From Candidatus Latescibacterota bacterium (lineage in GTDB: Bacteria; Latescibacterota; UBA2968; GCA-2709665): a stretch of DNA of 64,000 nucleotides. Each line of letters begins with the position of its first letter. The stretch's first letter is position 1. The stretch lies in NCBI GenBank assembly GCA_965248435.1, contig OZ252100.1, positions 1,376,001 to 1,440,000 of the forward strand, given 5' to 3'. Both the position numbers and the translations under genes were made by a program. Positions 1 through 64,000 of the stretch are shown here, one piece after another. The notes beneath the pieces are model-generated. The model was not told the origin of the DNA. It ran no database searches and worked only from the letters and a program-made list of their open reading frames with translations.

Positions 1-74
1 CCAAAGGCAATGACCCCGCCTCCTTGATTGTTGGAAATCGGGAGTTGGATATTGCGGTCAATTCTATAGCATAT

Positions 75-119
75 AAAAATACCACGGAACGAGGAGTTGC
101 TTCCGTGGTATTCGTTTTT
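75..119. terminator. Intrinsic terminator hairpin, possibly bidirectional
   Basis: AATACCACGGAA(78-89)/TTCCGTGGTATT(101-112) stem with A-run and T-run flanks, downstream of rfbC. Confidence 0.7.
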
Positions 120-138
120 GAACGATGCGGTCCAGCTC

Positions 139-678
139 CTATTCTGGAATTTCCTCCCCCGGAATCTCTCTCAGCCTCCGGTTTGTTACGTCGCGGGGCG
201 ACAGTTCAGGTGACGTTATGCCCCAATCCATCCCGATGTCGGGGTCGTTCCAGGCCACGCCGTATTCGTCCTTTCCATCATAGTAGTTATCGACCAGGTA
301 GGTCAGTACGACCTCTTCCAGGGTCAGAAATCCGTGGGCGACGCCGACCGGGATAAAGAGTCCAGTCGCGTTCTCATCCGACATCTCGAAGGTTTCGTTT
401 GCCAGACGTGTAGATGATGACCGACGAAGGTCCAAGAGGCCCACTCGGATCCGGCCCTTGGCGACGAACCAGTAGTCGATCTGTCTGAAGTGATAATGCA
501 GTCCGCGTAAGACGCCCGGGGCGGAGTAAGAAACGTTCGCCTGCAGGCGATCCCAGGTTCGGTCGGGGAACCAGTCCCTGCGAAAGGTCTCCACGAATCG
601 GCCCCGCTCGTCGCCGAAAGGAGTCAGGGCAACGTGTTGAACACCTTCGATCTTACTCGATTCCTCTAGATTCCCCAT
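139..678 (-). CDS. rfbC: dTDP-4-dehydrorhamnose 3,5-epimerase
   Basis: DERGRF, QANVSYS..GVLRGLHY, GVAHGF and WNDPDIG motifs; adjacent to rfbB. Confidence 0.92.
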   Translation of the reverse strand: MGNLEESSKIEGVQHVALTPFGDERGRFVETFRRDWFPDRTWDRLQANVSYSAPGVLRGLHYHFRQIDYWFVAKGRIRVGLLDLRRSSSTRLANETFEMSDENATGLFIPVGVAHGFLTLEEVVLTYLVDNYYDGKDEYGVAWNDPDIGMDWGITSPELSPRDVTNRRLREIPGEEIPE

Positions 679-723
679 ACCTGCTTTCGTGATTCTCTCA
701 ATTTGTGATTCGGGATCCGGTGG

Positions 724-1737
724 TCAGCCCCATTTCCCTTCGTCAACCTGGAGCCTCGTTAGCAGAGGCTCCCACCATTCTCGATTATCCTTATACCATA
801 GGACCGTCTCCTTGAACCCTTCTTCAAACTGGAACTCCGGCTCCCACCCAAGCTCGCCTCGAATCTTGCTGCAATCGAGCAGGTATCGCCGATCGTGTCC
901 GGGACGATCCGGCACGTAGATCTTGAACGACGCGTCAAGGTCCAGGATGCTCAAAATCGTGTCGGCCACGGTCTCGATGTCGACCTCCACTCCGCTACCT
1001 ACATTGTAGGTCTCCCCGATCCTCCCATCTTTCAGGATGAGCTCTATTGCTTTGCAGTGATCGATGGCGTGTAGCCACTCCCGCTTGTTCCGGCTGCTCT
1101 TGTAGAGCGTCATCTTCTCGTTTTCCAGAACCCTGATCGTGAAGTGCGGGATAAGTTTCTCGGGAAATTGGTAAGGTCCGTAATTATTCGAGCAGTTCGA
1201 GATCGTTATCGGCAGGTCAAATGTTTCGTGATACGCTCGAACCGCCAGGTCAGCAGATGCCTTCGAGGCGTTGTAGGGTGTTCTAGGAAGGTAGGGAGAG
1301 GTTTCCGAAAACTTGGCGTCCGAATCGAGCGGTAAGTCGCCGTAGACTTCGCACGTCGAAATGTGGTGAAACCGGGGAACGCCGGTGTCTACAGCCGCCT
1401 GTAGAAGGCTCTGTGTTCCCATAACATTCGTTTCAAAGAAAAGTCCGGGATCCACGACTGCGCGGCTATTGTGAGATTCGGCCGCAAAATTTACGACGTA
1501 GTCGGGTTCGTGTTTCTCGAAGAGGCGACTCGTGAGCTCAAGATTCCCGATGTCTCCCTGATGGAAGGTGTATCGATCCGCGTGGGCCCTCTCGACATCT
1601 CTCAGACTGTCCAGATTTCCCGCGTAGGTAAGCGAATCATAGTTGACGACGGAATCATCCGGGTGTGTGGACAGCCAGTAGCGGATGAAATTCGAACCGA
1701 TGAATCCCGCCCCACCGGTGACGAATAGCGTAGCCAT
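724..1737 (-). CDS. rfbB: dTDP-glucose 4,6-dehydratase
   Basis: TGGAGFIG, AAESH, YNASK, SNNYGPYQFPEK, DRPGHDRRY. Confidence 0.95.
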   Translation of the reverse strand: MATLFVTGGAGFIGSNFIRYWLSTHPDDSVVNYDSLTYAGNLDSLRDVERAHADRYTFHQGDIGNLELTSRLFEKHEPDYVVNFAAESHNSRAVVDPGLFFETNVMGTQSLLQAAVDTGVPRFHHISTCEVYGDLPLDSDAKFSETSPYLPRTPYNASKASADLAVRAYHETFDLPITISNCSNNYGPYQFPEKLIPHFTIRVLENEKMTLYKSSRNKREWLHAIDHCKAIELILKDGRIGETYNVGSGVEVDIETVADTILSILDLDASFKIYVPDRPGHDRRYLLDCSKIRGELGWEPEFQFEEGFKETVLWYKDNREWWEPLLTRLQVDEGKWG

Positions 1738-1756
1738 GATTTCGATCGCCCTCCAC

Positions 1757-2743
1757 CTACAGAAAAAGCTTTCCGGCCAGCACCAGGTAAGCGCAGTAGA
1801 AGAGACAGAGAAACAGACCTTCTACCCGGGTCAGACGGTTTCCAGTACGCATCAGCACCAACATCGTGAACACGATGAACAGCATCGCGGGAAAAGAGAA
1901 GTGGATCACCTTTTGCCCAACAATCAGGGGATTAACTGTGGCAGATGCGCCTGCAATCCAGCAGATGTTCAAGATATCCGCACCCAGGATATTGCCCACC
2001 GCAATCGCCCCGTGCCCCTTGCGGGCGGCTATCACCGCCGTAGCGATCTCTGGAAGGGATGTACCGATGGCGACGACTGTCAGCCCGATCACGGCCTCGC
2101 CAACCCCCAGATACTGGGAGATCGCCACCGCGGATTTTACGATGCCCTCACTCGCAATCAGGACACCGACCAATCCAAGACCGAACCAAAGCATCAGCGT
2201 GCTCAGGCCACGCCCGCTGATCGTTTCTTCAATCTCCTCCAAATCTTCTAGTTCAGCTTCTGATTCGGACGATTTCCTTCTCGTGAGATAAGCAAAGAAA
2301 AGGTAGGCCCCAAAGAGGGCAAGGAGAACGGCTCCCTCGGTACGATCGAGCGTGCCATCAAAGGCCATGGCATAGGCGACCAGATCTACGGAAACAAGAA
2401 AAATCCCGGTCGTCTTCAGCAGGTAAGGATTGATAAGGATGGGTGAGTGGGCGAACAAAGCCCCTAAACCGAGCGCCAGGCCGTCATCCGCGATAACAGA
2501 TCCGACCGCGTTTCCGAGCGCGATCTCAGGGTGCCCTGTCATCGCAGATCGAATCGACACAAACAGTTCGGGCGCCGTCGTCGCCAGGCTGACCAGTACG
2601 ATCCCGATCAGAATCTTCGGGACGTTTAAATGCTCGGCAATCCCCACAGCGCCGTCTACAAACCAGGAAGCACACTTGGAAAGAACGAGAAAGCAGACAA
2701 CAAGAAGCCCGAGGGCGACCGGCAGGCTCAATGTTCCCTCCAT
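1757..2743 (-). CDS. Calcium/sodium antiporter (YrbG/CaCA family)
   Basis: Two alpha-repeats (ATTAPE, GTSLPE..GNILG); multiple TM helices. Confidence 0.9.
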   Translation of the reverse strand: MEGTLSLPVALGLLVVCFLVLSKCASWFVDGAVGIAEHLNVPKILIGIVLVSLATTAPELFVSIRSAMTGHPEIALGNAVGSVIADDGLALGLGALFAHSPILINPYLLKTTGIFLVSVDLVAYAMAFDGTLDRTEGAVLLALFGAYLFFAYLTRRKSSESEAELEDLEEIEETISGRGLSTLMLWFGLGLVGVLIASEGIVKSAVAISQYLGVGEAVIGLTVVAIGTSLPEIATAVIAARKGHGAIAVGNILGADILNICWIAGASATVNPLIVGQKVIHFSFPAMLFIVFTMLVLMRTGNRLTRVEGLFLCLFYCAYLVLAGKLFL

Positions 2744-2750
2744 CAGGGCT

Positions 2751-3530
2751 TCAAACCGCGAAAACCGCGCTTGGCCTGTCCTGCTCCGCCACGGTCAGTC
2801 GTAAATCGGGAAAACCAAGCTGATTCAGGTTTCCCCGGCAAGTCCGCCGGGCCAGGTGAGGTTGATTGTTTTTGTCACTCAGATGGGCAAGTACGGCGTG
2901 CTCCAGGCCATCCTGAGCCAATCGACAAAGAGTCTCTGCCGCCCGATCGTTCGATAGATGTCCCCGGCTTCCGCTGATTCGCCGTTTCAGATTCCACGGA
3001 TAAGGCCCGTTCATCAACAGGTCACGGTCGTAATTCGCCTCTATCACAACCAGATCGGCAATCTTCAGCCGTTCGTAGACGAGATGGGTCACGGTGCCCA
3101 TATCTGTTGCAATCCCCAGAACCTGATCGCCCTCTCTAACCAGAAAATTTACCGGATCGGCTGCGTCGTGAGACAGGGCAAAGGGCTGGAAAGAGAGGTC
3201 GCCTACGTTGAAATTTTCGTCATTTCCAAAGAGGTGAATCCGTTCGCGGCCGCGAAACCATTTCTTACCCGAATTAAACGTGCCTTCGGTCATCCATATC
3301 GGGACTCCAAATCGACGCGCGAGTACACCGACACCTTTGATGTGATCTGTATGCTCGTGTGTTACGACAATCGCCTGGAGTTCAGATGGGTCCACGCCGA
3401 TAGATACAAGCCGTTCTCCGATCCGCTTGCCGACCAGGCCAGCATCGATCAAAACACGCGTCTGCCCCTTGCGCACGTAGATTGAGTTTCCGGAGCTCCC
3501 ACTGCCCAGCACACAGACTTCCATGGACAT
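2751..3530 (-). CDS. MBL-fold metallo-hydrolase (YycJ/WalJ-like)
   Basis: GSGSSGN, THEHTDH, HDA, EANYD, GHLSN, HLS. Confidence 0.9.
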   Translation of the reverse strand: MSMEVCVLGSGSSGNSIYVRKGQTRVLIDAGLVGKRIGERLVSIGVDPSELQAIVVTHEHTDHIKGVGVLARRFGVPIWMTEGTFNSGKKWFRGRERIHLFGNDENFNVGDLSFQPFALSHDAADPVNFLVREGDQVLGIATDMGTVTHLVYERLKIADLVVIEANYDRDLLMNGPYPWNLKRRISGSRGHLSNDRAAETLCRLAQDGLEHAVLAHLSDKNNQPHLARRTCRGNLNQLGFPDLRLTVAEQDRPSAVFAV

Positions 3531-3539
3531 CGAACCACC

Positions 3540-4766
3540 CTAGTAGTACGCTACACTCGCAAACGAGACGAGAGACTGCCCCTTTTCATCTATGGTCCGG
3601 TCGTGCTTCAGCACGACACCGCGTTCCGCTTCGATGGCTTGAAGCATGGTGTAGATAGAAGAAGTCCCACAGACCCGGTTCCGATCGCCTTCTCGCACGA
3701 TCGCATCGAAAAACCCTTCCGCATCAACCGCCTCTGCCGCCCTGAGAAGCTCCTGATCCGATTTTTCAACCCGATCGATAAAGGTCTCAGACAGGTCCTC
3801 TTCGTCGCCGAACCGAGCACCGACGTGGCTGAAATCCACGCCCGCGATAAAACAAACGCGGCTTTCCAGCCCTTCGATAGTAAGCCTCAGCGCTTCCAGA
3901 AAGTTCGAAACGGATGAGGATGCCAACGGCGAACACTTTTCAACAACCATTTCGTGAAAAGTTCCGATCAGGACCGGAACAAAAGTGATATCGCGATCCG
4001 GATACAGGTACTTCAAGAAGAGGGTCTGAAACTCGATGGAGTGTTCAGACCGATGCGAAAACTCATCTTCGAACAGATCCTCGGCGGCGTGGTGGGACAA
4101 CCGGTCGATGACCTCCTGGTCCGCCTTCAATGTCCCAAAGGGCGTTTCAAAATCTTTCCTGCTCAGCACAAAGCTGCGTCTCGCAGAATGTCCCGTTCCG
4201 AATACGAAGAAGATGTCTGGCGGCGGTGCCTCGGCAAGGGCCTTGTAGGCCCACGCGAAACAGGGTCCTCCCCGGTTGAAATCGATATGCGGTGCGATCA
4301 GCCCTCGAATCGGCGCTCGGCCGTTGGTTGCTTCAGGGACCCCAGGTCCCTCGGGGGAAAGAAAAAAACCGTCCATCATCTTCCTGAGAGCATCTGCCTC
4401 GTTCGGGTAAGAAGCACCTGCGTGGGCCGCCTGCCTTACGGACGCGGCTCGGAATCCGGCCACTGCGTCTTCCCGAAATTGTCTATAGCGTTCGCTGTCA
4501 AGAAAATAGACCTCGTCCATCTTCAGGACGAGCTCTTCGATTTGCTGTCGATTCACCGTCGACTGATCGAATTTACGATTGAACGCAGCAGCCAGGTCAT
4601 CGATCGAATGCTGCCCGTCGAACAGTGTAAGCAGATAGTAGACGTGATACGGCACGGCGAGGCCCTGATCCGTCAAACCCTCGGGATCCTTCATGTAGAT
4701 CAGCTTCTGCCCCTCGGCCTCGACTGGAACCGCTTCCAGATACCTGATTTTCGGTCTATCGTCCAT
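3540..4766 (-). CDS. AmmeMemoRadiSam system protein B (MEMO1 family) with N-terminal extension
   Basis: RQAAHAGASYP, APHID, EHSIEFQ, DFSHVG, VCG, VSFAS. Confidence 0.88.
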   Translation of the reverse strand: MDDRPKIRYLEAVPVEAEGQKLIYMKDPEGLTDQGLAVPYHVYYLLTLFDGQHSIDDLAAAFNRKFDQSTVNRQQIEELVLKMDEVYFLDSERYRQFREDAVAGFRAASVRQAAHAGASYPNEADALRKMMDGFFLSPEGPGVPEATNGRAPIRGLIAPHIDFNRGGPCFAWAYKALAEAPPPDIFFVFGTGHSARRSFVLSRKDFETPFGTLKADQEVIDRLSHHAAEDLFEDEFSHRSEHSIEFQTLFLKYLYPDRDITFVPVLIGTFHEMVVEKCSPLASSSVSNFLEALRLTIEGLESRVCFIAGVDFSHVGARFGDEEDLSETFIDRVEKSDQELLRAAEAVDAEGFFDAIVREGDRNRVCGTSSIYTMLQAIEAERGVVLKHDRTIDEKGQSLVSFASVAYY

Positions 4767-4934
4767 CGTTCACAAAGGTCCTTCTTACCAAAAAAAGCCC
4801 CATCCAAATTCCTCCGGATGGGGCTCCGAAGCACATCGTCGTGCCCTAAATCGAAGGTAGGGTCCAGCAGATGATAAGTCAAGCTATTTCTGAGCAGATA
4901 CTTGATTTAGGCGATTCGGTGCCACTGTTTTTCT

Positions 4935-7235
4935 CTACCTGGCGGCGACCCTGGCGACCCAAATACTGATTTCATAAAGCACGATGAGAGGTACGGCCAT
5001 CATCAATTGAGAAATCGGGTCGGGAGGCGTCAGGAGCGCGGCCAAAACAAACCCGGCCAGGATGGCGTAGCGGCGTCCCGCCCTCATCTTGGCCGCGGTC
5101 AGCAATCCCACCTTACTCAGAAAAAAGGTCGCCACGGGCAGCTCGAACACGACACCGAACGCGAGAAGCAGGCGAAGCACGAAACCGATATACATTCCGA
5201 TATCAAACTGAGGGGTTATTCCAGTGCCGGACGTCATCCCGACGAGGAAAACGAGGGCGATCGGTATCACGGCGAAGTAGGCGACGGCGGCGCCTGCCGC
5301 GAAGCAGAACGCTGAGGAACCGATGATAAAAATCACATAGCGTTGCTCATTTCCGTAGAGCCCGGGCGCGACGAACATCCAGAACTGGTGAAGCACGAGG
5401 GGCAGAGCAAGCAGGAAGCCGCCGACGAGCGCGATGTTAAGCCTGACGACAAACATCCCGATCGGTTTGAGGGTGATGAGTTCGGGACTGACCTTCATTC
5501 CCTGCACGGGCAGTGTCAGAAGTTTTAGAAGCTCATCCGAAAAAACGGCACACAGGATCGCTCCGGCCACGATTGCTGCCAGTGATTTCAAGATGTGCCA
5601 CCTGAGTTCCTCCAGGTGGTCCAGAAACGGCATCGCCTTCTCCCCTTCGGGGATCGAAGGTTCCGGATCCCGCGCAGGAACCTGTCCAACCGCGGCCTTT
5701 GGAAGGATGGTTCGCTCTTCAAACGTGCTGCCTGGAGGGAAAAAAGAAAGCCCGAGCAGCGCGACCGCAAGCAGCCCGCAGACCTGTGAAAATAGATCTC
5801 CGTATTGCGTGTAGAAGGTCATCTGAGTGCGCGCGGCAACCGTTCCAATGAGCAGGGCTTCGTGAAAGATACCCGTGGTCTGGTCCTTCCTTCCCAGTGG
5901 GTCGATCAACGTGGAAACGCCCGTATTCGCACAACGAACGACCGCCCGCCGATTTTCAATTGCCCTGAAAACTGCCGCCTCGGCGTGCTGATACGGACCG
6001 GAGGTCCTTCCAAACCATCCGTCGTTCGTAATTACGACAAGATACTCGGCTCCCCTCGATACCAACTCCCTAACAAAACCTGGGAAAACAGAATCGAAGC
6101 AGATGAGTGCCGAAAACCTGGCTCCTGGTCCATCGAAGACGGTCAGTTGTTTGCCCGAATCAAAATTGCCACTCACGTAGCCGGCTCCCGTAAATCTGAT
6201 CTTACGTAAAAACGGAAGGAGCTCGGGAAAAGGGGCGCGTTCGCCGAACGGGACCAGCTTGATCTTGTCGTACCTCTGCAGGGAAGACTGGCCGGGCGAC
6301 AACAGGAATGAAGAGTTGTAAGATCTAACGGGCGGGCCTGCCTCCACGCGATGTGCGCCCGTGTAGAGATAGACCTGAAGAGAATCCACATAGGCCTGAA
6401 GCCGGTCTCTGTAGCGCCGGTGGAATTCACTCTCCAGGTAGGCCTTCGTGGCTGTCTCTGGCCAGACAACGAGATCGACGCCGCTTTCCACTGCAGGACG
6501 CGTCAGCTCCTGCAGGATGTTGAAATTGTATTCAAATCCCAGGTCCTGCTTGGCGAGGGGCGGGATGTTGGGTTGTACCGCTCCTATTGATACGGGACGC
6601 CCGTCTAGTGGCGTTGAGAGCCGAAGCAGACCGTAAAGCGTGGGAACTCCGAACAGAACGATGAGCGCCACGACACCTGCAGCCAAGCGTAATCGTTGCC
6701 GCACGATCGCGAGCACCGTCAAATTCACGACGACGATCCAGAAGGAAACGCCGAAGACGCCGGTAAACTCGGCATACTGAATCAACGGGAGATACTCCGT
6801 CTGCGTGATTCCGAGCAGTGCCCACGGAAAACCCATGTCGCCGATCGAACTGAAGTATTCGAAGGCCACCCATATGAAGGGCGTGCTCCAAAAGCCCAGG
6901 ACTCCGAACCGCCTAACCACTCTGCTCAGCACCCATAGAAAAAGCCCTCTAAAGAGGGCCATGTAGACAATCGCGCCGGCCATACCGGGGAGCGTGATCC
7001 AGGAAATCCAATAGATCGTCGCGGAATAAAATACGGTGCCCTGGATCACGCCGGCGCCGAATGCGGCTCGCCCCTGCAGCCGCTCCGCCGAAAGCAGGAG
7101 CGGGATCAGCCCGACGTAAGCCAGGAGTCCGAGAGGAAGCGGAGGGAAGGCTGCAGCTAGGATGAGCCCGGAAATCGCCGGATAGACGAGGAGAAGGGGC
7201 AGGGACTTTCGGCCGCCTGGGGCATCATCCGTCAT
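4935..7235 (-). CDS. lnt-tatC: Fusion of apolipoprotein N-acyltransferase (Lnt) and Tat translocase TatC
   Basis: Lnt triad WPETA / YDKIKLVPFGE / LICFDS plus TNDGWFG, RAIENRR, ANTG; in-frame TatC from MPFLDHLEELR (5633) to LTPPD..LYEISI. Confidence 0.9.
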   Translation of the reverse strand: MTDDAPGGRKSLPLLLVYPAISGLILAAAFPPLPLGLLAYVGLIPLLLSAERLQGRAAFGAGVIQGTVFYSATIYWISWITLPGMAGAIVYMALFRGLFLWVLSRVVRRFGVLGFWSTPFIWVAFEYFSSIGDMGFPWALLGITQTEYLPLIQYAEFTGVFGVSFWIVVVNLTVLAIVRQRLRLAAGVVALIVLFGVPTLYGLLRLSTPLDGRPVSIGAVQPNIPPLAKQDLGFEYNFNILQELTRPAVESGVDLVVWPETATKAYLESEFHRRYRDRLQAYVDSLQVYLYTGAHRVEAGPPVRSYNSSFLLSPGQSSLQRYDKIKLVPFGERAPFPELLPFLRKIRFTGAGYVSGNFDSGKQLTVFDGPGARFSALICFDSVFPGFVRELVSRGAEYLVVITNDGWFGRTSGPYQHAEAAVFRAIENRRAVVRCANTGVSTLIDPLGRKDQTTGIFHEALLIGTVAARTQMTFYTQYGDLFSQVCGLLAVALLGLSFFPPGSTFEERTILPKAAVGQVPARDPEPSIPEGEKAMPFLDHLEELRWHILKSLAAIVAGAILCAVFSDELLKLLTLPVQGMKVSPELITLKPIGMFVVRLNIALVGGFLLALPLVLHQFWMFVAPGLYGNEQRYVIFIIGSSAFCFAAGAAVAYFAVIPIALVFLVGMTSGTGITPQFDIGMYIGFVLRLLLAFGVVFELPVATFFLSKVGLLTAAKMRAGRRYAILAGFVLAALLTPPDPISQLMMAVPLIVLYEISIWVARVAAR

Positions 7236-7405
7236 GCCGATCCCTTGACTGCGTGGAGTTAGCGATCAATAAGGCTTCGAGGGTAAGATTTTCCAGGTGG
7301 CTGTGGGCACTTTCCAAGGAGGAATGCGTAGAATATAAGCGAGCCCAGAATCCTTGTCAAATCTGGGATCGCGGGTTTGACAAACCGCCCTGGCCCATAT
7401 ATCTT

Positions 7406-7537
7406 GCAATTTCGGATCTGGGAATTCGGATTGCTGATTGATGATTCATTGACGCTTCTGTCCTTGTCACCCAAACGTCGCATCGTCATCGGTTCTGCCT
7501 TTCATTCCGCATTCCGCAATCCCCGATCCGCAATCGC
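7406..7537. repeat. Inverted heptamer tandem array (TTCGGAT.. / CCGCA(A/T)T..)
   Basis: ttcggatctgggaattcggattg ... ttccgcattccgcaatccccgatccgcaatc. Confidence 0.6.
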
Positions 7538-7538
7538 C

Positions 7539-8693
7539 ATGCTTCCTTCCCTTTCCACAGAGCTTGAGCGCCTCAGGTCCGAAGGCCTCTATCGCAGCCT
7601 CCGTCAAGTCGAGGGTCCTCCGGGACCCCACTGCAGGGTGATGGGGGTCGAGTACCTCAATTTCTGCTCCAACGACTATCTCGGTTTGGCAACTCACCCC
7701 ACACTCAAGGCCGCAGCAGCGAAGGCCCTGGAAGTCTACGGCTGTAGTGCAACCGCGTCGCGACTCCTCTCGGGCAGTATGCCTCCCCACGCGGAACTCG
7801 AGACCCGCCTAGCCGATTTTCTGAACACCGAGGCCGCCCTCACCTTCCCGACCGGCTACATGGCGAACCTGGGCGCCATTACGTCCCTGGCCGGTTCGGA
7901 GGATGTCGTTTTCAGCGATCGGCTCAACCACGCGAGCATCGTGGATGGCTGCCGGCTCTCGAGGGCGAAGATCATCGTCTACGACCACTGCGACCCGAAT
8001 CATCTTGAGGAATTGATGCAATCCGCGTCGAACATCCGCCGACGTGTCATCGTTACGGATGGTCTCTTCAGTATGGACGGGGACGTGGCGCCGCTGCCTG
8101 AGATAATCGAAATCGCACAGCGAAACGACGCGATTCTAATCGTGGACGACGCACACGCAACCGGGGTTCTGGGCCCGAACGGCAGGGGTTCGCCAGAGCA
8201 TTTCGACCTGCCGGGCGTCGACGTCCTGACCTCGTCCGGGAGCATTGCTCTGGGCTCAACAGGAGGTTTCGTGGCTGGCCGACAGGACCTGATCGACCTG
8301 CTGATCAACCGGGCCAGAACTTTCGTGTATACGACCGCCCTTTCCCCGGATGCCTGCGCAGCCACTGCGGCGGCCCTGGACCTGATCGATGCAGACCCTT
8401 CGATTCGTGGCCGACTGTGGAGAAATCTACAAATCGCTCGCGAGGGCTTGTGCCGTCTCGGGTTTGATCTCATGAGTTCTCGAACCCAGATTATTCCGAT
8501 CCTCATCGGCGATCCGAATCGAACGATGGCCATCTCGGAAGCCCTCCTCGAACAGAGGATCCTCCTATCCGGGATTCGCCCTCCAACCGTACCGGAAAAT
8601 CAGAGCCGCCTGCGCCTTTCGTTAACTTCCGAGCACAGCCAGGAAGACATCGAACACCTATTGGAAGCACTCGAGACGGTCCGAAGCATTTGA
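7539..8693 (+). CDS. bioF: 8-amino-7-oxononanoate synthase-like (BioF); Schiff-base Lys replaced by Ile
   Basis: NFCSNDYLGL, GYMAN, NHASI, SMDGD, DDAHATG, IRPPTVP; SSGSIALG where GTLSKALG is expected. Confidence 0.85.
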   Translation: MLPSLSTELERLRSEGLYRSLRQVEGPPGPHCRVMGVEYLNFCSNDYLGLATHPTLKAAAAKALEVYGCSATASRLLSGSMPPHAELETRLADFLNTEAALTFPTGYMANLGAITSLAGSEDVVFSDRLNHASIVDGCRLSRAKIIVYDHCDPNHLEELMQSASNIRRRVIVTDGLFSMDGDVAPLPEIIEIAQRNDAILIVDDAHATGVLGPNGRGSPEHFDLPGVDVLTSSGSIALGSTGGFVAGRQDLIDLLINRARTFVYTTALSPDACAATAAALDLIDADPSIRGRLWRNLQIAREGLCRLGFDLMSSRTQIIPILIGDPNRTMAISEALLEQRILLSGIRPPTVPENQSRLRLSLTSEHSQEDIEHLLEALETVRSI

Positions 8694-8730
8694 GCCTGAC
8701 CTGCGGGCGGCCATCTGTTCAGGAAGACGT

Positions 8731-9531
8731 ATGAACGAAAAGAAAGTCGATTCGGATCCCCTCGAGCGAATTCGGGTTGTCCTGGTCGAGCCCAAAGAGC
8801 CGGGCAATGTCGGATCGGTCGCACGCGCCATGAAGAACATGGGCTTGGCCAAACTCTACCTGGTCAATCCACCTGACTTCGAATCGGGAGATGCTCGGAA
8901 AATGGCTACCGGATCCGGCGACGTCCTCTACGGTGCAACCGTCTCGGACTCTCTGCAGAGCGCGCTCTCCGGGACGGTCCTGTCTGTGGCCACGACCCAC
9001 AGGAGGCGCCAGCACTTCGAGCAACCCTCGAGCCCGCAGGAGGCTGCCCGAAAACTCACTTCCCTGCCGCCCGATGCCGAAGGTGCACTGGTGTTGGGAC
9101 GAGAGGACAGCGGTTTGACGAACGAAGAGCTTCATCTGTGCTCCATGGTGGCAAGGATTCCCACGGCGCAACAGTATCCCTCACTCAACCTCGCCCAGGC
9201 AGCGCTGATCTTCGCCTACGAACTCTCTCGGGCCGCCGCTGCCGGACCCGAGACGCGACGGCAGGACCTCGCTTCGTTCGAACAGGTTGAATCCCTCTAC
9301 GAACACATCGCGTCTGCCCTCGACAAGCTCGGTTTCGTGTCCAGCCAGAGGCCCGAGACCTTCATGCACTCCATAAGACGAACCTTCGGACGCATGGCCC
9401 TGGAACGTGCAGAAATTGCGACCCTGCACAAAATTTTTCGGCAAGTAGACAAGTTCGTGGCGCGCACCGGTTTCCAAAACGAACAAAATAGCAATTCGGT
9501 AACTGTCACAAACAAAAAGCGGACACCATAA
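8731..9531 (+). CDS. trmJ: SPOUT RNA methyltransferase, TrmJ/LasT family
   Basis: PGNVGSVARAMKNMG, GREDSGL, SLNLAQA. Confidence 0.85.
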   Translation: MNEKKVDSDPLERIRVVLVEPKEPGNVGSVARAMKNMGLAKLYLVNPPDFESGDARKMATGSGDVLYGATVSDSLQSALSGTVLSVATTHRRRQHFEQPSSPQEAARKLTSLPPDAEGALVLGREDSGLTNEELHLCSMVARIPTAQQYPSLNLAQAALIFAYELSRAAAAGPETRRQDLASFEQVESLYEHIASALDKLGFVSSQRPETFMHSIRRTFGRMALERAEIATLHKIFRQVDKFVARTGFQNEQNSNSVTVTNKKRTP

Positions 9532-9540
9532 GGTGTCCGC
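9514..9540 (-). terminator. Terminator hairpin for the ferredoxin-HTH gene
   Basis: GCGGACACC-ATAA-GGTGTCCGC with an A5 run on + (U-tract on -). Confidence 0.65.
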
Positions 9541-9587
9541 ATAGAAACCACTCCTCGCCCTGGGGGCTTTACGTTCCGGGCTGAGGA

Positions 9588-10100
9588 TCAGGCAGCCGAC
9601 CCAGGCTGCCGCATTTCCACGCCCGCCTTTTCAAGGATATTCACGATCTTGGGAACCGGGCACTTGAAGTGGCCGGCAATCTCAGCCAGTGTCTTCCCCT
9701 CTTGCGTATAGAGGCGGGCGATCTCTTCGCGAGATAGGACCTGCTCATAATCTTTGGTCCCCGTGAATCCGGCGTGTTTCCGAACCACGATATCGCCGGT
9801 CACGGATACTTGACACGAAAGTCTCAGGTTGCCTTTGAGCTGGATGAAGCGGAGGTTTTCCAGGGCTCCCTTTTTCGTAACACCTTCCTGGGGAATCACT
9901 TCGACGGTACAGGTACCGCAGGCGCCGTGCCCCTGGCAATTTACGTATTTTGCCAACCCGTTGTAGAGATCGATGTCGTGCTCGATCGCCAGCTCCCTGA
10001 GGTTGGTAAACGGCTTGCACTCCACCGTTTTGTCACAGTTCGAGAAGGTGACCTTGCACAGAGACTTGCGTTCCGGAAGACTGCCGATGAAGGTTGACAC
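9588..10100 (-). CDS. 2Fe-2S ferredoxin fused to a C-terminal helix-turn-helix
   Basis: CQGHGACGTC...RLSCQ Fer2 motif; C-terminal IARLYTQEGKTLAEIAGHFKCPVPKIVNILEKAGVEMR. Confidence 0.8.
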   Translation of the reverse strand: MSTFIGSLPERKSLCKVTFSNCDKTVECKPFTNLRELAIEHDIDLYNGLAKYVNCQGHGACGTCTVEVIPQEGVTKKGALENLRFIQLKGNLRLSCQVSVTGDIVVRKHAGFTGTKDYEQVLSREEIARLYTQEGKTLAEIAGHFKCPVPKIVNILEKAGVEMRQPGSAA

Positions 10101-10243
10101 TGGGTTCTCCGGTGAGTGACGCGTAAGAAAATTCGCGATCTCAAAGTAAGCATATCGCTGTTTCCAGACAAGAGGAAAATCAGTTCAGTAAAGTCTTCGC
10201 ACGACGAGACCGGCTTCATGATCTGACCCTATTGACGAATCCT

Positions 10244-10548
10244 AGAGGCAATTCCCGGTCTGGACCCTTCGACAGGCTCAGGGCAGGGACCGGTCCCACA
10301 AGTTATGTCTGGTTGCCAGTTGAGGAAAAAGTGTCATAGACATGGATTGAGGCAGTTTGATGTCAGGCCCGCACCCTTGGCTGTGGGACCCGACCCCGGC
10401 TTGAGGCACGCCGGGGCACGTCCAGTCGGGGAAGGGCTATCTGCGATCCAATCGAGCCCATTTGTAGGGGTGTTGCTATTCGCCCTCGAGATACCGGCTT
10501 TATGATCTGCCCCTATTATCCAATGCCAGAGGCAGTCCCGGTCTGGAG
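10244..10548. repeat. Cluster of REP-like palindromes (TGTGGGAC..arm-TCCA-arm) beside a RAYT remnant
   Basis: Copies at 10252-10300 (minus) and 10382-10433 (plus), partial copy at ~10528-10548; intact copy at 43011-43036. Confidence 0.7.
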
Positions 10549-10572
10549 CCGGATCATCTCCACTTAATAGTA

Positions 10573-10818
10573 ATGCTAGGAGAGCATCGATCCCTATCTC
10601 GAGTGGTCGCCTCATTCAGCAAACATACGTCTCGGGAAATCAATCGACATCTCGGTCGCTCTGGCCGTTTGTGGGAAAAGGGCTTTTATGAACGAAAGAT
10701 TCGCAACGAGGCTGAGCTCTTAAACCAACTCGGCTACATTAGAGAGAACCCCGTCAGAAAAGGCTACGTCGAGGGTGCGGGGGCTTGTCCCTATTGCGAT
10801 ATCTATCCAGAGTGGTGA
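10573..10818 (+). pseudogene. C-terminal fragment of a REP-associated tyrosine transposase (RAYT/Y1)
   Basis: SFSKHTSREIN..GRLWEKGFYERKIRNE..YIRENPVRKG; the HUH-bearing N-terminus is absent. Confidence 0.75.
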
Positions 10819-10858
10819 CCGAGAGAAATCCCAACATGATTGACGATGGAGGAGCCTA

Positions 10859-12478
10859 ATGACCGGTGGTGAAATCCTGATTGAATGTTTGAAGGCACAG
10901 GGCGTGCGCTGTCTGGTCGGAATGCCAGGCGTTCAGAACATCCACGTCTATGACGCGCTGTCCCGAACGGATGAGATCAAGCACTACCTGATCCGGAACG
11001 AGCAGACCTCCACCCTCGTGGCAAACGGTTATGCACGCGCTTCGGGCGAGCCAGGCGTTGCGCTCACAGTCTCCGGCCCGGGGGCGAGCAATGCCGCCAC
11101 GGGGATCGGAGACGCCTATGCGGACTGCGTACCGGTCCTGCTCGTCACGGGGGGAACGGCCGCCTCCTTGGATGGCCGAGATCGGAGCAAGTGTGTTCAC
11201 GGCCTGGACCAGGCCGCGTTCTTCGCGCCGATCACGCGATTCTTCGCACGCCCCAAGCAGGTCCAGGAGATTCCCCAGGCCGTCGTCGGGGCCTTCCGGG
11301 CATTGAGGGCACCGAGGCCGGGTCCGGCGGTCATCGAACTCCCGATCGACATCGTCACCTCCGAAGGAAGCGTCTCCATCCCCGCATTTGTTCCGGGGGA
11401 ACGACCGACTCCGGACACAGACTCAGTCCGACAGGCGGCGCGCGTCTTGCAGGGATGCAAGCGCCCGATTATCCTGGCGGGTGGAAACGTCATCGAGGCG
11501 AATGCGACTGGAGAGCTGTCGGACCTTGCGAAACAGATTCAGGCCCCCGTCATCTCGACTCGATTGGGAAAGGGCGCAGTGCCCGACACGCATCCTCTTT
11601 CCGCGGGCCACTGCAAAGCCAAACTTGCCAAATCCATCCTGAAGGAGGCAGACGGCGTGCTCATCACGGGATGTCGAATGACGGAGACGGACACTTCGGC
11701 CTGGAAGCTCGAGCTGCCTCCGTCTCGGGTGCAGCTGGACCCTGACCCGGAAGAGATCGGGCGGGAATACCCGGTCGATATCGGTGTGGTTGGGGATCTC
11801 AAGCAGTCGATTACGACACTGTCCGAGGGGGTCCGTGAAGGCAAGGCAGGCGCCTCGGAGTGGAACGGGAGGATCGATCAGCTTCGAGGAGAGCTGACGG
11901 CAGGCAGGCCCTCATTGCCGATCATGTCGGAGATGCGTGAGGTTCTTGCGGATGATGCGATTATCTCTGTGGACGTGACTTCAATCGCCTACCGAGCGTT
12001 CGATGAGTTTCCGATCACGGTCCCGCGGACCTTCTTATACCCGTGCCACTACATCACGCTCGGGTTTGCGCTGCCCGCGGCGATCGGCGCAAAGCTGGCG
12101 CATCCGGACCGGCAGGTCGTCGCATTCTGTGGCGACGGCGGATTTCAGATGACGGCCTACGAACTCGCGACGGCAGCTGAGCACGGGATCGACGTCGTGT
12201 TTGTCGTCATCAACGACGGAGGGCTCACTGCCATCCGGGGGGCTCAGGCAAAAGCGTTCAACGGACGCACGACCGATACCGGGATGAACACACCCCACCT
12301 CGCCGATCTTGCTCGGACGATGGGTGCTCGCGGTATCCGGGTTACCCATCCCGAAAAGTTTCAGGCCGTCTTTGCGGATGTCCTGGATCTCGAAGGTCCC
12401 ACCGTCGTCGAAGTTATGATGGAAGACCAGAGAGAGGGGATCATCAACCGTATTCCGTGGCTCTATCCCGACTCATGA
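10859..12478 (+). CDS. Thiamine pyrophosphate-binding protein (acetolactate synthase-like)
   Basis: RNE, GPGASNA, GFALPAAIGAK, GDGGF..N TPP motif. Confidence 0.9.
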   Translation: MTGGEILIECLKAQGVRCLVGMPGVQNIHVYDALSRTDEIKHYLIRNEQTSTLVANGYARASGEPGVALTVSGPGASNAATGIGDAYADCVPVLLVTGGTAASLDGRDRSKCVHGLDQAAFFAPITRFFARPKQVQEIPQAVVGAFRALRAPRPGPAVIELPIDIVTSEGSVSIPAFVPGERPTPDTDSVRQAARVLQGCKRPIILAGGNVIEANATGELSDLAKQIQAPVISTRLGKGAVPDTHPLSAGHCKAKLAKSILKEADGVLITGCRMTETDTSAWKLELPPSRVQLDPDPEEIGREYPVDIGVVGDLKQSITTLSEGVREGKAGASEWNGRIDQLRGELTAGRPSLPIMSEMREVLADDAIISVDVTSIAYRAFDEFPITVPRTFLYPCHYITLGFALPAAIGAKLAHPDRQVVAFCGDGGFQMTAYELATAAEHGIDVVFVVINDGGLTAIRGAQAKAFNGRTTDTGMNTPHLADLARTMGARGIRVTHPEKFQAVFADVLDLEGPTVVEVMMEDQREGIINRIPWLYPDS

Positions 12479-13282
12479 GTCAGATCCTGGAATTTCACGT
12501 CCGCAGTGCGGACAGACCTTCTTCTCTTCCCTCCTTCTCGCGATCTCCTCCGAAAATCCCGATCCCAGAATGCCGGCCGGAAGGGCAAACAAGCCGATCC
12601 CCATAAGGGCGATGACCGCCCCCAGGACCTTCCCGATGGGTGTAATCGGGTAGGCGTCACCATAGCCCACCGTCGTCAGTGTTACCATACCCCACCACAT
12701 GGCCGCTGGGATGCTGGAGAAGGCCTCTGGCTGAGATTTGTGCTCTGCGTAGTACATCAAACTCGAGGCCAAAACGAGCATAATCAGCAGAACAAACATG
12801 GTGACATAGAGCTCTCCCCGTTTGAGTCTGAGCACTCGCCCCAAAGACATCATGGATTCGGAGTATCTGGCCAGCTTGAACAGACGGAAGAGCCTGAACA
12901 GCCGCAGGGATCTCATCACCCGGAGGTCGACAGGAAGGATCTTCAGATAAAACGGCAAAATAGCGATCAGATCGATCAGGGCCATCGGAGTGATCAGGAA
13001 CTTCAACCTGCCGCTGACGGGATGTTTAAAGTCTTCATCCGCGGTAGAGCTCCAAAGTCGCAGCAGGTACTCCACCGTAAAAACGAGAACCGAAAAAATC
13101 TCGAAATATTCGAAGAAGGCGGCATACCTCGACGAAAGCTCTTCCATCGTCTCCAGAATGACCATGACGATGTTGAGGATGATAAGGCAGACGATGAAAA
13201 GATCGACCAGCCTGCTTGTCAAGTCCCCGTCCGATGCCTTTTCTAGAATCTCGTATGTTCGATCTTTTGCGCTTTTGCCCAT
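12473..13282 (-). CDS. Voltage-gated potassium channel / ion transporter
   Basis: S4 RVMRSLRLFRLFRLFK; TTVGYGD filter; C-terminal CPHCG. Confidence 0.92.
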   Translation of the reverse strand: MGKSAKDRTYEILEKASDGDLTSRLVDLFIVCLIILNIVMVILETMEELSSRYAAFFEYFEIFSVLVFTVEYLLRLWSSTADEDFKHPVSGRLKFLITPMALIDLIAILPFYLKILPVDLRVMRSLRLFRLFRLFKLARYSESMMSLGRVLRLKRGELYVTMFVLLIMLVLASSLMYYAEHKSQPEAFSSIPAAMWWGMVTLTTVGYGDAYPITPIGKVLGAVIALMGIGLFALPAGILGSGFSEEIARRREEKKVCPHCGREIPGSDS

Positions 13283-13294
13283 GTTCGAAATCCT

Positions 13295-14062
13295 TTACTC
13301 GCTTGCTGAGGTTTCTCTTTGGGTCGTGGATCGCGATCTGTCCGGGTGCTCGTCCACACCCTCCTGAGTCTGATCCATCTCGCGATTTCCGTCTTCTGTG
13401 ATACTCGACCAAAGAGAGATCTCACGCTTTCCTTGAAGAGACAGCTCGTAGATGCCGAGTGACGCTCTGTCGAACCAGCCGTATACATTCTTATAAAGAA
13501 TATCCCTCGCTTTCGGCTCTCGAAGTTTCTCGGCGACCCGGGAAGCCTTTGTCGGCCCGTTCCCCTCCAGGAGCCGGGCGATCCTCAACGCCCTCTGTCG
13601 GTAGGCCGTCATGAGGCCCCTTCTCCGATCGGCTCCGCCCTGATTCGGGTCGCCCACACGCTGAACGAACTCGCCAAGCAGGCGCTCTCGCCGTTTTTTT
13701 GACCTGCGGGGTCTGTATTCGCCCGGATCGAGAAGTACGTCCACACCACCCGCCTCCAGGCGAGGATCTACCAGGAGTAGACCCAACCCGAGCATTCTGA
13801 GCAGCTTGAGGATCTGTCGCCGTCGCGCCTTGAGGATTGCGTTTCCCGCGGGGATGCCTACATACACCTTCGGGGTCAGGGCGAGTCTCTCAACAGCCTG
13901 CATAACGACGTTGAGATTCAGGGAGAGTTTGAGTTCGACAACGACTGGATCCTCGCACCCACGCACGGCCAGAACATCGCAGTCGTGGACCTCGCCCTTT
14001 ACCTCAAAATTCTGAGATTCAAGGAATCGTTTTACAGGAAGGTATAGATTCGCTTCTTTCAA
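13295..14062 (-). CDS. DUF2161-family putative PD-(D/E)XK nuclease-fold protein
   Basis: KEANLYLPVK..VKGEV.DCDV..VVELK, GDPNQGG, TAYRQRAL, NVYGWF; TTG start at 14062 inferred. Confidence 0.75.
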   Translation of the reverse strand: MKEANLYLPVKRFLESQNFEVKGEVHDCDVLAVRGCEDPVVVELKLSLNLNVVMQAVERLALTPKVYVGIPAGNAILKARRRQILKLLRMLGLGLLLVDPRLEAGGVDVLLDPGEYRPRRSKKRRERLLGEFVQRVGDPNQGGADRRRGLMTAYRQRALRIARLLEGNGPTKASRVAEKLREPKARDILYKNVYGWFDRASLGIYELSLQGKREISLWSSITEDGNREMDQTQEGVDEHPDRSRSTTQRETSASE

Positions 14063-14133
14063 ACTTTTATCCAAGGCTTCGAACGCGCGTGGCCGCACGT
14101 CGGCGTCCGATCGATCGTACCAACAACAGAACA

Positions 14134-14159
14134 GGCGACAGCCACCTTTGGCTGTCGCC
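14134..14159 (-). terminator. GC-rich hairpin downstream of the radical SAM gene
   Basis: GGCGACAGCCA-CCTT-TGGCTGTCGCC. Confidence 0.55.
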
Positions 14160-14219
14160 CGCTTTCCTAACCCCATAGGGTCACGTTCATTTCATAAGTC
14201 TGGAGAATCTCGCGATTTG

Positions 14220-16064
14220 CTACCGCAGTTCCCGTGACAGACCGCGCCCATCTCTGGCATACGTTTCCAGGATTTCTTCAATTTCACGCTGGAATTTCTC
14301 GAGCGGTTCGCGTACCTGGTTGCGGAACTCTTCCCTCAGCAAGGAGTGGTGCTCCTGTGCAATGGTTTGGAGTTGCCTCGCGGCCTGGTGAAGATCGATG
14401 TGCTCGAGATGCTCGAACCCGCCGTGAAAGGCCTGCATGAGCCGGCTCGCGTAAGCCCCCACGTTTCGCTGGATGGCCTCCCGGTAGCCCTTACAGTGTC
14501 TTTCCAGATACTCCAGAGCTTCAGGGAAAAAGGTCTTCATCTCATCCACGTGCATTGCCTGCTGCGTGGAGACAATCAAGTGATGACCCTGTACGGCCAG
14601 CCGCACTGCGTTTGCGAACGACCGGGGGTGGTACCTCAACGCCTTGTAAAAGTATTTCCAGTAATCCCACTTGTAGTTGCCGGCGAACCCCTGTCTCCAT
14701 AGGGAGCGGAAGAACGCCATGGTCTCCGGGAGTCGAATCGTCGTTTTTCCGAGGGGACGTCTACCCTGGTGTTTGAAAAGTGTCAGGCACCGCTCAAAGA
14801 AGATCTCCGGACTGTTGAGTGTCTCCACAACCCGTCTGTGTCGGTCGAAAAGTTCCTCCGGTTCGATGATCGGAACAAAGCTGAGTTCCCGGCTGAAGAT
14901 GCCGGAGTCTCCGGTGTACTTTACGCCTTCGACCAGACGACCCAAACGACTGAACCGCTTATAGTCTGGTGTGTCTCGAAGCACACCCAAAATGCCCACC
15001 ATGGCAACCGGAATGCCTGCTTCCTGAATAAAGGAGATCATCCGATCTGCAATGTCGTCCGGATCTGTGTCAAGTCCCATGATGAAGCCGGCCTGGACTT
15101 CGAACCCGTACTCCTGAAGGATCTTCACCTTGTCGAGAAGCGAAGTATTTCCCTGCAGGTTCTTCTGGGCACCCATGAACTTCAAGCTCTCCTCGACTGG
15201 AGACTCGATACCGGCGAATACCTTGTCGAACCCGGCCTGATACATCGCCTCCAGCAACGCAGGATCATCGCTCACTCGAATACTCGCCTGGGTATGGAAC
15301 TGAAAGGGGTAACCGCGCGCCTGCTGCCACGGAACGACCTCTTCCTCCAGTCCGATCCTGATCTCGTCCTTGTTCCCGACAAAATTGTCGTCCACCGCCA
15401 TAACAGACCCAATCCACCCGGCATCATACAGTGCGTCCAGCTCCTGGACCATACGGCTCTTGCTCTTGATCCGAGTCATCTTCCCGTAGAGCGAGGGGAT
15501 GTTGCAGAAGGTGCAGCTTTCAGGACATCCCCGCGTCATCTGGACCACCATGCTGCTGTAGTCTTTGAAATCGATGAGATCCCATCTTGGGAGCGGGGTC
15601 TTGCTCAGCTCCAGAAACTGGCCCCTGCGGTCGATATATTCTCGTTTAGAGCTGGCCCCGTTCTTGACCAGGTTTTCCAGGATATCCAGGAACCCGGTCT
15701 CCGCCTCCCCGAGAAAGAAGACGGCGTCTCCTTCGATTTCCTCGTAATACTGTGTCGGGAGGGGTCCCCCATTCAGCACGGGAATCCCGCGGGCGTTACA
15801 CCTGGCCATGACCCTTTCCAGGGAGTGCCAGTGGATGATCATGGTGGAGGTCAGCACGACGTCGGCCCAGTCCAGGTCCTCATCCGTCAGCGGCTTGACG
15901 TTCATATCCACCAGACGGAGTTCGTACTCCTCCGGCATCATCCCCGCGATCGTCAACAGGCCCAGAGGGGGGAACGCGGACTGTTTTCCAACCATCTTCA
16001 GGGCTTCGTCGAAACTCCAGAAGGTGATGGGATTCTCCGGAAAAACGAGCAGTGCTTTCGGCAT
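14220..16064 (-). CDS. B12-binding radical SAM protein (DUF4070-type C-terminus)
   Basis: PPLGLLT, GGP, RGCPESCTFC, DDNF, GIES. Confidence 0.9.
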   Translation of the reverse strand: MPKALLVFPENPITFWSFDEALKMVGKQSAFPPLGLLTIAGMMPEEYELRLVDMNVKPLTDEDLDWADVVLTSTMIIHWHSLERVMARCNARGIPVLNGGPLPTQYYEEIEGDAVFFLGEAETGFLDILENLVKNGASSKREYIDRRGQFLELSKTPLPRWDLIDFKDYSSMVVQMTRGCPESCTFCNIPSLYGKMTRIKSKSRMVQELDALYDAGWIGSVMAVDDNFVGNKDEIRIGLEEEVVPWQQARGYPFQFHTQASIRVSDDPALLEAMYQAGFDKVFAGIESPVEESLKFMGAQKNLQGNTSLLDKVKILQEYGFEVQAGFIMGLDTDPDDIADRMISFIQEAGIPVAMVGILGVLRDTPDYKRFSRLGRLVEGVKYTGDSGIFSRELSFVPIIEPEELFDRHRRVVETLNSPEIFFERCLTLFKHQGRRPLGKTTIRLPETMAFFRSLWRQGFAGNYKWDYWKYFYKALRYHPRSFANAVRLAVQGHHLIVSTQQAMHVDEMKTFFPEALEYLERHCKGYREAIQRNVGAYASRLMQAFHGGFEHLEHIDLHQAARQLQTIAQEHHSLLREEFRNQVREPLEKFQREIEEILETYARDGRGLSRELR

Positions 16065-16100
16065 TCGGCGCCTACCTTACAGTTTTCGGAACTACCAGAC

Positions 16101-16196
16101 AAAAAAATGCCCCGGAAGGCTAGGGGAGCCAAATAGATGATCCGTCCCTCCCGTTACGGCATCCTTCCCCCGACGAATGACCTTCCTGGGATGTTA
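16101..16196 (-). ncRNA. Candidate small structured RNA or leader ending in a U7 tract
   Basis: CCCAGGAAGG/CCTTCCGGGG outer stem, nested inner stems, six GGA motifs, TATATT just upstream. Confidence 0.35.
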
Positions 16197-16385
16197 GCTG
16201 TCAATATAAGTCATTTTTTCGACGCACCCAACAAAAAAGACTCCATCTCGTCTCCTCCAGCAGGGCCCCTGAATCTGATTCGACCGGGTAAATTTGAGAA
16301 TAATCCTGCACAGAAGGGGTGAGGTAACACATTGTTATTATTGACAGATAAATCGAATCCCTACGTTTTTGGGACGAAATGCTCC

Positions 16386-16727
16386 CTATCGGCTGATGGT
16401 TTCAGGCGCCAGAGGGTATTTCCCGTACTTTTGCCCGGCACGAACCATCGCCAGGTAATTCTCGGGATCGACGGACGAGTGTATGCTGTCGCTGGAACTG
16501 AGCATGAGGCCGCCGCCCATCCCCGCGTCCGCGACGCACTTGGCAACCGCGTCTTCAACAGACTCCAGCGATCCGTGGCTGAGCAATTCACCACAATCGA
16601 TGTTTCCGATCAGGCGAACGCGGTCACCGTACTTTCGCTTGACCTCTCCGATGTCCATCCCTACGATCGGCACCTGGTCTGGTTCTTCCCCTTTCATCGC
16701 CGCAAAGACCCGCTCTGCAGAATCCAT
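16386..16727 (-). pseudogene. URO-D/MtaA-family gene with a large in-frame internal deletion
   Basis: N-terminal ERVFAAMKGEEPDQVP joined directly to C-terminal GMDIGEVKRKYG..GNID..GGGLMLSSS. Confidence 0.7.
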
Positions 16728-16760
16728 GACACACCTCCTGGATGATTTCCTTCAACAATG

Positions 16761-16825
16761 ATTCCGTATCTCGTGAAACGTATCTCATCCGCAATCCACA
16801 ATCCGGAATCGATCACCGATCCACA
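16761..16825. repeat. Degenerate heptamer array
   Basis: atccgca atccaca atccgga atcgatc. Confidence 0.5.
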
Positions 16826-16829
16826 CGTT

Positions 16830-18044
16830 TCAGGATTTCGACTCCGCCGCTTCCGGTGCCGTCGATAGATCCAGGCCTGTTTGTTCGCGCTTTCGCATAA
16901 CCTCCGGCTTTACCCACTGGCTCACGATCAGTGAGATCACGGCCATAACCGAACCACTGAAGAAGATGATCTCGTAACCGAAGTAATGCCACGCCAGACC
17001 TCCCGTGACCGGGCCGATCACCGCGGCGATGTGGTTCATCGTCACGCCCATCGAAAGCGTCGGACCGAGGTCGCCCTTGTCTGCAATCTTGTGAATGTAG
17101 GTCGTGAGGGCGATCCCGCCGATAAAGAGGAGGTTATCGATGCAATAGATCACATAAAGCGTAGGCCTGTGTTGAACGATCGCATAACCCGCAAACACGA
17201 ACGCGAGGCCGAGGTAGCTGTAGCTCAACATCAAACGTTCCCCATACCGGTCGACGAGCCGGCCCATCAAGGGCGACGTAAGTGTTGACATCACCTGGTT
17301 GATCAACACCAGGATCATCGTCGTCTGCACGGGCATGCCGTGGACCTTTACCAGTGCAAAGATCGCGAAGGTCGTAAACATCTGTCTCCGCCATCCCGAG
17401 AGGACGTGGAGCCCGTAGAAGACCCCGTACCGCCGTTTGAGGACGAACCTCCGATCCGGTACCTCCGGCCGCTTTCGAGAAGCGAACATCAGCACCCCCC
17501 CCCCGAGCACCGTCGCCGTCCCGGCTGCTACATAGAGCCCTTCGTAGTCCATGAAACGGAACGTAAAAATGCAGATCCCGATCGTAATCAGCCATCCCAG
17601 ACTCGTCGCGCTTCGCAGCTCCCCCAGCCATTTTCCTTTCTTTCCCTCCGGAGAAAACGTGAGGGCCATCGTCTGTTCAAGTGGAAGCCAGCAGTGGAAT
17701 CCGAGGCTCCAGATCACGGAGTAGATCGCCAGGGAATAGACGCTCGAGACCTGAGCATAGGCCGCAATCCCCAGGCCCATCACGATCAGAGATACCCCTC
17801 CGACAATCGGGAGAGCCAGCCGGATCATCAGAGCGATGAAGAGGGCGTTCAGGAATCCGGGAACCTCGCGCAGGGATTCGATGGCGCCCAGCTCGTGGGC
17901 CTCGATTCCGAGTCTTTCTACGATGAAGTTGTTGAACAACGTGAGCTGAACGCCGTAGAAGACGCCTACCGAAAAGGCCGCTGATGCCAGCAGCGCGAAA
18001 TTCCGGTTCCAGTCCGAGAACCTTCGCTTTAGGTAGTAGACCAT
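16830..18044 (-). CDS. MFS transporter
   Basis: About 12 TM helices; GRLVDRYGER motif A. Confidence 0.88.
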   Translation of the reverse strand: MVYYLKRRFSDWNRNFALLASAAFSVGVFYGVQLTLFNNFIVERLGIEAHELGAIESLREVPGFLNALFIALMIRLALPIVGGVSLIVMGLGIAAYAQVSSVYSLAIYSVIWSLGFHCWLPLEQTMALTFSPEGKKGKWLGELRSATSLGWLITIGICIFTFRFMDYEGLYVAAGTATVLGGGVLMFASRKRPEVPDRRFVLKRRYGVFYGLHVLSGWRRQMFTTFAIFALVKVHGMPVQTTMILVLINQVMSTLTSPLMGRLVDRYGERLMLSYSYLGLAFVFAGYAIVQHRPTLYVIYCIDNLLFIGGIALTTYIHKIADKGDLGPTLSMGVTMNHIAAVIGPVTGGLAWHYFGYEIIFFSGSVMAVISLIVSQWVKPEVMRKREQTGLDLSTAPEAAESKS

Positions 18045-18060
18045 TCAGTCTCCGAAAAAA

Positions 18061-18156
18061 GTTTCCGGTTTCGAGTTTTCAGTTTCTAGTCCTATCGTCC
18101 ATTTTTGAGCGACCTTGCATTCCTGCCTTTAACTCGAAACCAGAAACCTGAAACTG
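18061..18156. repeat. Inverted heptamer tandem array
   Basis: gtttccg gtttcga gttttca gtttcta ... aactcga aaccaga aacctga aact. Confidence 0.7.
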
Positions 18157-18158
18157 AT

Positions 18159-19100
18159 TCAGTTAGCTAGAGGCTCCCAGATCTCTCCGAAGATGGATCG
18201 CAACCTCACAACGTCTGCATCCGGCAGAGGCGGCCCCAGGATGGCCTCCACATTGTCCTCTAGATGATCGATGTTCGAAGTGCCTGTGAGCACGGTGCTC
18301 ACTGCGGGATGTGCGGCCACATATTTGTAACCCGCCGCAGGCAGTGAGGTCACGTGTCCCTTCACCAGCCAGCCCAGGGGGTCATCGTCCGGCAAAGCGG
18401 TTTTGGCAATCAGACCTTTCGCCTTGGCCTCGGCAATCCGCTTCCGCATGTGCTCCGGCCTGCTGAGCGCCCTCCGGACCGGCATCATGCAGATCGCTCC
18501 GACGTCCTTTCGCTCGCAGATCGGGAGAATGACCTGCTCCGGATTGGGGTTCATCAGGTTATAACCCACCATCACAGTGTCGAACGTGTCATCGGCCAGG
18601 GCCAGACCGAGCGAGTCGTGGCGCCCGTCCTGGGAGTGATTCTCCGTGATTCCTACAAAACGGAATTTCCCCTGCTCCTGGAGTCGGAGCACGGCCGGCA
18701 GGGTCATTTCCACCGCCTCCCGGTACTCCCCGGGCAGTACTCCGTGAAGCTGAAATAGATCGATCGTATCCACGTTCAGGCTCCTGAGACTCCTTTCGAC
18801 GGATTCGATCAGCCCATCTTCGCTCGTGACCTTCCCTTCCCAAACCGGGTGGAACTTGGTCGCCACGATGTAGGCGTCCCTCGGCACGCCCCGAAGCGCC
18901 CGCCCCAGAATCGCTTCGCTCTCTCCATACGCTGCGGCCGAATCGAAAAAATTGATCCCCAGGTCCAGGGCACGCCTGACCAGCCGTGCGATCTCCGACT
19001 CAGAAACCCCCGATGTCTGCCCGAATTGACTCGGTCCACCCGTGCCGATCCCCAGAAGAGACACGCTGAGCCCGGTCCGGCCAAGGATTCGGTAGTCCAT
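18159..19100 (-). CDS. Aldo/keto reductase
   Basis: LGRTGLSVS, FDSAAAYG, ATK, SLRSLNVDTIDLFQLH. Confidence 0.9.
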   Translation of the reverse strand: MDYRILGRTGLSVSLLGIGTGGPSQFGQTSGVSESEIARLVRRALDLGINFFDSAAAYGESEAILGRALRGVPRDAYIVATKFHPVWEGKVTSEDGLIESVERSLRSLNVDTIDLFQLHGVLPGEYREAVEMTLPAVLRLQEQGKFRFVGITENHSQDGRHDSLGLALADDTFDTVMVGYNLMNPNPEQVILPICERKDVGAICMMPVRRALSRPEHMRKRIAEAKAKGLIAKTALPDDDPLGWLVKGHVTSLPAAGYKYVAAHPAVSTVLTGTSNIDHLEDNVEAILGPPLPDADVVRLRSIFGEIWEPLAN

Positions 19101-19329
19101 CAAACCGCCCCTCCGCTCGATTGAAAATGTCGCCAGAAACATCCAGAGGTGATCGAAAACAACCGAACTTGAAACTTCTCTAATTTTTCAGCGTTCATTT
19201 GATTAGGAATATATTAATCAGTCTGGATCAGCAAAGCCCTTTTCGTACGGGTCCTCCTTCACAACTTCTTCCAACATACATAGTTTTAATAGTGTTACTC
19301 TATTTCGAAAGAATTCTCTGAAAACTTCA

Positions 19330-19386
19330 TTGACAAAGGTTAAAACAGTCGTATTTTTAAAACGATCGATTAAATCATGCGTTTAA
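19330..19386 (+). promoter_or_regulatory. Sigma70-like promoter and probable TetR operator
   Basis: TTGACA(19330)-16 nt-TATTTT, overlapped by imperfect palindromes (AAAACGATCGATTAAA; AAATCATGCGTTT). Confidence 0.5.
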
Positions 19387-19424
19387 TTCTCTGACGGTTT
19401 ATTCTCCTGATAAGGAGAGATTGG

Positions 19425-20078
19425 ATGAGCACCACCGATACTCGAGACCGATTGCTCGATGCCGCCGAACGGCTCTTTTCAGAACAGGGTCTCGAGGCCA
19501 CCTCGCTTCGATCCATCACGGCCCAGGCCTCTGCGAATCTGGCTTCCATCCACTACCACTTCGGTTCGAAAGAGGCCCTGATCCAGGAAGTCTTTGCGCG
19601 CAGGCTGGGACCCCTGAATGACGAGCGCCTGAGGCTCCTGGACAACGTGGAGAGAGAAGCAGGCGACGCCCCTCCGCCCCTGGAAGCGATCCTGGAGGCT
19701 TTCATCTCGCCCCCACTCAGACTTAGACTGGGACCCAAACGTGAGGGCAGGGACATCTGCAGGCTCATGGGGAGGATCTATTTCGAACCGTCGGAATTGA
19801 CGATGAACATCCTGGAGCAGTTCGACGAAGTCGTTCAACGGTTCACCTCAACCCTTGCTCGCACGCTCCCCGATCTATCTCAGCCAGAGCTCATGTGGAG
19901 ATTCTTTTTCATGATCGGAAGCATGGCCATGATGCTTGTCGGGGCGGACGTCATCAAGGAAAAGACCCACGGTATCTGTGATCCTTCCGATTTGGATGCT
20001 ACGCTCCGCCGCCTCGTCAATTTTGCGTCGGCAGGCATTCGCGACCCTCTCTCCGAACCCGTCGAGAGAACGCTATGA
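19425..20078 (+). CDS. TetR/AcrR family transcriptional regulator
   Basis: TRDRLLDAAERLF..ANLASIHYHFGSKEAL HTH. Confidence 0.93.
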   Translation: MSTTDTRDRLLDAAERLFSEQGLEATSLRSITAQASANLASIHYHFGSKEALIQEVFARRLGPLNDERLRLLDNVEREAGDAPPPLEAILEAFISPPLRLRLGPKREGRDICRLMGRIYFEPSELTMNILEQFDEVVQRFTSTLARTLPDLSQPELMWRFFFMIGSMAMMLVGADVIKEKTHGICDPSDLDATLRRLVNFASAGIRDPLSEPVERTL

Positions 20079-21493
20079 AACATCGAACTCTGCTTCTCAT
20101 TCTCTTGTTGGCAAGCGCGTGCGCCTCCGCGCCCAGGACCCGTCAGCCAGAGCTACGCACCCAGACCCCGGAGCGATGGGCAGTGGGCTCAGAAGCCGCG
20201 GCCCGTGGCGACTCCTTGTGGTGGACCCGATTCGAAGACGAGCAGTTGAGCCTCCTTGTGCAGGAGGCCCTGGGCCACAACTACAACCTGCAGGAGGCGG
20301 CGGCCAGGCTCGAATCCGCCTCGGCCCGAGCGAAGATTGTGGGCGCGCCGCTCTACCCCCAGCTGAATGCCGGATTCTCCAGCTCGCGCCGCAAACAGAA
20401 TTTTATCGGTTTTCCCATCCCTGGAGAAAATGGTGTCGCCACCTCGACGACCAACAGTTTTGGCGTTTCCCTCGACCTCTCCTGGGAAGTCGATCTCTGG
20501 GGCCGTCTCGGTGCAGGAAAGGCGGCGGCCGTGGCCGACCGGCAGGCTGCGATTGCGGACCTGAATGGCGCCAGACTCTCGCTCGCTGCCCAGACCGCCA
20601 AGGCCTGGTTCGCGGCGGCTGAGGCCGGCCGTCAGGTCGAACTGGCGCGCGCGACCGTGGACAATTACGAGACCAGCCTGCAGCAGGTTCGGGCGCGATA
20701 TGAGCGCGGGCTTCGCCCTTCGCTGGACCTTCGGCTCTCGCTGTCCAGCCTGGCCACGGCCGAAGACCTCCTGGAGCAGCGCCTGCAGCTGTTGGACGGG
20801 GCCTTGCGCCAGCTCGAAATCCTGCTCGGCCGATATCCGGGTGCATCTATCACCCCTGCCGAAGATCTTCCTCGTGTCACGAATGAAGTACCGGCCGGCT
20901 TGAAGGCCGACCTCGTGGCCAGGCGTCCCGACTTGATCGCGGCTGAGCGACGATTTGCCGCTTCCTACGCCCGAATCTCCGAGGCCCGGAAGGCCCTCTA
21001 CCCGCGCATCAGTCTGACCTCGTCAGGTGGAACGGCGAGCGATGAACTGGGCGATCTCTTGAGCGGTGACTTCAGCGTCTGGAACCTGTTCGGTAATGTG
21101 GTTCAGCCGCTCTTTCAGGGTGGGCGACTCAGGGCCGGTGTCTCCCTGGCAGAGTCGGAGTCTCAGCGGGCCCTCGCGCGATATGCGCAAAGCGTGCTGC
21201 TTGCGTTCGCGGAAGTCGAGTCTGCGCTCTCAGCGGAGGGGTTTCTGTCCAGACGCCAGGATGCCCTTGAAGCGGCCACTGAACAAGCGGTGTCCGCGCG
21301 CCGGCTCGCCGAAGAAAGATATTTAAGCGGCCTGGCTGACCTGATTACCCTGCTTGAATCCCAGCGGCGCGCCTACGACGCCGAGAGTCGGCTGCTTACC
21401 GTGCGCCGACTCCGACTGGACGCGCGCATCGACCTCCACCTCGCGCTAGGGGGTGGATTCTCTCAGACCAGCGCTGGGGCATCGTCGAACTAA
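20075..21493 (+). CDS. RND efflux outer-membrane lipoprotein (NodT/OprM family)
   Basis: LASAC lipobox, WEVDLWG, RRPDL, ALGGG. Confidence 0.93.
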   Translation: MKHRTLLLILLLASACASAPRTRQPELRTQTPERWAVGSEAAARGDSLWWTRFEDEQLSLLVQEALGHNYNLQEAAARLESASARAKIVGAPLYPQLNAGFSSSRRKQNFIGFPIPGENGVATSTTNSFGVSLDLSWEVDLWGRLGAGKAAAVADRQAAIADLNGARLSLAAQTAKAWFAAAEAGRQVELARATVDNYETSLQQVRARYERGLRPSLDLRLSLSSLATAEDLLEQRLQLLDGALRQLEILLGRYPGASITPAEDLPRVTNEVPAGLKADLVARRPDLIAAERRFAASYARISEARKALYPRISLTSSGGTASDELGDLLSGDFSVWNLFGNVVQPLFQGGRLRAGVSLAESESQRALARYAQSVLLAFAEVESALSAEGFLSRRQDALEAATEQAVSARRLAEERYLSGLADLITLLESQRRAYDAESRLLTVRRLRLDARIDLHLALGGGFSQTSAGASSN

Positions 21494-21506
21494 GGAAGGA
21501 AGAAAA

Positions 21507-22712
21507 ATGAAGGCGAATCCCAAGGTCGTCCTCCCGCTCGTCGTCCTCGCCGCCGGCGTGCTGGCGGCCGTTCTGCTAATCAGCGCCCGCCAGGATGTAG
21601 CTACGCAGTCACCTCGCATCCCCCCTCCAGTCGTCCGGGTCCATTCCGTCACGCTCGATAGCCTTAAGCTAAAGGTAATGACGCAGGGCACCGTGACGCC
21701 GCGAACCGAAAGCACCCTCCTTTCTCAGGTCGCCGGCCAAGTCCTGGCCACCTCGCCCGCTTTCGCAAGTGGCGGATTCTTTGAAACCGGGGATCTCCTG
21801 GTCAAGATCGACCCCCGGGACTATGAATTGGCGCTGGCCGAAGCCGAATCCCGGGTCGCGCAGGCCAGACTCCGTCTGGCCCGGGAGGTTGAAGAAGCAG
21901 CAGTGGCCCTGTTGGAGTGGCAACGGGTCGGGCAGGGCCAGGCGACGCCCCTCGTGCTTCGGGAACCGCAGCTGAGAGAGGCCCGCGCTGCGGTGAAGGC
22001 TGCGGCCGCCCGTCTCGAGCGAGCGCGTCTCGACCTGAGCCGAACGCGAATCCGTGCCCCATACGCGGGTCGAATCAGAAGCAAGAGCGTGGACATCGGT
22101 CAGCTCGTGAGCCCGGGCACCCCGCTCGCCAGGATCTATTCCGTGGATTATGCCGAAGTTCGGCTGCCGATTCCGGATCAGCAACTTTCATTCCTCGAGG
22201 TGTCCTTCGATTTCAGGGGTGAAACCGAACTGAAACAGGGGCCCGATGTTATCCTGCGCGGAGAGTTTGCCGGCAGCGAGTATACCTGGTCCGGCCGCGT
22301 CGTCCGGGTTGAGGGAGAGATCGATCCGCACACCCGGATGGTCTACGTCGTGGCTCGGGTTGCAGATCCATATGGACGGGGGGACGATCCGGACCGCCCT
22401 CCTCTGGCCGCCGGACTTTTCGTTCAGGCAGAAGTCCTGGGGCGATCGGTCGAGAACGTCGTCGTGCTTCCTCGCTCAGCTCTGCGAGGGCAAGACCAGG
22501 TCCTGGTGGTCGACGAGGAGAATCGCCTCCGCTTCCGGGAGGTCGCGATCCTCCGCTCGGATACCGACAGGGTAATCCTTCACTCTGGGCTGACCGCCGG
22601 GGAGCGGGTCTGTATCTCACCCCTGGAAGCGGTCGTCGACGGCATGCGGGTCCGCATCCTGGGAGAGAAATCCGAGACTCCCGGCACAAAGACAGAGGGG
22701 GATCCGGCATGA
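21507..22712 (+). CDS. RND periplasmic adaptor subunit
   Basis: N-terminal TM, lipoyl half-motifs, TRIRAPYAG; RBS AAGGAAGG. Confidence 0.92.
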   Translation: MKANPKVVLPLVVLAAGVLAAVLLISARQDVATQSPRIPPPVVRVHSVTLDSLKLKVMTQGTVTPRTESTLLSQVAGQVLATSPAFASGGFFETGDLLVKIDPRDYELALAEAESRVAQARLRLAREVEEAAVALLEWQRVGQGQATPLVLREPQLREARAAVKAAAARLERARLDLSRTRIRAPYAGRIRSKSVDIGQLVSPGTPLARIYSVDYAEVRLPIPDQQLSFLEVSFDFRGETELKQGPDVILRGEFAGSEYTWSGRVVRVEGEIDPHTRMVYVVARVADPYGRGDDPDRPPLAAGLFVQAEVLGRSVENVVVLPRSALRGQDQVLVVDEENRLRFREVAILRSDTDRVILHSGLTAGERVCISPLEAVVDGMRVRILGEKSETPGTKTEGDPA

Positions 22713-25700
22713 ACCGCGCAATCGCCTGGTTCGCGAATAACATCGTGGCCGCCAACCTGCTCATGGTCGTGATCCTGGGCGGCGGACTGATGACGATTTC
22801 CCGCCTCAAAATGGAGATCTTCCCAGAATTTTCGTCGGAAGTGATCACCGTCTCCGTGCTGTATCCCGGAGCCGCACCAGAGGAAGTGGAGGAAGGTGTA
22901 TGCATGCGCATCGAAGAGGCGCTGCAGGGGCTCGAAGGAGTGGAAAGGGTGACGGCGACGGCCTCGGAGAACTTTGGTTCCGTCAACATCGAGCTCGTTC
23001 CGGGAGCCGATCCCCGGGAACTGATGGACGACGTCAAGTCCCGGGTGGACGCCATCGAGACCTTCCCGGGGGAGACGGAAAAACCGATCGTCAAGGAGGT
23101 CAACATCCGGAGACAGGTGATCGTCGTCTCTATTTCCGGCAAGGCGGACGAGGCCACGCTCAAGTACCTGGGCGAACAGGTCCGCGACGAGATCTCTACG
23201 ATTCCGGGGATTACACAGACCGAACTGGCCAACGCTCGACCGTATGAAGTGTCCATCGAAGTCTCGGAGACCGCACTTCGCCGATTCGGACTCACCTTCG
23301 ATGAAGTCGCCCGTGCGGTACGCCGCTCATCCCTGGACCTGCCTGGCGGATCCATCAAGACAGAAGGTGGGGAGATCCTCCTGCGCACGAAAGGTCAGGC
23401 CTATCGCGGGCCGGACTTCGAGGACGTCGTTCTGCGCGCGCGTCCGGACGGTACACACCTCACCCTCGGCGAGGTGGCGACCGTCGTAGACGGCTTTGAA
23501 GAGACCGACCAGTCTGCGCGGTTCAATGAGGATCCCGCCGTCCAGGTCCTTGTATTCCGCGTGGGGGATCAGAACGCCCTCCAAATTGCGGAAAAGGTGA
23601 AGGCCTACGTCGGAGAGACACAGGGCCGCATGCCCGAAGGCATCCAGTTGACGACCTGGGCCGACTTCTCTCTGGTCCTCAGAAGTCGTCTCGATCTGCT
23701 CATTCGGAACGGCCGCGCCGGTTTCTCCCTGGTCTTTCTGATCCTCGCACTCTTCCTCAGGCTTCGTCTCGCCTTCTGGGTCGCCCTGGGGATTCCGATC
23801 TCGTTCCTCGGGGCCATCTGGTTGATGCCATCGATGGACGCCTCCATCAACCTCATCTCCCTGTTTGCCTTTATCGTCGTGCTTGGGATCGTCGTGGACG
23901 ACGCGATCATCGTCGGGGAAAACATCTACCGCCACTTCCAGATGGGGAAGGACAGATTGCGTGCCGCGATCGAGGGCGCGCAGCAGGTTTCGGTGCCGGT
24001 CATCTTCGCTGTCCTGACCTCCGTCGCCGCGTTCTCGCCCCTGCTTTCGGTCCCCGGAAACACGGGTAAGATCATGAAACTCATCCCCGAGATCGTGATC
24101 GCGACGCTTTTGTTTTCTCTGATCGAGTCGCTGTTCATCCTGCCGGCCCACCTCGCACATTCCAGGATGAACGGCAAGAAAAGTGGATCCTGGCCGGTCG
24201 GCAGGTGGTGGAATCGATTTCAGGAAGGGTTTACCTCCAGAGTGCGCCACCTCACGGACACGGTCTATCGCCCCATCCTGGAATTTGCTTTGGGGTGGCG
24301 CTATCTCACGATTGCCTGGGGAGTCTCCATGCTGCTGCTGACGTTCGGGATCGTGGGCGGAGGCTGGATCAAGTTTACGTTCTTCCCTCAAGTGGAAGCG
24401 GATTACGTGGTTTCCCTTCTGACGATGCCTCAAGGCACACCGGCCGAGACCACCGCCGAGGCGCTTCGAAGGCTCGAGAAAACGGCCTTGATCCTCGAAA
24501 AAGAAATCGAGGATGAAGCAGGAGAGGAGATCTTCAGACACATGATGACCTCCGTGGCCGAACAGCCCTATCGGGCTTCCCAGAGGGCGAATGCCGGCAG
24601 TGCCGCTACGTTCGCAGCTGCGCACCTCGGAGAGGTCATGATCGAACTCACCCCCTCAGAGACCCGGGACATCAGCAGCCCGGAAATCGCCAAACGCTGG
24701 CGCGAGCTCACCGGCCCGATTCCCGATGCCCTCGAGCTCACCTTTACGGCTTCCTTGTTTTCTACGGGTGAGCCGATCAACGTTCAGCTCTCCGGACCGG
24801 ATAACCGCGAGCTTCAGGAGGTAGCGGAAAAACTCAAGGCCAGGCTGGCGGAATATCCCGGAGTAATCGACATTGCGGATTCCTTTCGCCCTGGAAAGCA
24901 GGAGGTCAGACTCTCCCTCACGCGGGCAGCCGAAACCCTCGGTCTCTCCCTGTCCGACCTCGCCCGCCAGGTCCGCCAGGCCTTCTACGGGGAAGAGGCA
25001 CAACGCATCCAGCGGGGCAGGAATGACGTCAAGGTCATGGTCCGGTACCCCGCTCACGAAAGGCAGTCGCTCGGAAACCTCGAAGAGATGCGCATCCGAA
25101 CCCCCGACGGGAGCGAAGTGCCTTTCTCCATCGCTGCCAGGGCCGAACTGGGTCGCGGCTACGCGTCCATTCGACGCACGGATCGCCAGCGCATCGTCAC
25201 CGTAACCGCCGACGTGGACGAAAAGGCCGCTAACGCGAATGACGTGCTATCCGACCTGACCGCGTCCGCGTTGCCGAAAATGCTCGAAGATCATCCACGG
25301 GTGCGGTTTACGCTTGAAGGGGAGCAGCGCGAGCAGCGAGAAGTGATGGGTGGGCTACAGAGGAGTTTCATGCTTGCACTGCTCGTGATTTACGTCCTGC
25401 TTGCCATCCCCTTCAAGTCCTACGTCCAACCCTTGATCATCATGGCGGCCATCCCGTTCGGGTTGGTCGGCGCAGTCTGGGGACATATCATCATGGGGAT
25501 GAACCTGACTATCCTCTCGATGTTCGGCCTGGTCGCGCTCACGGGCGTCGTGGTGAACGACAGCCTGGTGATGGTCGACTTCATCAACCGAAACAGGTCA
25601 GAGGGTGCGTCGCTCGATGAGGCCATCCGAGAGGCCGGTGTGGCACGATTCAGGCCCATCCTGCTCACCTCATTCACGACCTTTGGCGGACTCACCCCCA

Positions 25701-25903
25701 TCCTGCTGGAAAAGAGCATGCAGGCCCAATTCCTGATCCCCATGGCCATCTCCCTCGGGTTCGGGGTCCTTCTTTCCACCTTTACCACGCTGATCCTGGT
25801 CCCCGTGAGTTACGCCATTCTGGAAGACATTCGGGGGCTGGCCACCAGGATCCTGGGACGAGAAACCGAAGATCTTAAGGGGGATATGGGGCAAGCAGCC
25901 TAG
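22709..25903 (+). CDS. RND efflux permease (AcrB/AcrD/AcrF family)
   Basis: GIVVDDAII, GVVVND, RFRPILLT; 1064 aa. Confidence 0.95.
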   Translation: MNRAIAWFANNIVAANLLMVVILGGGLMTISRLKMEIFPEFSSEVITVSVLYPGAAPEEVEEGVCMRIEEALQGLEGVERVTATASENFGSVNIELVPGADPRELMDDVKSRVDAIETFPGETEKPIVKEVNIRRQVIVVSISGKADEATLKYLGEQVRDEISTIPGITQTELANARPYEVSIEVSETALRRFGLTFDEVARAVRRSSLDLPGGSIKTEGGEILLRTKGQAYRGPDFEDVVLRARPDGTHLTLGEVATVVDGFEETDQSARFNEDPAVQVLVFRVGDQNALQIAEKVKAYVGETQGRMPEGIQLTTWADFSLVLRSRLDLLIRNGRAGFSLVFLILALFLRLRLAFWVALGIPISFLGAIWLMPSMDASINLISLFAFIVVLGIVVDDAIIVGENIYRHFQMGKDRLRAAIEGAQQVSVPVIFAVLTSVAAFSPLLSVPGNTGKIMKLIPEIVIATLLFSLIESLFILPAHLAHSRMNGKKSGSWPVGRWWNRFQEGFTSRVRHLTDTVYRPILEFALGWRYLTIAWGVSMLLLTFGIVGGGWIKFTFFPQVEADYVVSLLTMPQGTPAETTAEALRRLEKTALILEKEIEDEAGEEIFRHMMTSVAEQPYRASQRANAGSAATFAAAHLGEVMIELTPSETRDISSPEIAKRWRELTGPIPDALELTFTASLFSTGEPINVQLSGPDNRELQEVAEKLKARLAEYPGVIDIADSFRPGKQEVRLSLTRAAETLGLSLSDLARQVRQAFYGEEAQRIQRGRNDVKVMVRYPAHERQSLGNLEEMRIRTPDGSEVPFSIAARAELGRGYASIRRTDRQRIVTVTADVDEKAANANDVLSDLTASALPKMLEDHPRVRFTLEGEQREQREVMGGLQRSFMLALLVIYVLLAIPFKSYVQPLIIMAAIPFGLVGAVWGHIIMGMNLTILSMFGLVALTGVVVNDSLVMVDFINRNRSEGASLDEAIREAGVARFRPILLTSFTTFGGLTPILLEKSMQAQFLIPMAISLGFGVLLSTFTTLILVPVSYAILEDIRGLATRILGRETEDLKGDMGQAA

Positions 25904-26031
25904 GTTTCGAGCCAAAATGAACTCCTTGGCCGTACCAGAAGCCTTGTCAAGACCCGAAATTCTTTTTATCTTAGTTTTCTATAGAAGACCGAAGCCTCGT
26001 TTGTATTAACTGCGCAAGAGGGCTGCTCCGA

Positions 26032-27081
26032 ATGACACTTTTGGCCGAAACGGTCCAGGGAACCTGTGAAGAGATAAGGCGGAAGGTGAACGGCATTGTG
26101 CCGGACATGGAACTCCTCTACAAAGCCGAGCTGGTCTACGAAATCAATCGGCTCAAGGAGGAGCGGGGTGCGGTCATCCTCGGCCACAACTACATGGAAC
26201 CGGTCCTCTACCATACCATTCCGGACTTCGTCGGAGATTCGCTTGAGCTCAGTCGCAGGGCTGCAGAGACCGACTGCGATCCGATCGTCTTCTGCGGGGT
26301 GCGATTCATGGCGGAAACGGCCAAGATCCTGAACCCGGAAAAGACGGTCCTGCTCCCCGCGAAAGAAGCGGGCTGCTCGCTTGCCGCCAGCATTACCGCC
26401 AACGACGTCCGCGATCTGCGCGAAAAACATCCCGGTGTCCCGATCGTGACCTACATCAACACATACGCCGATGTCAAAGCGGAATCGGATATCTGCTGTA
26501 CCTCGAGCAACGCCGCCAGTATCGTGGAAGCGCTGGAGAGCGACCGCGTGATCTTCCTCCCCGATGAATACCTGGCGGCGAACGTCGCTCAGGAAACGGG
26601 CAAGCGGATCATCTTCCCGACAAGGAACGGAAACGGAAGGCATCAGGAGGGTCTTGACTACGAGATGGTCGGCTGGCACGGCCGTTGCGAGGTCCACGAG
26701 CGATTTACGGTGGAAGACGTTGAAAATGTCCGCGCGCAGTTCCCCGAAGTCGTCGTGATCGCCCACCCGGAATGCAGCCCCGAAGTCGTTCAGGCCTCAG
26801 ATTATTCCGGGAGTACCTCCAAAATCATCAAGTACGTCCAGGAAGTGGAAGCTCCAAACTATCTGCTCCTGACCGAGTGCAGCATGGCCGACAACATCAC
26901 CGCAGAGAATCGTGAGAAGGAAATGGTGCGGCTCTGCAGCGTCCGGTGCCCTCACATGAACGAAATCACCCTGGAAGACACCTTGAACGCACTTCAGAAT
27001 GACGTGCAGATCATCGAGATCCCGGAAGACATTCGGGTCAGGGCCAGAAAAGCGGTGGATCGCATGCTTGAATTCACTTGA
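26032..27081 (+). CDS. nadA: Quinolinate synthase
   Basis: HNY, FCGVRFMAETAK, GCSLA, YINT, CEVH, HPEC, CPHM. Confidence 0.95.
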   Translation: MTLLAETVQGTCEEIRRKVNGIVPDMELLYKAELVYEINRLKEERGAVILGHNYMEPVLYHTIPDFVGDSLELSRRAAETDCDPIVFCGVRFMAETAKILNPEKTVLLPAKEAGCSLAASITANDVRDLREKHPGVPIVTYINTYADVKAESDICCTSSNAASIVEALESDRVIFLPDEYLAANVAQETGKRIIFPTRNGNGRHQEGLDYEMVGWHGRCEVHERFTVEDVENVRAQFPEVVVIAHPECSPEVVQASDYSGSTSKIIKYVQEVEAPNYLLLTECSMADNITAENREKEMVRLCSVRCPHMNEITLEDTLNALQNDVQIIEIPEDIRVRARKAVDRMLEFT

Positions 27082-27102
27082 GATAGATGGGCATGAATGC
27101 AC

Positions 27103-27140
27103 GAAGGGGCGGGTTCCGCGAACCCGCCCCTTCTTATTTT
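27103..27140 (+). terminator. Intrinsic terminator
   Basis: GAAGGGGCGGGTTC-CGC-GAACCCGCCCCTTC followed by TTATTTT. Confidence 0.8.
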
Positions 27141-27224
27141 GTTCTTCTCCGAACCATCAATTCCGTCTATGACGAGATGTCAATACCAACCGAACGATTA
27201 AGACGATAGATGATCTACGATTCG

Positions 27225-28580
27225 TCACTTCAGTTCACTCTGGCCCGACTCTCCGTCGTAAACCTCCGTCTGGAATACCTGATCCTGCAGTGAGATGTAC
27301 TCCTCCTTCGAAAACTCCGGCTGATACTCTTCTAAAACCTCCTGCGCCTTCTCAGCCTGGCCGTAGAGCAGGTCTACCGCGAACATGGCCAGTGACTTCG
27401 CCGGGGCCAGGTAACCCATGTCCTTGTCCGAGATGTGCCACTCCGCGCTGTGAAAGCCCCCGGTCGCCCCTCCGATGTAGGGATGGAGAGACGGCATGAG
27501 CAGTGACAGGTCGCCCATATCGGTCGAGCCCGCCTGATGCGGGATCTCGGTGTAATCATCCGCGCTGAAGAGGTCCTCTGCGTTCGTCTTGAAGATCGCT
27601 TTCATGTTCTGATCGTTCCTGAGCGGCATGTAGCCCGGCAGCGTCTCGATCTCCACCTTCGCGCCGAGCCCGAGCGCTCCCGCCCGCAGGGCCCGGTCCA
27701 CCTTGCGATTGGCCTCCAGGATCGCTTCGTTCGTCTTCCCCCGGACAAAGGTCTCCATACGGACCTCTGCCGGAATCACGTTTACGATATCACCGCCCTT
27801 GGTGATGATCGGGTGCACGCGGATGACATCTTCTTCTTTGAACGTCTCCCGCAAGGCGTTGATCGCAGTCATCGCGACCTGTGCCGCGTAGAGGGCATTC
27901 ACGCCCAGATGCGGCCATCCGCCTGCGTGGGCCGCGCGCCCGATGTAGCGGATCAGCTTTACGACGCATCCGTTCGTGGAGTCAGACAGTGCTGCCTTTT
28001 TCATTGTCTCAGGCAAGGAGTGGGTATGGATCATCGCGGCCATGTCTATGTCGTCGAAATGTCCGAGCCGGATCAACTCAGGCTTTCCGCCCAGATAGCC
28101 CAGCTTCCCTTCCCTCACGAGCCCGAGTCTGTACTCCACCTGCACATACTCCTCCGCGGGTACCGCGAAAAAGATCACCGTTCCGGCCAATTCCTCCGCG
28201 GCCTGGCTGTCCACCATGCCCATCATCGCCCCCATCAGGCCGGCGATCTGCGCGTTGTGGCCACAGGCGTGTGCGGCGCCGGTCTCCGGATCCGCGTTCG
28301 GGTGATCGGCCACGACTAGAGAATCGAGCTCGCCGATCAGGGCGACTGTCGGACCGGGTCGTTTACTCTTCAGCACCCCTTTCACACCCGTGATCCCCAG
28401 GCCGGATTCGAACGAAATTCCGAACTCTTCCATGGTATTCGCGACAAGCTTGGCGGTCTTGAATTCGGTGAAGCCCGGTTCGGGATGGGCCATGATATGG
28501 TCTCCAATCCCCTCGATCTGAGACCGCCGAGCATCGATCCGCTCACAGATTCGGCGCTTTAATTCCTCTTTAGTAGCCAT
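27225..28580 (-). CDS. M20 family amidohydrolase
   Basis: HPE, ELD, HACGHN, PAEE, GSTDMGD. Confidence 0.9.
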   Translation of the reverse strand: MATKEELKRRICERIDARRSQIEGIGDHIMAHPEPGFTEFKTAKLVANTMEEFGISFESGLGITGVKGVLKSKRPGPTVALIGELDSLVVADHPNADPETGAAHACGHNAQIAGLMGAMMGMVDSQAAEELAGTVIFFAVPAEEYVQVEYRLGLVREGKLGYLGGKPELIRLGHFDDIDMAAMIHTHSLPETMKKAALSDSTNGCVVKLIRYIGRAAHAGGWPHLGVNALYAAQVAMTAINALRETFKEEDVIRVHPIITKGGDIVNVIPAEVRMETFVRGKTNEAILEANRKVDRALRAGALGLGAKVEIETLPGYMPLRNDQNMKAIFKTNAEDLFSADDYTEIPHQAGSTDMGDLSLLMPSLHPYIGGATGGFHSAEWHISDKDMGYLAPAKSLAMFAVDLLYGQAEKAQEVLEEYQPEFSKEEYISLQDQVFQTEVYDGESGQSELK

Positions 28581-28616
28581 AGCTCCTCTAGATCTTGATT
28601 TGTAGGCTTACCAGTT

Positions 28617-28712
28617 TCGCGATTCTGGAGTGTTGTATTGGAGTGTTGGGGAATGACCAGCGGTATCTCTGCCCTGGTTTTCCATTACTCCAATACTCCA
28701 ACCCCCCAACCC
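28617..28712. repeat. Inverted octamer array (GGAGTRTT / ACTCCAAT)
   Basis: ggagtgttgtattggagtgttgg ... ccattactccaatactccaaccccccaac; related array at 46748-46868. Confidence 0.65.
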
Positions 28713-28727
28713 TACAGCTTTTCTTCC

Positions 28728-29777
28728 TTATCTCACCTTCAACAGAAGCACAAGAAGAATCGGCGTGCCGACCGCCTGCAGCAGCATGAATCTGACGAGT
28801 ACCTGGGTATTCGACCAGCCGCCGCTCTGTCGGAAATGGTCGTGAAGCGGATACCGCACCGTCTTGAAGATCCCGATCTTGAAGAAGCGGAGCAGTCCCA
28901 CCTTCAACAGGCCCGTAGCACCGTTGACCAGGACGACCCCTGCCACGACAAAGATCAGGAAGGGATTCCCGCAGGCGAGCACCAGCATCCCCAGCAGCAG
29001 GCCGATCGGCCGCGAGCCCGCATCGCCCATCAGCACGGCACTCGGAAAGGAATTGTGCCAAAGGTAGCCGGCCATACAGCCAACCATCAGAAAGGCCATC
29101 AGCGCCCATCCCGCACCGTCGTGGTAATGAGGCACGAGCAGGTAGTCGGCGATGACCCTGTGTCCGACGATCCCGTAGAGGATGCCCCCGATATACAGAA
29201 ACGCCAGCGCGCAGAGGCTTCCCGAAAGCCCATCCACGCCGTCTGTACAGTTCGTGGCGTTAATGGAAAGCCAAATCACGACCGCGGCGCAGGGAATGAA
29301 AATCAAGGGTCCGACGACAACGGGCGTCTTGATGAGCGGCAGCCAGAGCTGCACATCGTCGAGCTGGCAGATCACGATTGCACCCAGGACCGAAATCGCA
29401 AGATCGATGCCACCCAACCGGTACTCATTCCATCCCTTTTCGCTCCGGTCATCCATGTATCCGGCAACCATCGCCAGCAGAACACAGACCAGGGCCTGCA
29501 CAAACTTGGCCTCGAGAGGGAGAACGAGGAGACCCACTGCCAGATAAGCCGGGATGAAGATGATTCCGGCGCCGACCGGCTTGCCCTGACTCTGCTCGGC
29601 TTCAACTGCGTATTGCCGGCCTCTGTCCCTGGGCAGGCGTCCCCATAGACGAGGAAGCAGAGACCAGGTCAGTATCGCGCAGAGGGCGGTTCCCAACCCA
29701 CCCAGAAACAGGTATGACGTAAACAGCCGGAGCGGGCCGTAGACTTCAGAAAAGTTATGGCCGATCCAGTTGAGCAT
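28728..29777 (-). CDS. mraY: Phospho-N-acetylmuramoyl-pentapeptide transferase (MraY-like), stand-alone
   Basis: GYMDD, NCTDGVDGL, MGDAGS, PLHDHF; about 10 TM. Confidence 0.8.
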   Translation of the reverse strand: MLNWIGHNFSEVYGPLRLFTSYLFLGGLGTALCAILTWSLLPRLWGRLPRDRGRQYAVEAEQSQGKPVGAGIIFIPAYLAVGLLVLPLEAKFVQALVCVLLAMVAGYMDDRSEKGWNEYRLGGIDLAISVLGAIVICQLDDVQLWLPLIKTPVVVGPLIFIPCAAVVIWLSINATNCTDGVDGLSGSLCALAFLYIGGILYGIVGHRVIADYLLVPHYHDGAGWALMAFLMVGCMAGYLWHNSFPSAVLMGDAGSRPIGLLLGMLVLACGNPFLIFVVAGVVLVNGATGLLKVGLLRFFKIGIFKTVRYPLHDHFRQSGGWSNTQVLVRFMLLQAVGTPILLVLLLKVR

Positions 29778-29890
29778 AACGGCACTTATCTTTCACTTAG
29801 GCAGGGATTTCAGCGGAAGAGCGTCTGTTGTATCGACAAGGTAATGCCATCGAGTTAAAAGGGCAAGGGTAAGTTAGGCATTGGCCGATC

Positions 29891-29919
29891 TTGACAGCCT
29901 TTGTTATTGCATCTATTAT
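29891..29919 (+). promoter_or_regulatory. Sigma70-like promoter
   Basis: TTGACA-17 nt-TATTAT upstream of the HAD gene. Confidence 0.6.
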
Positions 29920-29980
29920 TGATCTCCGGTAAAACATAACGCGCAATCTATTTCATCGACCTGAATACGAAGCCACAGGA

Positions 29981-30631
29981 ATGATCAAAGCCCTCATCTT
30001 CGACTTCGACGGCCTGATCCTGGACACTGAAGTCCCAGCCTACGAGGCCTGGAAAAAAATCTATCGTTCATACGGTTTCGATCTGGACGTATCCACCTGG
30101 GTCTCGTGCATCGGGACGAGTGGAGGGTTCGACCCGTACGAGGATCTTCCGAGACGGGTCGGTCGATCGATCGATCAGGGCGAGATCTCAGAGAAGCGCC
30201 AGAAGCTGAGCGCGCTGATGATCGATGGCCAGCCTTTGTTACCCGGCGTAGAGGACAGGATCGAGGAAGCCAAGCGCCTGGGGTTGAAACTCGGCGTGGC
30301 GTCCAACTCCACCGACGAGTGGGTCACAGGACATCTGGATCGATTGGGCCTGGAACACCACTTCGACGCCTTCTCTTTCAGGAACTGGGTTGAGAATCCA
30401 AAACCACACCCCGATATCTATGAGGCGATCATGGACAAACTCGAGATCCACGGCGATCAAGGCCTCGCGCTCGAGGACTCGCCGAACGGGATCCTGTCGG
30501 CCAAGAGGGCAGGGTTGTTCTGCGTCGCCGTCCCCAATCCACTCACGAAGGGGCTGGACCTGAGTAAAGCCGACTTGATGCTGGACTCGCTGGCAGACCT
30601 CTCCCTTGAGAAAAGTCTGGAGAAATTCTGA
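29981..30631 (+). CDS. HAD-superfamily hydrolase (beta-PGM/CbbY-like)
   Basis: DFDGLILDT, ASNS, KPHPD, EDSPNG. Confidence 0.92.
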   Translation: MIKALIFDFDGLILDTEVPAYEAWKKIYRSYGFDLDVSTWVSCIGTSGGFDPYEDLPRRVGRSIDQGEISEKRQKLSALMIDGQPLLPGVEDRIEEAKRLGLKLGVASNSTDEWVTGHLDRLGLEHHFDAFSFRNWVENPKPHPDIYEAIMDKLEIHGDQGLALEDSPNGILSAKRAGLFCVAVPNPLTKGLDLSKADLMLDSLADLSLEKSLEKF

Positions 30632-30742
30632 TTCAGGCTTCCCTGCACAGGTCGCAGCTGCAAGTTCGCATTTCTGATCTTGACAGTGATGGGCCTCTCG
30701 TTTATCTTCCGACCCGTTCAAGATCCCTATATAGAGGCAACG

Positions 30743-30904
30743 ATGACGACAGTATTGCTTAAAGAGAAATTGGTTGTTTTCAATCCGCGGACGTCCCAGG
30801 CCCTTAACGGGGCGACGTGTGCTCTGTCTGGTAACCACGCCCACGATCATATCACCGGGACCTCGGGTTCTCGACCGCTGGCGGTGGGTATATTGAGGAT
30901 GTGA
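30743..30904 (+). CDS. Putative 53-aa leader peptide or small protein
   Basis: TTGACA promoter at 30680, AGAGG RBS, ATG...TGA directly followed by a terminator. Confidence 0.4.
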   Translation: MTTVLLKEKLVVFNPRTSQALNGATCALSGNHAHDHITGTSGSRPLAVGILRM

Positions 30905-30931
30905 ATCAACCTTTAGATCTTGTCTCAATTG

Positions 30932-30963
30932 CCCGCTGCCGAGTGTTCGGCAGCGGGTTTTTT
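30932..30963 (+). terminator. Intrinsic terminator, possibly an attenuator
   Basis: CCCGCTGCCGA-GTGT-TCGGCAGCGGG-TTTTTT. Confidence 0.8.
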
Positions 30964-31026
30964 CATTACGAAAGACACGGCGACGGTCGACATGGAAAAC
31001 AAATCCCCCCTGCCCCCCTTTGTAAA

Positions 31027-32348
31027 GGTTCTTCGTCAAATGTTGGGGTAGAAAATAGACGAGACAACGGCATCCGACCTATCTTCAGAGTATCCTCTAT
31101 AAACCTGAAGGTAGAAAGGAGAGCGCGTTGTCTCAGGTGCAAAGTATATCCTTACTGGGTAGGTGGCAAGGGTTTGTGGTAGTTGGCATTCAACGTCAGG
31201 AAGCAGACGTTGTTGGAGTCGAGTTACGTCCCAAGACAGGCCGCCTTCCTCGGTGTGGTGGTTGCGGGAAGAAGGCGTACCGGGTTCATGATTGGGCAGT
31301 GCGATTTGCTCAGGATTTGCCGATCTGGGGGTCTCGAACCAGGCTGATCGTGCACTCCCGGCGCGTCCTATGTCCCCGATGTGGCTGCCGGACGGAGCAG
31401 ATTGACTGGCTGGATCGGTATTCACGGGTCACTCAACGCCTGGCTGAAAGTGTTGTTCGATTGTGCGAAGTCCTGCCCATCCAGCACGTGGCACAGCACT
31501 ATGGGATGAGCTGGAATACCGTGAAGCGCATTCACAAGACCCATCTCCAGCAAGAGCTGGAACCGCCGGATTTTGCCAGGGTCACGGTGATCGGCATGGA
31601 CGAATTTGCGATCCAAAAGGGCCATCGCTACGCCACAGTGATTGTTGACATGGAGACCAAGCGTGTCCTATGGGTGGGTCGCGGCCGAAGTCGAGAGGAC
31701 ATCCGCCCGTTTTTCCACCTCCTTGGAGAAGAAGGCTGCAAGCAACTTGAGGCCGTGGCGATGGACATGAACGGTGCCTACGAAGAGGAGGTGCGATCCC
31801 ATTGTCCGGATGTGGACATCATCTATGACCTGTATCACGTTAAAGCCAAGTACAACCGCGACGTCGTCGAGCGAGTACGCATCGACGAACTGGGTCGGGT
31901 GCGCGGTGGCCGACCCGATCGCAAAGTGACTCAGAACCAACGGTGGTTGCTCCTGCGCAGCAAAGCAAATGTCACGAGCAAAGAAGACAGAGTGTCGCTA
32001 AGAGAATTGCTTTCTGCAAACAAACGCCTCTACACGGTATACCTCCTCAAAGAGGATCTCAATCATCTCTGGTCTTATCGATCCAGAGCTGCGGCCAACA
32101 GATTCTGGAATCAGTGGTATCGACGCGCCATCTACAGCAAGATCGAGCCACTCAAGAAATTCGCACGCAATCTGAAGACGTATATGCCAGGAATCCTAGC
32201 TCACTGTGACTATCCCATCGGGACAAGCCTGATTGAGGGAATTAACAACAAAATCAAGGTCATCAAGCGGATGGCATATGGCTTCAGGGATGATAATTAT
32301 TTCTTTCTTAGAATCCGCCACGCCTTCCCCGGAAATCGGTGATGAACC
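31027..32348 (+). mobile_element. ISL3-family insertion sequence (~1322 bp)
   Basis: Imperfect terminal IRs GGTTCTTCGTCAAATGTTGGGGTAG / GGTTCATCACCGATTTCCGGGGAAG enclosing the transposase. Confidence 0.88.
31128..32342 (+). CDS. ISL3 family transposase
   Basis: Zn-finger CGGC/CPRC, IGMDEFA..GHRYAT, AMDM, YDLYH, EGINNKIKVIKRMAYGFR. Confidence 0.95.
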   Translation: MSQVQSISLLGRWQGFVVVGIQRQEADVVGVELRPKTGRLPRCGGCGKKAYRVHDWAVRFAQDLPIWGSRTRLIVHSRRVLCPRCGCRTEQIDWLDRYSRVTQRLAESVVRLCEVLPIQHVAQHYGMSWNTVKRIHKTHLQQELEPPDFARVTVIGMDEFAIQKGHRYATVIVDMETKRVLWVGRGRSREDIRPFFHLLGEEGCKQLEAVAMDMNGAYEEEVRSHCPDVDIIYDLYHVKAKYNRDVVERVRIDELGRVRGGRPDRKVTQNQRWLLLRSKANVTSKEDRVSLRELLSANKRLYTVYLLKEDLNHLWSYRSRAAANRFWNQWYRRAIYSKIEPLKKFARNLKTYMPGILAHCDYPIGTSLIEGINNKIKVIKRMAYGFRDDNYFFLRIRHAFPGNR

Positions 32349-32404
32349 TTTACGAAAGGGGGGAGATTGCACCTACATAAAATAGTAGCCATCCTGGAAT
32401 AGAT

Positions 32405-32446
32405 TCTTCCCCCTTTGAAAAAAGGGGACTGAGGGGGATTTCAAAA
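32405..32446. repeat. REP-like palindrome, inverted partner of the IS-interrupted copy at 31001-31026/32349-32365
   Basis: ttcccccctttgaaaaaaggggactgagggggatttc vs aaatcccccctgcccccctttgtaaa.. Confidence 0.65.
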
Positions 32447-32492
32447 TACATCACGAACTCTTTTCGACGAAGGACATAGCAAAGGAGATCCG

Positions 32493-32684
32493 ATGAGTAA
32501 ATTCGGCGCATACGAGATACTGCCGTTCATTGCCGATCTGTATGACTTCATTCCGGGCTACCATGATCGACGCGACATGGACTTTTACCTGGATTACGCC
32601 TCGTCGGCGAACGGAAAGATACTGGAACTGGGGTGTGGTACAGGGAGAGTTCTGATACCGATAGCCAGAGCGGACGGAGGGTGA
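32493..32684 (+). pseudogene. Truncated class I SAM-dependent methyltransferase
   Basis: AGGAGA RBS; ILELGCGTGRV motif I, then a premature stop. Confidence 0.75.
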
Positions 32685-32805
32685 GGTTCCCGTGATCCGA
32701 GATACGGGATTCCTTTTGCTCCCTGACCAAGCCGGTTTTATATTGTCACCTCGTTCAGCCCATACTGAGCGATCCGTCGACTCTTTGATTCAGGGGGGAC
32801 CTGCT

Positions 32806-33774
32806 GTGGCATACGATCTGAAAGTCTTCACCGGAAGCACCAACCGGGCCCTTGCGGAAGAAATCTGCTCCGGTCTGGAAATCAGCCTGGGCGAAGCCGA
32901 AGTCTCGAAGTTCCCGGGTGGAGAGACGAATGTACAGATCGGCGAGAATGTGAGAGGGAACGACGTCTACATCATTCAGCCGGTTTGTGCGAGCGACGGA
33001 ACGACCCCAAACGACGCACTGATGGAACTCCTCATCCTCATCGATGCCGCGCGCAGGGCCTCGTCTCGACGAATTACGGCCGTGCTCCCCTACTACGGCT
33101 ACGGACGTAAAGACAGGAAGGATCGCCCAAGGGCTCCTATTACCGCAAAACTCGTCAGCAATCTCATCGTCACGGCGGGTGCCAGGCGAGTCCTCACTCT
33201 GGACCTTCATGCCGGCCAGATCCAGGGATTCTTCGACATCCCGGTCGACCACCTTTATTCGATTAATATCTTCGCGAAATATCTGATAGAAAAGAATCTG
33301 GAGAATCCCGTCGTCGTAACACCGGACGTGGGGGGTGTGAAAATGGCGAGGGCCTATTCCAATCTTCTGAGCGCACCTCTTGCCATCGTAGACAAGCGTC
33401 GCCAGAGTGGAGATGAAACCGAGGTGATGAACGTCATCGGAGACGTGAAGGGAAAGAACGTCGTTATTACCGACGATCTGATCTCGACCGGAGGATCGCT
33501 CGTAGATGCGGCATCAGTCCTGAAAGAAAAGGGGGCAAATGAGATTTTCGCGGTGACCGTACATCCCGTGCTCGCGGGACAAGCGGCCCAACGTATCGAC
33601 GAATCCGTCCTCACGGAACTGGTGGTCTCGAACTCCATCCCCGTGCCGCAGAGTGCTCAAAACGGGAAGATCACGGTTTTGTCGGTGGCCCCGATCCTGG
33701 CCGAGGCTATTCGCCGAATACACAACGACGAATCGGTCAGCTCTCTGTTTGTAGACTCCCACGTCGAAGGATAG
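32806..33774 (+). CDS. prs: Ribose-phosphate pyrophosphokinase
   Basis: FPGGE, PYYGYGRKDRK, DLHAGQIQGFF, PDVGG, DDLISTGGS; GTG start inferred. Confidence 0.95.
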   Translation: MAYDLKVFTGSTNRALAEEICSGLEISLGEAEVSKFPGGETNVQIGENVRGNDVYIIQPVCASDGTTPNDALMELLILIDAARRASSRRITAVLPYYGYGRKDRKDRPRAPITAKLVSNLIVTAGARRVLTLDLHAGQIQGFFDIPVDHLYSINIFAKYLIEKNLENPVVVTPDVGGVKMARAYSNLLSAPLAIVDKRRQSGDETEVMNVIGDVKGKNVVITDDLISTGGSLVDAASVLKEKGANEIFAVTVHPVLAGQAAQRIDESVLTELVVSNSIPVPQSAQNGKITVLSVAPILAEAIRRIHNDESVSSLFVDSHVEG

Positions 33775-33794
33775 CGCGAAAGACTCCGTCCATA

Positions 33795-34223
33795 ATGGCG
33801 ATCGCAAAGCAGGACGATACTGTTAAAATAAACTATGTGGGACGTTTGGAAGACAACGCTGTCTTCGATGCTGACTACGAATCAGAACCCTTCGAATTTA
33901 CGATCGGCAAAGAGATGGTGATTCCGGGCTTTGAAAACGAAGTCATCGGGATGCAGGAAGGCGACAAAAAGGTCATCACGATCCCACCGGAAGAGGCCTT
34001 TGGACCTATCAAGAAGGACCTCATCGTGGTCGTCAAGAAGTCACAGATCCCCTCCAACATACAGCCGAAGGTGGGTATGAAACTCGAGGCCGCCCTCGAG
34101 GGTGACACCAAGGTGGAGGTTCTCATCAAGGATGTTTCTGAGAACGAGGTGACCCTCGACAGCAATCATCCCCTTGCGGGCAAGCAGGTCACCTTTGAAA
34201 TCACCCTCCTGCAAATTCTTTGA
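33795..34223 (+). CDS. FKBP-type peptidyl-prolyl isomerase (SlyD/SlpA-like)
   Basis: VIPGFE, IPPEEAFG, DSNHPLAGK. Confidence 0.92.
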   Translation: MAIAKQDDTVKINYVGRLEDNAVFDADYESEPFEFTIGKEMVIPGFENEVIGMQEGDKKVITIPPEEAFGPIKKDLIVVVKKSQIPSNIQPKVGMKLEAALEGDTKVEVLIKDVSENEVTLDSNHPLAGKQVTFEITLLQIL

Positions 34224-34368
34224 TATCCGTATTTCGTATCTCGTATCTCGGTGGCTTGTCATCTTGCCAATTTCTTGATTTCGCAGAATTCGTGACCTGT
34301 CTTGTGGTCTTCTTTTTGGACTACAGATTCCATCCGACGAGATACGTTTCACGAGATACGAGATACGC
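34224..34368. repeat. Inverted heptamer tandem array (CGTATCT / AGATACG)
   Basis: cgtatttcgtatctcgtatctcg ... acgagatacgtttcacgagatacgagatacg. Confidence 0.7.
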
Positions 34369-34370
34369 TC

Positions 34371-34742
34371 CTATTGTGCTTTCCAGACTTGCCACGCCAG
34401 GCAGATCCATCCTCCCAAGAAGGCCAACCCCCCTACCGGTGTAATAGCGCCCAGCCACCGCACGCCCGTTATACTCAGCACATACAGACTTCCTGAAAAA
34501 ATCACTGTTCCGGCTACGAAGAGCCATCCGGCCGTCGCGCCGACGGCGTCCGGCCACCGAGTGATCGCCCACGCCGTTCCCAGCAGCGCGAGGGCGTGGT
34601 AGAACTGATAACGCACACCGACCTCGAACGCGTTCAGCATATCCGGATCGAGGCGATGCTTGAGTCCGTGTGCCGCGAATGCGCCGAGTGCGACGGCCAG
34701 GAATGCCGAGAGCGAGCCGATGCAGAAGAATAGCCGATCCAT
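34371..34742 (-). CDS. DUF423 (YgdD/TMEM256) membrane protein
   Basis: GAFAAHGL, RYQFYHAL, FSGSLY, GAITPVGG. Confidence 0.9.
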   Translation of the reverse strand: MDRLFFCIGSLSAFLAVALGAFAAHGLKHRLDPDMLNAFEVGVRYQFYHALALLGTAWAITRWPDAVGATAGWLFVAGTVIFSGSLYVLSITGVRWLGAITPVGGLAFLGGWICLAWQVWKAQ

Positions 34743-34873
34743 GTTAGGAGCTCCGTTAATTGCGGATTTCGGATTTCGGAAAGGCAGAAGGGCGTGATTC
34801 GCGAAGCGGCTGGTTGCAAGGAATCGCACACCGCGGCCCTGATAGCTTTGAGCAATGCATTTCGAGAGGAAAA

Positions 34874-35662
34874 TTACGGAATTCCGAACCCGAATGATCG
34901 GAAAATTTTCTGGGCCGGTTTTGAACTAAGATATTTCATGAATTTGTTGACCGGCGCGCGGTCTTTGCCCTTCAGGATAGCGACGGGATATTCGATCGGA
35001 CCGGACACCTCTTTCGGGAAGCGGGCGATCACATCGACCCTGGAACTCAGGGCGGCGTCCGTCGCATAGACAATCCCGGCGGGGCAGACCCCGCGCTCCA
35101 CGTAGACCAGCGTTGTCCTCACGTCGTGCCCGACGGCGAGGCGATCCTTCACGCCCACCCACCACCCCAACCCTTGTAGTGCCTGTCTGGCATAGATTCC
35201 TGCCGGTACGTGGGAGGGATCGCCGACGGCAAGCCGGCCCTCGAATGCCAAAGCGAAATCGAATCCCTTTTCTGCTTCCACCTCAAATCCCTCACCCTTC
35301 GGCGCCACTACGACCAACTCGTTGCGCAACAGGGGTCTTCTCGATCCTTCCTCGATCAAGGCCCTGGCTTCCAGGTAATCCATCCACGCGATATTGGCAG
35401 ACAAGAACAGATCCGCAGGCGCGCCCCGTTCGATCTGACGGGCAAGGGTTGACGAGCCGGCGAACGAAGACACGACGGCAACGCCCGTCTCCTCCCTGAA
35501 TGCCTCGGCTATATTCTCGACAGCATTCGTGAGGCTCGCCGCGGCGTAGACGTGTACGACCTCGTCACTCGCCTGCGGCTCCAGGCCGATCCCGAAAAAC
35601 AGGACGATCGAAAGCAGAGATACGAAGTGACCGCGCCGAAGCTGATTCGGTCCGACCATCAT
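34874..35662 (-). CDS. modA: Molybdate ABC transporter substrate-binding protein
   Basis: AAASL, AGSSTLARQI, SAN, VPAGIYA, VYATDA; the start overlaps the upstream stop (ATGA). Confidence 0.92.
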   Translation of the reverse strand: MMVGPNQLRRGHFVSLLSIVLFFGIGLEPQASDEVVHVYAAASLTNAVENIAEAFREETGVAVVSSFAGSSTLARQIERGAPADLFLSANIAWMDYLEARALIEEGSRRPLLRNELVVVAPKGEGFEVEAEKGFDFALAFEGRLAVGDPSHVPAGIYARQALQGLGWWVGVKDRLAVGHDVRTTLVYVERGVCPAGIVYATDAALSSRVDVIARFPKEVSGPIEYPVAILKGKDRAPVNKFMKYLSSKPAQKIFRSFGFGIP

Positions 35663-36705
35663 TCCTCCGAAGCGTAGCGTCTGCGAAGCACGCCTTCCGC
35701 CGGTTTTCCCTGAGGCGTGAATCCCCGTGTTCGCCTTTGTGAAACGCGGTCGTCCGGGAACCACTTCCAGATGTAAAGCCCGTTGAACCACGGGCGGTCC
35801 CAGAATACCTCGAACATCGCCTCGTAGCAGAGCGTCTGAATCTCGAAATCCACGCGGTCTCCGGAGCGCCAGACCCACGGCTCTTCGGCCGCGTCCCCCG
35901 TGCTGCGGTAGCCGACCTCGGTAAAGAGAACGGGCTTCCCGACGCGCCTCTGCACGGCCTCGATCCGTTCCACGTAGGGCTGCCACGCCGTTTTCAGAGA
36001 AGAGAGGGTGACCTCCTCTTCGTCGTTTCCGAGGGGAAAGTAAGCCTGGATCCCGATATAGTCGAGCAACTCCCAGAAGGGCACCTCCTCGAACTCCTGA
36101 TACCAGTTCGCCGAATAGGTCAGCTCCCCGCTGAAAATCTTTCTCGTCTCCAGAATCAACTCGCGCCATTTGTCCGGATGTTTCAACACTGTGCTCCTCA
36201 ACTCGGTCCCGACACACAGGGCCTCCATTCCGTGTTTCTCGGCCAACACCGCGTAGTGGAGGATGAACCTGCGGTAGCTCACCCACCAGGTCTCCCACTC
36301 TTCCTGAGTCGCAAAGTCGATTTCCCCGCGCCATTTGCCCTCGCGCCGGTCCCGGATCCAGATATGGGGCTTCAGGATCGTCCGAATGCCTCGGAGCCGC
36401 GCCTTGTGAGTCGCCTCCACGAGTCCCGCGTCCCTCTCCCCCCACCATACCCTACCTGAAGTGGCCAGGACGACCTCCGGATCATCGTGGCGTTGCTGCC
36501 ATCCAAACGGCGTCTGCGAGATCCAGTTGACGTTCAGCTCGGAGAGACGGTCGAACGCCTCATCGGACGGTCTTCGCCGGCCGGCCACGAAACAGACGCC
36601 ACGATGGCGTTCTAGTAGAGACGACGGCCCAGGAATCCGATCAGGCTCGTCTGCATGGGCTATGGCGCTTAAGAAAAGCGCGACTGTGGTCAAAAACGCT
36701 GTCAT
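35659..36705 (-). CDS. Glycoside hydrolase family 113-like secreted protein
   Basis: Signal peptide; LKPHIW, GTEL, YSANW, AYFPL, FTEVGY, TPQGKPAE. Confidence 0.8.
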   Translation of the reverse strand: MTAFLTTVALFLSAIAHADEPDRIPGPSSLLERHRGVCFVAGRRRPSDEAFDRLSELNVNWISQTPFGWQQRHDDPEVVLATSGRVWWGERDAGLVEATHKARLRGIRTILKPHIWIRDRREGKWRGEIDFATQEEWETWWVSYRRFILHYAVLAEKHGMEALCVGTELRSTVLKHPDKWRELILETRKIFSGELTYSANWYQEFEEVPFWELLDYIGIQAYFPLGNDEEEVTLSSLKTAWQPYVERIEAVQRRVGKPVLFTEVGYRSTGDAAEEPWVWRSGDRVDFEIQTLCYEAMFEVFWDRPWFNGLYIWKWFPDDRVSQRRTRGFTPQGKPAEGVLRRRYASEE

Positions 36706-36722
36706 CTTCAACCACCCTTCAA

Positions 36723-36842
36723 GGCCCTCACCCCCAGCCCCTCTCCCACACGTGGGAGAGGGGAGATGGCGATGTGATCTGTTTTTTCCCTCTCCCATTT
36801 ATGGGAGAGGGATGCCGAGTGAAGCGAGGCAGGGTGAGGGCC
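36723..36842. repeat. REPIN-like pair of palindromes
   Basis: ggccctcacccccagcccctctcccacacgtgggagagggg ... ccctctcccatttatgggagaggg..gggtgagggcc. Confidence 0.75.
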
Positions 36843-36854
36843 GTCTTAGCCATC

Positions 36855-36886
36855 AAAAAGCCCGGCGCGTGATTCACCGGGCTTTT
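36855..36886. terminator. Bidirectional terminator
   Basis: AAAAAGCCCGG...CCGGGCTTTT. Confidence 0.65.
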
Positions 36887-36911
36887 GTTGAATTTGAGTT
36901 CTGCACGTCAA

Positions 36912-37721
36912 TCAGTAGACCATCTCTGCGGCTTTTCCCTCTACCGGGATGTGTTCAGGAAAGATCCCCGGATACCCGTAACCCGTGGGGATGTGTCTCG
37001 TGGCCGTGTCCACGTAACAGACACTGAAGCCTCTCCGGGGTCGATCCGTCGTGTTGGCGTCGGATTGATGCAGGGTGAAATTGTGCAGCAGGACGACCTC
37101 TCCCATCTCCATTTCGAGGTAGAGCCGATTCTCGTCAGGCGCGTGAATGGCCGCTTCCTCCGGCGACAGCGAGTCGCCTTTCTCAGGAATGGCGAACTTG
37201 TGCGAACCCGGGATAATCTGAAGACAGCCGTTGGCGATGCTGGTTGGGTCCAGGGCAGTCCAGATCGTGACGAGGGGCGTGATGTTCATATTCCAGCCGC
37301 CCGCGCCGTCCTGGTGCCATCCCTTTGCGATGCCCCGCCCGGCAGGCTTGTTGAAGAACATCGACCGATAGACCGAAATCTCATCACCGATGATCTTCGC
37401 CGTGATGTCACGGAACATCGGGTGCTGGATGTAAGCGCGAAACAGGGGATCCTTCTCGAGTCCTTCGACCTTCCGGTATTTCAACGAGGCGATCTTGAAC
37501 GTCTTTGTCTGCTCTGAAAGCTCCGCCTCTCCCCCTGCCGAAGGACAGAGCTGCATCAGCAGATTGTCATACTGAATTTTGCCCAGCATGATGTCATCGA
37601 TGCGCTGACCGAGGGCCTCGATCTCAGCGTCGGGTGCCACCTTACCCAGACGCACGTATCCATTTTCGTGAAACTCCGCCAGCTCTTGTTCAGTCAGTGC
37701 GGGTTCGCGCAGGCTTCCCAC
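36912..37721 (-). CDS. Phytanoyl-CoA dioxygenase (PhyH) family
   Basis: WHQD, NGCLQIIPGSH, LHQS..N..R. Confidence 0.9.
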   Translation of the reverse strand: MGSLREPALTEQELAEFHENGYVRLGKVAPDAEIEALGQRIDDIMLGKIQYDNLLMQLCPSAGGEAELSEQTKTFKIASLKYRKVEGLEKDPLFRAYIQHPMFRDITAKIIGDEISVYRSMFFNKPAGRGIAKGWHQDGAGGWNMNITPLVTIWTALDPTSIANGCLQIIPGSHKFAIPEKGDSLSPEEAAIHAPDENRLYLEMEMGEVVLLHNFTLHQSDANTTDRPRRGFSVCYVDTATRHIPTGYGYPGIFPEHIPVEGKAAEMVY

Positions 37722-37908
37722 GTCGCGACCCCCTTATGTAGAATGCGTACGGACATTTGTTGCGGTCGCGATAAAATACGAACCTGCCTGGCGTTCGTCA
37801 ACCCGCGCGGCGCATCGGCACCTTGACAAACGCGTGGCTTGGTTTAAATTGGAGTAAAATCAATCCTTTGTGTCAATCACTGCTTGAGATGGAAGTCTAA
37901 GAGGCCGC

Positions 37909-39375
37909 ATGTCAGATCGTCGATTCACATGCTTCAACGAAGAGGTTCTCGAGGCCCAGGCAAGGGTCTGCACGGGACCTCATCAGACCCGGCCCCTCGG
38001 GGTCAAGCCGTCCGATCCGCAGCCCGGACCGATCCTCGAACTCATCCTCAAATCGTCAAAGGGAGAACTTTCCCCGGACCAGGAGGTCTCAGACGCGCAG
38101 ATGGGCGCTTTTTTTACGGGGATGACGATCCGAAAGCGCTTCCCGGAAAAGACGCGCTGGAGCGATGCGGAACGCGAGGCCTTCGACCGATACAGCGCCG
38201 ACCTGGAGCGGATGCCGCCCGAAGTCAGATTCCTGATCGAACCCGACCAGGTCTGCAAGGCAACGAATGCCCAGGAACAGATCGTGATTGCCTCTCTCGA
38301 AAAGATCCTGAGCGGCGAACATCTCAGCTACGATGAAACCCGGCGGACGGGGGAAGCGATCCTGAACGGCCAGGTCCGGGACGCCCTAAAGGCAGCTGCC
38401 CTGATCGGCCAGCGAATGAACCGCGAAACCTACGACGAACTGCGCGGATACCTGGACGCGACACTGGGGCCCGAGCAGGTCCTTGAAGTCGACGTCGGCT
38501 CCCTTACCCATCTGGGCGAGCCGTTCGACGGATCGACACGTTTCTTCAGACCGACCCTGTTTGTCGCCGCAGTCCGCGCGGCGCTCGGCGAGGCCTCTGT
38601 CCTCTACGGCGTCGACGAAATGCCGCCCAAGAACGGCGTCACAGATGAGCAGATCCTGAACGCGCTGGGCGGCCGCACAGATAACTCCCTACACGAAGCG
38701 AAAGACCTGATCGAAGACCCGGAGGTCGGGTTCGCTTACGTCAGTCAGCGCATCTATTCGCCTGGGGCCTACGCGATCCGCGATCTGCGCGTGCACATCA
38801 AGAAGCGGCCTCCCTGGTCTGCCACGGAGAAGGCGCAGCGGTTGTTCTCTTCCCCCAGAGCGAACCATATGATCATCGGATATTTCCATCCGGGGTACGA
38901 GGCGCCGCTCTTACAGCTGATGTGGGACCGGGGGTTTCAGGCGGGACTTGCCATCAAGGGGGAGGAAGGCACGAGCCACTATGCCCTGCGGGCGGGCAAA
39001 CCTTCTGACGACGGTCGAAAAGCGGTGAACTATTCGCAGGGATTCAAGCGCCTTGGCGAGGAGCGGCACGACTTTTCTTGCGACGTAGATCCGGCGGAGT
39101 ACGGCTTCGAATACGATCACAGTCCCCGGCTGGACTCAGTGAGCGCTGAAGCGTTCGCGAAGGCCGGCCTCGCGGCCCTATCGGGCGAGAAGGGTCAGGT
39201 CTACGACCGGATCGTGTTGAACGCGGCCGTGAAGGACCATCTTCTGGGGCTCTGCTCGGACCCGCGCGAGGCGATCGAGCGATGCAGGGAGGCGATGGAC
39301 AGCGGGAGCGCTTTGCGCTGTCTGAAGGCCTACCTTGAAAGAACAAAAAGGACTGCCCAGATCCAGAAGGTCTGA
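37909..39375 (+). CDS. Anthranilate phosphoribosyltransferase-like protein (TrpD/YbiB superfamily)
   Basis: AQMGAFF, GEPFDG, MPPKNGVT, KRPPWSATEK, KGEEG, LNAA; TTGACA promoter at ~37823. Confidence 0.7.
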   Translation: MSDRRFTCFNEEVLEAQARVCTGPHQTRPLGVKPSDPQPGPILELILKSSKGELSPDQEVSDAQMGAFFTGMTIRKRFPEKTRWSDAEREAFDRYSADLERMPPEVRFLIEPDQVCKATNAQEQIVIASLEKILSGEHLSYDETRRTGEAILNGQVRDALKAAALIGQRMNRETYDELRGYLDATLGPEQVLEVDVGSLTHLGEPFDGSTRFFRPTLFVAAVRAALGEASVLYGVDEMPPKNGVTDEQILNALGGRTDNSLHEAKDLIEDPEVGFAYVSQRIYSPGAYAIRDLRVHIKKRPPWSATEKAQRLFSSPRANHMIIGYFHPGYEAPLLQLMWDRGFQAGLAIKGEEGTSHYALRAGKPSDDGRKAVNYSQGFKRLGEERHDFSCDVDPAEYGFEYDHSPRLDSVSAEAFAKAGLAALSGEKGQVYDRIVLNAAVKDHLLGLCSDPREAIERCREAMDSGSALRCLKAYLERTKRTAQIQKV

Positions 39376-39552
39376 CTCACTCAGGACATAAACTTGCGGC
39401 CCCAGCGAAGATCACTGGGGCCGTTTCATTTTCTGCCCAAGCTTTGGCGTTCGGAAGATGGTTCTACCAAATTTGGGGTCTTTCTCACCAACCCACTACA
39501 CTGGTTTCACTCTTATTCACTTGACATCGAGCAGAGGTTGTCTCCCGCTTAT

Positions 39553-40338
39553 CTATTTCAAATCCGCCCCGAGTTCCACCAGCCCCTCCACAAGGCCCCG
39601 GATCCGGGGCCGATCGCTGTTCAGGAACGCCTCGTCCGGCTGAAAGACGCCAGACGACCACTCCTTCAGCGATGCGATGTGTGCTTCGGTGATCGGCCGG
39701 GCAGCGAATTTCAAGGCGATGTATCGCCGGCGCCGGTCCCTTTTTCCGTAGACCGCGTGGTATATGGACTGGTTGAACATCAACAGATCACCGGGAACGG
39801 TCTCGACGACGTGGCAGGGGACATCCGGGCCCTCCACGCCGAAAAACAGCGGGTTTTCCTCATCGTATCGGTCCCGGAACGACGCGAGGTCTTCGTGCAG
39901 GGGCATCCGGTGAGAGCCGGGGATCACCCGAAGGGCGCCCGTCTCTTTCCTCATCGGATCCAGGTAGAGCATGAACTTGATCCGGAGGTAATCCAGCTCC
40001 TTCGCCCCCTCCCTGTCCGCGTGCCACTGGTGGATTTCGTCTCCGCCTCGAATGCCCCGGTTGCCCTCCGACCCCGACCAGATCAGGTCCGGCCCCATCA
40101 GGTGCGCCGCAGCGTCGTAGACACGCGGGTCCTCGGCCAGCCGCTCGAGCTCGGGATGGCTCTCGATGAAGTTCCCCATGCTCAAGGCCTCCGCCTCGCC
40201 TGCCTGATGGCCCAGCCGTTTTTCCCAAACCTCCTCGGCCGCGTTGGTGATCCGTTCCATCTCCTCCGACGAAAAGACCTGCCGGAAGAAGAGGAAACCG
40301 AAGGTCTCGAAACAGGCGATCTGGTCTGTGCTCAGCAT
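39553..40338 (-). CDS. Phytanoyl-CoA dioxygenase (PhyH) family
   Basis: FETFGF, WHAD, GALRVIPGSH, PGD..YHA. Confidence 0.88.
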   Translation of the reverse strand: MLSTDQIACFETFGFLFFRQVFSSEEMERITNAAEEVWEKRLGHQAGEAEALSMGNFIESHPELERLAEDPRVYDAAAHLMGPDLIWSGSEGNRGIRGGDEIHQWHADREGAKELDYLRIKFMLYLDPMRKETGALRVIPGSHRMPLHEDLASFRDRYDEENPLFFGVEGPDVPCHVVETVPGDLLMFNQSIYHAVYGKRDRRRRYIALKFAARPITEAHIASLKEWSSGVFQPDEAFLNSDRPRIRGLVEGLVELGADLK

Positions 40339-41583
40339 CTAGACCTCAGTCAGCCCACGCAGCTCGACGAGCGGCCGCCACCCGTCTTCTGTCATCACAA
40401 ACGGCTCCTCGACGGTCCATAAAGAGGTAAACCATTCCGAATTCACGACAGCTCCTGGCCGAAAATGAATCGGTCCATCGAGCGGTATGGAAGTCGCCAC
40501 GCTGCCAGTCAGGACCGGTTCTTCGTGGAGCTCCAGGCCGATCCCGTGGATGTACCAATCGGTGACGTGCGCTTTCGCTTCCAGGTCGGTCGTGACGTAG
40601 TCGTCGATCACTTTTTTGGCTTCCGGATGGCCCATGTTGGGACGGACGAGATTGAGTGCCTCTGTCTGTACCCGTCTCAGGATCTCGAAATCCCGGCACG
40701 CCTCATCAAAAGGAACCTGCACCTCTCCCCACGCAAGGGTGCCGTTTTCGTCCGGCCGGTGGAAGAACTCGTGCCAGGCCAGGTCAGAGAAATAGTACTG
40801 GTATCTGGCCTGACAATGCGTTACGAAAAACGGCGAGTCGTCGGGCAGGCCCCGCCATTTCCTCGCCGTTGAGGCAAAGAATCGTCTTCTCGCATCTGGG
40901 TCCCACCAGTCGGGCGTCTCGTCCGTCCCTCCGTTCCAAGCCAGCCCGTATGGTCCTCCCACCCACTCCCCTCCCCGATCCAGGGCCGATTGTGCCCGAA
41001 TCCGCTCGGCCTCCTCTCGAGACGCCCCGGAACGAATCGCTTGCATATAAGCCTGCATCGCCCGAAGACCGATCTCAGCCGCTTTTCGCAGTAGGCCCTG
41101 CTCCCGTGTCGTTTTGGTGAACCGGATCCGGGGGACGAGCAGGTCGCACGCGACGAACTCGACATGGGGAAGCGCCGAACGGAGGTGATCGTAGACGGCA
41201 ACAGGGATCCACTTATGTTCGATGCCGATCCTGGCCCGATCCAGTCCCTTTTCTCTCGCGAGATCCACGAATCGCTGCAGGGCATTCGGGGCCGGACGGC
41301 TTGTCGGATGCCGCTCCGTCAACCACCAGGGGGCGACCCCGACGCCCCCTTTTCCGACCAGAAGAAATTCTTCACCAACGATGAAAGCGTCATCTGCACG
41401 GGGAATCACCAGCAGGACGGTCATCTCTTCCCACGGGATGCCGAAGTGCACCATGTCGTAGTAGTTTGTCAGGTATGCGAGATGGGACGGTTTCCACGGA
41501 ATGAACGCGTCCAGCTTCTCTGAATCCAGGTAGAGTCGGATTTCCGCGATGGTGCGATCGTCCTTTTCCTTCCATCCAGTCAA
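40339..41583 (-). CDS. M24 / creatinase-aminopeptidase P family protein
   Basis: N-terminal creatinase domain (YLT), YFSD, HGIGLELHEEP, VEE. Confidence 0.75.
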   Translation of the reverse strand: MTGWKEKDDRTIAEIRLYLDSEKLDAFIPWKPSHLAYLTNYYDMVHFGIPWEEMTVLLVIPRADDAFIVGEEFLLVGKGGVGVAPWWLTERHPTSRPAPNALQRFVDLAREKGLDRARIGIEHKWIPVAVYDHLRSALPHVEFVACDLLVPRIRFTKTTREQGLLRKAAEIGLRAMQAYMQAIRSGASREEAERIRAQSALDRGGEWVGGPYGLAWNGGTDETPDWWDPDARRRFFASTARKWRGLPDDSPFFVTHCQARYQYYFSDLAWHEFFHRPDENGTLAWGEVQVPFDEACRDFEILRRVQTEALNLVRPNMGHPEAKKVIDDYVTTDLEAKAHVTDWYIHGIGLELHEEPVLTGSVATSIPLDGPIHFRPGAVVNSEWFTSLWTVEEPFVMTEDGWRPLVELRGLTEV

Positions 41584-41597
41584 CTACATTCTCCTTC

Positions 41598-41900
41598 TTA
41601 GCCAGGAGCGCCGCCCTGTCCGTAGACGGTCTTGATGTTGCGCGATGTGGTCAGAGAACGCCAGCTGCCGATCACGGCCACCACAACGCCCAGGATGATG
41701 AGCCCCCAGCCGCCCACACTCGCCAGCGTGCCCTCGAGGAATTTGATGGCTCCGGCGCCGGTGATGAAGAGGGCGAGACTGGTCCTGCAATAGGCCAGAA
41801 AGGTGCGTTCGTTGGCTAGGACGGATCTATCGATCGCGAGCTGATCCCGAAGGATCAGCTCAGCACCCGCGAATTGTGCATAGAGGTTCTGTCTCGGCAT
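41598..41900 (-). CDS. DUF202 membrane protein
   Basis: LANERTFLAYCRTSL. Confidence 0.9.
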   Translation of the reverse strand: MPRQNLYAQFAGAELILRDQLAIDRSVLANERTFLAYCRTSLALFITGAGAIKFLEGTLASVGGWGLIILGVVVAVIGSWRSLTTSRNIKTVYGQGGAPG

Positions 41901-41942
41901 CGCGCCTCCCTTTTTCGTTGACGGGTTCGCTCGAGAGCGGTT

Positions 41943-42947
41943 CTAACCGATCTTCTTGAAATACTCGACCTTCCCGTCCTGGGCCAGGTCTGCCACCTTG
42001 TCGATGAGCGCCTGGCGGTCCTGCTCGGTCAGCGCCGCGAAATCGCGGGCGAGGCCGATCTTCTCTCGCATCAGTTCCGCGTTCTCGGCCCCGGTAATCA
42101 GGACGCTCACAGGCAGCGACCAGACGAAATGGAGGGCCTGGCGGACACTGACCCGGCCCGGGACGACAGGGTCGTCCGTTTCCCACTGTACCTTGCCCTG
42201 CTTGACCTTCTTCGGGAAGAAGCGCCCGTCTGCCAGCGTCTTCATGGCCAGCAGCGCGATGTTGCGCTCCTGCAGGATCGGCGTGACCTGTTCGATGAAG
42301 CTGTGGTGGCTGGGATCGAGCAGATTCACCGGCATCTGGCAGGTATCGAACATATCACTGTCGGCGGTCCGCTCCAGCATACGCAGGTGCGCCGCGGGGT
42401 TGCGATGTCCGGTGAACCCGATGAAACGGGTCTTGCCGGAAGCCTTCGCCTTCTCGAAAACATCCAGGACACCGCCTTCGATACGCCGGTCCACATCCTC
42501 GGGCGTGCCAATCGCGTGCACCTGCCAGAGATCCAGATAGTCCGTCTTCATGCGCCTCAGCGCGTCATCGAGGTGCTGCTGCGCGGTCGCTCCATCCTTG
42601 GCGCCTGTCTTCGTCATGATGAAGACCTGATCGCGGCCCTTTGGCACCAGGTATTTACCGTACCGCTCCTCGCTCCTGCCGTTCGAGTATCCCTCCGCGG
42701 TATCGAAGAAGCGCACACCGCCCTCGAGTGCCGTTTCGATCACGGCGGCCGCATCCTCCTCGGTCGTCCAGCCGACATGATACCCTCCGATCCCGAGCAT
42801 CGTCACCGCCTGGCCCGTGCGTCCCAGCTTGCGCACCGGCAGAAGTGCGCCCAGCCTGTCGCGCGCCGCACTGCCGCATCCCCACGGAATCATCACGCCC
42901 GGAAGCGCGGCGAGTAGGGTCTTCAGGAAATTGCGTCGTTCAATCAT
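41943..42947 (-). CDS. Aldo/keto reductase with twin-arginine signal
   Basis: MIERRNFLK...PWGC; FDTAEGY, MTK, TDYLDLWQVH. Confidence 0.9.
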   Translation of the reverse strand: MIERRNFLKTLLAALPGVMIPWGCGSAARDRLGALLPVRKLGRTGQAVTMLGIGGYHVGWTTEEDAAAVIETALEGGVRFFDTAEGYSNGRSEERYGKYLVPKGRDQVFIMTKTGAKDGATAQQHLDDALRRMKTDYLDLWQVHAIGTPEDVDRRIEGGVLDVFEKAKASGKTRFIGFTGHRNPAAHLRMLERTADSDMFDTCQMPVNLLDPSHHSFIEQVTPILQERNIALLAMKTLADGRFFPKKVKQGKVQWETDDPVVPGRVSVRQALHFVWSLPVSVLITGAENAELMREKIGLARDFAALTEQDRQALIDKVADLAQDGKVEYFKKIG

Positions 42948-43010
42948 GGTGAACCTCCAGGAAGTTAGTTAAAGCCAGTACTGGAGAATCGGACTACAGG
43001 CACCGTTAAG

Positions 43011-43052
43011 TGTGGGACCCGACTCCAGTCGGGGAACGGGCTATTGCGGTGC
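43011..43052. repeat. Intact REP-like palindrome homologous to 10382-10460
   Basis: TGTGGGACCCGAC-TCCA-GTCGGGGAA followed by GGGCTAT. Confidence 0.7.
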
Positions 43053-43089
43053 AATAGAGCCCAAGCACACAGGTGCCAACGTTACGAAA

Positions 43090-43365
43090 ACACCTGCCTC
43101 CGGCGGCCAACTTTTCTTGCTCGCCCAAGAAAAGTTGGACGAAAGAAGGGCGCCGCTCAAACGCCGCGGGGGCTCCGGCCGCGGCACCTCACCCTCAGTG
43201 GAAAGGACTAGCTCCGCGTTCCTGGCGGATTGCCTGCCCAACTGACGCCCAGCACGGGGGCGGGCTAGGGGTCCGAAACCGCGTGGGAGGTGAAAGCACC
43301 TGGTTGCAAGGGAGTCGCACACCGCGGCCCCAATGCTTTTAAGCCATCTTTTTCGCGAGTTTGAG
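43090..43365. repeat. Structured repeat, MITE-like; its ~65-bp end is repeated at 34805-34870
   Basis: CCAACTTTTCTTG-CTCGCC-CAAGAAAAGTTGG hairpin; CTGGTTGCAAGG..TCGCACACCGCGGCCC shared with 34810-34839. Confidence 0.5.
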
Positions 43366-43369
43366 AATC

Positions 43370-43496
43370 GCCAGGGGACGTCCCACCCGACCTTGAGGGC
43401 GTTCTCACAGACCCTCTTGACCGTCTGCTCGAAATCGTGCTTGCTTCTGTTGACCTTGAACATGGCTGCCTTCATGGCACGCATTGTCAAGCTCAT
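43370..43496 (-). pseudogene. 5' fragment of a DUF302-like gene
   Basis: GAGGAGG RBS; SKHDFEQTVKRVCENALKVGWDV, then reads into the repeat. Confidence 0.5.
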
Positions 43497-43543
43497 CGCT
43501 CTGCCCTCCTCTCAATAGTCCTGGGCATCTACCCATCTCTGCT

Positions 43544-44680
43544 TCAACTCGACTCCTCCTTTACCATTCGTATCATCGTCTCATAATTGGTCATCGTCTG
43601 CGCGGTGATCGTGCGGCCATAGGGGCAGGCAGACGGCTGCAGGATGAACCCGCGTCCCTCGCCGGCCGTGCCTTCACGCAGGGCGGCCGCCACCTTCCGC
43701 TCGAACTCCGCCGTCGACAGGTTCTCGATGTCGGACGCCTCGATATTCCCCATCAGGACCGTATCCTGCCCGATCTCCCGCTTGATTTCCCACAGCTCCA
43801 TGTCGCCCTGAGGCGGCGGCTCCAGAGGATCCAGCCCGTCGGGGTTCATGCTGGCGATGAGGGGCAGGATGTGCCGCAGCCGGCCGCGGGAATGGATTCG
43901 GGAATATCCACCGTGCGCCTGAATCGTCTTTACGATCTGGCCCGTATACCGAACGACGTACTCCTCGTAGAGCCGCGGGGGTAGATAGGGCTCTCTCGCA
44001 TACTCCGAACCACACGTGCGCCAGAGGCGTCCCGGGAACGCCCTGGCGAGCTGCTCGCACCTGGGGAAGAGCGTTCGCGCGAACCGCTCGAGCAGCCGGT
44101 GAAAAAGTTTTGGCTCCTTCATGGCGATGACGGTGTAGTCCGCCATCGAGAACAGGGCCGCGGACGCGCAGATCGGATCGTTGAACTCCACGCTCAGGAT
44201 TCCGGCATCTCCGAGCGTCTCTTCCTCGGCCATCAGATCAGATACGTCCACCTGACCGATCGCAGGCTCGGGAAGCTGAAGGAAGGCCTCTACATCCTCG
44301 GCGCTCTTCAGCGGATGTTCGAGCCTCCGGGTCGTCTGAGTCTCCCGGTCACGGCGGGCGAGGGAGGTGAGTGTGCGCCCGGGCGCCCTGATCTGCATGC
44401 GGGTGAAGCGTGAGTCCTCTTCGCTCCAGCTCTCTTCCGTCATCAACTCGTCGAGGCCGTTGTCGGACCCCCCGGTCCAGCTCGCGGACACCATTCGGAT
44501 CAGGTCGGTCTCTTCGTGTGCCAGCTGAATCAGCGGCCGCCACGAGGGATCGTTCCAGACGTCGAAATCGTCGTCGTCCGGCGCCATGTTCCAGCCGCCG
44601 ATCTCGTAGAAAGAGACTGCCGGACGGTCCACCGGCTTCCCTTCCAGCGTTGCCATCAGCCGTTCGCGGCGCGTCATCAT
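43544..44680 (-). CDS. Uroporphyrinogen decarboxylase / MtaA-CmuA family protein
   Basis: MTRRERL...DRP, DPLEPPPQGD, MGNIE, GFILQPS. Confidence 0.8.
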   Translation of the reverse strand: MMTRRERLMATLEGKPVDRPAVSFYEIGGWNMAPDDDDFDVWNDPSWRPLIQLAHEETDLIRMVSASWTGGSDNGLDELMTEESWSEEDSRFTRMQIRAPGRTLTSLARRDRETQTTRRLEHPLKSAEDVEAFLQLPEPAIGQVDVSDLMAEEETLGDAGILSVEFNDPICASAALFSMADYTVIAMKEPKLFHRLLERFARTLFPRCEQLARAFPGRLWRTCGSEYAREPYLPPRLYEEYVVRYTGQIVKTIQAHGGYSRIHSRGRLRHILPLIASMNPDGLDPLEPPPQGDMELWEIKREIGQDTVLMGNIEASDIENLSTAEFERKVAAALREGTAGEGRGFILQPSACPYGRTITAQTMTNYETMIRMVKEESS

Positions 44681-44732
44681 TCGTGATCCCTGGTTGGCGG
44701 GGCGATCAAGAGCGGCTGTAAGTTTGCTGACG

Positions 44733-45866
44733 TCATTCATCCACAGGAGGCAGGGACTCGAACGCTGCCAGGGGAACAGCATAGACGTTTCCATACCCGG
44801 AGCGGTCTGACGTGAACACAACGGTCTGACCGCCGGGCGAAATCCTGGGGTGTGGATGGGTCTGCTGAATGTGCCTCGCGGAGTCGTGGCGGCACAGCAC
44901 GCGTGGGAAAGTATAGCCTTCTCCCATCCACTTCCAGACCCGAATCACCCCATCACCGTCTCCCACGATCAGGTTCTCGTCGTGTGAGAAGATGTGGCCG
45001 GTCTCTCCGGGAAAGTCGCATTCAAAACCCTCCGTGTCGTCGAAGCGTATATGGCCGAGCATGGGCCGGCCCTCCAACGTCTTGCCGTGGTAGCCGACCC
45101 GGATCCCGTCTTCGTACCAGTATTCGTGGCCGACGACTTCGTCCTCAGATGTCGGGCGTATCTTCCAGACCTTACCGCTGTTCGCATCGAGCCCCCAGAT
45201 TCGCTGGTCCACCCTGGCCCACGGTCCTTCGTGACAGTAGGTCAGAAGGCCGGCATGTGTGGGAGACGTGTTCACGTGCCCGATCCAGATCTTCTCCTCA
45301 TAGACGACGCGGTCCCGGTCCCCGCTTCCGTCTACGGCGACTTCGATGATCTGGCTCAAGGGCCTCGCGGCCCACGTCTCGGCAAAACCTACGAGGCCCC
45401 GCAGAAGATCCGTATGGATTTTGGCAGACAGGTCCTCATAACATCCGAAATAGACGTGTCGACCATCCGCAGAGCAGTTCGTCATCGACACACACCACCG
45501 GGCCTCGACCTCGAACAGCACCCGTGTCTTACGTGATGGAATGTCGAGCGCGACGAGCTGCAGATCGTGCCAGAAATAGACCTCGTCCCGAACCGGGTTT
45601 AAACACGCCGTAAGGAAGTGAAGCTCGCGGGGTGGGGGCACGGGTTCAAGATCGGTAAGCTGCTCGATCTCCCCAGCCTCGAGGTCAACACCGAAGAGGT
45701 TTGTCCGGTTTTCACGATCGGAACCGAACAGCAGCTTCCTGCCGTCCTCATACCATCCCGGATTGGTGAAGTAGAAATGATGACTGTGCCCCTTGTAGTC
45801 GGTCAGTTGGGTAACCGACAGGCCTGAGCAGGGATCTTTGTATGTCTTCTTCTCGAGTCTCATCAC
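44733..45866 (-). CDS. Oligogalacturonate lyase family beta-propeller
   Basis: HFYFTNPGW, WIGHVN, YCHEGPW..DQRIW, GHEYW, HPHP. Confidence 0.85.
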   Translation of the reverse strand: MMRLEKKTYKDPCSGLSVTQLTDYKGHSHHFYFTNPGWYEDGRKLLFGSDRENRTNLFGVDLEAGEIEQLTDLEPVPPPRELHFLTACLNPVRDEVYFWHDLQLVALDIPSRKTRVLFEVEARWCVSMTNCSADGRHVYFGCYEDLSAKIHTDLLRGLVGFAETWAARPLSQIIEVAVDGSGDRDRVVYEEKIWIGHVNTSPTHAGLLTYCHEGPWARVDQRIWGLDANSGKVWKIRPTSEDEVVGHEYWYEDGIRVGYHGKTLEGRPMLGHIRFDDTEGFECDFPGETGHIFSHDENLIVGDGDGVIRVWKWMGEGYTFPRVLCRHDSARHIQQTHPHPRISPGGQTVVFTSDRSGYGNVYAVPLAAFESLPPVDE

Positions 45867-45867
45867 A

Positions 45868-45985
45868 CATCGTATCTCGTTAGAACCGGGTACCGGGGAA
45901 CCAAAACACGGGTACCGGGTACCGTGGGTTCGTTACTTGCCCGTCAATCATCGCCCAGGAGCCTGGCCTCGAGATACGAGATAGG
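45868..45985. repeat. Heptamer arrays (CGTATCT/AGATACG; GGGTACC)
   Basis: catcgtatctcg ... gggtaccgggtaccg ... cgagatacgagatag. Confidence 0.55.
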
Positions 45986-45991
45986 TCTTAC

Positions 45992-46720
45992 TCACCGTGG
46001 CCCGAACAGCCTGATGGCAATCTCCATCTCGGAATCCATGACTTTATGCTCTTTCATTTCGCCGTAGACGCTTGCCACATCATACGCAACACGTTTGAGG
46101 TGAATCTCCCCGTCCACAATCGTTATGTATTGTGCATCCTGTGACGGGTCACTGAGACTGAGGATGTCGCGCTGCGCGCGGTAGGAGGCGCTGCCCGCAT
46201 TCAGCCAGAGTGTGGTGTCGCTCAGATAGTAGACGCCGAGACGGTGGGTATGCCCGACGATCAGACGTGTGGGCAGACCCTCCTGATTCTCAGGAAAGGT
46301 CTCCTGGACAAAGGAATCGAAAACCTGTGGGCTCGTAATCACTTCGATCTCTCGGTATAGATGCGTCATGCCATACCGTATTCCATCCGCGCAGAAATCG
46401 ACAGCCGCGGGCAGCTGCTCCAGGAATGAGATCTCTTCCTCGTTCAAACGGATCGCATTGTGGTGCTTCCACATGGTTTCACTGACCTGCAGGCGTTCGA
46501 GGTCGCAGTTCCTGTAGCGCGAGGCTACCTCGGTATCGTGGTTGCCTCTTACGCAAATGACTTCATGTTCCCGGATCCAATCGATCGCCTCTTTCGGATA
46601 GGGTCCATAGTCCACCAGGTCTCCGGGGCAGTAGACGATATCGCTGTCCTTGTCGACCTTCCAGATCGCTTCGAGCGCCTGAATGTTGCTGTGAATGTCG
46701 GAGATCACCAGAACTTTCAT
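45992..46720 (-). CDS. Metallophosphoesterase family protein
   Basis: SDIHSN, GDLVDYG, GNHD, GHTH, NAGS. Confidence 0.9.
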   Translation of the reverse strand: MKVLVISDIHSNIQALEAIWKVDKDSDIVYCPGDLVDYGPYPKEAIDWIREHEVICVRGNHDTEVASRYRNCDLERLQVSETMWKHHNAIRLNEEEISFLEQLPAAVDFCADGIRYGMTHLYREIEVITSPQVFDSFVQETFPENQEGLPTRLIVGHTHRLGVYYLSDTTLWLNAGSASYRAQRDILSLSDPSQDAQYITIVDGEIHLKRVAYDVASVYGEMKEHKVMDSEMEIAIRLFGPR

Positions 46721-46747
46721 GCATCTTTCCCTTGGGGCACAACGCTG

Positions 46748-46868
46748 GGGGAATGGAGTATTGGAGGACAAAGAACAAAAACGCTAGTGCTGGAGTAATG
46801 GGAGAATGGAGTATTGGAAAGATCGGTTTTGCAATACTCCATCACTCCAGTACCGCAATACTCCAGAA
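46748..46868. repeat. Inverted octamer array (GGAGTA(A/T)T / ATACTCCA)
   Basis: gaatggagtattgga..ggagtaatgggagaatggagtattgga ... caatactccatcactccagtaccgcaatactcca. Confidence 0.7.
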
Positions 46869-46890
46869 TCGAACAGCCTCCTGCCGGTCT

Positions 46891-48141
46891 CTACGCGCGA
46901 TACGCCTCTGCTACCTTGCGCATCGCCTTCGCGACGCCGTGCATATCCTCCTCGGAGTAGTGCTCGCTCCAGGAGATCGTGAAGTGCCGGGTCAGCGCCT
47001 GTTCGGCGGTGGGACACATCCCCTTGTGATAGCTCACGCGCCCGTCGTACACAGCCCTGGGAAGGGCATAGTCAGGATACTTCTGCGGCACGGGGTCCAG
47101 GAAGGCAGGGTGGTCGTAGAGCAGGTAGTAGCCCTTGCACGAGCTGGGGACGCCTTCTTCTCTCAGCGCAAGGGCGAATCCGTAGCAGTTGACGTTGAAT
47201 GCGTCCGGTTCGAAGGCAATGGGACGAAGCCAGTAGGAATGCGCGGCACCATCGATGACGTGCTGTGGCCCCAGACCCGGGATGTCTTCGATCAGCTGGC
47301 CGAGCAGGTGCGCCAGCTGCCTGCGGCGGGCCACGTTGTCATCCAGTTTTCTCAACTGGACCAGCCCGACCACTCCGCCGAGTGGATTCATCTTGTAGTT
47401 GAGCCCCAGGCCGAAGTGCCCTCTGTGACTCAATCCGTCTCTCGTTCCGTCTCTCTCTCCCCGATCCACGCCGAAGAACTTCGCCTTCTCTGCATACGCG
47501 TCATCGTTCGTGATCACGATGCCGCCCGCAACGGTGTGCAGGTGTTTTCCGGCGATTAGACTAAACACCCCGATCTCGCCGATCGACCCTACCTTGCGGC
47601 CTTTGTATTCCGCGAAGTGGGCCTGGGAGCCGTCCTCGATGATCGGAAGATCGTGCCGCCTGCCGATCTCCATCAACGCATCCATGTCTGCCGGCTGGCC
47701 GTAGAGATGGACCGCGATGATCGCCTTCGTCCGCTCCGTGACCTTGGACTCGACGTCGGCGGGATCGATATTACAGGTGTGAAGGTCGACGTCGGCGAAG
47801 ATCGGGATCGCATTCTGCGCAAGAATGCCTTTCACGCTGCCCACGTCGCTGATGGCGGGGAGAATCACCTCGTCACCGGGCTCGACGCCGGCGGCATAGG
47901 TCCCCGCGTGGACGGCCGCCGTTCCTGAACATAAGCCGACCCCGTGGCTGACCCCGCAAGCCTGCGCAAAGGCCTGGGAGAACTCGCCTACCGGGTCCCC
48001 CCGCAGTCCTCCCCGCATGAACGCCGCCACCGCTTCCACATCCTCCTCACCCACTTTTTTCGTCACCAGGTCCTTGTTGATCGGCTCCGGGAAGATCGGC
48101 GTCCCGCCGTCGATCGCCAGTTGCGATGTGTTCGTTGCCAT
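46891..48141 (-). CDS. DegT/DnrJ/EryC1/StrS aminotransferase
   Basis: SGTAA, VHLYG, EDGSQAH, FSLIAGKH, GLNYKM. Confidence 0.92.
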   Translation of the reverse strand: MATNTSQLAIDGGTPIFPEPINKDLVTKKVGEEDVEAVAAFMRGGLRGDPVGEFSQAFAQACGVSHGVGLCSGTAAVHAGTYAAGVEPGDEVILPAISDVGSVKGILAQNAIPIFADVDLHTCNIDPADVESKVTERTKAIIAVHLYGQPADMDALMEIGRRHDLPIIEDGSQAHFAEYKGRKVGSIGEIGVFSLIAGKHLHTVAGGIVITNDDAYAEKAKFFGVDRGERDGTRDGLSHRGHFGLGLNYKMNPLGGVVGLVQLRKLDDNVARRRQLAHLLGQLIEDIPGLGPQHVIDGAAHSYWLRPIAFEPDAFNVNCYGFALALREEGVPSSCKGYYLLYDHPAFLDPVPQKYPDYALPRAVYDGRVSYHKGMCPTAEQALTRHFTISWSEHYSEEDMHGVAKAMRKVAEAYRA

Positions 48142-48299
48142 TTTTCTTCCCCCGACTATGGGATATTGGGTGTTGGGTAATTGATTATTGACTTTTAAGG
48201 CTCTCGGAACTGCAGCAAGAACTATGTACTGGCCGGCCCGACGTCCACATCAGGCGACTCTGTAGCCTCTTTCAATCCGTCCAATAATTGTAGACTCTT

Positions 48300-49307
48300 T
48301 CAGTCATGAGACTCCTCGTCCTTCTTCAACTTTGCTAACGGTGTTCGGACGATAAACACTCCCGGTCCCCCGGGTTGGTCTGGGTCTAAATCGTAAAATA
48401 CAGTGCCGAGAGTCTCAGCGTCGATTTGCGCCGTACGCGGCCAACCACGTCCCACAATTCGTCGTCCCGGGTTGTGGACTTCAAAAGCGTGGTCGAAATT
48501 CCATGTTTCGCCGTCATCGCGCGATACAATCAGTTCATAACTAAACTCCCCATCGTGTCCGACGCCGTAGGCAATAGCAGTCAACACAACCCAGCCGTTG
48601 GTTAAAAGGGTGAGGTCGTACCCGGCGACACCGAAGTGTGGAAAAACACCTAACGCCTGCCAGGTCCTGCCCTCGTCGGTAGAACGAAGCCCTCTAACCA
48701 TGTTTCCCGGCACACCGACAGGAACAGGTGCATCGGCTTGAGGGGCACCACTGATAAGGGTCACCCTGGGAGTCCAGACGATGGGCACCATGCCGTGGTT
48801 GCGACCATCGCCAAAAGGCGTGACCGTGTCTGTCTGCATATCGTAAAGCACGGTGCGGTCAAAAAAAGGACACACCCACTGAGAAGGCGACCATTCGACC
48901 ACTGCGTGGCGCATACAGGTATAATTGGTGTGGTCGGTGATAGGATAATCCTGCGGTTTAGACCACGTTTCGCCTTCATCGGTGCTTATCGAAAATTGTG
49001 GCTCCCGCCATAGTCTCTCTACCGTTTTTTTGTAACAGGACCAATTAAGTAATATCCGCCCATCGCTTAACGTCGTCAGTGACCCGGGATAGATCGAGCA
49101 GTCGCGGATGACGGGGATTGGCGCCGAATCGCTCCATGTGGTTCCGCCATCACTGGAGCAGCTTAACAGGAGTTCTTTCCCACCGCCACCTTCTTTGTTG
49201 TAGACGACGAGTAGTATACCGCTCTTAGTAACGCAGGCCGCCGGATGGACATGCCCGCCGATGACATCGGCGATGCGTATCGGTTCACTGATACTATTTT
49301 TAATCAT
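48300..49307 (-). CDS. Sialidase-like / BNR (Asp-box) beta-propeller protein
   Basis: Four Asp-boxes: SSDGGTTW, STDEGETW, STDEGRTW, SRDDGETW. Confidence 0.8.
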   Translation of the reverse strand: MIKNSISEPIRIADVIGGHVHPAACVTKSGILLVVYNKEGGGGKELLLSCSSDGGTTWSDSAPIPVIRDCSIYPGSLTTLSDGRILLNWSCYKKTVERLWREPQFSISTDEGETWSKPQDYPITDHTNYTCMRHAVVEWSPSQWVCPFFDRTVLYDMQTDTVTPFGDGRNHGMVPIVWTPRVTLISGAPQADAPVPVGVPGNMVRGLRSTDEGRTWQALGVFPHFGVAGYDLTLLTNGWVVLTAIAYGVGHDGEFSYELIVSRDDGETWNFDHAFEVHNPGRRIVGRGWPRTAQIDAETLGTVFYDLDPDQPGGPGVFIVRTPLAKLKKDEESHD

Positions 49308-49472
49308 AGTTTATCACCTTTATAATATCTGCGGGCTGACGAAATGGCCATGGCCTCAGAAAACAAAATGCGGCGAGAGCAACCCCACCGCAAACCTAAT
49401 CCCCTCGGCCATTTTGCGCGAGCGTCAGCGAGCCGGCAGCCTATGTCTGGCGAACCCCGATTTTAGCATCCA

Positions 49473-50576
49473 TCACAAACCGGGAGGCAGTTCTATACCA
49501 TATTTCTCGGAAACGGCCTTCAGCTTGCGGACCGTTCCTTCAGGCAGAGGTATGCCGGTTCGTGAGCGCTCGATAAAGGCTCTTTCCTCCGGTTCTCCGG
49601 GGACGAATATCTCGCTAAAACCGTCTGCCCTGGGTAGCGCCTTTATGCCGTCGATAAGGTTATCTATATGCTCTTTGTAGCTCTCAAGGTCCGTGAACTG
49701 GCTTATGTCTATGGCCGCGACTACGCTGTTCTGAATGTGTTTGGGTCGCTCTTTCTTACCTTTTGCCGGCGGCCCGAATTCGCGTCCGAACAGCGCCGGC
49801 TCCAGAAGCGGGTTGTCGGCCATGACGCTGGAAAGACACTCGAACATCATGGCCAGGCCAGAGCCTTTGGGGCCGCCGATCGGCAGCAGGGCGCCGAACC
49901 TGAAGTCGGGCTCATCGACCTTTCTAGGATCGGTGGTCGGATTGCCCTCCCTGTCCAGGACCCAGCCCTCGGGGATGGGCATATTTTTGTCTATGGCCAG
50001 CAGGAGTTTTCCTCCTGCAGCCACGCTGGTGGCCATGTCCAGATTGAGCGGTCGATGGCGCTTTGCCGGCACCGAGATGGCGATAGGGCTGTTGTGCACG
50101 CCAGCAGCCCTCGCGCCGAAGGGCGCCATGTTCGGCGGATTGCAGACTAACAATATCCCCGCCATCCCCTTCTCCGCCATCATCTGCGAATAATATCCCA
50201 GGGCACCCTGGTGGGTCAGATTGCGTATCAGCGCCCAGCCGATGCCCACCTGCTTTGCCTTTTCCATGGCTATACCCACCACCTTGATGGTGACCATCGA
50301 GCCAAGGGCACGGTCGGCATCGAGAAGTATCGTTGCCGGCGTTTCATTGATGACCTTAATATCCGGCTCTGGATTCATCGCCCCCTGCTCAATGTAGTCC
50401 AGATACAGGGGGATGCGCAGTACGCCGTGGGAGTCAACAGCACGTAGATTGGCCCAGAGCAGGACGTCGGCCTCGGCCTCGGCGTCTTCCGGCGGTACGC
50501 CGGCCCTGATGAATACCTCCCTGGTGAAAGCGTGTAGCCGTTTCCAGTCGACTACCTTCATCTCGCCACCTGCCAT
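49473..50576 (-). CDS. Ldh_2 family oxidoreductase (malate/sulfolactate/ureidoglycolate dehydrogenase-like)
   Basis: DSHGV, HQGALG, NSPIA, DMATS, GGPKGSGL, PGEPE. Confidence 0.9.
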   Translation of the reverse strand: MAGGEMKVVDWKRLHAFTREVFIRAGVPPEDAEAEADVLLWANLRAVDSHGVLRIPLYLDYIEQGAMNPEPDIKVINETPATILLDADRALGSMVTIKVVGIAMEKAKQVGIGWALIRNLTHQGALGYYSQMMAEKGMAGILLVCNPPNMAPFGARAAGVHNSPIAISVPAKRHRPLNLDMATSVAAGGKLLLAIDKNMPIPEGWVLDREGNPTTDPRKVDEPDFRFGALLPIGGPKGSGLAMMFECLSSVMADNPLLEPALFGREFGPPAKGKKERPKHIQNSVVAAIDISQFTDLESYKEHIDNLIDGIKALPRADGFSEIFVPGEPEERAFIERSRTGIPLPEGTVRKLKAVSEKYGIELPPGL

Positions 50577-50654
50577 GATGCCTCCTCGAATAGCGCACAA
50601 TACGAACGATTCAGGCGCTCCGTCTGTTAAGATAATAACGAGATTCAGGTCTTT

Positions 50655-51692
50655 TTACGTTGTTACCGCGCTGGCGATGCGCCAGTTACCGTGAGAATCG
50701 CAGGCGGCGTAGTAGACCCTGAAGCGACCGTCCCCCAGGGCGACGACCGACATGTCTTCAGCATGGACGCCGTCGATGTCTTCGCTGTCGTGGCCGCCGC
50801 CCTCGATCACGCACTCGCCGTGTTCCCACGTCAGTCCATCAGGCGATTGGGCAGTGAAGATGCGGGATCGGTATCCCGCCAGGTCGACCGCAATCGAGGC
50901 GGCCGCGAAATCGGCGCTCGATCCGCTCCGAACAGCGTCCGGATCCGAACTGGGGTGCGAGGGGACAGCGGTCCCGGGTGGGACGTCCTGCCAGCTGGAG
51001 TAGAGCATGTGCCAGGAGTCATCAGGGCCTGCCGGGACGATCACATCGGCGGCAGTGATTCCCAGAGCGTCGTGCTCCGGCCTCCGCGTGAGGCGATAGC
51101 CTGGCTCGGGTTCGAAGGCGAGACCGTCCACCGTTACGGCACTGATCACGTTCTGTGAGATGCGGGATCCGCCCACGAGCCCGCCTTCATCGTACTCCGA
51201 GGCGAAGGCATAGATCCGTCCCCGTCCATCAGGAAGCGCTACGTAGCGCGGGCCACCGATCCCCTCGAAGCCCTGCAGTCGTATTCCCTCTTCGTATTCC
51301 CACGACACCATATCCGGGGAGATGGCGCTGCATACGACGGTCGGCCGATCCGCGGGGCCGCGCGCCTCGAAATACATCCGCCAGCGTCCGTCAGGGCACG
51401 TGGTCACGGTAGGCGCCAGAACGCGAAGGCTGGCGTGTTCGAGGGATGGATCGGGAGCCACGCGGATGCCGGACTCTTTGCGAAACGTGATGCCGTCGTC
51501 CGAGATCGCGCTGAGGATATAGCCCTGGCAGTCGGGGAATGGTTTGCCGGGACCCACCGCGGTGTAGAAAAGCCTGTAGCCGCCGGAGGGGATGCGAACG
51601 ACGCCGGGCGCCTGAACTTTCATGCCGTCGAGGTCGCGGGTTCCTTCGATACGCGGGCCCGGTTCCCTTATCCAGGTGTTATCTGCAGGCAT
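50655..51692 (-). CDS. Five-bladed beta-propeller, glycoside-hydrolase-like
   Basis: Repeated P.V...G.YRLFY / S.DG..W blades. Confidence 0.6.
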   Translation of the reverse strand: MPADNTWIREPGPRIEGTRDLDGMKVQAPGVVRIPSGGYRLFYTAVGPGKPFPDCQGYILSAISDDGITFRKESGIRVAPDPSLEHASLRVLAPTVTTCPDGRWRMYFEARGPADRPTVVCSAISPDMVSWEYEEGIRLQGFEGIGGPRYVALPDGRGRIYAFASEYDEGGLVGGSRISQNVISAVTVDGLAFEPEPGYRLTRRPEHDALGITAADVIVPAGPDDSWHMLYSSWQDVPPGTAVPSHPSSDPDAVRSGSSADFAAASIAVDLAGYRSRIFTAQSPDGLTWEHGECVIEGGGHDSEDIDGVHAEDMSVVALGDGRFRVYYAACDSHGNWRIASAVTT

Positions 51693-51968
51693 TGACCGTT
51701 ACCCGCTGCGGGAGCGCGTTTCGGTAGCCCCTGCCTGACGCTACATTCGGTGCGCTGGAAAGGTCGATCATCTCAGGGTTCAGAACCGTCCACAGGCGTT
51801 TGCAGAGCTCAGTCATCCGTCTCAACTCGATAGAATGGAGCGGTCACCTACTGACCGGTAATGGAATCGACGTTGCGGAAGATGTGCTTCTTTGACCGAG
51901 ACCCACTCAGCGTGAAGCCTTGTTTCTAAACCTGCCTTTAGAGTCCCGAAACTACCCTTTCCTCCATT

Positions 51969-52646
51969 TTATCTAATATCCCCATATAATTTTGATAATT
52001 TCTCAGGAGATATATTAATAAAAAACAGGAATAGCAACATACAATCCAGTAAAAATTGTCTTGTTATCCCATATTTCATAAATCTCCTTGCAGATGTAAC
52101 AACCTTTGATTTTAACAAGATTATTCTTCCTTCCTCAGATAATCTTTTTGCAAAATCCATATCTTCCATCAACGACATTTCCCCATACCCCTTCAATTTT
52201 TTAAACATTTTTTTCGTTACAAACCATCCCATGTCCCCAAACGTAAAGGGCATAATCCCCAGATTGAGAAAAAGGCTTCCTAATTTCAGTCTTAAACTTT
52301 TACTATCAAATGAATGTCTAAACCTCCCTCCATCATATCCTTCCTTGACTACCTTCTCTACCTCCTTGATCGCACCTTCTGGCAATAAAGTATCTGCATG
52401 TAAGAATAATAAGATATTTCCCCTAGCCTTGCCTGCACCATAATTCATCTGCACCCCCCTCCCCTTTCTACTTCTAAACACTCTCCCATATTTTCCCGCA
52501 ATTTTTACAGTGTTATCTTTACTCCCACCATCTACAATAATGATTTCAAAATTTCCTATTTGTTTTTTTAGTCTCTCTAAATTTCTAGTTATGCAAACTT
52601 CCTCATTTAAGACCGGAATAACCACAGACACTTCTCCCCTAATCAT
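51969..52646 (-). CDS. GT2 glycosyltransferase (TIGR04283-like), AT-rich
   Basis: VVIPVLNEE, DGGS.D, QMNYGA, FLHADT, FGD, MED, TSARRF. Confidence 0.88.
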   Translation of the reverse strand: MIRGEVSVVIPVLNEEVCITRNLERLKKQIGNFEIIIVDGGSKDNTVKIAGKYGRVFRSRKGRGVQMNYGAGKARGNILLFLHADTLLPEGAIKEVEKVVKEGYDGGRFRHSFDSKSLRLKLGSLFLNLGIMPFTFGDMGWFVTKKMFKKLKGYGEMSLMEDMDFAKRLSEEGRIILLKSKVVTSARRFMKYGITRQFLLDCMLLFLFFINISPEKLSKLYGDIR

Positions 52647-52952
52647 CCTTCTACTCCGTGTTAATCTCTGTAGTGCCAAGAAGCAATCTTCTCCGCGCTG
52701 ATTTGGTCCATCTTTTCTATGTGAAATTGCATCATCCTGTTTTCTGTTAATGAGCCTTGATGGCGTAGAAGGACGTAGAACACAACCAGGACGTCGACGG
52801 AGAATCTCCAACTGTTGAGCTTCCGTCCCATTCGCATTGTCGTTGGCGCCGTTACCGTTCGCGAGAAAGAATACTGCCGGAGGCAGGAAGAATCATATCG
52901 CTCTCGAACCCCCTTCTACTTGGTGGAAATTTGGCTCTCCATCGCTCCTCCC

Positions 52953-56165
<3,213 letters not shown>

Positions 56166-56230
56166 CTACAGAGCGCTGCGCATGCATGGCTGGATGACAG
56201 TGGTTATCTGTTTCACGGTCGACTCCTGAG

Positions 56231-57478
56231 TTAGTGGTCGTGCGTGGCACCGGATTTCCCGATGTCGGCCTTGATGATGAAACTGTTCTCCGTGGCGTAC
56301 CTCTGGCCATGAGCAAGTCCGGACACCACCTGGGCCCACTCCGCGTCTCGACGTCCCAGTTCCAGGATAGCGATCTCGAACAGATCGTCCGCTCGTGCGA
56401 AGACGACATCCCAGTCACGAAACACCTGAAGGCCTTCGGTCCGTACAGCAAGAGGAACGGTGGCTTCATCAACGATGATTTCGCCGACCACGAAGAGTCC
56501 GGGTCGCCACCGTCCGTCCGGGTTCGGTAGTTCGACGCGCGCAAGCATGGTCTGCGTATCCAGTGCGCCGAACGGAGAGATGTATCCGATCTTTCCTGGC
56601 GCCCCGATCGAGTCGTCCCCGTTGTAGACGACCACGGCCTGTCCGAGCTTGAGCCGGCCAAAATGTTTTCGGGGGATGTCCAGGTCGACCCACACCTGGC
56701 TGAGGTCCGCGACGGTATAGATCGTCTGACCCTCATCCACAAACTCCCCCGCCGTCACGTCCTTCCGGATGACGGTCCCGGCGATGGCAGACCTCACCTC
56801 GTACTTCAGAAGGCTCTCGTTGCTTTCCACGACAGCCATCACTTCGTTGTTGGCCACGTTTTCACCAAGTTTCTTCCGGACTTCCTTCACAACTCCGGGA
56901 AATCGAGGAGCGACCTTCTTGAGCCGATCCTCGTTCGGTGCGATGTGACCGAACACCCGGATGATTTCTCTGATTGTCGCCGGTCCGGCGAGCTCGATTT
57001 CGATGCCAGAGAGCTGGGCGACCTCGTCAGACATCTCCGTTCGCCCCTCGTATGAATCGTACTCCCAGCGATACACATTCCCCTGGTATTCGGCGGTTAA
57101 GATGACGTCGAAGGAATGCGGTTCCTCCACAATCTGGTCACCCAGCAGGTAGTCATCCTGCTTCGCGAACCGGATTACGTCCGTCCTCCCTGCAAACCGA
57201 TGGAGTTCGACTGTCAGATTCACGTGATCCGGATCGACCGGTTGACCGTCCTCGTAGAAGTAGACTCTGAACTGGGGAGGAATGCCTGCCTCATGAATCG
57301 TCACCTCGGTCTGTATTCCCCCATCCGTGAGCAGACGCCCTCGGTGGGGGCCCTTGGACACATCCCCTCCGACACTCTCTACGTGACCGGTGTCATTTCC
57401 CTGACAGGCAGCGAGACTCAGAGCGAGCACGATCAGGGATCTCTTCACGGTCTGTTTCAAGGTGATCATTCCTTTCAT
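56231..57478 (-). CDS. czcB: CzcB-like periplasmic adaptor
   Basis: KGPHRGRL, IEEPHSF-type motif, WRPGLFV, C-terminal KADIGKSGATHDH. Confidence 0.9.
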   Translation of the reverse strand: MKGMITLKQTVKRSLIVLALSLAACQGNDTGHVESVGGDVSKGPHRGRLLTDGGIQTEVTIHEAGIPPQFRVYFYEDGQPVDPDHVNLTVELHRFAGRTDVIRFAKQDDYLLGDQIVEEPHSFDVILTAEYQGNVYRWEYDSYEGRTEMSDEVAQLSGIEIELAGPATIREIIRVFGHIAPNEDRLKKVAPRFPGVVKEVRKKLGENVANNEVMAVVESNESLLKYEVRSAIAGTVIRKDVTAGEFVDEGQTIYTVADLSQVWVDLDIPRKHFGRLKLGQAVVVYNGDDSIGAPGKIGYISPFGALDTQTMLARVELPNPDGRWRPGLFVVGEIIVDEATVPLAVRTEGLQVFRDWDVVFARADDLFEIAILELGRRDAEWAQVVSGLAHGQRYATENSFIIKADIGKSGATHDH

Positions 57479-58773
57479 TGGGGTTGAATGCCCTGGCCAG
57501 TGAGCCGCTCGATTTCCGTTGCCAGCAGGTGGTAGGTATGGGCGGCCGAGATCATCTGCTGCTTGATTTCAAGCACCGCCTTCTGCGCCTCGGCGATTTC
57601 CAGATATGTGAACCGTCCTGCCCGATATCCGGCTTCCCCGTGGGCCAGGGCTTCCTCCGCCAGTGGGAGGACCTCTCGACGGCTTGATTCCACTTCCATC
57701 ATCGCCCTCATCAGTCCTCGATGCATTTCGAACAACAATGACTTCAGTCGAGACTCCGCAGCAACGCGGTCGAGCTCCGTTCTCTCCAACATCGCAGTGG
57801 CCTCGCGGCGAGCGCCCTGATTCTTGTCAAACAGAGGTAGGGGCAGAGACAGCTCAGCCACGAGAGAGAAGGCATTCGAGCCTGCGGACCTTCGTATGCC
57901 GCCGCCAGCGGTCAGATCAGGCATCCCTCCGGCCTCTGCAAGCCGATGCTCCGCTTCTTTCAACCGCTTCTCGGAGATCCATCGCGTCATACTGGGGCTG
58001 TCGGAGAGACGTTTGACCAACGCCTCAAGAGGAATGGGCGCGGTAATGGCGAACAGATCTCCCTCCACGCTGCTGAAGTCGGCCGTCGTATTACCCCACA
58101 TCGCTGACAGCCTGCGGCGAGCCACTTCCAGCAACCCGGAAGCGCGCTGCTCTGCCACACGCCTCTGAGCCGCCGCGACCGCTGCCCGCTTCTCCTCGAG
58201 CTGCGTACCACTGCCAACTCTTACCCGTTCAGTCGCGCTCCTCATTACGGCCTCGGATGCCTTCTTCGCCTGGGTCGCGAGGACAAGCGTGCTTTGCGTG
58301 CTCAGCACATCGATAAACCTTGCGGTCGTCTCGGCCAGAATCTCCACGCGCTTCAACTCATAATCCTTTTCTGTGAGCTCGAGCTCTGAAGCCGCGACAC
58401 CACGACGGGCAGCTCGTTTGCCCCCCAACTCGATGACCTGGCTCATCCGGACCGTCGATTGCAGCTGGCGAATGCCACCAGATGGACTCGTACCGGCGAA
58501 ATCCTCGAACTCGACACCCAGTTCAGGATTAGCGCGGAGACTGGCCTGCAGCATACGTGCCTCAGAGACACGGAACTGCGCCGGATAGGTCGCCAGCTCG
58601 GGGTTTTTCCCCAACGCCCTCGCCAGCGCTTCTTGCAGCGCAAGAGCGCTGAGACGCGACTCCGAAGTCGCGACTCCCGCGGCCTCCTCCTTCATCAACA
58701 CCTGGGGAGACGCCGCCTCCACCAAACACATGGTGAGGATCAGAGCGGCAATCAGATTTGATGCGGTGTACAT
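57475..58773 (-). CDS. czcC: CzcC-like TolC outer-membrane protein
   Basis: Signal peptide, NPEL, SQVIELGGKR, LPLFDKNQG. Confidence 0.9.
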   Translation of the reverse strand: MYTASNLIAALILTMCLVEAASPQVLMKEEAAGVATSESRLSALALQEALARALGKNPELATYPAQFRVSEARMLQASLRANPELGVEFEDFAGTSPSGGIRQLQSTVRMSQVIELGGKRAARRGVAASELELTEKDYELKRVEILAETTARFIDVLSTQSTLVLATQAKKASEAVMRSATERVRVGSGTQLEEKRAAVAAAQRRVAEQRASGLLEVARRRLSAMWGNTTADFSSVEGDLFAITAPIPLEALVKRLSDSPSMTRWISEKRLKEAEHRLAEAGGMPDLTAGGGIRRSAGSNAFSLVAELSLPLPLFDKNQGARREATAMLERTELDRVAAESRLKSLLFEMHRGLMRAMMEVESSRREVLPLAEEALAHGEAGYRAGRFTYLEIAEAQKAVLEIKQQMISAAHTYHLLATEIERLTGQGIQPQ

Positions 58774-58856
58774 AGAACGCCTCCTGACACACGGAAACCA
58801 AGCAGCCCGCGAAAATGCGCGCTGCGAACAGTCAATGCCGTGAGAATCAGGAGGTG

Positions 58857-59240
58857 TCAGATGATGAGAACGACGTTTTGAGCCAGTTGGCTCGGAGGGA
58901 GGATTGTAGCAGGAACCCATAGACGCCGTGGCGGGACAGGAGCGAAGGCCGAAGGGGCGTCAGAGACCTTCGGCACAAGGATGTTTCCATCGACTATCGG
59001 TGCTCGATCGATGGCTATTTCGTAATCCAGACATGGACCACAGTGGGAGGCGCTCGTTGTGTGTAGTAACGGTCGGGCAGTTTCATCCTCTGCGCAGTAA
59101 CCCTGCCAGACACCGACCTCGATAGCGACGTGGCCATCCAAACCCATACAGAGTACGCGACCGCCGATTGAGAGGAAGCTTGTGACCAGGATTGTAACGG
59201 TCAGCAGGAGACCCATGCATCTGTTATTCGATACGTTCAT
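58857..59240 (-). CDS. Small Cys/His-containing exported protein heading the czc operon (CzcI-like position)
   Basis: Hydrophobic N-terminus, LCMGLDGHVAIE, HCGPCLD, Pro-rich tail ending VLII. Confidence 0.55.
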   Translation of the reverse strand: MNVSNNRCMGLLLTVTILVTSFLSIGGRVLCMGLDGHVAIEVGVWQGYCAEDETARPLLHTTSASHCGPCLDYEIAIDRAPIVDGNILVPKVSDAPSAFAPVPPRRLWVPATILPPSQLAQNVVLII

Positions 59241-59553
59241 GACCACACAATTAACCTGAATACTTGCTCAAATCTTGATAGAGGCTTCCCGTTCTTTGGG
59301 TTCGCATTGGGACCAAGATAGAGAAACTGCACCGGGCCCGCAAGGATGTAAAGCTGGATACGGGAAACGGACCAATACACCCACGGACGATATCATCCAA
59401 TTTATCGACGTCCGTGCATGACTTTAGTTTCGCCTTTCACTCGGATGCAGGGCTATTCTCGGCAAACACGCCAAAGTGTCTGCTGGCCGGTCGAGCACCA
59501 CGCGACACGTCTCTACTCGGACATTTGTCCCCGTCGGCAAGTTGGCCAATGTC

Positions 59554-59670
59554 GCCTAACGGTGGGTGTCTGTGAACCCCGGCGTCGGTGGGGTTGGGTG
59601 AATCGGTGGAGCCGGGGTTCCCGTCAGGCCGAAGGAGAGCAGTGACTGAAGCACAGACACATTGTTACCT
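59554..59670 (-). mobile_element. attC-like recombination site
   Basis: Minus strand: R'' AGGTAAC, GTGTCTGTG/CACAGACAC stem, GAACCCCGGC/GCCGGGGTTC hairpin, R' GTTAGGC (GTTRRRY). Confidence 0.7.
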
Positions 59671-59753
59671 GCCTGTGGCAGTTTGGGATCAGCTAAAGGA
59701 ATATCGGGGACGACATCGCCCTCTTTGTTTTTTCTCTTTTTGTTTTGCCTTCT

Positions 59754-59810
59754 TTTTAACGCTAACCGGCCTCGCCGCAGGCGGGGTCCGTGTTGAGCGG
59801 CTTGTTATCC
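59754..59810 (-). mobile_element. Defective attC site (spacer before R' missing)
   Basis: Minus strand: GGATAAC-AAGCC-GCTCAACA...CCGCCTGCGGCG...GGTTAGC directly followed by GTTAAAA; 45 bp after the kinase stop. Confidence 0.6.
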
Positions 59811-59855
59811 AATTTTTTGAACACTTTTCGGATAATCCATTCGGCTACGGAATCT

Positions 59856-62800
59856 CTAGCTTTGATTGAATGGTAGAGTAATCGAAAATTCCGCGCCTTG
59901 ACCTACTTCACTTTCTACTGTCAGTTCACCTTTATGGTTTTGAATTATATTGTAAGCATTGATCAAACCCATGGCCATCCCGACTCTGGTGTCCTTTGTT
60001 GTAAAACCTAATTCGAAAAGCGTCTTTATTTTTTCTGCGGGCATGCCTTTTCCCGTATCTGAGATTTTAACATACACATTATTCTCATCTGAAGATGTAT
60101 TGATGGTGATGGTACCTTTCCCTTCAATCGCTTGCGCCGCATTCCGCAATAGAGTCATGAAAACTTGATTGAGCTCGGCTGGATAACATCGAATCTCTGG
60201 AATATCACCATAGATCTTTTCAACGTGCACTCGGTCTTTCATTTCGTGTTGGATTAACGTCAAGGCGCTATCCAACCCTTCGTGAATGTTTGCACTTTCG
60301 AATTCGGCTTCATCCAATCTGGTAAAATTTCGCAAGCTAGTTATAACCTTCATAATTCTTTCACCGGCAGATGATGCGACCTTACGATTATCTTCGAGAA
60401 TTTGAAGAGACTTCTGATAGGCACTATTATCCTTGAGTTCAGCAAGGGTGTTACTATTTTCCAAAATTTGATTTATTTTTGTGCCACATCGACTCATGGT
60501 GTCCACTGTACTTTTGAGCGCACCAACCGGCGTATTAATTTCATGAACAATGCCTGCGGTAAGTTTTCCCAACGCCGCCATCTTTTCTGATTGCACCAAC
60601 TGCACCTGCGTATCTCGTATCTCTTTGGTTTTTTCTGCTACCTGAATTTCAAGGTTTTTCCTTTGGGTCTCAATATTCCTTATCCTTCTTCTGTACCAGC
60701 CAAACGCCAATGCCAAAACAGATGCACCTGCAACAATCCTGAACCACCAGGTTTGCCAGGGAGGTCGGTCTACGACGACCCCCAGCTCGGCGATGTGGCC
60801 ACCCCATACCCCGTCCTTGTCGGCCGCAACGACCTCGAGCGTATAGCTTCCTCCCTGCAGGGCGGCGTAGCGACCACGACGTGTGGTGCCTGCGTCGTAC
60901 CAGTCCTCGTCCACGCCTTCGAGCCGATAGCGGTACTGAATGTCACCGACGCTCCGGTAGTCCAGCCCGGCGAACTCGAACTCGAAAAGGTTGTTTCGCC
61001 AATCGAGATGGATCGATCGGATTTTCTCAGGCGCAGCGCCCAGATTGAGCGGCTTGCCGCGTTGCGTGAGCGAGGTAATGTAGACCGGGATGGAAGTGGA
61101 GGTGGTCTCATCCGTGATCGCCTCGGGGTGAAAGCGGATGATGGTGTTGTCTTCATAGAACCAGAGCTCACCGTCCTCGGTGACCAGCGGCCGAAAAGCC
61201 CCGATGTGAAAGTCCAATCTGTAGAGCTGAGCATCGCCGGTCTTGGGATCGAAGCGGACGATTCCCCCGTCACCGCCTATCCATAGCTGGCCTCTCGGAT
61301 ACTCCGTGATCTGCCCGGCCGAGCCCATCGGAAACGTGCCATCGCGCTCGGAGAAGCGGCGAAACGTCCCGGTGTTGGGATCGAAACGGTTCAGCCCGGC
61401 TTCACTGCCGATCCAATAGGTACCCGAGGAATCCTTGAAGAATTGGTACAGGGTGTTGCTGGCGAGCGTGGTCGGATCGTCCGGGTTGTGCTTGTACTTG
61501 GCCACAACCTTCCCGGTACGCGGGTCAAATCGGTCGAGTCCGCCTCCCAGCGACGTAACCCAGATGAAGCCCTCATCGTCCTGGTAGATGGAGAGGGCGA
61601 CGCCAACGCTGAAGCTCGTCTCGGATGAAGGATCCGGTTCGAAGTAGGTCGTTTCCCCCGTGGGCTTGTGAAACTTCAGCAGCCCCAAGCCGGCGGTGCC
61701 AAACCAGAGGATATCCGGATCGCCGCGGTCCTCGATGGGGCTGTGTGGCCAGGCCTTGGCAGGATAGGTCTTTTTTGCTTTACCCGTCTCCCGGTCGACG
61801 AGGACGATCCAATTCATCGACGTCATCCATAGGTTTCCCTGCGTATCCTCGATGAGCGCGTGCCCGTACGATTCCGGCAGGCTCTCGGGGTCGTCCGGAA
61901 CGTGGCGGTAGTGCGTAAACGCGCCGGTCTTGCGGTCGTAGCGGTCCAGCCCCGCCCCCCCTACGGCAATCCACACCACGCCGGTGCGGTCCTCGATGAT
62001 CTGGCCGATATACGATCCTTTGCTCACACTGTTATGTACGCCCGGCACGTGTCGCACCGTCTGGAACCTCTGCCCCTTCGGGTCGTATCGATTGATCTCG
62101 CCGCCCAGGGTGACAATCCATACTGCGCCCGAGTTGTCCATGACGATGTCCAGGAGGATGTTGCTGCCGATGCCATCGGGATCGTTGGCCTCGGAGTTGT
62201 ACTGGTGGTGCGAAAACGTCTCGTTGTCGGGGTCGAATATGTTGAGTCCGCCCCCAAACGTCGTGATCCACAACTTGCCGTCCGGGAACTCGATCATCGA
62301 ATAGACAGAATTGCTACTCAGACCGGATGCACGATTGGAGTCGGCGACATAGTGGGTCACGGTCCGAGTGACAGGGTCGAGCCTCTGCAGCCCGGCGTCA
62401 GTTCCCACCCAGATCGTTCCGTCGCTACCTTCCATGATGACGTTGATGTGGCTGCCATGCAGGCTCATCGGATCGTCACTCCGGATCGGGTATCGCTCGA
62501 CAACGATCCCGTTGGTGGGATCGAACTTATGCAGACCGTGGACCGTGCCGACCCACAGGAAGCCATGTCGGTCCTGGATTATCGCGCTTACGAAGTTATG
62601 GATGAGCTTTGCGGAGTCGGTCGGGTCGCTGCCGTAACGGGTGAAGCGCTTCTCACTCTTATCGTACCGGTTCAACCCGTCTCCAGTCCCGACCCATATC
62701 GCTCCATCGCGATCCTCGACGATCGTCTGGAACATCAAGATGTTGTCGTTGCTAATGCTTTCGGGCTGCCCGGGATCGTGCTTGTATTGAGTGAACCTGT

Positions 62801-63164
62801 CGGTCGCCTTGTCGTAAGAGCAGAGCCCGCTTGTCGTGCCGATCCAAAGGATACCCTCGCTGTCCTCGTAGAGGGCGTTCACGAAGTTTCCGGTGATGGA
62901 GTGCTCGCCAGCGGAGTAACGGTGGAAATCGTAGCCGTTGTACTTGACCAGTCCACTTTGCGTGGCCAACCACCAAAAGCCGTCCCGATCTTGAAGGATT
63001 GCGAATAAATCGAACCCTGTCGCGATCTTCTCGAAGCGCGGGGACTGCGCCCGGGCGTTGGACAGCTCCGCATGCGCTTCAGGTGTTTTAACTTCTTGTG
63101 ATTGTCCGAACCCTGTCGCCAGGCCGATTAGAATAAAGCCTATAAAGATGACCTGTTTTGTCAT
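59856..63164 (-). CDS. Sensor histidine kinase with two-component-regulator beta-propeller and Y_Y_Y domains
   Basis: Many D..G.LWIGT..GL repeats, YRYRLEG.D..W, PPWQTWWF TM, H-box VHEINTP, N/G1/F/G2 boxes; no receiver domain. Confidence 0.93.
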   Translation of the reverse strand: MTKQVIFIGFILIGLATGFGQSQEVKTPEAHAELSNARAQSPRFEKIATGFDLFAILQDRDGFWWLATQSGLVKYNGYDFHRYSAGEHSITGNFVNALYEDSEGILWIGTTSGLCSYDKATDRFTQYKHDPGQPESISNDNILMFQTIVEDRDGAIWVGTGDGLNRYDKSEKRFTRYGSDPTDSAKLIHNFVSAIIQDRHGFLWVGTVHGLHKFDPTNGIVVERYPIRSDDPMSLHGSHINVIMEGSDGTIWVGTDAGLQRLDPVTRTVTHYVADSNRASGLSSNSVYSMIEFPDGKLWITTFGGGLNIFDPDNETFSHHQYNSEANDPDGIGSNILLDIVMDNSGAVWIVTLGGEINRYDPKGQRFQTVRHVPGVHNSVSKGSYIGQIIEDRTGVVWIAVGGAGLDRYDRKTGAFTHYRHVPDDPESLPESYGHALIEDTQGNLWMTSMNWIVLVDRETGKAKKTYPAKAWPHSPIEDRGDPDILWFGTAGLGLLKFHKPTGETTYFEPDPSSETSFSVGVALSIYQDDEGFIWVTSLGGGLDRFDPRTGKVVAKYKHNPDDPTTLASNTLYQFFKDSSGTYWIGSEAGLNRFDPNTGTFRRFSERDGTFPMGSAGQITEYPRGQLWIGGDGGIVRFDPKTGDAQLYRLDFHIGAFRPLVTEDGELWFYEDNTIIRFHPEAITDETTSTSIPVYITSLTQRGKPLNLGAAPEKIRSIHLDWRNNLFEFEFAGLDYRSVGDIQYRYRLEGVDEDWYDAGTTRRGRYAALQGGSYTLEVVAADKDGVWGGHIAELGVVVDRPPWQTWWFRIVAGASVLALAFGWYRRRIRNIETQRKNLEIQVAEKTKEIRDTQVQLVQSEKMAALGKLTAGIVHEINTPVGALKSTVDTMSRCGTKINQILENSNTLAELKDNSAYQKSLQILEDNRKVASSAGERIMKVITSLRNFTRLDEAEFESANIHEGLDSALTLIQHEMKDRVHVEKIYGDIPEIRCYPAELNQVFMTLLRNAAQAIEGKGTITINTSSDENNVYVKISDTGKGMPAEKIKTLFELGFTTKDTRVGMAMGLINAYNIIQNHKGELTVESEVGQGAEFSITLPFNQS

Positions 63165-63403
63165 AGCCTATTTTTCCTTCTTTTTATTTTGGTCAGCGGG
63201 CAAGTAAACACTGAAGGTCGTCTTACCGGGTTGACTTTCTACTTTAATTTAACTTGTGATTCTGTGGTAAAAATTCGGCATATCTCAGTCGTGGCCGAAA
63301 AAATCCGGCATAGTCCATTCGTCGTAAAAAAAATCCAAAATGGGGTAGGGGGTGCCTTTGTCCCCCTTATGCTTTTCAGATCAGCCCCAAAAACTGCCAT
63401 GGC

Positions 63404-63489
63404 AGGTAACGTTCTCGGCACCCACGAACCCGCCGCAGGCAGGTTGGGCGGAGGCCGGATGGCCGGAGCCGCGCACGGTCGTGTTAGGC
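63404..63489 (-). mobile_element. attC-like recombination site downstream of the APH gene
   Basis: Minus strand: GCCTAAC...AACCTGCCTGCGGCGGGTT hairpin...GTTACCT; 30 bp after the APH stop. Confidence 0.6.
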
Positions 63490-63519
63490 GTAGCCACTCC
63501 GGCCACATTACCAAGAGGA

Positions 63520-64000
63520 TCAGAACATCACATCCAGAAGAAGGAAATACTCAATTTTGTCCCAATCCAGTTTCTCTTCAAGACGCTCCAGAAGAAGACC
63601 TACGTGCTGCTCTCCGAGGTCCTCTTTGACGCTCCTTATGCACATGGCAATGTCAAACCATTTGTCTCCGACACCTCCACGGCCCCAGTCGATGATCCCA
63701 GAAATGCGCTGACCATCGACGAAGAAGTTCCCGTCACTCATGTCACCGTGCGAGAACGCGGGCTCCTGGTCTGGAATATTGTCCTTTAGATGCTTGACCA
63801 GCGCTGAGGGCGATGGGAAACCTGTATTCTCGGAGCAAAAGTCTTCTTCGGCGGCGAGTCCACTCTCCAGGAGGTACTCCAATTCCGTCAGTCTGCCTTC
63901 AACGGGAATGGGGATTGGACATTCGACATGATCAATTGATTGAATGAGCCTTAAAGCCTCGATATAAGTATCTATTACTTCTGGAGGATCAAAGTCCTTT
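63520..64000 (-). CDS. Aminoglycoside 3'-phosphotransferase-like, APH(3')-III-type; 5' end beyond the window
   Basis: FSHGDMSDGN, IIDWGRGG..DKWFDIA, KIEYFLLLD; the frame stays open to the window edge (..IEALRLIQSID..CP..RLTELEYLL). Confidence 0.85.
   Translation of the reverse strand, partial: KDFDPPEVIDTYIEALRLIQSIDHVECPIPIPVEGRLTELEYLLESGLAAEEDFCSENTGFPSPSALVKHLKDNIPDQEPAFSHGDMSDGNFFVDGQRISGIIDWGRGGVGDKWFDIAMCIRSVKEDLGEQHVGLLLERLEEKLDWDKIEYFLLLDVMF

Follow-up and report, generated by a model that had tools for sequence, protein, structure and literature searches.

The window, a 64,000-nt stretch of contig OZ252100.1 from an uncultured marine Candidatus Latescibacterota bacterium, carries on its reverse strand an open reading frame in which the apolipoprotein N-acyltransferase Lnt is continued, through a linker, into the twin-arginine translocase subunit TatC (Table 1). 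Lnt and TatC are textbook envelope-biogenesis proteins, and nearly all work on them has treated each apart from the other. A previous sequence-only reading of the window had described one uninterrupted frame holding a complete Lnt, a linker and a complete TatC, and analysis of the ORF together with Pfam and NCBIfam searches confirmed that a natural Lnt-TatC fusion is present at this locus.

Table 1. Features of the lnt-tatC fusion gene and its flanks, in window coordinates.
Feature	Position	Strand	Basis
lnt-tatC fusion ORF, 766 aa + stop	4935..7235	-	ATG start, no internal stop; both families above curated cut-offs
LNT_N, Lnt N-terminal membrane domain, residues 22–172	6720..7172	-	Pfam; helices in AF2 model
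CN_hydrolase, periplasmic nitrilase-like domain, residues 217–467, with E260, K324, C379	5835..6587	-	Pfam, conservation, alignment to E. coli Lnt
TM8, last Lnt transmembrane helix, residues 481–496	5748..5795	-	AF2 helix 481–496; hydropathy peak 481–499
Acidic/proline-rich disordered linker, residues 497–534, predicted cytoplasmic	5634..5747	-	pLDDT, length variation
SD-like GGGGAGAAGG	5636..5645	-	GGAG begins at -10 from internal ATG
Internal ATG (M535), ancestral TatC start codon	5631..5633	-	Invariance, alignment to Aquifex TatC
TatC part, residues 535–766	4938..5633	-	Profiles; aligned with solved TatC over its full length
Promoter-like site TTGACA, 17 nt, TATATT (11/12), ~100 nt upstream of start codon	7332..7360	-	Consensus match only
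Terminator-like hairpin, 15-pair stem + T run, ~110 nt past stop codon	4794..4827	-	Consensus match only

[quoted passage not shown] Residues 14–481 align with E. coli Lnt (PDB 5N6H, 5XHQ, 5VRG, 6NWR; E 5e-36), with an identity of ~25–30% as judged by eye on the alignment. The two proteins share the LNT_N and CN_hydrolase architecture, the Glu-Lys-Cys triad and a last transmembrane helix that follows the nitrilase-like domain; unlike E. coli Lnt, the fusion bears ~270 further C-terminal residues, consisting of the linker and a complete TatC. E260, K324 and C379 line up with the WPES, YNKNHLVPFGE and AICYE motifs of the solved E. coli enzyme, whose triad is given as E267, K335 and C387 (PMC8689077). 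The triad of the fusion also shows no variation in 113 fused homologues, and the earlier description of it as intact was borne out. The AF2 model of the Lnt half has helices through residues 11–206, an alpha/beta domain at 213–468 and a helix at 481–496, and the predicted fold has eight transmembrane helices, of which TM7 and TM8 flank the periplasmic nitrilase-like domain.

The C-terminal part matches Pfam TatC (PF00902) at residues 539–749, covering profile positions 1–208 of 208 (225.8 bits, 6.4e-67), and NCBIfam tatC (TIGR00945) with 205.8 bits against a cut-off of 132.7. Residues 1–232 of Aquifex aeolicus TatC (PDB 4B4A, 4HTS) align end to end with residues 535–766 of the fusion (E 1e-45 for 4b4a), and the start Met of the Aquifex protein, residue 1, corresponds to M535. 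The profiles and this alignment uphold the previous assignment of a complete TatC starting MPFLDHLEELR at codon 5631–5633; the motif makes up the first residues of the TatC part, counted from M535. Acidic residues of the TatC HLxELR, PGLYxxE and FExP motifs have roles in signal binding, and these conserved acidic residues are present in the TatC half. Across 113 fused proteins E630, E698 and the TPPDP motif do not vary, and E542/E543 are conserved at 90% or more. The AF2 model has helices through 537–765, with pLDDT mostly >80, and predicts a six-helix fold colinear with solved TatC. In contrast to A. aeolicus TatC, the fused TatC has no free N-terminus: a disordered acidic linker ties it to an enzyme of eight helices. 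In E. coli TatC the N-terminal region helps to bind the signal peptide. The tethering of an Lnt of roughly 500 aa beside this region, if TatC tolerates it, bears on models of the TatBC oligomer.

The Pro/Glu-rich linker recognised earlier is indeed present, and measures ~29–38 aa here, depending on the chosen end of TM8. Among 113 homologues it takes 42 distinct lengths, from 36 to 116 aa, while the reading frame across the join is preserved; its column identity is 0.30, against 0.62–0.65 for Lnt and 0.74 for TatC. For the whole fusion the AF2 model has a mean pLDDT of 86.8 and a pTM of 0.68, and pLDDT falls below 50 at linker residues 510–527. Complex prediction with alignments for Lnt (1–510) and TatC (535–766) returned an ipSAE of 0.00 in both runs, which were made without controls. 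The argument that the two topologies are compatible, with the Lnt C-terminus and the TatC N-terminus both cytoplasmic, holds. An acidic tether and a TatC N-terminal extension are seen in split and fused forms alike.

Both Lnt and TatC domains were found in 117 of the 120 matches listed. A single TatC was present in all 41 relatives, in a frame of 764–841 aa in 40 of them and interrupted by a contig end in the other. Within the Latescibacterota, every one of the 53 sampled genomes of the window's order has the fusion, 52 with frames of at least 713 aa and the 53rd fused but truncated, and a sister family contributes a further 30 genomes with frames of at least 801 aa. The fusion is old and has been kept in frame, with the defining residues of both halves retained. 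The junction was surveyed with alignment-derived HMMs. Class-wide, lnt is the immediate upstream neighbour of tatC, and often the two share an ATGA start/stop overlap or are separated by one in-frame stop; in split relatives the lnt stop is placed 40–220 nt ahead of the conserved Met, often as ATGA, or one in-frame stop is followed by NNN-ATG. The lnt-tatC pair is coupled tightly, and probably at translation, across the class. The prospect that all relatives carry separate adjacent lnt and tatC genes was thus realised in part: many members of the class are split, but the window's whole order is fused. On a TatC tree of 274 columns obtained by a quick search, four changes of the fused state are needed, at least three of which are forced by well-supported branches, and an AU test on this quick tree, with the fused group defined after the tree had been seen, rejected a single fused clade (p = 1.8e-43). 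A Memo-like downstream gene was considered as a conserved partner and rejected as part of the unit, being present in just 3 of 20 flanked loci.

The only public name that we saw for these proteins is 'apolipoprotein N-acyltransferase', so annotation-based surveys would score these Latescibacterota as being without TatC. Our literature search, whose scope did not extend to the supplementary tables of phylogenomic papers, found no paper on an Lnt-TatC fusion, which seems to be undescribed so far.

In this genome the fusion is the sole tatC and the sole full-length lnt, and it therefore fills the housekeeping role of both genes and is not an additional, dedicated unit. The genes for Lgt and LspA are located elsewhere and are not linked to the fusion, and the two TatA_B_E matches that represent the TatA/B-family partners (C1:717858 and C1:4542049) also lie away from it. 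A crude scan of this one GC-rich genome, in which home-made patterns were applied to raw stop-to-stop ORFs in all frames and the counts are rough, returned 246 lipoprotein-like ORFs, only 19–33 of them with RR; ORFs with both RR and a lipobox numbered 33 versus 13–19 for the KK, KR and RK controls. Tat-lipobox candidates stand above the controls, yet most lipoprotein-like ORFs in this crude scan are without a twin-arginine motif. The sequence-only reading had proposed a dedicated export-and-acylate unit, and as stated this was not supported, given the single tatC and single full-length lnt, the placement of Lgt, LspA and both TatA/B genes elsewhere, and the low share of twin-arginine motifs.

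The explanation that we favour, and hold to be reasonably probable, is that the gene encodes a bifunctional inner-membrane protein of about 14 helices, merged from a translationally coupled lnt-tatC pair, with co-synthesis and co-localisation as the benefit. Its N-terminal part would be the housekeeping apolipoprotein N-acyltransferase, with eight helices and a nitrilase-like domain, and its C-terminal part the one TatC that the organism has, which with its six helices would form the receptor core of the twin-arginine translocase; a flexible acidic and proline-rich tether in the cytoplasm would connect the two parts. The coupled pair would have become one polypeptide when lnt lost its stop codon or when a small change merged the two frames, and within the phylum the state, fused or split, would have altered three times or more. 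Most likely the halves keep their normal functions: TatC would work with the two TatA/B-type proteins encoded elsewhere, and Lnt would act downstream of Lgt and LspA. The fusion would fix synthesis of the two at 1:1 and place Lnt beside the Tat receptor complexes. We infer that both halves are active while fused, that the linker is cytoplasmic and that the benefit lies in co-expression and co-localisation and not in a closed substrate channel. Weighing on the other side, the full-length product is a prediction from the gene sequence, the disordered linker could be cut after synthesis, and the well-placed SD-like run before the invariant ATG could allow some free TatC to be made in this species. 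A stably inherited fusion that has arisen repeatedly is a concrete, testable pointer to a spatial or stoichiometric link between Tat export and the final step in lipoprotein maturation.

A more ambitious reading is that Lnt is built into the Tat receptor complex, that Tat-exported folded lipoproteins are N-acylated at the translocation site and that the fusion was selected for this hand-over. The class-wide adjacency with start/stop overlap, the repeated fusion and its retention throughout the order together amount to a classical 'Rosetta stone' argument that the two are functionally linked, and the excess of RR and lipobox ORFs over the controls in the crude scan points the same way. The Tat route is open to lipoproteins (PMC8689077). 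In mycobacterial Lnt-Ppm1 (Rv2051c / BCG_2070c) Lnt is the N-terminal half of a two-domain protein, its partner comes from the same pathway, and Lnt and Ppm1 are separate adjacent genes in M. smegmatis and C. glutamicum (PMC3850990). The two fusions are alike in having Lnt N-terminal and in being composed of parts that are separate adjacent genes in related bacteria, whereas Lnt-Ppm1 has a cytoplasmic polyprenol-phosphate-mannose synthase domain as the partner and the present fusion a six-helix translocase subunit. Neither Pfam nor NCBIfam detected a Ppm (polyprenol-phosphate-mannose synthase, glycosyltransferase) domain in the fusion, the C-terminal part of which is TatC. Lgt and LspA, however, act between Tat export and N-acylation, and both are unlinked to the fusion; the sole Lnt must also serve Sec-exported lipoproteins, which the small RR fraction in the crude scan underlines. 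The linker is hypervariable and disordered, with no fixed interface, lnt and tatC lie 1.4–1.9 kb or >3 kb apart in some genera, and outside the class tatC was near lnt at 0 of 57 outgroup lnt loci. We regard this hand-over reading as unlikely, and a little less likely still the stricter claim that Lnt is a stoichiometric, physically integrated part of the Tat receptor complex in which Tat-exported folded lipoproteins are matured on the spot. If true, it would be the first super-complex of a translocase with lipoprotein maturation to be found in nature, and would suggest that other bacteria also organise Tat sites and lipoprotein processing spatially. On the same stricter claim, the acidic tether and the TatC N-terminal extension could help to capture the basic twin-arginine signal peptide.

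The bifunctional protein that we favour also has to be set against the view that the genes are fused on paper only, with TatC made mainly from the internal start M535, or the linker cleaved, to give effectively separate Lnt and TatC, so that the fused frame would matter little. All 113 of the 113 fused proteins have M535, directly behind the hypervariable linker, and its counterpart in Aquifex TatC is the native start; an equivalent Met also occurs in stand-alone TatC of other classes, but it is just as invariant in TatCs with probable upstream starts and may be structural. As the sequence-only reading observed, an SD-like run (GGGGAGAAGG) precedes the TatC Met, and its GGAG falls within the peak, -14 to -9, that GGAG shows across the genome. 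Such a run was found before the internal Met in 4 of 28 distinct fused loci, against a background rate of ~16%, and before the tatC Met in 16 of 42 unfused loci, which resembles real starts, in a comparison whose loci come from related genomes and so lack statistical independence. A signal at background in fused loci and start-like in unfused ones agrees with production of TatC within the fusion, and a conserved SD ahead of the internal ATG was rejected as a general feature. The suggestion that free TatC might also be made thus has local support, from the well-placed run in this species, but none from fused loci at large. Split forms that differ by a single stop, in a mostly fused genus, indicate that TatC can start independently; ribosomes on the fused lnt nevertheless find no stop and must yield the fusion too. 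A consensus scan, itself a weak test, gave no match to a conserved internal promoter before the TatC part, and the frame has been held through all 42 linker lengths, which would be needless if the join were unimportant. We consider this view rather improbable.

Although a single in-frame stop is the whole difference from the fused state in some close relatives, it is extremely improbable that a sequencing or assembly error erased a stop or frameshift that kept two genes apart, and we reject such an artefact as far as computation goes, as contigs from independent studies traverse the junction with 0 gaps and the fusion recurs in both short-read and single-contig assemblies (82 genomes with full-size frames, 113 protein clusters). 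Contig X1, which is near-identical and possibly from the source sample, covers 4900–7300 with 0 differences; X7, from another study, differs over the whole gene by 76 substitutions, with 0 gaps; X5, over 4900–6294, differs by 38 substitutions, again with 0 gaps; and X8 supplies a piece at 5534–5748. No insertions or deletions were listed in the metagenome contigs aligned with the gene, and independent contigs pass through the linker junction without indels. Of the 82 substitutions 40 were listed: 25 synonymous and 15 non-synonymous, none of which creates a stop.

The sequence features described in the sequence-only reading were all present in the gene: a single open reading frame, an Lnt part and a TatC part, and an SD-like run before an internal ATG (see table). 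The encoded protein passed the NCBIfam equivalog models for both lnt (343.7 bits, cut-off 132.9) and tatC (205.8 bits, cut-off 132.7). Residues 14–481 align with the solved E. coli Lnt, and the WPET, YDKIKLVPFGE and LICFDS motifs lie opposite those holding Glu267, Lys335 and Cys387 (E. coli numbering as in PMC8689077). Over its full length the TatC part aligns with the Aquifex aeolicus protein, placing M535, the internal Met at which this part begins, opposite residue 1 of chain 4b4a_A.

Features of the lnt-tatC gene and its surroundings (nucleotide positions in the window; domains in residues of the fusion)
Feature	Position	Strand	Remarks
lnt-tatC fusion ORF	4935-7235	(-)	uninterrupted, ATG start, 766 codons
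LNT_N	residues 22-172		Pfam
CN_hydrolase	residues 217-467		Pfam
TatC domain, full-length	residues 539-749		Pfam
SD-like run GGGGAGAAGG	5636-5645	(-)	just upstream of internal ATG
Internal ATG (M535)	5631-5633	(-)	TatC part start
Promoter-like site	7360-7332	(-)	strong, 11/12; consensus match only
Terminator-like hairpin	4827-4794	(-)	15-pair; consensus match only
Memo-like (AmmeMemoRadiSam B-type) gene	3540-4766	(-)	408 aa; downstream of fusion, past hairpin
MBL-fold hydrolase gene	2751-3530	(-)	downstream of fusion, past hairpin
Class I/II aminotransferase (BioF/KBL-like) gene	7377-8693	(+)	divergent, upstream of fusion
SpoU methylase gene	8731-9531	(+)	divergent, upstream of fusion

Contigs from four public runs were aligned to window 4900–7300, and no insertion or deletion was reported in any of them over this interval. 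Contig X1 was identical to the window over the gene and may come from the source sample. The gene was also covered in full by X7, which comes from a different study and showed 76 substitutions without gaps; X5 covered 4900–6294 with 38 substitutions and no gaps, and X8 crossed 5534–5748 in one piece. The frame across the junction was intact, and among the 40 listed of 82 substitutions 25 were synonymous, 15 non-synonymous and none a stop. These gap-free contigs, together with fused homologues, rule out a sequencing or assembly artefact as the source of the fusion.

A protein search with residues 440–766 returned 305 matches, with identities from 100% down to 37% among the 120 listed. LNT_N, CN_hydrolase and TatC were combined in 113 of those 120; four more were shorter, probably truncated CN_hydrolase-TatC proteins, two were TatC alone and one was TatC with NadA. 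Public names among the 120 were only 'apolipoprotein N-acyltransferase' or 'hypothetical protein'. Each of 41 relatives, drawn from two families in a single order, had one TatC match, which in 40 lay inside an open frame of 764–841 aa and in the other in a frame that stops at a contig edge. When we surveyed 153 Latescibacterota genomes of at least 80% completeness, TatC was present in 149. The fusion was present in every one of the 53 genomes from the window's order, 52 with frames of at least 713 aa and one (G006) truncated yet fused, and in 30 genomes of the sister family f4, with frames of at least 801 aa (23/28 in genus g25, 2/2 in g29 and 5/8 in g30). TatC frames in the rest of the class and in all other classes were about 250–560 aa. 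The architecture is shared by the whole order and these f4 genomes, but many other relatives in the class have separate, adjacent lnt and tatC genes. These data show that the fusion is real, ancient and selectively maintained, with defining residues kept in both halves.

Among 1.84 billion cluster representatives, two of the best 150 matches were fused and the others held the Lnt part alone; other long Lnt proteins bear PAP2, SNase or LEA_2 domains without TatC. Such proteins (P0170, P0236, P0250, P0157 and P0176) comprise PAP2-Lnt, Lnt-SNase, Lnt-LEA_2 and two further Lnt proteins whose ~350 additional C-terminal residues match no Pfam family. In P0119 (677 aa, labelled candidate division KSB1), TatC (19–229) has a C-terminal partner, the quinolinate synthase NadA (339–673). 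A search of the full texts of articles found no description of an Lnt-TatC fusion, and the sole co-mention of Latescibacteria and TatC that it found was unrelated. The novelty is a domain architecture combining two known kinds, not a new system, and it offers a good experimental handle.

The segment from F482 to M535 occurred in 42 different lengths (36–116 aa) across the 113 fused proteins, always in frame. After TM8 the linker is 15% Glu, 15% Pro, 14% Asp and 14% Ala, and column identity was 0.30 in the linker, 0.62–0.65 in Lnt and 0.74 in TatC. AlphaFold2 with the homologue alignment (mean pLDDT 86.8, pTM 0.68, pLDDT < 50 at 510–527) predicts two confidently modelled domains whose placement relative to each other is not fixed. 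Most homologues have basic residues right after TM8 (consensus FRxPR), as would be expected for a cytoplasmic exit. Since the number of Lnt helices is even and the TatC N-terminus is cytoplasmic, the join is topologically sound, which bears out the compatibility claimed in the sequence-only reading. Lnt has eight transmembrane helices (PMC8689077). TatC of f4, fused and split, carries a 50–90-residue insertion in the first periplasmic loop (columns about 780–850 of A1, the alignment from which the HMMs of both halves were built; loci L026–L032 and L117–L122) that is absent from the window's order. Family f10 TatCs (e.g. locus L141 of genome G049) lack an Lnt partner, and their 406–562-aa frames include a long N-terminal extension that is acidic and of low complexity, a different way to lengthen the TatC N-terminus.

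Junctions were surveyed with HMMs of both halves, by scanning stop-to-stop ORFs in all fetched loci. In unfused genomes of the same class, lnt lies immediately 5' of tatC on the same strand, with the conserved TatC Met 40–220 nt downstream of the lnt stop. At many split junctions lnt stops within an ATGA that also provides a start codon for tatC, and TatCs of this type carry an acidic N-terminal extension of ~20–35 residues; in four species of g25, a mostly fused genus, and in g27 and g19, only a single stop and then NNN-ATG stand between in-frame lnt and tatC. A few genera have a spacing of 1.4–1.9 kb or no lnt within ~3 kb, the genes are far apart in other classes, and tatC was missing from all 57 outgroup lnt loci, of which 49 included 1500 nt or more of downstream sequence. 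Against the fusion-Lnt HMM, tatC-linked lnt scored 600–690 bits, native lnt of other classes 463–601 and the second, stand-alone lnt of most f4 genomes only 324–364. As the tatC-linked scores resemble those of native lnt and the stand-alone copy's are lower, the tatC-linked gene is the ancestral copy. The divergent lnt of f4 and G069 (L144–L149, L152, L153), in G069 the only lnt, may be a paralogue or horizontally acquired. On a quick maximum-likelihood tree built from 66 TatC parts, four changes of fused state were required, at least three forced by well-supported branches. Constraining all fused rows together cost 186 log-likelihood units (p-AU 1.8e-43; 62 rows, four long-branch outgroups left out, fused group chosen with the tree already in view). 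The translationally coupled pair has evidently been fused and split repeatedly, each time in a single step.

In a profile search the fusion was the sole TatC match in its genome and the sole full-length lnt match, a second match of 26 bits being a CN_hydrolase relative. The genome's two TatA/B-type genes, and its single lgt and lspA genes, map to other chromosome sites. The fusion is therefore the housekeeping copy of both functions, and not an extra, dedicated unit. It may still, though less probably, couple Tat export to N-acylation: functionally linked genes classically show conserved coupling with repeated fusion, lipoproteins can use Tat (PMC8689077), and in mycobacterial Lnt-Ppm1, likewise a two-part fusion, the partner of Lnt belongs to the same pathway (PMC3850990). 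Against this, Lgt and LspA, which act between these steps, are unlinked to the fusion, the fused Lnt must also serve the many lipoprotein-like ORFs that lack a twin-arginine motif (crude scan), and the linker is a variable tether. We infer that each half functions in the joined state, where fixed 1:1 synthesis and proximity would be the advantage.

M535 was invariant in 113/113 fused proteins, and this Met is equally conserved in the phylum's stand-alone TatCs, including those probably starting further upstream. The anti-SD tail in this genome is canonical, and SD-like 4-mers precede 34% of its crude first-ATG starts versus 16% of internal ATGs. The free TatC suggested earlier keeps some support in the window, whose GGAG at -10 is well placed relative to the genome-wide peak (-14 to -9), but not across fused loci: among loci that are related to one another, an SD-like 4-mer preceded the conserved Met in 4/28 distinct fused loci, which is background, and in 16/42 unfused loci, resembling real starts. 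This is suggestive of independent TatC initiation having been lost after fusion, except perhaps in the window's species. A consensus scan found no promoter-like site before the TatC part; since consensus matches place such a site before the gene and a terminator-like hairpin after it, the gene looks monocistronic.

Among 20 flanked loci, the Memo gene followed tatC in only three (L018, L022 and L030, the last a split form); for the MBL gene the count was six, and the aminotransferase held the same position in ten, every one group-A fused.
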